Source of the DNA: Scyliorhinus canicula
Lineage: Eukaryota
DNA length: 64,000 nucleotides
Assembly (NCBI RefSeq): GCF_902713615.1
Contig: NC_052150.1
Coordinates: 35,618,297-35,682,296, forward strand
Direction: 5' to 3'
Positions 1 through 64,000 of the stretch are shown here, in pieces (positions within the stretch are counted from its first letter, which is position 1; each line of letters starts with the position of its first letter). A program made the position numbers and the translations under genes. The notes below the pieces were generated by a model that ran no database searches, was not told the origin of the DNA, and saw only the letters and a list, made by a program, of their open reading frames with translations.

Positions 1-2345
1 CCTGGAGACGTGCAGATGGCGGTGCAGTGCATGGGCGGGCCCAGAAAGGGGGATGGCTGATCGTTGGGGTGGGGGGGGAGTGGGGGGGGGGGGGGGGGGG
101 GGGGAGGGGGGAGGGGCGGTGCCGCCAACCAGGCTGATCACCTGGAACGTTAGAGGGCTGAATGGGCTGGTCAAAAAGGCCCGTGTGTTCGCGCACCTGA
201 GAGCTCTGAAGGCAGACATGGTGATGTTGCAGGAGACCCACCTGAGAGTGGCGGATCAAGTTAGGCTGAGGAAGGGCTGAGTCAGTCAGGTCTTCCATTC
301 GTGGCTGGATACCAAGACAAGAGGGGTGGCAATTTTAATTAATAAGTGGGTGCAATTCCAGGCGGGCAGTATAGTTTCAGACAGGGGGCGCCATTATGTT
401 ATGATGAGCGGTAAGCTGGAGGGGAAGAAGGTGGTATTGCTTAATGTCCATGCGCCGAACTGGGACGATGTTGAATTCATCAAGAGGGTGCTGGGGAAGA
501 TACCAGATCTGGACTCGCACAAACTGGTGATGGGAGGGGATTTTAATACGGTTATCGACCCCGGCCTGGACTGGTTGTGCTCGAAAGTGAGGAGGGTGCC
601 AGCGATTGGCAAAGGAGCTGATAGGGTTCATGGAGCAGATGGGGGGGATTGGCCCATGGAGGTTTAGGCAGCCGACTGCTTGGGAGTTTTCTTTCCACTC
701 GCATGTACATAAAGTGTATTCCCAGATCGATTTTTTCATTTTGAGTTGGGATCTGCTGGCGGGGGTGGTGGACACGGGGTACTCGGCCATCACTATCTCG
801 GACCATGCCCCACACTGGGTGGAACTGCAGGCCAATGAGGAGAGCTTCCAACGCCCGCAGTGGTGATTGGACGTGGGCTTGTTTGTGGACGAGGCAGTGC
901 GAGAGAGTGGAGAAGTGCATGCAGGACTACCTGCAGGTCAACGGCACAGGGGAAGTCTCAGCAGTGGTGGTCTGGGAGGCGCTGAAGGCAGTGGTGAGAG
1001 AGGAGTGACAGGGCAGAGACGGACCGACTGATCAAGGAGATCCTACGGGTAGACAGGAGGTATGCGGTGACCTCAGGAGCGGAACTGTTAAGGAAGCACC
1101 GGAAGCTGCAGGCTGAATTTGGGGTACTGTGCACGGGCAAGGCAGTGGAGCAGCTTAGAAAAGCGAGGGGGACATTGTATGAATATGGAGAGAAGGCCAA
1201 CAGAAGAGGGAGGTGGCCAGGGGAATTGATAAGGTGGTTTACGGAGATGGGAACCTGGTAGGGGACTTGGCTGGGCTAAACAGGGCATTTAAGGACTTTT
1301 ATAGCGGACTCTATTGCTCGGAACCCCGCACGGTGCCCTAGGAGATGAAACGCTTTCTGGACGGGTTGACCTTTCCAAGGGTGGGTAGGGGGCTGGTGGG
1401 CGAGTTGGGGGCCAAAGAAATATCTGAGGGTTTAAAGGCGATGCAGTCGGGTAAAGTTCCGGGGCCAGACGGGTTCCCGGTTGAATTTTACAATAAATTT
1501 TCGGGGATATTAGGGTCGTTGCAGGTTAAGGTTTTTATCGAGGCGAGGGATAGAGGGGTGCTGCCCGCGACGATGTCACAAGCCACGATCTCATTAATAT
1601 TGAAGCGGGACAAGAACCCGGAGCTATGTGGGTCCTATAGGCCGATCTCGTTGCTAAATGTGGACGCTAAGTTGCTGGCCATGGTGTTGGCCTCCAGGAT
1701 TGAAGATTGTGTGCCAGAGGTGATTATGGAGGACTAAACCGGATTTGTAAAGGGTAGGCAGTTGGTAGCCAATATAAGAAGGCTGCTTAATGTGATTATG
1801 ATGCCCCCGGAGAGAAGGGAAGTTGAGGTAGTTGTGGCCATGGACGCGGAGAAGGCGTTTGACCGAGTAGAGTGGGACTATCTATGGGAGGTGTTGGGGC
1901 AGTTTGGGTTTGGCAGGGGCTTTATCGACTGGGCCAGGCTGTTGTACCAGGTCCCGCAGGCCAGTGTAAGGACGAATAAGACGGCCTCGGACTATTTTAG
2001 GCTGACTGGGGGACAAGACAGGAATGTCCTTTCTCCCCACTGCTGTTTGCGTTTGCCATAGAGCTGCTGACAATTGCTCTGAGAGCTTCTAGGGGCTGGG
2101 AAGAGCTGGTTGGGGGGAGGGGGGGAGCATAGGCTATCGCTGTATGCGGATGACTTACTCCTATATGTAGCAAATACAGGGGCAGGGATGAGGGAGATTA
2201 TGGCGATTCTGGGGGAATTCAGGCGGTTTTCAGGATACAAATTGAATATGACGAAGAGTGAGATGTTTGTAGTCCAGGCAAGAGGTCAGGAGGGCCAGTT
2301 GGGGGAGTTACCGTTCAGGTTAGTAGGAGACAATTTTAGATGTCT
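1..2345 (+). mobile_element. Fish-type L1 LINE ORF2 (APE endonuclease + RT), degenerate, 3' truncated
   Basis: LITWNVRGLNG, MLQETH, GGDFN, ISDHAP, KVPGPDGFPVEFY, YRPISLLNVDAKLL, DAEKAFDRVEW, LYADD; frameshifts and stops. Confidence 0.95.
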
Positions 2346-2428
2346 GAACTTGGATTGGAAAATTCAAATGTTGGGTAACTGCTGCTTGCGCTCCATTGAA
2401 ATTTGCAACATCAGTCAAGAGACATTAT

Positions 2429-2611
2429 GGGCAGGATTTTCTGGCCATTCCTGCCTGCGGGATCGTCCAGTCCCACCAACGGCGAGCCCCCGCCGCAAGT
2501 GCCCTGGAAACCCCATAAACAACGGTGGACAAGAAGGTCCCTTCCACATCCAATAACGGAATGCCTCTGCTGCCGCAAAATAAGCCATTGGTGGTTCAGA
2601 AAGCCCCACCC
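2429..2611. mobile_element. Short Harbinger-like MITE
   Basis: Imperfect TIRs GGGCAGGATTTT / AAAGCCCCACCC; flanks tat/ttt. Confidence 0.55.
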
Positions 2612-2649
2612 TTTGGAGGGCCTAGTGGCATATTCCTGCGCTGTACATA

Positions 2650-2687
2650 GAATGGGCTTCTGCCGATCGGCGGAGGCGTGCGATCTG

Positions 2688-2718
<31 letters not shown>

Positions 2719-3076
2719 GACCTACTTACGCGCGGACCTGCTGTGTCGCTACATCATGTTGCGCTGCGCCGGCGTGGAAACCGACACCACGTGCATGCGG
2801 CGGCGCAGAAACGGCCATCACATGCATGCGCGGTGCAGAAACAGGCATCACGCATATACGCTAGCACAAAAACGGCCGCCGCGCGCATGTGCGGACCCGC
2901 GCCGGCAGTGCTAGCCGCATACAGGCACCGGAGCTGCGTGAAGCACTTTGGCGACGTGCTGGCCCCCTGTGGGCCACTGAATCGCTGGGCCAAGAGGCAC
3001 ATTGACGCCGGCGTGAAACACTCCAGTGTTTACGCTGGCGTCAACACTTAGCCAGGATTTTGGAGAATCCCAGCCC
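2650..3076. mobile_element. Harbinger-like non-autonomous element fragment with internal ~30-bp tandem units
   Basis: End GGAGAATCCCAGCCC and subterminal GCGTCAACACTTAG are shared with the element ending at 11003. Confidence 0.6.
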
Positions 3077-3410
3077 TCACCTTTCCAAGCTATCAACATC
3101 AGGGATCCACGAGACAACAAGAACACAGAGCCTCAATTTTTGGCTATTGAATAGACCTGGTAGCTCTGACCAATCATCCACATGTGGATGAGAGTTGGGA
3201 AGGGGCCAGGAATGGATACTTGACACATAATATATCAGGACTAAAATATCTGAAAACCTCTGATACAGGATACCAATTCAGAAAATAGAAAAGCAGTTCA
3301 GTCATAAAGAAATTTCTTGTTGAAATTAGATGTTTCAACCATCAGACACTTTAGATCATTTTAGAATTATCACCAATTCCAGCACATTCATAGCAGTGAA
3401 GAGGTACTCT

Positions 3411-4093
3411 GGGCTCGATTTAACCGGTTTTGGGCATGTTTAGCAGTGTCAAGAAACAGCCCGCTATTTAACGACACTTTGCTGTTTCTTTTGGCCTCGG
3501 GGAATTTCTCTCCGCAAAGGCCGCACTTAGTAATTTCCTGCAGGCGAGTCAAGCAAGAAAGGCTCCTCGTAGATTGGGGCGGCATTTTGTCTGGCTGCCC
3601 CAATCTCCTCCCTGTTTCGATACCTCTCTCCTACAACCTGAGGAAGGCCCCCAGAAACACACCCTCACCTCCCCTCCACCTGATAATGCCCCAACCCCAG
3701 GCACTGCCAACCTGGCACCTGAGAACCCTGGCAGTGCCCCTGCCAGCCTGGCAGCGTCAAGGTTCCCAAGTGTCAGAGGGAGTCCCAGGGTTCCCTGACC
3801 TGTCCCTAACCACCCAAGGGTCTCTAATGGCCTGGCAGACCCCCTAGAAGAGACATCACCACTGGTCCATGTTTGTTGAAACCAGTACTAAATGGTGCAC
3901 TGGCAAGATTCATAGGCATGGCTCATTTACATATGCTGATCTGGATCATGCCCAATGATTCCAATGTCTCGTGAGACCCTGTTAAATCTCGCGAGGCATT
4001 GAGTGTCTCAAATCTCACGAGTGTCCTCTCACGAGATTCAACGGCCTCGTCCCGACACCAAGTCGGACACAACAAGGCAGTTAAATCGTGTCC
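3411..4093. mobile_element. PIF/Harbinger non-autonomous DNA transposon
   Basis: TIRs GGGCTCGATTTAAC / GTTAAATCGTGTCC; 3-bp TSD TCT; related partial copy at ~8625-9150. Confidence 0.8.
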
Positions 4094-4241
4094 TCTGAAC
4101 TGGCATAAAACTTTGGGTCATTCTATCTTACCGACATCACTATGTGACAGTTTTAAAACAGGCATTTTTTTTTTAAAAAGCAGGTGTTTCAAGAAATCAA
4201 GTCTGTAATAAACATATTTGGAACATCAGAAAATGACTTAC

Positions 4242-4291
4242 CACAGTCACTGTATTGGCTAGAGGCAGACATCTGTCCCTTGCAAGTAGCT
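4242..4291 (-). CDS. Candidate 50-nt exon C of an unidentified gene
   Basis: Strong sites ctctgttttgttctccag| and GTG|GTAAGT in unique sequence; open frame ATCKGQMSASSQYSDC in phase with exon B. Confidence 0.5.
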
Positions 4292-4532
4292 CTGGAGAAC
4301 AAAACAGAGTTTTTTTTGGGAGGGCTTGCTTTCTGAATTTAGCCACGTTTATTTTGAAAGTTAGCTCAGCTTTTTGCAGTAGTCTGTGTTTCCCCTTGTA
4401 AGGAGATACGCTCTATTTCCCAGTTTGATTCAACCAAAGTATACATATTGGAGCAGCAATACAAACCAACCCAAAGTTTTCAACACTTCAGTGAAACCTC
4501 CATATTTGTGTAAAATTGTAAATATATGACAC

Positions 4533-5148
4533 TGTCATGTGAGAGTACCTTTAAGAAATGCATGTTTAAGCAATGTACCTTTAAGAAATAGAGCCACTCA
4601 TATTACTGAAGTGATGTCAGAGGGTGGGGGGAGCTGAGCTCACTTCTGCTTTTAGTATCAGTTTGAGAGAGAGCCGCTGAAAAGTGCCTGGCTGGTTTGC
4701 TGAGAGCTGCATGGAGGAAAAGAGCTTGGGTGTGTCTGTGTTTTTGCAGTGAGCTGGATTCTGCTGTGATCTCTGCCATGAAAGACTATCTCTGAATAAT
4801 TTGGGTGATTTAAACTCATAATAGTAATGTCTTTAACCTGATGTATTTCTGTTTAAAGGTGTTAAGTCTTTTGAAGGTTTGAAGGAACATTTTGAGGGAT
4901 TATTTAGTGTTGTATTATTTTCGGGGTTATCTTTGAAGGGGTGTTAAGTGATCCAATGTTTATTTAAAAGGTTAAGTGGAATTCATGGAATAAACATTGT
5001 TTTGTGTTTAAAAACCCACGTGTCCATAATTGTAATACCACACCTGGAGAACAAGCCGTGTGCTGGAAAAGCAATAATCCATTAAAGGGAGAAGTTGGTT
5101 GAACTCCATGATACATTTTGAGGTTCTGAAAACACCGCTCCCAGGACA
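4533..5148 (+). mobile_element. Solo LTR (Gypsy-like)
   Basis: TGTCATG...CAGGACA termini; 4-bp TSD ACAC; internal AATAAA ~4989. Confidence 0.8.
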
Positions 5149-6789
5149 ACACAATTTGTCATATACTGTCACAAATTCAAGTATGTTTTAGGTATCTGGT
5201 TTATAGCCTCCCAGGGAAGAAATTTCACCAAGATCGGGAATGGAGGCAGACGGGGCCCCAAACTATTGCCGCCAGTTGGCTTGCAGGGTTCCTGACCGTG
5301 CTTTTGATGCTGGCCATTTTAAGGGAGGTGAATTTGGGGTCCAGCAGGGTTTTGCACCTTGATGAGGTGGCAGACGATTAGGTCAATTAAGAATCTTGTT
5401 CACAATATACAAAGGAGGCCGACTTGTACGTTTCAGTTAACCTCCAGTTCCCAACCTAAAGCTGGGTGAGTGTATATGCAGTTGAACTCTCTGGAGGCAT
5501 GCACCCAGGGAAAGGCCAGTATACTAGCACTCCAAGCAGGCCTGCAGAACTTCCCTGCCTGTCTGGAGCAGGGGCATCCAAAGGCTGCCCTGTAGAGAAC
5601 TCCCTTCAACCATCACGCCTCCCTCCCAACAATCTTTTGCCACAGTGGTCGCCTGGCTGTTTTTAAATTTTTTTAATTGATTTTTTAAAAATATTGCCAC
5701 CTTCATATTGAAGTGTCTGCTCAGTTACCCTTTTACGCAGTCTACTGCTCTTCTCAATCTGGAAGGCCTGGAACATTTGAAAAGTATTTTACACCAGTGG
5801 TCAAAATATATATATTATACTAATACGTTCAGTATAATAATATTTATTAGTGTCACAAGTCGGCTTACATTAACACTGCAATGAAGTTATTGTGAAAATC
5901 TCTGTTCACATGCTGTTGCAATAAATTAAACACACATTCCACAAGACAAATTCCAGAAATCTTATTCCAATGTAAAAATGATACTTTTTCTATCTGTTGC
6001 CAGTCCTAGCAATCAGTACAGAGGTTGTTTCTTCACAAATCTTTTTGTTGTCTTCACCAACCTCCTGGTGTCTCTTGATTTTTAGCAATCAGAGAATTAA
6101 GAAATTTGTCAACACCAAGGTGCAAGATATCTCCCGAGTTATTAGATATTGTTAACAAAATGGGCTAATCATAATTGGGAATTTTTCAAATCAACACTTA
6201 AAATATCTCATGACTGCTTCTGGTTTGTCATTTCTGCATTGGACCATACTGAACCATAAACCACTTTGAGGCAATCTGCTGAAAATGCATCTACATGAGA
6301 GTCTGGCACCTATAAACGAGCAAATGGCCACAGAATCTGGACCGTGGTAGAGACCATTAGTTGTAAGACATGAAATGTAACCAAAAATTATATTTCGGCT
6401 CATCTGGCCACGGAACCGTGTTCTATTCACAGTAAGAGCACTGTGCAGACAGGTTTGCTCACATAGAGCACCAACATCCTGGGAATAAATGCTTAATGTC
6501 AGGGGAAAGTGACTGTAAAGTGCTCATTTTCTCATAGCAATACAAAGTTCAAGATTTTACAATGTAACAATAGCAAAACTATTAGCATTCATTGTCATAA
6601 CTCCACTGAAACTGACAACAACTTCTGGAGTTCGCACATTTGCAGGATATTGAGAAAATCCAGAATTTGCTGTCAGTGATTCTATGCTTTTCCAGAGGGT
6701 GTGCTGTTGAGGGACTTCTAAATTGTAATCAATTGATTTAACAAGAACTTTCACTGTTACATTGTTAGCCTCACTGTAAAATGCCTTTC

Positions 6790-7478
6790 ATTGTATGAGA
6801 GTAACTGCGGACTACCTCGGAGGAGAGCTCCGAGGAAAGCAGAATCGATGCATCACGGCTGTCATCCCCACCCTTCACAAGTGCAGATACATGCATCTCT
6901 GTAGAAAACGTTAGTGGACAGGCTTCTGGGGCACCACACAGTCGCTGAAGTACATCAGGTGGAGGCAGGAACGCCCAGATGAGACAGCAGTCGGACGTCT
7001 GCTGGACTCCAGGACCCAGCTGAATCCCAGCTAGATGCTGGGCCCCAGCTCCGTCTCCTCCCGCTCAGAGCCAGAAGACAAAAGGGCAACCGGGGCTCAA
7101 ACCAGCTGCCCCTCCATCCTAAAGTGAACCCTGGGGCCCTATGGGCACCGAGAGGGAGGAAACGGAGCTGGATGCCAACACGGACCCTTCCCCTGGAGTG
7201 GAGATGTTGGCCACCAGCTCCCGCGACTTCCACTCCTCTGATGAGGCCGCATCTCAATGTCAGCACATGGGACAGGGCAGCACGGCTGTGCATGTACCAT
7301 CGACAAGAGCCCCCAGAGGGCGCCCGCCAGAGGTATCAAGGCCACGGGACATGGTACACAGCTGGCTGCCTCCTCCTCAGATGTGCATCCCGGGGACACA
7401 CCTAGACATGGCGGTAAAGCAAGGAAGGTTAAGCACATTGAGGATCACTGAGGGTACCGGGGAAACGGGAGGAGAGGG

Positions 7479-7511
<33 letters not shown>

Positions 7512-8490
7512 GAGTGGGGCAACATTATCCGTAGAGTGGAGAATTATTGGGCTTGGTCCATGTCAAAGTTGATATAGTCTTTCTGCTCGGGCAAACAGGG
7601 CATCTGTGACCTGGTGGATGCACCTGTGGGCTGTAGCCTGCGAGATGCCACCCAGGTCCCTGCTCGAGCCCCGGAATTATCCCAAGGGATAACGGTTCAG
7701 AGCTGCGGTGACCTTGATGGCCACTGGGAATGGGTGTCCTCCTCCTCTACGTGGTGCCAAGTCTGTACAGGACATGGCACAGGTGCCGCACCGTCTCCTT
7801 GTTGAGCGGCACGGGCTGTCCATTATCTGCTCGAACGACCAGCGATGTGTGTACACCCTAGACCGTTGCAGGCCTCGCCCTCTGGGTGTGGGGCGGGGTC
7901 CGACACGTGGGCCTCGATCATCTGCAGACACTGGCGCCGTCTCCAGTGCCTGGCCTACCAAAAACACCATTAGGGCCTGTTCTGCGGGGTCCAAAATACC
8001 ATCCATACCGTTCAATATCTGTGAGGAATTGGGAGAGGGTGTTGGAATGATAAACAGCAGTGGCTGCCACCTCAGGACCCTCCATTCCCCCATTGATCCC
8101 CCCTCCCAGATGTTGGCTGCTGCGTGTGTGGTGTTGCCTCCCGCAGAGTTCAGGCACAGTGTCCAGGCATCATGATCTGATTGGGATGCTAAGCAATGAT
8201 TCCCACATGCTACATGGCCCGCTCACCCATGGGAATCAACTTGGGTTGTGTGAAGTGCTTACTTAACCACGATTACCAAATCCCTATTATCACTCGCCTT
8301 CAGCTGCACCGCTAGAGGCCTTGGCAGTCAGTGGAGGTTATGGGTGGTCAGTGGGGCAGACAGGTATGGACAAGGGTTGCCCTCGGAATGGGTACACAGA
8401 TCCAGGGGTTGGCATGGTGGTGCCACGTGCGGTTGCAACCCCCCCCCCCCGCCACACCCAGTGCCTCTCCCCCCACCTTCCCATGGCAGT
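6790..8490 (-). mobile_element. Deleted Harbinger transposon: transposase N-terminus on minus (~7550-8010), facing a probable remnant of the second (Myb-like) gene on plus
   Basis: RVYTHRWSFEQ..KETVRHLCHVL..DLAPR.GGGHPFPVAIKVTAALN..GISQATAHRCIHQVTDALFARA is the HARBI1-like HTH region, here frameshifted. Confidence 0.8.
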
Positions 8491-8624
8491 CCACCCCTGC
8501 ATAGACTTGAAATTAAAAGTGAAGGATATATATTCTTTGAACTTCCTGGTTTGATATACGTGAATCCTTCTCTACGATAGACTGCTTAACAACATGAAAA
8601 AGATTTAATGGGACTGAAACAGAG

Positions 8625-9150
8625 TCTTTAACAGCACTTCGCCATTTCTTTTGTCCTCCGTGAGGAACGCACTGCCGAGGCCGCACTTACGTCAACTCAC
8701 AGTGCAGGAAGAGGATTTGGAGATCGGGGCGCCATTTTTAAATGCCGCCCTATCTTTCGACACCTTCACCCATCCCACCGCAACCTCCACTCCACCCCGC
8801 CCGCACCAGCTTACCTCTTAGGGGTCCTCAAACCCCCCCTCAACCCACCACTTAAGGGCAAGGCACCCCGGGCCCAATCCCTGACATGGGCAACCTGGCA
8901 CCTTGGCACTGCTAGCCTGGCACCCTGGCAGTGCCCCTGCCAGCCTGACAGTGCCACCTGGGCACCCTGGCAGTGTCAGGGTGGCATTGGCAGGATGCCT
9001 GGGTGGCACTGCCAAAGTGCCAGGTTGGCAGCGCCAATGTGCACAGCTGTCAGAAGGAGTGCGAGGGTACCACACTGCCCTGAGCCTGACTGCTCAGAGT
9101 CTCTAATGGCCTGGGATACTCTTTGAGGTGTAGGGACACCCACCGTGCTT
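8625..9150. mobile_element. Partial Harbinger-type MITE related to 3411-4093
   Basis: Shared GGCCGCACTTA, GCCATTTT and CCTGGCAGTGCCC motifs. Confidence 0.65.
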
Positions 9151-9410
9151 TTAGGGAGGGAGTTCCAGGATGGTTGCCCCAGCAAACAGTGAAGGAACGG
9201 AGCTATATATCAAAGTCAGGGTGGTGAGTGACTTGGAGGGGAACGTCCAGGTGGTGAGGTTCCCAGGGATCTGCTGCTCTTGTCCTTCTAGATGATAGTG
9301 GTCTTGTTTTTGGAAGGTGCTGTTCAGGGACCTTGGTGAGTTACTGCAGTGCATTTTATAGATGGTACACACGACTGCCACTATTCATCGGTGACGTAGG
9401 GTTTGAATAC
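9150..9410 (-). mobile_element. 3' fragment of the tRNA-headed CR1-group LINE
   Basis: Reverse complement of the 15000-15580 region. Confidence 0.75.
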
Positions 9411-10178
9411 CCCACACTTCATCAATCAGAGTGTTGCCTCTGGTGTTGGTCAGTGGCGTAAGCACCAGAGTCAAGAGCGAGTGTTTACTACATGTTTCTA
9501 GGCAGGTGCAACATGAGGGCTTCAGAAATAGGTGCCAAACTCACATCAGCCATTCATAGGTGGGGCGAGAGGAATGAGGCTCAAGTCATCCTTCTGGGAG
9601 GGGGTGCATAAATAAAGGCGACGTAGTCAGATAATTGGTAGAAAGCGGAAGGACAGGAAGGAGTGAGGTGGGGTGGAGAAATTTAACAGAGTGTGTGAGC
9701 AGGAGAAGATAATTCTAAATTAATTTAAACATTTTGAGGTCAATTACTGCTAGTAATTCGGACTAGTCATCCCAGAAACCCAAGATAATGATCTGGGGGG
9801 CCCGGCTGGTGGAATTTAAACTCAACAAAATATCTGGAACTAAAAATCTAATGATGTCCGTGAAACCATTATCAATTGTCATAAAAACCCATCTGGTCTA
9901 GCCTACATATGTCTCCAGACCCACAGCAATCTGGTTGACTCTTAAATGCCCTCTGAAAGGGCATAGCAAGCCACTCAGTTGTATTCAACTGCTACAAAAA
10001 CATAAAAAAGAAATGAAACCGGCCAGACCACCCGGCATCAAACCAGGCACCGGAAACGACAATCGCAGACCCAGCCCGGTCGACCCTGCAAAGTCCTCCT
10101 TACTAACATCTGGAGGCTTATGCCAAAGTTGGGAGACTGGTTAAACAACAGCCTGACATAGTCATACTCACAGAATCT

Positions 10179-11003
10179 TGGCCGTAAATCAGGGCATGCG
10201 ATCGGGCAGAGAATAACACCCGACGCCGAAATCGCGGCTGACACTGAATCGCGATGCTCCGTCTCCTAAAAAATGGCATAATTGTGACGTAGTTGCAACC
10301 CCGTTTGCATCTCATTAGTAACCCACCCGCGATGCTCCACCTCCGATGGGCCGAGTTCCTGACTGCGTAGTCCTCCTGTGCTCTCAAAGGTCGTGAACCT
10401 GGCGTGGAACCTGAGAGAGGGCGTGCAGACAGTGTCCAGCACCACTATACTTCACCGACAGTCATGCCGCTGGACAGAGGGGCTTCTGCCAGGACTGGGA
10501 GGAGTAGTGGGGGGCCAGGAGGTGGGCTGTGGGGTCGGGGTGTGTGGGTTCGCAACAACATTACCGCAGCCGGCAAGGGCAGCCATGCGGCTGTGCATGC
10601 CATGACAGCCCTCTATAAACCTGGTGCCCTGGGTCGTATTGGTGACCCCCCACCCCCCCATGGCACACCCTTGGGTGCCCTCTGGCCGCAGCGACCCATC
10701 AGCCATGTGGGCGGTCCAGCAGAACCAGTGCCATCTTTCCGGCCGCGATCAGTGTGTGTGTGTGGGGGGGAGGGGTGTATGGTCTGAGCACAGTTGCAGT
10801 TTGTCAGCCCTGCGAGTGCACCATGGACCTGGCGATTCCCACACCATTTTTCATGTATTCTGCTGATGTTCCACAAGGCGCCGGTGCTAGCTGCTCACCG
10901 GTAGCAGAATTGGTGGGGGTGTGGCACTGATCTTTCTAATGTGGAACTCCACGGATCCTCCGTAGGCGTCAGCACTTAGACTCAGGAATGGAGAATCCAG
11001 CCC
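10179..11003. mobile_element. Harbinger-like non-autonomous element inserted in the LINE endonuclease
   Basis: Interrupts ...ILTES | ..TDNIPD; right TIR GGAGAATCCAGCCC. Confidence 0.7.
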
Positions 11004-11532
11004 TTAATCTTTCAGACAATATCCCAGATGGCACAATTACCATTTCTGGGTATGTCCTGTCTCACCGGCTGGACAGACCAAACAGAGGTGGCGGCACAGT
11101 GGTATACAGTCGGGAGGGACTGCTGGGCTCACTTCTTGCTGATTAAAGCCTTAGATTCGGACTACTCCTACGTTTCGTGTCCATTGATTGTGCATCAGTC
11201 CTCAGCATCAACTCTGGACCCCAGGAAGTCTCATGGCTTCAGGTTAAACATGGGAAAGGAAAGCTCCTGCTGATTACCACGTACCGGCCACCATCAGCTA
11301 AAGAATCGGTACTCCTCCATGTTGAACACCACTTGAAGGAAGTACTGAGGATGGCAAGAGCGCAGAATATGCTCTGGGTGAGAGACTTCAATGTCCATCA
11401 CCAAGAGTAGCTCGGTAGTACCACCACAGACCGAACTGGCCAGTTCCTAAAGGACATAGCTGCTAGACTGGGGCTGCAGCAGGTAGTAAGGGGACCAACA
11501 AGAGGAAAACACATACTGGACCTCATCCTCAC

Positions 11533-12418
11533 TCATGAGACCATCAATTCACTCAGAACACGATTGGAAGTAAACTGTGGTTTTAATACTCTTACAACTG
11601 AGCCTGCCTGCGACCAGAAGAACTGAGAGCAGGCTCTCGGCTGCAGCACTTTATACTTCAGGTAGTGGGAGGGGCCATGGGCGGAGCCATGGGTGGAGCC
11701 CTGTACAAGCTCCTCATTTCCCCCTATGGGCAGAGCCGTGCAACGGGTTACAGACAGAGCCCACAAGGACATAATACTATGCAATACAAAACAGTGTTAA
11801 TTACAATACAGTATGAATTCACCACATTCACCCCCTGTAAATAAATCAAGTCCGGCGGGGGTGATGGGCCTACAAGTTGCGCCGGTCCGGTGGCATGGGT
11901 GATGCCCATGGCTCCGCCCTTGCGTGCAGTAGCCTGAGTTCCTGCTCCTCTGTAGTCTCGGATGTGCTTGATTCAGCCAGGTAGGCCATGAAACACCGAA
12001 GCCAGTGTAGGAAGATTTCCTTCGCCTCTGAGCCTGCGGGTCGAGTTCTAGTCGATCAGATTTGAGGACTGATTCCATAGTAGTTGTCTTCAAGTTTTCT
12101 AAGAGTATTAAATTGATGAGACCATCAATTCACTCAGAACACGATGGGAAGTAAACTGTGGTTTTAATACTCTTACAACTGAGCCTGCCTGCGACCAGAA
12201 AAACTGAGAGCAGGCTCACGGCTGCAGCACTTTATACTTCCAGTAGTGGGAGGGGCCATGGGCGGAGCCATGGGCGGAGCAGAAGGTGGAGCCCTGTACA
12301 AGCTCCTCATTTCCCCCTATGGCAGAGCCGCGCAACGGCTCACAGACAGAGCCCACAAGGACATAATACTATGCAATACAAAACAGTGTGAATTACAATA
12401 CAGTATGAATTCACCACA
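11533..12418 (-). mobile_element. Internally deleted Gypsy LTR retrotransposon (two ~300-bp LTRs: 11533-11825 and 12114-12418)
   Basis: Near-identical direct repeats TGTGGTGAAT...CTCATCA on minus; 5-bp TSD CTCAC; gag start MESVLKSDRLELDPQA; purine-rich AGGGGGTGAA before the 3' LTR. Confidence 0.93.
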
Positions 12419-12834
12419 CTCACCAGTCTGCGTGTTGCAGGTGCATCTGCCCATGACAGTCTCGGTAGAAGTGACCACCACACAGTCCTTGTGGAGACAA
12501 AGTCCCATCTCCACAATGAAGATACCCTCCATTGTGCTGTGTGGCACTACCAACATGATAAATGGATTGACTTCAAAGAGATCTAGCAACTCAAGACTGG
12601 GCATCCATGAAGCGCTTTGGGCCATCAGCAGCAGCAGAATTATATTCAACCACAATCTGCAACCTCATGGCCTGGCATATCCCGCACTGTACCATTACCA
12701 CCAAGCCAGGGGATCAACCCTGGTTCAATGAAGAGCGCAGGAGAACATGACCAGGAGCAACATCAAGCATACCGAAAAATGAGGTGGCACCCTGTGAAGC
12801 TACAACATAGGACTACGTGTGTGCCAAACAGTAA

Positions 12835-13069
12835 GGGCAGCATGTGGAAGGGGATAGCACTGGGACTGCCGTGCTGAGGACCTGAGTTTGAATCCCGGCC
12901 CTGGGTCACTGACCGTGTGGAGTTTGCACATTCTCACCATGTCTGCGTGGGTTCCACCCCCACAACCCAAAGATGTGCAGGTTAGGTGGATTGGCCACGC
13001 TAAATTGTCCCTTAATTGGAAAAAATATATAATTGGGTACACTAAGTTTATGTAAACATTTTTTTAAAA
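12835..13069 (+). mobile_element. HE1-like tRNA SINE, A/T-tail variant
   Basis: tRNA B box, V-domain-like body, flanking duplication TGTGTGCCAAACAG. Confidence 0.85.
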
Positions 13070-13304
13070 ATGTGTGCCAAACAGCATAAGCAGCAAGTAA
13101 TAGACAGAGCTAAGCGATTCCACAACCAACACATCAGATCTGAGCTCTGCAATCCTACCACATCCAGCTGTGAATGGTGGTGGACTATTAAACAACTCAC
13201 TGGAGGAGGAGGCTCCACAAATATCCCCATCCTCAATGATGGAGGAACCCAGCACATATGTGCAAAAGACAAGATTGAGGCATTCGCAACAACCTTCAAT
13301 CAGA

Positions 13305-13574
13305 AGTCTGTGCGGAATCTGCACATCCTCCCCGTGTGTGCGTGGGTTTCCTCCGGGTGCTCCGGTTTACTCCCATAGTTCAAAGTTGTGCAGGTTAGGT
13401 GGATTGGCCATGATAAATTGCCTTTAGTGTCCAAAATTGCACTTAGTGTTGGGTGGGGTTACTGGGTTATGGGGATGGGGTGGAGGTGTTGACCTTGGGT
13501 AGGGTGCTCTTTCCAAGAGCTGGTCCAGACTCGATGGGCTGAATGGCCTCCTTCTGCACTGTAAAATCTATGAA
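13305..13574 (+). mobile_element. HE1-like V-SINE, 5' truncated
   Basis: GGGTTTCCTCCGGGTGCTCCGG core; CR1-type tail. Confidence 0.9.
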
Positions 13575-14189
13575 GTGCCGAGTGGAAGATCCATCTCGGT
13601 CTCCTCCAGAGGTCCCCAGCATGACAAATGTAAGTCTTCAGCCAATACGATTCACTCCACGTGATATCATGAAACAACTGAAGGCACTCGATACTGCAAC
13701 GGTTATGGGTCCTGATAATATTCCGGCATTAGTACTGAAGACTTGTGGTCCAGATCTTGCCATACCCCTAGCCAAGCCGTTCCAGTAGAGCTACAACACT
13801 GGCACCTACCCGGCAATATGGAAAGTTGCCTAGGTGTGTCCTGTACACAAGAAACAGGACAAATCCAACTACCGCCCTATCAGTCTACTCTCCATCATCA
13901 GCAAAGTGATGGAAGGAGTCATTAACAGTGCTATCAAGCGGCACTTACTCGGCAATAGCCTGCTCACGGACGCTCAGTTTGGGTTCCCCCTGGGTCACTC
14001 ATCTCCTGACGTCATTACAGCCTTGGTTCAAACATGGACCTACGTGTTGAATGCCAGAGGTGAGGTGAGAGTGACTCCCCTTGACATCAAGGCAGCATTT
14101 GACCGAGTATGGCATCACGGAGCCCTAGCTAAACTGGAGTCAATGGAAATCAGGGGGAAAGCTCTCCGCTGATTGGATTCATACCTGGC

Positions 14190-14380
14190 ACAAAGGATCT
14201 TTCATTCTCACTCCACAGTATAAATATTTCCCACTCTCTCTGTCTGTTAGCTTTGACAAAGAGTCATCGGACTTGAAACGTTAGCTCTTTTCTCTCCCTA
14301 CAGATGCTGCCAGACCTGCTGAGATTTTCCAGCATTGTCCCTTTCGTTTCAGGTTCCAGCATCCGCAGTAATTTTCTTTT
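14190..14380 (+). mobile_element. Penelope/MER6-like short repeat inserted in the LINE RT
   Basis: ..TTGACAAAGAGTCATCGGACTTGAAACG..ACAGATGCTGCCAGACCTGCTGAG..TCCAGCA motif typical of elasmobranch Penelope-related repeats. Confidence 0.6.
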
Positions 14381-14567
14381 ATCCAAGGTGGTTGTGGTGG
14401 TTGATGATCAATCATCTCAGCACCAGGACATCACTGCAGGAGTTCCTCAGGGTAGTGACCTAGACCCAATCGTCTTCCGCTGCTTCATCAACGACCTGCC
14501 TTCCATCATAAGGTCAGAAGTGGGAATGTTTGCGGATGGCTGCATAATGTTGAGCACCATTCGCGAC

Positions 14568-14922
14568 TCATAGATTCATAGCATTTACAGTGCAGAAGGA
14601 GGCCATTCGGCCCATCGAGTCTGCACCGGCTCTTGGAAAGAGCACCCAACCCAAGCCCACACCTCCACCCTATCCCCATAACCCAGTTACCCCTCCCAAA
14701 ACTAAGGGCAATTTTGGACACTAAGGACAATTTAGCATGGCCAAACCACCTAACCTGCACATCTTTGGACTGTGGGAGGAAACCGGAGCACCCGGAGGAA
14801 GCCCACGCACACACGGGGAGAACGTGCAGACTCCGCACAGACAGTGACCCAAGCCGGGTATCGAACCTGGGACCGTGGAGCTGTGATGCAATTGTGCTAA
14901 CCACTATGCTACCGTGCTGCCC
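14568..14922 (-). mobile_element. Full-length HE1-like V-SINE
   Basis: GGGCAGCACGGTAGCATAGTGG A box, GGTTCGATACC B box, CR1-type tail. Confidence 0.93.
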
Positions 14923-15061
14923 ACGGTAATGAAGATAATGAAGCAGACCGCGTCAAAATGCAGCAAGACCTGGACAATATGCAAGCTTGTGCTGACAAGC
15001 AGTAACTCACCAAGGTTCCTTAATCAGCATCTTCCAAACCCACGACCACTACCATCTAGAA

Positions 15062-15456
15062 CAGGGGTGGGCAAACTACGGCCCGCAGGCCGCATGCGGC
15101 CCGCCAAAGGTATTTCTGCGGCCCACCAAGTCATTACAAAAAAAAAAAAAAAATATTTTCTAAAAAAACAAAAATTTTTTTTTTTAAATTTTTTTTTTAA
15201 AGGTTAATGGGTGGGGGGGCTGTTGGATTACTTACTGGCATAGGGTGGATACGTTGACTTGAGTAGGGTGATCATTGCTTGGCACAACGTCGAGGGCCGA
15301 AGGGCCTGTTCTGTGCTGTACTGTTCTATGTTCTATATGAGGCGCCCAGAATCATAACCGGGTGAAGTAATTATTTTACTTAATATACTATGCGGCCCTT
15401 TGTGAATTGTGAATTTCTGAATGCGGCCCTTGCACGGAAAAGTTTGCCCACCCCTG
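15062..15456. mobile_element. hAT (Charlie-like) MITE
   Basis: TIR CAGGGGTGGGCAAACT / AGTTTGCCCACCCCTG; perfect 8-bp TSD ATCTAGAA; subterminal TGCGGCCC repeats. Confidence 0.95.
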
Positions 15457-16232
15457 ATCTAGAAGGACAAGAGCAGCAGATACCTGGGAACCCCACCACC
15501 TGGAGGTTCCCATCCAAGTCATTCACTGACTTAGAAATATATTGCCATTCCTTTGCTGTTGCTGGGACAAAATACTGGAACAATGGGCAATAAATGCTGG
15601 CCTAACCACATCTTGTAAATGAATTTTTAAAAAAACAATTGGAACTGAAAAGAATAAGTGAGCAGAGCTACAGCGAGAATTAAAACTTAAATAATTCAGG
15701 GGAATACTTTGAAGTATCTGAGAACGATAAGCAAGAGCAGAGATAAAAATTACTTGACATTATTTAATTAAATGGTTAGTTATAAATGAAATGAATATTT
15801 TGCTGAAACAACTTAAAGTAAAAAATTCATAAATTATATTGGAAATTGTACATTTGATAAATTGAAGAAAAGAATAATCCAGTTCACAATTTGCATTTCT
15901 GATTTTTAAAAAACGAAATTTGTTTCAAACATTTTTGTATTGTGAAGATTTAACAAAATAGATTGTAGTCCGATCTTTCTAAGGTAAATTGAGTTCATGA
16001 ATTGTATTCAATATTTTAGAAATTCACCTGGAGGCACAATAAGAAAGAAAGAGAGCAGCGAGATTAGCCGTACTGGCCTATGTGGCAGTTTCTGCAATGT
16101 TAGTTCAGGTGTTTATTCCATGACTGAAGTTGTATTTTCAAGAAATCCATTATCATTATGTGTTAGGAGAGATAGTGGAAAGTTCTGGTTCCCATATGAC
16201 AGTACCCATAAGATATTTATGTTACTTTCACC

Positions 16233-18870
16233 CCTGGCGATGATATATATTCTTTATTGTGTAAGTGTATTTTTGCTATTGCCATTTTTCCTTACCATTT
16301 TGCAGTATTTTGAAGGCTATGGAATGTAATCCTTACAATTGCATAATGTATTGATGGCTATGGTAAATATTCCTTACCATTGTGAAGTGCATTGATGGCT
16401 ATGGTGTATATTCCCTACCAGTGAGGACTGAATTGATGGATCTAGTATATATTTCTTACCATTGTGGAATGTATCAATAGATTATCATATATATTCTTTA
16501 CTGTTGTGGAGTGTATCGATGTCTGTGGTATATATTCCTTGCTGTTGTGGAGTGTATTGATGGCTATGGTTATGACATATATTAATTCCCATTGTGGAGT
16601 GTATTGATGGCTATTGTATATATTCCACACTGCAGTGGAGCATGTGGATGGCTATGATATATATTCCCTACCATTGTGGAGTGTATGAATGGTTCATGGT
16701 ATATATTCCTTACTGCTGTGGAGTGTATTGATAGCTATGATATATGTTCCTTAACATTGTGGACTGTGTTCAAGACTATGGTATATATTCCTTATCGGTG
16801 CGGAGTGGAGCAACGGCTTATGGTATATATCCCTTATCATTGTGGAGTATATTGATGGCTTCTGGTATATATTCCTTACCCCTGCTGAGTGTATTGATGG
16901 CTGAGGTAAATATTCCTTACCTCTATGGAGTGTACTGATGGATATGGTATCTATTTCTTACTGCTGTGGCATGTATTGATGACTTTAATATATAATCCTT
17001 ACTGCTGCGAAGTGTATTGGTGGCTATGGTATATATTCCTTACCATTGTGGAGTATATCATAGAATTTACAGTGCAGAAGGAGGCCATTCGGCCCATTGA
17101 GTCTGCACCGGCTCTTTTGAAAGAGCACCCTACCCAAGCCCACACCTCCACCCTATCCCCAACACTAAGGGCAATTTTGGACACTAAGGGCAATTTAGCA
17201 TGGCCAATCCACCTAACCTGCACATCTTTGGACTGTGGGTCGAAACCCACGCACACACGGGGAAAACATGCAGACTCCGCATAGACAGTGACCCAAGCCG
17301 GGAATCAAACCTGGGGCCCTGGAGCTGTGAAGAAATTGTGCTAACCACTATGCTACCGTGCTGCCCTCAATGGCTATGGTATGTATTCCTTACTGTTGTG
17401 CAGTGTGATGATGATAATATATATATTCTTTACCACGGTGGATGGTATCAATGTATCGGGGATATATTCCTTACAGTTGTGACGTGTATTGATGGCTATG
17501 GTATATATACCTTAAGGTTGCAGAGTGTATAGTTGGCTATGGTACATATTCCTTACCATTGTGGAATATATTGATAGCTATGGTATATATCCCATGCTGT
17601 TGTGGAGTGAATCGATGACTGTGGTATATATCCCTTACCTTTGTGGAGTTTAACACTGGCTATGGTGTATATTCCTTAGCGCTGTGTAGTGTAATGATGA
17701 TTATGGTATATATATTCCTTACCACGGTGAATTGTATCAATGGATAGGGTATATATTCCTTACCTATTGTGATGTGTATCGCTGGCTATGGTATATATTC
17801 CTTACTATTGTGGAGTGCATCGCTGGCTATGGTATATATTTATTACCTTTATGGTGTGTATCAATGACTATGGTATATATCCCCTATTATTGTGGAGTGT
17901 ACTGATGGCTATAGTATATGTTCCTTAGCACTGTGCAGTGTAATGATGAGTATGGTACATATATTCCTTCCCATGGTGGATTGTATCAATGGATAGTGTA
18001 TATAATTCCTTACCGTTTGGACGTGCATTGATGGCTATGGTACATATCCCTTACCTTTGCAGAGTGTATCGGCGGCTATGGTAAATATTCCTTACTATTG
18101 CAAAGTATATTGATGGCTCTGGTGTATGTTCCTCACCATCGTGGAGTGTAAAGCTGGCTATGGTATCTCCATTATCATTGCGGAGTGTACAGATGGATAT
18201 GGTGTATATCCTTTACCAATGTGGAGTGCATCGATGGCTATTATATATACCCCTTACCATTGTGTGACATATCGATGGCTATGGTATATATCCATTATCG
18301 TTGTGGAGTGTACCGCTGGCTATGGTATATGTCCCTTACTGTTGTGCAGTGTAACAATGGCTATGATATATATTCCTTACCGTTGAGGAGTGTACCACTG
18401 GCTATAGTATATATTCCTTACCGTTGTGGAGGGTATCGATGGCTATGGTATATATCCCTTACCATTGTGGGGGTATAGATGGTTATTGTATATATTCCTT
18501 ACCATTGTGCAATGTATCGATGGCTACGGTATATATTCCTTGCCGTTGTGCAGTGTATCGATGGCTATGGTATATATTCCTTACCGTTGTGCGGGGTATC
18601 GATGGCTATGGTATATATTTCTTACCATTGTGCGGGGTATCGATGGCTATGGTATATATTTCTTACCATTGTGCGGGGTATCGATGGCTATGGTATATAT
18701 TTCTTACCGTGTGTGGGGTATCGATGGCTATGGTATATATTCCTTGCCGTTGTGCAGTGTATCGATGGCTGTGGTATATGTTCCTTACCGTTGTGTGGGG
18801 TATCGATGCCTATGGTATATATTCCTTGCCGTTGTGCAGTGTATCGATGGCTATGGTATATATCCCTCAC
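16233..18870. repeat. 41-bp tandem repeat, roughly 55-60 units, consensus ~GATGGCTATGGTATATATTCCTTACCATTGTGGAGTGTATC; interrupted by a SINE at 17058-17366
   Basis: Period read directly (gatggctatg at 18601 and 18642); homogeneous on the right, degenerate on the left. Confidence 0.97.
17058..17366 (-). mobile_element. HE1-like V-SINE inside the satellite
   Basis: Same sequence family as 14568-14922. Confidence 0.92.
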
Positions 18871-19045
18871 CGAAGTGTGTTTTGATCCTGTCCCTCTCGG
18901 GTGGCGGTTGGTCTCGAGCTCCTCCGTGTACAATCCAAACGCCGCGTCTCCATGGGAACGGCGCCGCGCTCTCTTCCTGCGCTCCTTCCGTCCGCTTCTT
19001 CGCCGTCTCCCCGCGCCCTCCACCCAGCTGTTGCTCCCATCTCTC
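18871..19045 (-). CDS. Candidate exon B of an unidentified gene, in a small CpG island
   Basis: Polypyrimidine tract plus CAG acceptor (gttttctgttttattccgatgctgcag|); donor TCG|GTGAGG; CpG-rich; open in all three frames; may instead be non-coding. Confidence 0.5.
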
Positions 19046-19164
19046 CTGCAGCATCGGAATAAAACAGAAAACTCTTCCCCCGCCCTTGATGCCATCTGGT
19101 GACCCTGAAGCCCAACAAGCCCGGGTTCAGTTCCAGTCAGTTCTGATTGCAACAGCGTGTTTAC

Positions 19165-19204
19165 CTCGGGCACATGGCATAGGCACGGCCAAATATATAT
19201 CCAT
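19165..19204 (-). CDS. Candidate exon A of an unidentified gene (MDIYLAVPMPCAR)
   Basis: caaATGG start, donor GAG|GTAAAC, phase compatible with the next candidate exon. Confidence 0.3.
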
Positions 19205-19529
19205 TTGAAAAAAAGCAGGGAGGGGTCTGGGCAGGCCATCAGGAAAGGGTGGAATTGGTTGACATCAACAAGTTGGGGTTGAACTGCTCAGCCCAAACGG
19301 TTACCTACCCCCCAACCCCACCTTACCTGGGGGTAGCTCATCTGAGTCCATGCAGCTGTAAACTAAACTTTAAATTTCCTGCATTTATTTCACTTTTCTC
19401 ACCTTTCAACCATGCAGAATTTAAGCACAACAGTACAAAGGCTGAAAATAGGTGGGACTTTGTGATAGAAATAACAGTATTCGCCAGTTACTTTGAAATC
19501 AGACAGCAACTTCAGTTGTCCGCAGGGGT

Positions 19530-20335
19530 AGCAACCTTCCATCTTGCAAGATGATGGCTTGCGCCTTGGTGTTCAACTCATTGTTAACCATTTTTTGGTG
19601 TGACTCAGGAGCCCCATTCTGACATGACAGTCTCTGCTGTATTTGCTGCAGAAGAAGAGCTGAACTTTTCATTTTTACTTGCCTTTTCCCTTCCAAACAA
19701 TGAGACTCCAAAGGTCACTGTCATCAGCAACTGTCTCCCAGTTTTCAGTGTCAATGTCCACCATCGGCATATCTCACTTGCAGGTGTCCTTGAGGAGGTA
19801 AGGACAACCAAGAGGCCGTGGCCCATTGGCCAACTCACATTACAGAAAGTTTTTTGGCATATGGCTGTCATCCATCTGATGAATGTGGTCGATCAAGCAC
19901 GTATGTATGGAATTAGCATGCCCCAGACCTCTGAGTTGGTGAATTTGACCTGTCGAGAGATACGAAGAGACAGCGAAGGTGAAACCTGTTTAGCCTTTTC
20001 TCTTGCTTAGTATATGTTGTCCAGTTCTCACCACTGTAGAAGTGCACTGAGAATGCAGGCTTGGTACACAGTTTGGTGTTCTCAGTCATGTTGCTTTGGT
20101 TCCACACTATTTTATTCAGATGGACATAACAGTGGCAGTCTTTGCAAAGAATATGTGGATTTCAACATAAAGTGACAGATTGCTGATGATTGTGCAGATT
20201 AAACATGTGAAGTTATCAACAACCTTTAGTATCATATTTTCAATGCTAATTGTTGGCAGCACGGCAATATCCTGGACCATGATATTTGTCTTCCAAAAAC
20301 AGACGGTCAAGCCAAATGTTCATAGGCAAGTGATG
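19530..20335 (-). mobile_element. RTE-clade LINE 3' fragment
   Basis: KTNIM.QD..PTISI..LKVVDNFT.L..ISNLSL; YSGENWTTYTKQEKRLNRFHLRCL. Confidence 0.85.
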
Positions 20336-20853
20336 ACAGCATCTCACTTGCCTTTCAAACATACTAACTGGCAGGGAGTTTCAATTCGTACCTCGTATAC
20401 AATGGACTAAATTTGCCAGAGAAAGTTATGGCCTGACGTGTTACATGTTCAGTATTACTGCCAAATCAGCTGGCACTGAAAATGAATTTCCTTCAGCTTT
20501 TGTTTAATAGATGGAAATTTTGCCTATTTAAATCCTAATTTTTGTTTTCTGTATATAATTTTACATTGAATTCAATATTCCTCAAATGATGCTGACTACA
20601 AAGTCCAGTTCAATAGCTTTACAAATTCAAAAAATATTTCCATTAGACTCTACACAAGATGCTGAGGTCTAAAACTTTGTTCAATTTTTTCAGTCATCAG
20701 AATTTTGTCTTATTTTCCACATCCTGTGAATTACACGGAAAATTATTTATTTTCTGAGTTTAAAAAGATTTTCAGTCTTGATAGCATTGTTTTACTTCAC
20801 AGAGCTTAATTTTCTTTCGGAAAGTATAGCGAATCCCTTATCAGTGTGCCCTT

Positions 20854-21204
20854 TGTAGTGATCCTTACTTGAGTGTGTACAGAAGGGGCTGATGGATAAT
20901 GGAAAGACCACCAGGGGGCAGCACGGGCATGTATAAATGTGACTCCCCCTCACTTTGGCTGATGTGACTGTGAGGGGAACAGGAAAGGAAATTTAGCTCA
21001 GGGCTGCTAGTGTGGTCAGGCCTAGTTGCAGAGCATAGGAAAGTTGTAACCTCATTTACAAGTGCAGTTCTTTAAGTAAGAGCTCACGCAGTTATTTAAG
21101 TTGTGTTGCTCAATAAACCTACCATCAAACTTCTGGACGACTTCTAGCCTTCTTTCCAGAGTGTCTACTGTAACTGTGTTACCATCTCTATAGGTAACAA
21201 AACA
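20854..21204 (+). mobile_element. Solo LTR
   Basis: TGTAGT...AAACA termini; 5-bp TSD CCCTT; TATAAA ~20932; AATAAA 21112. Confidence 0.85.
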
Positions 21205-21724
21205 CCCTTATTTTCCAAGAGCTCCCCACAGAGAAATATTCTCAAGCCTCTGGAGTAAATGGGATATTGTAGGAAATGAGCTATAATTCCTAAAATACTT
21301 TGGATGATTTAGCTCAACACAAATTATGTAGTTGTACCACATAATTAACTAATATATTTCTTAGATTGCCCTTAATATCTGCCTTAGTTCAGATGATGGA
21401 CTGATTTTATTCCACACAGACACGGGTCTTCTAATTTTATGGTCTCAGTGCTGCTCTGAAAGAAAGCTGCCACAAAGATCTAGCAACCTCTGTAATGTAG
21501 ATTTCTAATTTCTCTATGTTAGTTTGAATCTGGTGCCAAGTCAAATAGATCTTCAAGTGTCCAGCAGCAGTGATACAATCAGCAGTCAGCAGCCAATCAC
21601 ATGGCAATATTCTCAGACACAGCAAACCAGGAAGTAAAATGCAAATCCAATCCAAATCCAATCCAATTGTAAGCGTAGATTAAGCTCATTGTGATTCAAG
21701 AGGGAAGACTTAAATATACAAGAA

Positions 21725-21960
21725 ATAGTTTGTATCTATGTAGCACTTTTCATTTCCTCAGGACATCGCCAAGTATTTTTGAAGTGCAATCACTGTTGTA
21801 ATGTAGGCAAATACAGCAAGCAATTTACACAGAGCAAATTTCCACAAACACCAATAAGACAAATTACCATACAATCTAATGTGGTGACGTTGGCCAGTAA
21901 ATTAGGAGAACACCCCAATTACTTTTCAAATAGTGCAACGGGATATTTCACATTTATCTG
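21725..21960 (-). mobile_element. Old SINE with L2-type tail (DeuSINE-like); similar fragments at ~31200-31510, 43145-43340, 48985-49195
   Basis: Recurrent GCATTTATATAGC..GGACATCCC..GAAGTG..TCACTGTTGTAATG motif; family name by recognition only. Confidence 0.55.
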
Positions 21961-21970
21961 AGGACCTCCG

Positions 21971-22275
21971 GGGGCGGCACGGTAGCACTGTGGTTAGCAC
22001 TGTTGCTTCACAGCGCCAGGATCCCAGGTTCAGTTCCCGGCTTGTGTCACTGTCTGTGCGGAGTCTGCACGTTCTCCCCGTGTCTGCGTGGGTTTCCTCC
22101 GGGTGCTCCGGCTTCCTCCCACAAGTCCTGAAAGAGGTGCTGTTAGGTGAATTGGATATTCTGAATTCTCCCTCAGTGTACCTGAACAGGCGCCGGTGAC
22201 AAGGGGATTTTCACAGTAACTTCATTGAAATGTTAATGTAAGCTTACTTGTGGCTATAATAAAGATTATTATTAT
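21971..22275 (+). mobile_element. HE1-headed SINE, TTTTCACAGTAAC...TGTGACAATA tail variant
   Basis: tRNA head plus V-like core; related copies at 27315-27610, 28603-28893, 52613-52862(-), 54250-54505(-), 58936-59040(-). Confidence 0.88.
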
Positions 22276-23489
22276 TTAACATATCACCTGAGAAATGGCA
22301 TCTCGAACAGTGGAGAACACACTATACTGCAGTGCTAGGTGAGAAAATACCACAGTCTATCCAGTTTGCCTTCTACCACTGTGGCAGTCAAACGATACAA
22401 TGATAATGGAGTTGTTGACCAAAGATAACAATCCTAAAAGACCCAGACATAGCCAAGTGTACTTTAAGAGAAAACAGAACTTTAGTCCATTTAGTCAGTC
22501 AATGGTAAGGATTATAAAATGGAATGAAGCGGTGAACACGACGATATAAGCTGGTTGGGGGTAGTCAACATGGATTTGTAAAGTAAATGTGTGCTTAATC
22601 AAATTTGTTTGAGGTTTTTGAGCATGCAGACTAAAAACAATGCACAGTGCAATTGAACTTCCAAAAAGCATCATTGGTGATATTTGCTATGAAAATGAAG
22701 ATGTGAGCCTGTACTGTGCTGTACAGTTCTATGTTCTATGATAAGAGGGATGCTAGAGGGTAGTATGCAGTGTATAGGATTAAATGACTGTTTCAGACAT
22801 GCAAGCTGTAACTAATGGTGTGCCACAGCAAACTATGATGAAGCTTTTCTTGTTTTCTATTTTAGTAAATTTTTTAGATGTAGACATAGCAATTATCAGT
22901 ATTTTCTGACAATACAAAATTCGGGACATAATTTGGACGGTATAGATATTAAGGGAGTGAGCACGTAACACCACAAATACAGTTTGCATAACAGAACAAA
23001 TTCAGCTCGCTTCATTTCAAATGAATCAGCAAGCTGCTCATGAAAGCTGGCAAATACAGGTCATCTTCACTGGAGCAGAGAAAGTAAAGTATTCAAAACT
23101 ATGAAAGGATTTCAGAGGGTAATTAGTAAAATTGGCTGGTAAATCATTGCACCAAGGGGGTATAAACTTAGAGTTAGCATTAAAAGCATAAAAGGATGTT
23201 CAAATATTCTCTTTTCCTGGAATCTCATAGCTCGGTGAGAATTTACTGCATTGTAAATTAGATGCAACCTTAAACAATGTCATTACTTCAGTTATTCAAA
23301 GGACAAGTCTGCTGAGGAGCACTGGGTAGAGTTTTGATCAGGGTTCTTCGGGATTCTTTGCTGCTTTCACTATTTATTAACTGGTTGATCTCTCTGGATA
23401 AGTTTTTTTTAAAGTACAGTATCTCTTCCTGTGCTCTGTAAGGCTCACATACTTCCTTTCACTGTAGTTTATCTCTGACATTTACCTCA

Positions 23490-24956
23490 GCACTCAGGTC
23501 TTGCGTTGATCAGCTGGCGGGGGGGTATTCGCAGACATCTTCAACCTCTCTTTACAACAATCTGAGGTCCCTATCTGCTTCAAAATGACCATCATCCCTA
23601 TACCAAAGAAAAGCCAAGCAGTGTGCCTTAATGACTATAGTCGAGTGGCCCTGACATCCATCATTATGAAGTGCTTTGAAAGGTTAGTCATGGCATGAAT
23701 CAACTCCAGCCTCCCAGATTGCCTTGATCCACTTCAGTTCGCCTACCGCTGCAATAGGTCCACAGCAAACACCATCTCCCTGGCTCTGCACTCAACACTG
23801 GAACACCTAGATACCAAAGACACCTATGTCAGACCCCTATTTATTGACTACAGCTCAGCCTTCAACACTATTATTACGACGAAACACATCTCCAAACTCT
23901 GTGGCCTTGGCCTCGGCTCCTCCCTCTGTGATTGGATCCTGAACTTCCTTACCCACAGACCACAATCAGTAAGGATAGGCGACAACACTTCCTCCATGAT
24001 CATCCTCAACACCGGTGCCCTACAAGGCTGTGTCCTCAGCCCCCTACTATACTCCTTATACATCTATGACTGTGTGGCTAAATTCCCCTCCAACTTGATT
24101 CTCAAATTTGCTGATGACACCACCGTAGTGGGTCGGATTTTAAACAATGGTGAGACAGAGTACAGGAATGAGAGAGAATCTGGTGAACTGGTGCGACGAC
24201 AATAATCTCTCCCTCAATGTCAACAAAACGAAGAAGATTGTCATTGACTTCAGGAAGTGTAGAGAACATGCCCCTGCCTACATCAATGGGAACGAAGTAG
24301 AAAGGGTCAAGAGCTTCAAGTTTTTAAGTTTCCAGATTACCAACAACCTGTCCTGGTCTCCCCATGCCGATAATATAGTTAAGAAAGCCCACCAACGACT
24401 CTACTTTCTCAGAAGACTAAAGAAATTTGGCATGTCAGCTACGACTCTCACCAACTTCTACAGATGCACCATTGAAAGCATTCTTTCTGGTTGTATCACA
24501 GCTTGGTATGGTTCCTGCTCTGCCCAAAACCGCAGGTACCTACAAAAGGTTGTGAACGTAGCCCAGTCCATCACGCAAACCAGCCTCCCATCCATTGACT
24601 CTATCTATAATTCCCACTGCCTCGGAAAGGCAACCAGCATAATTAAGGACCCCACGCACCCTGGACATGCTCTCTTCCACCTTCTTCCGTCAGGAAAAAG
24701 ATACAAAAGTTTGAGGTCATGTACCAGCCGACTCAGGAACAGCTTCTTCCCTGCTGCCATCAGACTATTGAATGGACCTATCTTGTATTAAGTTGATCTT
24801 TTCTCGACATCCCAGTTATGACTGTAACATTACATTCTGTAGTCTCTCCTTCCTTCCCTATGTATGGCATGCATTATCTGTATAGTATGCAAGAAATAAC
24901 ACTTTTCACTGTATACTAATACATGTGACAATAATAAATCAAATCAAATCAAATCA
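23490..24956 (+). mobile_element. Rex1/Babar-type LINE, 5' truncated
   Basis: [68 protein letters not shown]; (AAATC)n tail. Confidence 0.93.
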
Positions 24957-25379
24957 TTGTCTCTTGTATCTTAAAGGAGATATCTCCCTATTTTTCCTAA
25001 AGTGTACAATATCCCTGCAATCTGATTACAATTGCTCAGGCAATGATTATAAACACCTATTCTTTTTTGCGCCAAAATGCACACATGTCCCCAAATACTC
25101 AATGACTTGGCATTGCTACTGTTATTGAAAGGTGGGTAGGGACAACACTTTCTTGCAAACATTATAAAATTACACAGCTCAAGATCTTGGATCCAGATTG
25201 GAAACAATTGCCCTTCTGGATTGAGGAAAAATAAACATATTCTGGTAGTTTATTTTATTTTTTTTAAAACTTGATTATCTTTACAAAATAACCCTTATTG
25301 AAAAATACCATTATCCAATTAAGGTCTCACAATGCAATCTGCTTGATCAATTTAATAAAAGAACCTAAAAAGCTTCCCT

Positions 25380-28300
25380 CAGCCCCCAGAGGTGGACAAG
25401 CCCCACAGGTCACTCCGGCAGAGGCCCATGGCAGCGGAACCACCACAGGCCATTATTGCCAAGATTCACCGCTTCCAGGACAAGGACAGGATCCTGAACT
25501 GGGCAAGAAATACGCGGTCCTGTAAATGGGAAGGGCACACAATCCACGTATGCCAAGACATTGGGACCAACCTGGCCAAGCGACGGGCCGGGTTCAATGG
25601 TGCCAAGGCAGCTCTATTCAAGAACAAGGTGCAGTTCGGGATGCTATACCTAGCAAGACTCTGGGTGACTTATGAAACAAGGAACACTACTTCACCATGT
25701 CGGGGAATAAGAGGAGTTCATCCACAAGAATGAACTGGGAAAACAGCCAAAGTAATGGACTCATATTGACCATTGTCAGCGATAATATTTCTGTGTTTTC
25801 TTATAACTGCACGTCCTTGGTGGTTGGGGGGGAGGAGGGGGCAGTGGGTTACCAAGATGGGACGAGGGAGGGGGGCAGAGTAACAGCACCGGGTGTAGGT
25901 ATGGAAGAGTCGCTCCCATGGGGAGAACCACCGAACTGGCGAACATGCTGGCACAGGGAGGTAAGTGGAGAGGGGGAGCCGGGGCACAGCTCCAGAAAGG
26001 GGGGAGCACCTGGCAGAAGGGGAGGGGGGAACACAAACTAGGTCGGGGGGGGGGGGGGGCGGAGAAGGACAAGGGATGGGGAGGCGGGATGAGGAACCAC
26101 AGAGGCACAGGGAAGGGAGGACAGGAGGGATAGACAGGCCCGAGGGGGAGATTGGGGGAGGTCCGGAGAATGGGAGGGGGGTGAGGGAAGATCAGAATGC
26201 AGTTTACAACCGGTCGCACATGGGACAAAGATATCAAAGGTGGCCATCTTGGATTGTCCCCAAACAAGGAACCCACAAGGTCAGTATGGCTGACCCCGGG
26301 GGGAGGAGGGGTATGGAACACCCCTGCCCCCCCATCAGGATAGTGTTGCTCTTTTATCTTTATTAATAAGAACCACAAGAGGTGAGTACATTCCGTGTAT
26401 TGGACAAATGACCACACAACCTGTATATTAGTTCAATTATTGTTTATTGCTAAACACAGGCTTGGTCTATGCGTAATAATCTACACGCAGCTACACTTTA
26501 AACTATACCTAACGGCTTAAATGACCTTTACTTAACTTTCAAGTGACCAGCTCTGTGCGGGTTAGACAAGGCCTTTGCCTAAATCCCCACATGTGGCAGC
26601 TGGTAGTCAGGTGCATCTAGGCTGCGGCTCGTCCTTCAGGTAGCGATCACGGGTCCTTGAACTTGGCTGGTCGATGTGCTGCAGTTGGTAGGGGCAGAGG
26701 CCGGTCCCAAAAGAGACAGAATATTGGTCGCGCAGTTCTTATCCTCCAATCTTTTGGGTGGTCCCAACTCGGAATCCAATGGATCGATGGGATTTCGATC
26801 ACCTTACTCGATTCTGGCCAATTAGGGGCGGGTACCTTGATAGCTGGTAGGATCCTAGTTATTATTGTCTAAGGCACGTCGGCACGCCCAAATAAGGTAA
26901 ATAGGTGCCCCCGGGTCTGTTACTGCTGCTATGTTTCAATCTGTGTCCCATCGTCCTGGGGAAATTAGTGATTGACCTTTAGCCGGTGCAAGTATTTGTG
27001 TAGGTCTGGTTTCTTCTGCACAAAACACAGGGGTCGTGTATGTTCTGTGTCTCAAGCTGTCCACAATTCCCATTATCCTTTGCGGGTGGCCATTTTAGAT
27101 GGTCACAATAGTCACCTGGAACGTCAGGGGACTCAATGGCCTGGTGAGAGATCCAGAATCTTCACCCATCTGAAAAGCCCGAGAGCCGACATAGTCTTCC
27201 TCCAAGAGACACACTTGAGGGAGAAGGACTGACTGAGAGTAAGAAAGAGTGGGATAGGACAGACCGACCAAGCGTGCTATGGAACAAGGGCTAGTCACCA
27301 TACAGTTCAGTAGAGGGCAGCACCATAGCACAGTGGGGAGCACTGTTGCTTCACAGCTCCAGGGTCCCAGGTTCAATTCCCAGCTTGGGTCACTGTCTGT
27401 ATGGAATCTGCACATTCTCCCCATATCTGCATGGGTTTCCTCCAGGTGCCCCGGTTTCCTCTCACAAGTTCTGAAAGGCATGCTGTTAGGTAATTTGGAT
27501 ATTCTAATATCTCCCTGTGTACCCAAACAGGCACCAGAATGTGACGACTAGGGGCTTTTCACTGCAATGTTAATGTAAGCCTACTTGTGACAATATAGAT
27601 TATTATTATTACAGCGCTGAATATAATGAAGGACCTGGCCCGTGGAGGAGGGAGAGGGGGAGCCGTTTATAACGGTCCTGGAAGGGGTACTGGTGAATAT
27701 ATATGCCCCCAACTGGGACGATGCAGACTTTATCAAAAAGACCATGGCAGAAACCCCCGACCTAGACTTCCATCCACTCATCGTGGGGTGAAACTTCAAC
27801 TGTGTACAGGACCCACGCGTGGTCAGACAAACCCAGCCCTAAAGCGGAGGAATATATCTGCAATGGCGAGAGTTGAATGCCTTTATGGAGTAGATGGGGA
27901 GGGGGTTGGTGGACCCACAGAGGTTCACACACCCGAGGGAGTTCTCCTTCTCCCAGGTCGACAAAGTTTGTACCAGAAATGACTTATTTGGAGTGAGTAA
28001 ATCGGTGCTGCCAGTGGTAATGGGAACAGAGTACTCCGCAATAGTAATCTCCGACCACACTCCACACAACATGGATGTGAGGTTAGAGACAGGCCAGGCC
28101 CAATGCCCCCCATGGAGGCTGGACACAGCCCACCTTGCTGGCAAAGCATCCGGAAAAAAAAATGTCATAAGCCATCTTTGGATTTATATCCTGCAACCAG
28201 AATATGGAGTGTCTCCACATTCTGCGATGTACTGAAAGCATTAAAATGGGGGGGGGGGGATTAATCACATACAGAGCTCTCAAGGGCAGGAAGGAAAGGG

Positions 28301-31185
28301 TGTCCAGACTGGTCAACTCCATATTGGATGTGGATCAGTGATGCTCCACTGCCCAGACCGTGGCACTACTGGCGGAGAGGAAAAAAAAATTACATATGGA
28401 ACAAAGCAGTACACCAACTCCCCCAGACACAGGGATCCTTCTATGAACATTGGGACACAGCTAGGCCCTGGTGAGTTGTGTAGCGGAGGTAGTCACAGAA
28501 GATCAGATGGGCTTTGTGCTGGAGATAGCCGTGGAAGATCAGACGGGCGAATATCAGGCTCCTGCTGAACATGACCCCACCTGTGGAGGAGACACCAGAG
28601 GTGGGCAGCACAGTGGTTAGCACTGTTGCTTCACAGCGCCAGGTTCAATTCCCAGCTTGGGTCTGTCTATGCAGTCTGCACATTCTCATGTCTGCATGGA
28701 TTTCCTCCGGATGGTTCCAGTTCCCTCCCACAAAACTCCCAAAAGACATGCTTGTTAGGTGAATTGGACATTCTGAAATCTCCCTCAGTGTACCCAAACA
28801 GGCACTGTAGTGTGGAGACTAGGGGATTTTCACAGTAACTTCATTGTAGTGTTAATGTCAGCCTACTTGTAACACTGATAAAGATTTTAAAAAAGGATGA
28901 AGTGATCATTTCCCCAGATGCAGAGAAAGCCCTCGACAGTCAAATGGAAGTACCGGAACGGTTTGGTTTTGGGCTGGGGTTCACCTCATGTTTGAAACTA
29001 CTGTATAGCACTCCAATTGCAAGAGTACAGACAAACACCACCAGCTCTAATACTTCCAGCTGCGCAATAGCACAAGGCAGGGATGCCCATTGTCCCTGCT
29101 GCTATTTACTCTGGCAATCAAGCCTCTGGCTATCGCTCTCAGAGCAGCGAAGGGGCGAAGAGGCATTCAAAGGGGAGACAGGGAGCAAATCTAGTGGATG
29201 ATTTGCTCCTCTGTCTTGAGCCCCTTAGCCAGTATGGGAGAAATAATGGAGAAATAAAAGCGCTTCTCAGGTTACAAACTCACCCCGAGCAACAGCAAAA
29301 TCTTCCCCGTGAACCCTGGAGGGTTGCAGATGGAGAAGTTGCCATTCAAACTGGCCCAAACCAGATTCCGATATCCAGGGATCCAAACAGCCCACGACTG
29401 GACTCTGCACTCTGATCCACAAATGGAACCTAGTGGGTCTCAGAGGAGGTAAAGAGGGGCCTGCGGAGGTGGGACTCGTGCATGCTCTCCGTGGCGAGGA
29501 GTACGCAGACGATCAAGATGAATGTGCTGCCTAGGTTCCTCTTCCGATCATCATCCCCAAGGCTTTCTTCACCAAAATAGACAAATTAATCATGCCATTT
29601 GCATGTTGGTGGGGGGGAACCCAAGGATCAGAAAGAGTGCACTGCAAAGAGTGAGATACGAGGGAATGGTCCTCCCAAACCTCCTATTCTACTACTGGGC
29701 AGCCACCGCAGAAAGAGTATGGAAATGGGAAAGAAGCCGGAATGGGTTGAAATAGAGTAGAGTTCCTGCATGGGGACATCCCTCCAAATAGTGCCAACGA
29801 CCCTACTCCCATTCCTTCCTCTCTCTCCCCTCCCCCCCCCCCCCCCCCCCCAGCCAGACACTCAAAGAGTTCAGTGATAGTGGCCACGCTGAAAACGTGG
29901 AACCAACTGAGACACCAGTTTGATCTGACCACAATGTTCACCATGGCCCCCATCTGCAAGAACCATAAATTCAACCCTGCGTCTATGGATGGAGACAGGA
30001 CAAGCGGGTATTGATGGTAGGGGACCTATACATGGATGGCAGAGTAATAACCCCAAGGGAACTCACGGACAAGCTCCAACTCCCAAAAGGGAACAAGCTA
30101 CGATATATACAGATAAGTAACCTCCTCTGAAAGGAGGCAGCGTCGCTCCCCCAGCTACCGGAACACTCCCTACTAGACAGACTCCTGACCATGGGAAAAC
30201 TAAGGGACGGTAACTGCACTGACAAGTTCGGACCGTTACTAGGAGGAGGTATGGTCACCACTTGATGAGACTCAGAAGTGGGAGGAAGAGTCAGGCATGG
30301 AGATTGGGCGAAGGACTCTGGATCGAAGCGCTGCATAGGGCGAACTTCACCTTCACATGCATCAAGTTGAGCCTATTACAGCTAAAGGTGATGCACAGGG
30401 CGCATCTAACCAGAACACAAATTAGCAGGTTTTTCCTAGAGAGGGAGGACAAATGTGAATAGTGCCATGGAGACAGAGCCAACCACACCCACATGTTCTG
30501 GACTTGCCACAGACTCGTTGGGTACTGGAATCGCTTTTCCGAGGCAATGTCCAAGGTCGTTGGGGTAAGGGTGGAGCCGTGCCCACAAGTGACGGTCTAC
30601 AGGGTGTTGAAACAGCTATAGCTCTTCACTCAAGAGGGGCAGACCCTAGCCTTTGCTTCCCTTTTCGCCCGCCGAAAACTCCTGCCCAGCTGGCTATCTG
30701 CTGCGCCACCCAGGCCACGGACTGGCTGCCCAAATTGGCAGAGTTCCTCCAATTGGAAAAAATACAATAATCCCTTTGGGGATTGGAGGAAGGCTTCCAC
30801 AACACATGGAGGCTATTCACCAGCCTGTTCCAAGATCTGTTTGTGACCACCAACCAATAAACAAGTGGGGGCCAATGCCAAACATGCCCCCTAGTATGTT
30901 CTAGCACCATGAAGCAGCAGGGACAGAAGCAAAACGGTAAGGCTGGGGTGACCGACCTTCGGGGACCTGCAAATAGGGCTCCCCCCATACCTGTACATAG
31001 GTTCTGTTTTATGAAGGTGTAACTGTCCGTTTATCCTACATGATTTATTTTTGTACACTAATTTTCTAGAGCCCTTTAGCTTCCTTTCCACTTTCTGTTT
31101 ATCTATATTATTAACGCGCATTATCCTTGGCAACTCACTGTAAAAGATTTATGAAACCAAAGAAATATTTTTGAAAAAGTAAAAT
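25380..31185 (+). mobile_element. Old L1 LINE: ORF1 C-terminus, G-rich spacer, decayed ORF2, 3' UTR
   Basis: IIAKIHRFQDKDRILNWAR..QDIG..LAKRRAGF..FGMLYLARLWVT (ORF1); VTWNVRGL, FLQETH, DAEKALD, KVMHRAHLT. Confidence 0.9.
26344..27107 (-). mobile_element. Solo LTR inserted at the start of the L1 endonuclease
   Basis: TG...CA termini; 4-bp TSD ATAG; L1 reading IR-IVTWN resumes across it. Confidence 0.85.
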
Positions 31186-31524
31186 ACAAGAACCCAAATT
31201 TATGTGCTGCCTTTCATTACCTCAGGATTTCCCATAGGGCTTAACAGCTGATGAAGTACTTGGTTCTTGCTGTAATTTGGAAAATAACAGCCAATTTGGA
31301 CACAGCATGGTCCCTCAAATAGCAATGAATTTTATTTTAAATATTGGGTGAGGGACATAATAACAAGGAAATTGTAGAGAACTCCCTACTCTACAAATAG
31401 TGCCACGGAATCTTTTACAAGATGCCAAATCGGGTTCCCTGTAGTGTAAAATATCACCTGAATGTTGGCACTGGCAATGTTGGAGCATTTCCTTAGTACT
31501 GTAATGAAGCATGAGCCGTTAGTT

Positions 31525-31760
31525 ACTTTCGACAACTAAAGTATTAAAGTAGTCACCATAGTCCCCGAGGAACATAGGCGGCTTTGCCCTTTAAGGACGG
31601 AGAGCTGACTGGTGGCGATTTAACCCGAGGACCACCACACTTCAGGCGAGGGGCAAGGTTGAGAAGGCAGAGCCTTCATGAATAACCTCAGCCAGTACAG
31701 GAATTGAACGCATGCTGTTGGCCTTGCTCTGCATCATGAACCAGCTGTCCAGCCAACTAA
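31525..31760 (-). mobile_element. tRNA-derived SINE with a different body
   Basis: Head GCTGGACAGCTGGTT..GTTCAATTCC shared with short SINEs at 36680-36888(-), 39390-39583(-), 42550-42717(+), 60762-60922(-). Confidence 0.7.
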
Positions 31761-32783
31761 TAACTAGAACATAAAATGTGCATGTAGTGAATGACCATTA
31801 TTTTGCTTGCATGTAAGGTTGTTTAGGTGATTAGTAGTACTGACCATTCATACACTCGCTCATTGATTGAACAGTTAACCAGAAAGCTATTTCACTAGAA
31901 GAATGCATACTTAAGCCAGACGATGAGTCAACGCAGATCATTTTGATCTTACACAATTTGGGTACGGTTGTATTTAACAGCATAGTGAACATATTGGGAA
32001 CCTCAAGTTTAAATTTACACTTATACACCGAAGATAAATTAAAAACAGTGACAAAGAGGCGGCTTAAATTGTTTGCAAAACTGAACTTGCCTTCATTGCA
32101 GGAAAATAATCTGGAGAGGGGATATAACAGGTGCTTAAAAAGTCACGGATTTTGATGTTAGAAAATAAAAAGCTCGACCTACACTGCATACAAATAAAGT
32201 TTAAACACTAGCACGTTGGGCAGATGGCACATTTCTGCGCTGTACTTCTAGGTATGCAGAATTGGAGGAACAATACAATATTTACTAGCATCAAACAAAT
32301 ATTGTAGGATTTCTCCCTCCCTCCAGGAGCAGTGTAGAAAGGACTCCAGTCAGAAAATGATTAGCAATCCCTTTCACAGATGGATAACCGCAAATTATAA
32401 ATATTGTGTGGCATTTTTCTCTCCTCTTTCACATGGCTTATCCCATGACAAGAGATAAAGCATGTGCCAGAAGGCATGCAACTAAAAGCAGTCGTCTCAT
32501 CAAGACCGAAAAATTATGCAACTGTGGGAAAAATAGACAATAAAAATGTATAAATTGTTTCATTGACATCATGTAAAAAATTAAATGACAGAGCTTCACA
32601 AATTTGTTTTCATTTCTAAGACAAGATTTATCAGATGCTTATATTTGTGCAACATAGTTTTACATTGTATTGACCATTCAACCATTGCCAAAACAAAAGA
32701 GCGGAATAAAAAGGTTTTTTGAATTGTAATCAGTAGTTGACCAATATTTCTTCCAAATTAAAAAAAACTCATTTGAATAAATG

Positions 32784-53500
<20,717 letters not shown>

Positions 53501-53823
53501 CTTTCTGCTGCTCACGCTTTGGAATGCTGGGAGCGGAAGCTCAACACTCGCTGAACGTCACATCCAGGCGACGCAATCCAGCGTCGCCCACCAACTACAA
53601 CTACCGGCATGCACTGCCCTGGAAGAACGGCGACAGTGGCGCGCGTGGGACGCCGGAATCTGTAGTGCGAAAAGTAGCGTCACGGCCAAGAGGCGGGGGC
53701 GAGGCCGTGATCACGTGCCCAAGCTGCCAGCTTATCCGCGCGCGCCATAATTGTCGCGCTTGCGTGGTCGGGGTGAATTCTTGTAACATTTGCATCTTAT
53801 TCTGACCTCCAGCCCATTGTATA
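53501..53823. promoter_or_regulatory. CpG-rich bidirectional promoter between PSMA2 and MRPL32
   Basis: ACTACAACTACCGGCATGCA at 53594-53613 (ZNF143/THAP11-type motif); inverted ACTACA at 53661-53666; GC box GAGGCGGGGC ~53690; TCACGTG at 53711; CGGAAG ETS core ~53534; YY1-type CCGCCATCTT over the PSMA2 ATG. Confidence 0.8.
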
Positions 53824-53908
53824 ATGGCGTCGTTACAGCGACTGTTTCCGTCCTGGTCAACGCTGGAACGAGCTCTGCTGCACGGGCTGGGCCTACAGCA
53901 ACGTTTAG
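53824..53908 (+). CDS. MRPL32: Probable first coding exon of mitochondrial ribosomal protein L32 (MASLQRLFPSWSTLERALLHGLGLQQRL); I could not find later exons in the window
   Basis: Strong Kozak ataATGG, mitochondrial-presequence-like composition, phase-1 donor TAG|GTGAGA. MRPL32 lies head-to-head with PSMA2 in other vertebrates. Identity rests mainly on synteny. Confidence 0.72.
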
Positions 53909-54624
53909 GTGAGAATGTGAGGGTAGTAACAGCAGAGTAAGGACAGTGAAGAATGTGTTTATCCAGGAACCCCACCATCTACCCCTGGGTTCCTTTGGCT
54001 GTCTGTCTATGTAACAGTTATTATCCATGGCATCAGGTGTGTGTTCAATTGTGTCTGATATCTGTTGTAATGGTGGTGCTGCTGTATATTTTTTTATTCT
54101 GAATGGCATTCCCCTGTAAATGGCAGATGAGGAGTTTGATATGTATGGTTTTCACAGTTTTCCCAACATTACTCTCAATCCTTGGGCCGTGCATATTGCT
54201 TTTGATGTAAAAGCTCCAACATTCACAATGCTCCCATTCAACTTTTTATAATAATAACCTTTATTGTCACATGTAGGTTATTATTATAAAAAGTTGAATG
54301 GGAGCATTGACACTGTTCGGGTACGCAGAGGGAGAATTCAGAATGTCCAAATTACCTAATACCATGTCTTTCTGGACTTGTGGGAGGAAACCCACGCAGA
54401 CACGGGAAGAATGTGTAGACTCCGCAATGATAGTGACCCAAGCCAAGAATTGAACCTGGAACCTGGTTCTGTGAAGCCACAGTGCTAACCACTCAGCTAC
54501 TGTGCCGATGAACAGTTTATGAAGTTTTCTGTTGTCATCTCTGATCCTGAAAGAGTATGGAAGATGAGGACATTGAGCTATACATGGCTTCAGAAGGATA
54601 AGTCTGTCCAATTTGCAATTAATA

Positions 54625-57600
54625 ATAGAACATAGAACGATACAGCGCAGTACAGGCCCTTCGGCCCTCGATGTTGCACCGACATGGAAAAAAAACTAAA
54701 GGCCATCTAACCTACACTATGCCCTTATCATCCATATGCTTATCCAATAAATTTTTAAATGCCCTCAATGTTGGCGAGTTCACTACTGTTGCAGGTAGGG
54801 CATTCCACGGCCTCACCACTCTTTACGTAAAAAACCAACCTCTGACCTCTGTCCTATATCTATTACCCCTCAATTTAAGGCTATGTCCCCTCGTGCTAGC
54901 CACCTCCATCCGCGGGAGAAGGCTCTCACTGTCCACCCTATCTAACCCTCTGATCATTTTGTATGCCTCTATTAAGTCACCTCTTAACCTTCTTCTCTCT
55001 AACGAAAATAACCTCAAGTCCATCAGCCTTTCCTCATAAGATTTTCCCTCCATACCAGGCAACATCCTGGTAAATCTCCTCTGCACCCGTTCCAAAGCTT
55101 CCACGTCCTTCCTATAATGAGGCGACCAGAACTGTACGCAATACTCCAAATGCGGCCGTACTAGAGTTTTGTACAACTGCAACATGACCTCATGGCTCCG
55201 GAACTCAATCCCTCTACCAATAAAGGCCAACACACCATAGGCCTTCTTCACAACCCTATCAACCTGGGTGGCAACTTTCAGGGATCTATGTACATGGACA
55301 CCGAGATCCCTCTGCTCATCCACACTACCAAGAATTTTACCATTAGCCAAATATTCCGCATTCCTGTTATTCTTTCCAAAGTGAATCACCTCACACTTCT
55401 CCACATTAAACTCCATTTGCCACCTCTCAGCCCAGCTCTGCAGCTTATCTATGTCCCTCTGTAACCTGCAACATCCTTCCGCACTGTCTACAACTCCACC
55501 GACTTTAGTGTCGTCTGCAAATTTACTCACCCATCCTTCTGCGCCCTCCTCTAGGTCATTTATAAAAATGACAAACAGCAACGGCCCCAGAACAGATCCT
55601 TGTGGTACGCCACTCGTAACTGAACTCTATTCTGAACATTTCCCATCAACTACCACTCTCTGTCTTCTTTCAACTAACCAATTTCTGATCCACATCTCTA
55701 AATCACCCTCAATCCCCAGCCTCCGTATTTTCTGCAATAGCCGACCGTGGGGAACCTTATCAAACGCTTTACTGAAATCCATATACACCACATCAACTGC
55801 TCTACCCTCGTCTACCTGTTCAGTCACCTTCTCCATGAACTCGATAAGGTTTGTGAGGCATGACCTACCCTTCACAAAACCATGCTGACTATCCCTAATC
55901 ATATTATTCCTATCTAGATGATTAGAAATCGTATCTTTTATAATCCTCTCCAAGACCTTACCCACCACAGACGTTAGGCTCACCGGCCTATAGTTACCGG
56001 GGTTATCTCTACTCCCCTTCTTGAACAAAGGGACCACATTTGCTATCCTCCAGTCCTCTGGCACTATTCCTGTAGCCAATGATGACCTAAAAATCATAGC
56101 CAAAGGCTCAGCAATCTCTTCCCTGGCTTCCCAGAGAATCCTAGGATAAATCCCATCCGGCCCCGGGGACTTATCTATTTTCACCTTGTCCAGAATTGCC
56201 AACACTTCTTCCCTACGCACCTCAATGCCATCTATTCTAATAGCCTGGGTCTCAGCATTCTCCTCCACAATATTATCTTTTTCTTGAGTGAATACTGACA
56301 AAGTATTCATTTAGTATCTCGCTTATCTCCTCAGCCTCCACACACAACTTCCCACCACTGTCCTTGACTGGCCCTACTCTTACCCTAGTCATTCTTTTAT
56401 TCCTGACATACCTATAGAAAGCTTTTGGGTTTTCCTTGATCCTACCTGCCAAAGACTTCTCATGTCCCCTCCTTGCTCGTCTCAGCTCTCTCTTTAGATC
56501 CTTCCTCGCTTCCTTGTAACTATCAAGCGCCCCAACTGAAACTTCACGCCTCATCTTCACATAGGCCTCCTTCTTCCTCTTAACAAGAGATTCCACTTCT
56601 TTGGTAAACCACGGTTCCCTCGCTCGACCCCTTCCTCCCTGCCTGACTGGTACGTACTTATCAAGAACATGCAATAGCTGTTCCTTGAACAAGCTCCACA
56701 TATCCAGTGTGCCCAACCCTTGCAGCCTACTTCTCCAACCAACACATCCTAAGTCATGTCTAATGGCATCATAATTGCCCTTCCCCCAGCTATAACTCTT
56801 GCCCTGCAGGGTATACTTATCCCTTTCCATCACTAACGTAAAGGTCACCGAATTGTGGTCACTGTTTCCAAAGTGCTCACCTACCTCCAAATCTAACACC
56901 TGGCCTGGTTCATTACCCAAAACCAAATCCAATGTGGCCTCGCCTCTTGTTGGCCTGTCAACATATTGTGTCAGGAAACCCTCCTGCACACATTGTACAA
57001 AGAACGACCCATCTAATGTACTCGAACTATATCTTTTCCAGTCAATATTTGGAAGTTAAAGTCTCCCATAACAACTACCCTGTTACTTTCGCTCTTTTCC
57101 AGAATCATCTTCGCCATCCTTTCCTCTACATCGCTAGAACTATTAGGTGGCCTATAGAAAACTCCCAACAGGGTGACCTCTCCTTTCCTGTTTCTAACCT
57201 CAGCCCATACTACCTCAGAAGAAGAGTCCCTATCTAGCATCCTTTCCGCCACCGTAATACTGTCCTTGACTAGCAGCGCCACACCTCCCCCTCTTTTGCC
57301 CCCTTCTCTGAGCTTACTAAAACACCTAAACCCCAGAACCTGCAATAACCATTCCTGTCCCTGCTCTATCCATGTCTCTGAAATGGCCACAACGTCGAAG
57401 TCCCAGGTACCAACCCATGCTGCCAGTTCCCCTACCTTATTTCGTATACTCCTGGCATTGAAGTAGACACACTTCAAACCACCTACCTGAACACTGGCAC
57501 CCTCCTGCGAAGTCAAATCTGTGCTCCTGACCTCTATACTCTCAATCTCCCGTACCCCAAAACTACAATCCAGGTTCCCATGCCCCTGCTGAATTAGTTT

Positions 57601-58934
57601 AAACCCCCCCCAAAGAGCACTAACAAATCTCCCCCCCAGGATATTGGTGCCCCTCAGGTTCAGATGTAGACCATCCTGTCTATAGAGGTCCCACCTTCCC
57701 CAGAAAGAGCCCCAGTTATCCAGAAATCTGAATCCCTCCCGCCTGCACCATCCCTGTAGCCACGTGTTTAATTGCTCTCTCTCCCTATTCCTCATCTCAC
57801 TATCACGTGGCACGGGCAACAACCCAGAGATAACAACTCTGTTTGTTCTCGCTCTGAGCTTCCATCCTAGCTCCCTAAAGGCCTGCCTGACATCCTTGTC
57901 CCCTTTCCTACCTATGTCGTTAGTGCCAATGTGGACTACGACTTGGGGCTGCTCCCCCTCCCCCTTAAGGACCCGGAAAACACGATCCGAGACATCACTT
58001 ACCCTTGCACCTGGGAGGCAACATACCAAACGTGAGTCTCTCTCGCTCCCACAAAATCTCCTATCTGTGCCCCTGACTATTGAGTCCCCAATTACTAATG
58101 TTCTACTCCTTTCCCCCCTTCCCTTCTGAGCAACAGGGACAGACTCCGTGCCAGAGGCCCGTACCCCATGGCTTACCCCTGGTAAGTCGTCCCCCCCACA
58201 AGTATCCAAAACGGTATACTTGTTACTCAGGGGAACGACCGCAGGGGGTCCCTGCACTGACTGCTTCTTCCCAGTCCCTCTTACAGTTACCCATCTATCT
58301 CCAGTCTTTGGTGTAACTACTTCCCTGAAGCTCCTATCTATGACCCCCTCTGCCTCCCGAATGATCCGAAGTTCATCCAGCTCAAGCTCCAGGTCCCTAA
58401 CACAGTTTTTGAGGAGCTGGAGTTGGGTGCACTTCCCACAGATGAAATCAGCAGGGACACTGACGGCGTCCCTCACCTCAAACATTCTGCAGGAGGAGCA
58501 TTGTACTGCCTTCCCTGACATCACCTCTAGATTAAAAAAAACAAGAAAAAGAAAGGAAGAGCTTACCTGATATTACCTCAAACCCTGCTCCCGCTGAAAG
58601 TTAAGCAAATTTAAAGGCACTCACTCACCTTCACGACAGGCCCCTGCTCCCGCTTCCCAACCACCGTGGGGTTTCGGGTTTAACTGTCACTTGCCAACAG
58701 CCCCTCCACAAACCACCTTCAACTTAGGCTGACCGCACTGCACGTATGCAAATTCCCCCAGAACAGCTGATCAGTAGCTCTGCTCTGCTGCCCTCTGCTG
58801 GATGCTTGTCTTCACTCAAACTCCTTGGGTCTCCTTCGCCGGTTCCCCTTCAACTTAGGCTGACCGCACTGCACGTATGCAAATTCCCCCAGAACAGCTG
58901 ATCAGTAGCTCTGCTCTGCTGCCCTCTGCTGGAT
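54625..58934 (-). mobile_element. Near full-length young CR1 LINE (HER1-like): 5' UTR repeats, ORF1 (Zn finger/coiled coil + GDSL esterase), ORF2 (APE + RT) with about 3 frameshifts, TTCTATG-type tail
   Basis: CSSC..CGKC, LVIGDSIV, HIGTND, DGLHLN; YFNARSI, GDFN, SDHN, SPGPDGI, YMDFSKAFDKVPH, KFADDTK, LVRPHLEYC. Confidence 0.97.
57013..58524 (-). CDS. CR1 ORF1 (esterase-type) read in frame into the ORF2 endonuclease in this copy
   Basis: 503-aa ORF: SGNH/GDSL esterase motifs followed by APE motifs. Confidence 0.8.
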   Translation of the reverse strand: MMSGKAVQCSSCRMFEVRDAVSVPADFICGKCTQLQLLKNCVRDLELELDELRIIREAEGVIDRSFREVVTPKTGDRWVTVRGTGKKQSVQGPPAVVPLSNKYTVLDTCGGDDLPGVSHGVRASGTESVPVAQKGRGERSRTLVIGDSIVRGTDRRFCGSERDSRLVCCLPGARVSDVSDRVFRVLKGEGEQPQVVVHIGTNDIGRKGDKDVRQAFRELGWKLRARTNRVVISGLLPVPRDSEMRNREREQLNTWLQGWCRREGFRFLDNWGSFWGRWDLYRQDGLHLNLRGTNILGGRFVSALWGGFKLIQQGHGNLDCSFGVREIESIEVRSTDLTSQEGASVQVGGLKCVYFNARSIRNKVGELAAWVGTWDFDVVAISETWIEQGQEWLLQVLGFRCFSKLREGGKRGGGVALLVKDSITVAERMLDRDSSSEVVWAEVRNRKGEVTLLGVFYRPPNSSSDVEERMAKMILEKSESNRVVVMGDFNFQILTGKDIVRVH

Positions 58935-59115
58935 GATAATAATTATCTTTATTGTCACAAGTAGGCTCACTGCAATTAAATTACTGTGAAGCGCCCCTAG
59001 ATGCCACATTCTGGCTAACCACTGTGCTACCATGCTTCCAATTATGGAACTCAGACAGATTTTTTGCAGTTCATAAAAATAAGTAATTAGAAATCAATAT
59101 CTATTTGGATTAAGT

Positions 59116-59184
59116 ACAGTAAGGAGTCTTACAACACCAGATTAAAGTCCAACAGGTTTGTTTCAAACACAAGCTTTCGGAGCG
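59116..59184 (-). mobile_element. Penelope-like terminal fragment
   Basis: CGCTCCGAAAGCT..AAACCTGTTGGACTTTAATCTGGTGTTGTAAGACTCCTTAC. Confidence 0.6.
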
Positions 59185-59334
59185 CATATTTGTCACTCCA
59201 TGAATGCATAAAATTTATAGCTTAACTAGTTAATGCACTTGATATAACTATAGATTACCATTGAGTGATATTTTTAAACTTAATTTGTTGAATAAAGTAC
59301 AGTAATGATGCCAAGGAAAGTGATGTATGTCCTT

Positions 59335-62060
59335 TATATCATATGTGTGCTGGTGGACACCTCTGTGATCCACAGCAACAGCAGCTTGAGAAACTTTGGC
59401 TCAGAGTTGATGAACTAAAGTCCGAGCTTTGGATGCTGTGATGCATCAGAGAGAGGGAAAGTTGCTTGTGCGCTTTGTTCCGACTTGGAGTAACACCCCT
59501 TATGCTACGTATTTTTAATTTGATCACTGGTGTTGGATAGGAGGGTGTGACTGTGAGTGAGGAAGGTATGGGGATCCAGAGGTAGCACTGGAGAGCATCG
59601 GGCCTTTCAGTTTTCTGACTAATTTGATGCTCTTGTAGCTTGTGTGAATGAGAGCAGGGATTGCAGAAAGAATGAGCATGGATGGTTTGATTTATTGTCA
59701 CGTGTACTGAGGTACCGTGAAAAGTATTGTTCTGCATACAGTCCAAACAGATCATTCCATATGTGAAACATATGGCATACATAAATACACAGACACTGAC
59801 ATTGGGTGAAGCTTAAGGAGTGTGGGGCTACTCTGTATAGGAGATGTGTGGAGCGCTCAGTTTAGACCATAAGAGGATCATTCAGGAATCTGGTAATGGC
59901 AGGGAACAAGCTGTTTTTTAACCTGTTGGTGCATGTTCTGAGACTTTTGTATTTCCTGACCGATGGAAGAGGTTGGAAGATGACCACGGCACTGTGGTGA
60001 AGGGGTGGAGTTAAATGCAATGTAAGTGTAGTTGGAAATAGTATAGTCAGGAGGTTGGATGCAGTTCTCTACATCAGCTATCTGCCCAATGTCAGAGTTG
60101 AGGAGATCTCCTTGGAACTGGAGAGGAGTGGGAGGGGAAGGATTCAGTGGCGTGGTCCATGTGGGTACCAATTACATCGGTCGGGCTGAGAAAGAGGTTC
60201 TAGTCAGGGAGTATGAACAGCTGGAACTTTATTAAAAGGCACAAAAAAGTAATATCTGGATTTCTACCTGAGCCATGAGTAAATTGGTATAGGGTAAATA
60301 AGATTCGAGAGCTGAACGCATGGCTCAAGATAAATGTGGGAGAAATGGGTTTCAATTCATGGGGCACTGGCACCAGTACTGGTGCTGTAAGGCTTCTTAC
60401 CAGTACTGGGGAAAGAGGTAGTTGTGACAATCTTCACCTGAATAATTCTGGAACAATGGTCTGGGGAATCAAATAACTAGAGCTGGAGAGTGGACTTTAA
60501 AATAAATAGCCAGGGAAAAGATTTGAGAGGGGAGATGTGGAAAGTGAAACAGGACAAGGCAATAGCATAATAACTGAGTCTAACTGGAACAGAATATATA
60601 AACATCAGTATAGGCAAAAATGGTAAAAAGACAGAATTAAAAGCTCCTTATCCAAACAAGATGGATGAATTGATAGCACAAATAAATATAAATGAGTATG
60701 ATATGTTGGCCATTATGGGAGGAGGGGTGGTTGCAAGGTGACTAAGAGTGGAGACTGAATATTATAATAATCGCTTATTGTCACAAGTAGGCTTCAATGA
60801 AGTTACTGTGAAAAGCCACTAGTCACCACATTCTGGCATCTGTTTGGGGAGGCTGGTACGGAAATTGAACCTGCGCTGCTTGGTCTTGTTCTGCACTACA
60901 AGCCAGCTGTTTAGCCCACTGCTGTATTCAAAATTTCAGAAAGACTGGAGGAAAGAAAAAGGAGGTAGAATACATCTGTTTGAAATGATGCAACCAGTGT
61001 AATAATGAGAAATGGTCATGCTTCAGAAAGTTTTTAAGATGTAGAATCAGTTTGGGTGGGGATAAATAGCAAAGGAAAGAAATCACTGGTCGGCATACTT
61101 TATAGGCCATCTAAAAGCAGCTCACGATAGGACGGAGTACACATCAAGAAATAATAGAGGGCTTGCAAGAAAGGTACTGCAATAATCGTGTGACTTTAAT
61201 CTTCATGTTCATTGGACAGATCAAATTTGCAAAGGTAGCCTGGAGGTTAAGCTCGTAGGGTATATTCAGGACAGTTTCTTAGAATAAAACATTCTGCAAC
61301 ATACCAGGCTGCTTTGGACCTGGTAATGTGTCATGAGGCAAGATTAATTAAAGACTTCATAGTAAAAGATCCACCGTGCACGATTGATCATAATGTGATA
61401 AAATTTCGCAGTTTGAAAGTGAGGATTGTGGGTCCATAATTAGAGTTTTAAATTAAAACAAATACGAGGGTGTGAAGGCAGATTAACTAGTGTGGACTGG
61501 GTGAAGAGGTTAAAATTTAAGGCTGGAGAAGCCTTGGTAGGGAAAACAAGTTGTGAAGATGCAGAGATATAGTAGGTGAAGTGAGAGGAAAACAGTTGGC
61601 AGATGGAGCATTCTATGTAAAAACGTGAACTTGCATGCACTCGGGAGTAATAGAAAAGCAGAATATTATCTAAATGGAGAGAGATTGCAGAATGTTGCAG
61701 TACAGGGGATCTGGGGATCCTGTACAATACATGAATCACAAAGTCAGCGTGCAGGTTCAGCAAGTAACTAGGGAGGCAAATACAATGTTGGACCTTATTG
61801 CAAGGGGGTTATAAAAGTAGAGAGGTCTTGCTACATTAGATATTGGTGAGACCAGGCCGAGAGCACTATGCACATTTTTGGTCATGTTGCTGCAGGAGGG
61901 ATACACTTCCATTGGGAGCAGTTCAGAGAATGTGTCCTGAGACTAGGATTTAATAAAAGATTGAGTAGGTTGGGCCTTTACTCACATCGGATTTAGAAGA
62001 ATGAGAGGTGATTTTATTGAAATGTACACGATTGAGGGGATTTGACAGGTAGATGCTGAA
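59335..62060 (+). mobile_element. Old decayed CR1 (ORF1 esterase, EN, RT 3' part), interrupted by a Rex1 fragment (59683-59990, minus) and a SINE
   Basis: LWLRVDEL, VVHVGTN, VISGFLPEP, LYRPS, DHNVI remnants. Confidence 0.8.
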
Positions 62061-62067
62061 ACTCTGC

Positions 62068-62415
62068 CTTAGTAATCCAGAGGCCCCGTCTAATGTTGTG
62101 ACGTTAAGGGTTCAACGCTCACCACGGCAGCTGGTGAAATTTGAATTCCGTTAATAAATCTGGTATAATAAAGCTAGTCACAGTAATGATGATCGTGACA
62201 ACTATCATCGATTGTTGTAAAAACCAATCTGGCTCACTGATGTCCTTTTAGGGAAGGAAATCTGCTGTCCTGACCCAATCTGGCTTATGATGCCAGACCC
62301 ACAGAAAAATGATTGACTTAACTGCCACTGAAATGGCCTTGCGAGCCACTTGGTTCAAGGCAATTCAGGATGCACAAAAATACTGGCTTTACCAGTGGTG
62401 CCCATGTTCATGAAT
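62068..62415 (+). mobile_element. Short element made of the 5' head/body and 3' tail of the tRNA-headed LINE
   Basis: Body matches 9760-9980; last ~60 nt match the LINE tail at 15580-15625 and 38010-38075. Confidence 0.8.
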
Positions 62416-63689
62416 TGTACTTATCGCTCTGCCACTGAGAGTGACTGCCCTGTAACTATTCAGGAAAGGTGAGCAGGAAACCAGGGGATTATAAACAGGT
62501 TACCTTAATATCTCTTACTAATAAATTACCTCGGTGTGTAATCGAAGATGAACACCTTTCAGATTGTCAAGTGATCAGAGAGCCAACAGCAAAGGGTAGG
62601 TCACGTTTGATGAATCTGTTTGACGTTTTTGAAAATGGGACTGAAGTAGTGGACAATTGTATGTCTCTGGCTGTTATTCATATAAGTTTTGGAACACATT
62701 TGATGAAGGCTAAAACTCATGCATTGAGAACAGGTTATTGATCAGGTGAGGAAATTAGCTGAGAAACAGGAGATAGAGAGGACAATGGACAGATACTATA
62801 ATTGTAGGTTGTGACTAGTGGTGACCATCGGAATTTCTGATGGGGCTCCAGTTACTTAGCCTATTAATGCTCTGAGAAGGTGGTGGTGAGCCATCTTCTT
62901 GAACTGCCGCAGTCCCTGTGGTATAGGTAGACCTATAGTGCTGTTAGGAAGAGTGCTCCAGGCCTTTAACCCAATGACAGTGAGGGAATTGCAGCTATAT
63001 TTGGTTTGTGACTTGGAGGGGAGTTTCGAGTTAGGGTGGTCACCATATATCCGTTACCCTTGCCCTTCAAGGTGGAAGAGGTCACTGGTTTAGAAGAAGC
63101 TGTCCAAGGACCTGGGCAAGTTGCTGCATTGCATCTTGCAAATAGTACACACTGATGCAACCGTGCATCAGTGATCGTAGGAGTCAATGTTTAGGGTGGT
63201 GGGTGAGGTGCCAAATAAGTAGCCACTTTCATCTGGATATTATCGACCTTCTCAAGTGTTGTTGGAGGTACATTTATTTAGGTAAGTGGAGAATGTTCCA
63301 TCACACTTCTGGTGACTTGTTGATGGCAGATAGGCTTTGGAGAAGCAGGAGATGAGTTATTTATGGCAGAATTGTGTGGCACAGTTGTTACTTCCACTTA
63401 CCCGCCCAAGCCTGTATATTGTCCAGGCCTTGGAGATGTGGGCAGGGAACTCCTCATTATCTCAAGTATTGCAAATGGAACTGAATGCTGTACCGTCACC
63501 ATCAATCATCTCCACTCCTGGGAAGGCTATTGATGTAGCAGCTGATGATGGTTAGGTCGAGGACACTGCTCTGAAGAACCCCTGCAATGATACCCAGTGG
63601 GGCTGAGCTGATTGGCCTCCATCTGTAAGCATCTTCCTTTTGTGCTCGGTATGACTCCAGCCAAAAAAAAGAGTTCCCCCTGGTACTAG

Positions 63690-64000
63690 AGCACGTTTCC
63701 TTGGGGGGCAAACGCTTTGCTGTGTACTATGTGCCGTTCCTGATGCCACAGGATTGAATCAAATTGTCTTGAGAACTCGCCCAACCTTTCCACATTCTTC
63801 TCACAGCTTACTTTCCTGCCTAATTTGCCATTAGCAAGTTTGGATGTGTTACATTTAGTTACCTCATCTAAGTCATCAATACAGATTGTAAATAGCACAG
63901 GTTTTAAATAGCTGAAGCCCAAGGATTGATTCTTTTGGTACCCCGCTAGTTACAGCCTGCCATACAAAATCACCTGTTTGTTCCTACTCTGTCCATTAAC
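63690..64000 (-). mobile_element. CR1 RT fragment
   Basis: LFTICIDDLDE..SKLA..KLG. Confidence 0.7.

What the first reader, a model, noticed from the sequence alone, without database searches (positions are those of the whole stretch)
9749..10140. ORF1-less LINE with a tRNA-derived head, plus its short 5'+3' derivative
Seen: the EN-RT LINE at 9749-15635 begins with the same ~250-300 nt found in stand-alone short elements (33556-33693 + 36317-36480, with B box GGTTCAAATCC; 62068-62415). Only ~100 nt of linker separates this from the endonuclease, leaving no room for ORF1. A second, more diverged LINE copy (50170-50520) has the same body-linker-EN junction, so this is not a chance adjacency. The short element at 62068 switches after GCCACT..GTT to the LINE's own 3' tail (GGCAATT..GGATG..AAATGCTGGC..CCATG). 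Inference: an autonomous LINE that acquired a tRNA-like, Pol III-type 5' end, with the 'SINE' being its internal deletion product. This blurs the SINE/LINE boundary and raises the question of how a multi-kb coding RNA is transcribed and translated from such a promoter. LINE-derived SINE bodies have precedent; I cannot tell whether this family is described.
Basis: partly seen in the sequence, partly recalled or inferred. Interest (0 to 1): 0.7.

Follow-up and report, generated by a model that had tools for sequence, protein, structure and literature searches.

The report
Shark LINE carrying its SINE's head
An old, broken single-gene jumping element (a CR1-group LINE) in a shark-like genome starts with the same tRNA-like head and body as an abundant short element (SINE) and ends with the same tail. 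Other copies repeat this layout, which links the origin of the SINE to the LINE, but nothing yet shows that RNA polymerase III makes the long RNA.

Summary
The first ~230-250 nt of the degraded EN-RT LINE at ~9731/9749-15623 match two stand-alone SINE copies in the window (nhmmer E 2e-14 and 2e-13). The match reaches into the SINE's tRNA-like anticodon-arm region. About 110 nt then lead into the endonuclease, so there is no ORF1.

The body-linker-EN junction is not a chance adjacency. It recurs in a second, older copy (50172-, E 4e-16). It also recurs in at least nine contig records, 15-19% diverged from the window copy, from DNA runs of two samples (some may be the same locus). Hundreds of contigs leave the LINE path at exactly 9980 and continue into the SINE/LINE tail.

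Family sequences lack T runs on the sense strand only: 0 TTTT in 5.5 kb, and Phe codons TTC:TTT = 24:4. Two other LINEs in the window do not show this. It is compatible with Pol III transcription but does not prove it.

Poly(A)-selected RNA shows no specific LINE expression. This copy has lost the B box.

ORF1-less CR1-group LINEs are known. SINE bodies made from LINE 5' parts are reported only for RTE and Vingi. This scan flagged the same architecture at 9 or more other places in this genome.

Verdict: real, probably undescribed variant; the Pol III reading is untested.

The parts
9731..9802 (+). LINE1 tRNA-like part of the head. The 5' limit is uncertain (9731-9756). The B-box region is deleted near 9798-9803.
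   Evidence: nhmmer alignment starts at 9760. The anticodon-arm stretch against SINE A is reached by 1 of 1000 shuffles. MAFFT alignment. No Rfam tRNA hit in this decayed copy.
9803..9980 (+). LINE1 part homologous to the SINE body, with a ~40-nt deletion at 9897.
   Evidence: Very high contig depth over 9902-9964 and loose ends at 9893/9897 that restore the missing stretch.
9981..10090 (+). LINE-specific linker (5' UTR end and probable ORF start); no ORF1.
   Evidence: At least nine diverged contig records bridge body-linker-EN (table 8). The same linker is in LINE2 and in L001. Stops in the EN frame upstream.
10091..10177 (+). Start of the endonuclease (KVLLTNIW...QQPDIVILTE); interrupted at 10178 by a foreign insert.
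   Evidence: Translation. P0001/L001 are homologous. The loose end at 10177 continues the EN sequence.
11009..11534 (+). Endonuclease domain, continued after the 10178-11008 insert.
   Evidence: Translation. Weak Pfam Exo_endo_phos_2 hit. Fragment hits at 56-74% identity.
12425..13304 (+). EN-RT spacer region, interrupted by a SINE at ~12839-13085.
   Evidence: Translation matches L003. Nested repeats mapped by self-blast.
13578..15002 (+). Reverse transcriptase, interrupted at 14189-14385 and 14571-14935. The C-terminal part of the RT is deleted after ~15002.
   Evidence: Pfam RVT_1, 61 bits for 13834-14169 and 21.8 bits for 14382-14570..
15003..15623 (+). LINE1 3' region and tail (foreign insert at 15062-15455). 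It ends ...GGGCAATAAATGCTGGCC...AAATGAAT.
   Evidence: The tail motif matches the SINE-type continuation read at 9980.
33553..33693 (+). SINE A, 5' half: tRNA-like head with B box GGTTCAAATCC. Split by a 5'-truncated L1-type insert.
   Evidence: Rfam tRNA 18.5 bits, E 0.16, below gathering..
36322..36480 (+). SINE A, 3' half (body and start of tail). TCTATGAT is duplicated on either side of the L1-type insert.
62037..62420 (+). SINE B: head, body and LINE-type tail.
50172..52436 (+). LINE2: an older copy (72-78% identical to LINE1) with the same body-linker-EN order. No recognisable tRNA part.
9130..9400 (-). Separate 3' fragment of a LINE of the same family, in opposite orientation, just upstream of LINE1.

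Best explanation
This is a dead copy of a single-ORF (endonuclease + reverse transcriptase) CR1-group LINE family. The family's 5' untranslated region is homologous to the tRNA-derived head and body of its partner SINE, and the two share a 3' tail.

The SINE corresponds to the LINE's 5' ~250-330 nt joined directly to its last ~70 nt. It is therefore a 'bipartite' deletion derivative that kept the two ends. The tail is the part the LINE's reverse transcriptase has to recognise. The head supplies an internal promoter, so the SINE can be made by Pol III.

The long element was retrotransposed with the head as part of its RNA. Which polymerase made that RNA is not known.

Shown: the homology, the recurrence of the junction, the absence of ORF1, and the coincident breakpoint at 9980.

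Inferred: the direction of derivation (LINE to SINE), and that the head serves as the LINE's promoter or 5' end.
For: - Head and body homology.
- The same body-linker-EN order in LINE2 and in at least nine contig records, 15-19% diverged from the window copy, from two DNA runs (table 8).
- An independent copy, L001, carries the same linker and EN start.
- The SINE-type path leaves at 9980 in 196/272 contigs and runs into the tail motif present at LINE1's 3' end (table 7).
- About 14-19% of the word depth at 9965-9985 continues into the LINE linker, so headed LINE copies are numerous (table 2).
- No prominent alternative upstream junction appears among the best-supported loose ends.
- EN and RT identity.
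- No open frame upstream of the linker.
- ORF1-less CR1-group elements are common in vertebrates (PMC13343379).
Against: - Only one window copy (LINE1) shows the tRNA-like part joined to the LINE. It is decayed there: no Rfam tRNA hit and the B box is deleted.
- Contig depth over the linker is about 4-fold lower than over the EN start. This could reflect faster divergence of non-coding sequence. It could also mean that related LINE subfamilies have other 5' ends.
- LINE1's own tail is partly deleted, so the 3' breakpoint in the LINE could not be read in the window.
- No full-length copy from elsewhere could be fetched.
Confidence: 0.75

Rival explanations
1. Pol III-driven LINE. The tRNA-like head, with its A and B boxes, is (or was) the working promoter of the full-length coding RNA. 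The element has been purged of Pol III terminators (T runs). This refines the best explanation rather than excluding it.
For: - Sense-strand T runs are missing in family sequences. TTTT is 0 in 5,464 nt, against 8.7 expected by composition and 4.9 from dinucleotides. TTT is 15, against 55 and 30 expected. A runs are as expected (41 against 41).
- Three other LINE sequences in the same window show no depletion (27 against 31 expected).
- The depletion holds at synonymous sites. Phe TTC:TTT is 24:4, against 55% C-ending in other NNY codons (P 6e-4), and 37:52 in the controls.
- The head sits at the very 5' end, and there is no ORF1.
Against: - There is no RNA evidence. In two poly(A)-selected runs the linker and EN are covered by ~1-16 reads, and the RNA/DNA ratio is of the same order as for the SINE body.
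- The window copy has lost the B box.
- Given the TTT count, the absence of TTTT is not significant in itself (1.2 expected).
- The pooled copies overlap and are related, so the counts are not independent.
- A run depletion in the coding part (4 against 10.7) hints at a more general avoidance of homopolymers.
- A ~3.5-kb uncapped Pol III mRNA has no precedent that I know of.
- The tail carries an AATAAA.
Confidence: 0.2
2. SINE first. An older tRNA-SINE (head plus conserved body) existed already, and the LINE later captured its head and body, for example by a template switch at the end of reverse transcription. On this view the SINE is not a deletion product of this LINE.
For: - The body core (9902-9964) has 10-100 times more contig depth than its surroundings.
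- Several SINE subfamilies leave it at other points (9938, 9951, 9953), so the module is shared by many SINE lineages.
- An earlier scan note reports the same kind of head with three different LINE-type tails in this genome (s1-233985; not tested here).
- SINE/LINE chimaeras made by template switching are documented for L1 (bioRxiv 10.1101/2025.02.02.635956).
Against: - The capture breakpoint in the SINE would have to coincide exactly with the SINE's own body/tail boundary (9980). Under internal deletion this coincidence costs nothing.
- Template-switch chimaeras normally keep the SINE's 3' tail, which is absent from the LINE head.
- The two histories are not exclusive. An old SINE head could have been captured first, and a new SINE then made by deletion.
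Confidence: 0.3
3. One-off event: a SINE inserted by chance next to a 5'-truncated LINE, or a single chimaeric insertion, or an assembly artefact.
For: The window is dense with nested repeats.
Against: - The same junction is present in LINE2, in L001 (linker and EN) and in many diverged contigs from two samples.
- The SINE tail is missing at the junction.
- Contigs at 99% identity or more cover the locus in independent runs (table 1).
Confidence: 0.03

Closest known systems
SINEs and bipartite non-autonomous LINEs built from the 5' and 3' parts of RTE or Vingi LINEs (Bov-tA, WALLSI, SINE2-1_ACar; Kojima 2018, PMC5786205)
   Same: The short element's middle body matches the 5' region of its partner LINE, and its tail matches the LINE's 3' end. 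Origin by internal deletion is the proposed route.
   Different: That survey found only RTE and Vingi 5' regions in SINE bodies. Here the partner is a CR1-group LINE. In those cases the tRNA head belongs to the SINE only, whereas here the autonomous LINE itself carries the tRNA-like part.
HE1 SINE / HER1 LINE of sharks and rays (Ogiwara et al. 1999; listed as a V-SINE with partner HER1 in PMC3747384)
   Same: A tRNA-derived SINE of elasmobranchs that shares its 3' tail with a LINE.
   Different: Identity with HE1/HER1 could not be tested, because no reference sequence was at hand and the papers are not held. I know of no report that HER1 begins with the SINE head; that statement rests on my own knowledge.
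ORF1(-) CR1-group elements (Zenon, Rex1, L2 clade B; PMC13343379)
   Same: A single ORF with APE and RT and no ORF1. Such elements are abundant in elasmobranchs.
   Different: That survey mentions 5' repeat arrays in some ORF1(-) elements. It does not mention tRNA at all and mentions SINE once.
ingi/RIME and L1Tc/NARTc of trypanosomes (own knowledge; named in Kojima 2018 as bipartite derivatives)
   Same: The short non-autonomous partner consists of the two ends of the autonomous element and shares its 5' promoter region.
   Different: There is no tRNA-derived, Pol III-type head. It is a different LINE clade and host.
Small-RNA/LINE and Alu/LINE-1 chimaeric insertions (bioRxiv 10.1101/2025.02.02.635956)
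   Same: A Pol III-type RNA sequence is joined 5' of LINE sequence within one insertion.
   Different: Those are single dead-end insertions, usually with a 5'-truncated LINE and the complete small RNA or SINE. Here the junction is fixed in a propagating family and sits at the full-length 5' end.

Membership tests
CR1-group (Jockey-superfamily) LINE | A single polyprotein with an N-terminal apurinic-type endonuclease and an RT domain | tested here: met
   RVT_1 at 61 bits (above cut-off). Weak Exo_endo_phos and Exo_endo_phos_2 hits on fragments. EN motifs read in translation. 33% identity to the RT of the esterase-bearing CR1 in the same window.
CR1-group (Jockey-superfamily) LINE | Placement in a named clade (CR1, L2, Rex1, Zenon) by RT phylogeny | not tested
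   No reference RT set was at hand, and only stop-broken fragments are available.
ORF1(-) structural variant of CR1-group elements | No ORF upstream of the EN-RT ORF | tested here: met
   About 110 nt lie between the end of SINE homology and the first EN motif. Stops in the EN frame upstream in LINE1 and LINE2. The same short linker is in L001 and in bridging contigs.
tRNA-derived SINE (SINE2) | A head derived from a tRNA, with A and B boxes | tested here: inconclusive
   SINE A: Rfam tRNA 18.5 bits against gathering 29, E 0.16, full-length model match with a good B box. ARAGORN calls nothing there. The tRNA species is unresolved.
tRNA-derived SINE (SINE2) | A 3' tail shared with a partner LINE | tested here: met
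   The SINE-type continuation at 9980 contains the motif found at LINE1's 3' end. The direct SINE B against LINE1 tail alignment is weak.
Bipartite non-autonomous LINE derivative | It consists only of the 5' and 3' parts of the autonomous element | tested here: inconclusive
   The 5' side is met. On the 3' side, the LINE stretch just upstream of the tail is deleted in LINE1 and absent from the other fragments, so the exact 3' breakpoint is unread.
Pol III-transcribed gene (type 2 promoter) | Intact A and B boxes at the 5' end of the transcribed unit | tested here: not met
   The B-box region is deleted in LINE1, and LINE2 has no recognisable tRNA part. This holds for these dead copies only; the family state is unknown.
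Pol III-transcribed gene (type 2 promoter) | No T4+ terminator inside the unit | tested here: met
   0 TTTT in 2,665 nt of LINE1 and in 5,464 nt pooled. This covers only part of the element.
Pol III-transcribed gene (type 2 promoter) | Transcripts that start at the head and depend on Pol III | not testable with these tools
   Only poly(A)-selected runs were offered. They show no LINE-specific signal.
HE1 SINE / HER1 LINE; V- or Deu-domain SINE superfamilies | Sequence identity to the published consensus or conserved central domain | not testable with these tools
   No reference sequences were available. Ogiwara 2002 is not held.

The most novel reading that the evidence does not exclude
An autonomous, protein-coding LINE that is transcribed by RNA polymerase III from a tRNA-derived internal promoter. 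Its coding strand has been purged of T runs to let Pol III read through ~3.5 kb. Its partner SINE arises simply by internal deletion.
Probability: 0.2. Interest if true: 0.9.

Novelty: new variant of a known kind. Interest (0 to 1): 0.6.

Why it matters
How tRNA heads, anonymous bodies and LINE tails come together to form SINEs is an old open question. A LINE that itself carries the head and body, next to a SINE that equals its two ends, would give a one-step route: internal deletion. It would extend the idea that SINE bodies come from LINE 5' parts beyond RTE and Vingi to the CR1 group, the dominant LINEs of sharks.

The strand-specific and synonymous-site avoidance of T runs makes a sharper question testable. 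That question is whether a coding retrotransposon can use, or at least tolerate, Pol III transcription.

If Pol II drives it instead, the case shows a SINE-type head serving as a LINE 5' UTR or promoter. That would bear on why conserved SINE domains persist.

Tried and rejected
- **Word search with the EN piece:** no candidates.
- **Exhaustive representative search:** only 11 short fragments and no full-length ORF2.
- **Look-ups of those fragments:** P0004 and P0005 are not on record. L001 (687 nt) has only 92 nt upstream, which is the linker. L002 and L003 are 5'-truncated inside EN.
- **Word search with P0001:** it returned gene models without contigs.
- **Exact-pattern scans** of metagenome and viral contigs with two EN-start patterns: nothing.
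- **Findings look-up by sequence:** blank.
- **Rfam at gathering threshold:** nothing in the window.
- **A 31-nt tail pattern typed from memory:** no match in the window, because both tails here are decayed.
- **Literature:** five searches found no description of a CR1-group LINE with a SINE head. The HE1/HER1 and V-SINE papers are not held.
- **Chance adjacency and a one-off chimaera:** rejected, table 8, and on LINE2.
- **An ORF starting inside the head:** rejected.
- **Candidate target-site duplication** (TTTAAA at 9724-9729 and 15626-15631): too short and AT-rich to count as evidence.

Full report
**What is there.** The window comes from a repeat-rich, shark-like genome. The runs that hold it are coded organism A. 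Between about 9731/9749 and 15623 on the + strand lies an old LINE copy, here called LINE1.

Translation in pieces gives an apurinic-type endonuclease start (KVLLTNIW...QQPDIVILTE), the rest of the endonuclease, a spacer, and a reverse transcriptase. Pfam gives RVT_1 at 61 bits and weak endonuclease hits on the fragments.

The copy is riddled with nested insertions:
- 10178-11008;
- a pair of 92.6% identical direct repeats with the sequence between them, at 11535-12424;
- SINEs at ~12839-13085, 13305-13577 and 14571-14935;
- inserts at 14189-14385 and 15062-15455.

It has also lost the C-terminal part of the RT and part of its tail.

**The observation.** The 5' ~230-250 nt of LINE1 are homologous to two stand-alone short elements. 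SINE A (33553-33693 + 36322-36480) is split by a 5'-truncated L1-type insertion. SINE B lies at about 62037-62420.

blastn finds four segments of 77-84% identity. nhmmer aligns SINE A positions 26-292 to 9760-9961 (E 2.2e-14) and the LINE1 head to SINE B 62073-62365 (E 2e-13).

The alignment reaches into the SINE's tRNA-like region. The anticodon-arm stretch of SINE A against LINE1 ~9759-9798 is matched by only 1 of 1000 shuffles (alignments).

SINE A's head gives a full-length but sub-threshold tRNA match (Rfam 18.5 bits, gathering 29, E 0.16) with a good B box. LINE1 gives none, because the B-box region is deleted in it. The first ~20 nt of the head align poorly, so LINE1's exact 5' end is uncertain (9731-9756).

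**No ORF1.** Homology to the SINEs ends at 9980. The first conserved endonuclease motif starts at about 10091. The endonuclease frame has several stops further upstream in both LINE copies. ORF1-less elements are usual in parts of the CR1 group (Zenon, Rex1, L2 clade B, and secondary losses in CR1) (PMC13343379). This feature alone is therefore ordinary.

**Not a chance adjacency.** Three lines of evidence support this.

1. A second copy, LINE2 (50172-~52436), is 72-78% identical to LINE1 in coding parts. It has the same body-linker-endonuclease order (E 4.4e-16).
2. An unrelated public contig, L001, carries the same linker directly before the same endonuclease start. It was reached through the protein fragment P0001.
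3. I laid Logan contigs of two DNA runs from different samples (X1, X6) on window:9650-10250 at 80% likeness.
   - At least nine listed records, each differing from the window copy at 15-19% of positions, span from the SINE-like body (from 9891-9952) through the linker into the endonuclease (to 10051-10136), with 31 or more letters on both sides of 9980 (table 8). Some may be the same locus in the two individuals, so the number of distinct copies is lower.
   - 196 (X1) and 272 (X6) contigs leave the window copy at exactly 9980 and continue with one common sequence (table 7). That sequence is the SINE tail, and its later part is present at LINE1's 3' end (~15585-15603).
   - About 14-19% of the summed word depth at 9965-9985 continues into the LINE-type linker (table 2). 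Headed LINE copies are therefore numerous.
   - No strong alternative upstream junction appears among the best-supported loose ends.

There are caveats. Depth over the linker is about four times lower than over the endonuclease start. Faster divergence of non-coding sequence could explain this, and so could related LINE subfamilies with other 5' ends. About 1,000 weaker loose ends were not shown. The stretch 9755-9796 attracts almost no contigs, so the read data say nothing about the tRNA-like part.

**Direction of derivation.** The SINE's similarity to the LINE 5' end stops at the same base (9980) where the contigs turn into the tail motif that LINE1 carries in part at its 3' end. An internal deletion, or an intramolecular template jump, in a headed LINE explains this without any coincidence. 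Capture of a SINE head by the LINE would need the breakpoint to fall exactly on the SINE's body/tail border.

This is an inference, because LINE1's own 3' region is partly deleted and I could not read the 3' breakpoint in the LINE.

The body core (9902-9964) is shared by far more elements than its surroundings. Several SINE subfamilies leave it at 9938, 9951 or 9953. The head-body module may therefore be older than this LINE and may have been captured earlier. The two histories are compatible.

**Polymerase.** The family sequences pooled were LINE1's LINE-derived segments, LINE2, and L001-L003, 5,464 nt in all.

| Measure | Family | Expected or comparison |
|---|---|---|
| TTTT on the sense strand | 0 | 8.7 by composition; 4.9 from dinucleotides |
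| TTT on the sense strand | 15 | 55 by composition; 30 from dinucleotides |
| AAAA on the sense strand (= TTTT on the antisense) | 41 | 41 |
| TTTT in three other LINE sequences of the window (controls) | 27 | 31 |
| Phe codons TTC:TTT | 24:4 | 55% C-ending in all other NNY codon pairs (P 6e-4); 37:52 in the controls |

This strand-specific, partly synonymous avoidance of T runs is what Pol III read-through would require. It is still weak evidence, for these reasons:
- The pooled copies are related and overlap.
- Given so few TTT, the absence of TTTT adds nothing (1.2 expected).
- A runs are also low in LINE1's coding part (4 against 10.7).
- Other pressures on U-rich tracts are conceivable.

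Directly, nothing supports Pol III. In two poly(A)-selected RNA runs the linker and endonuclease are covered by about 1-16 reads in mixed orientation. The RNA-to-DNA depth ratio is of the same order as for the SINE body. This looks like passive transcription of scattered copies. The tail also contains an AATAAA.

**Translation start.** Most contigs read G where the window has C at 10064, which gives an ATG at 10062-10064 (table 3). L001 has this ATG too. In both LINE1 and L001 this ATG is out of frame with the endonuclease and runs into a stop after about 15 codons. The two copies differ by a 3-nt indel between the ATG and the endonuclease start, which keeps that frame relation. I could not find the real start codon of the long ORF in these decayed copies.

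**Comparison with what is known.** Kojima (2018, PMC5786205) showed that LINE 5' regions contribute to SINE bodies. He found this only for RTE and Vingi. He argued that the bipartite derivatives are made by Pol II and the SINEs by Pol III. Here the partner belongs to the CR1 group, and the autonomous element itself carries the tRNA-like part.

Sharks and rays have a published tRNA-derived SINE/LINE pair with a common tail, HE1/HER1, listed as a V-SINE (PMC3747384). I could not test whether this is that pair. The 2026 survey of CR1-group elements describes ORF1(-) forms and 5' repeat arrays, but no tRNA or SINE-like head. SINE/LINE chimaeras made by template switching are known as single insertions, not as a propagating family.

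Five literature searches found no description of this architecture. Repbase and Dfam could not be consulted.

**Earlier notes of this scan.** The same architecture was flagged at nine or more other places in this genome, so the scan has found this before on other DNA. Two follow-ups concluded that it is real and that Pol III is untested. My results agree. They add the read-based evidence for the junction across the genome, the coincident breakpoint, and the control-matched T-run and codon tests.

**Limits.** No full-length copy from outside the window could be obtained.

**Verdict.** It is a probably undescribed variant of the known LINE/SINE module-sharing theme. Interest 0.6.

Noticed in passing
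window 10062-10109; L001 33-80: Most family contigs and L001 have an ATG at 10062-10064, where the window has ATC. In LINE1 and L001 it is out of frame (+1) with the endonuclease and stops after ~15 codons. A 3-nt indel between the two copies keeps this frame relation. It may be a uORF or a vestige of an ORF1 end. The start of the long ORF was not found.
   Followed up: partly
window 11535-12424: An insert inside LINE1 consists of two ~300-nt direct repeats (11535-11832 and 12116-12424, 92.6% identical) around ~280 nt. It looks like a miniature LTR element.
   Followed up: no
window 36808-36885 (-): ARAGORN's only call, tRNA-His (GTG), lies within repeat-like sequence. It is probably the head of another tRNA-derived SINE family rather than a tRNA gene.
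   Followed up: no
window 54823-58524 (-): A nearly intact CR1-type LINE with long ORFs of 503, 238, 227 and 252 aa. The first ORF looks like an esterase-type ORF1 running on into the endonuclease. It has only 33% RT identity to LINE1 and a normal T-run content. It served as a control.
   Followed up: partly
window 33694-36321 (+): A 5'-truncated L1-type LINE (ORFs of 207, 259 and 247 aa) with a poly(A) end is inserted into SINE A. TCTATGAT is duplicated on both sides.
   Followed up: partly
window 10178-11008: An insert in LINE1's endonuclease, of unknown type. It is moderately repeated in the genome (contig depth ~430-600 at 10196-10237).
   Followed up: no
window 9902-9964: A ~60-nt core of the SINE body has 10-100 times the contig depth of its flanks, and several SINE subfamilies leave it at different points. 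It is a candidate for a highly conserved SINE domain (V or Deu). It was not compared with references.
   Followed up: partly
window 9724-9730 and 15626-15636: TTTAAA(C) directly before the possible head start and TTTAAAAAAAC directly after the LINE's AAATGAAT end. This is a possible target-site duplication for insertion of head plus LINE as one piece. It is too AT-rich and short to weigh.
   Followed up: partly
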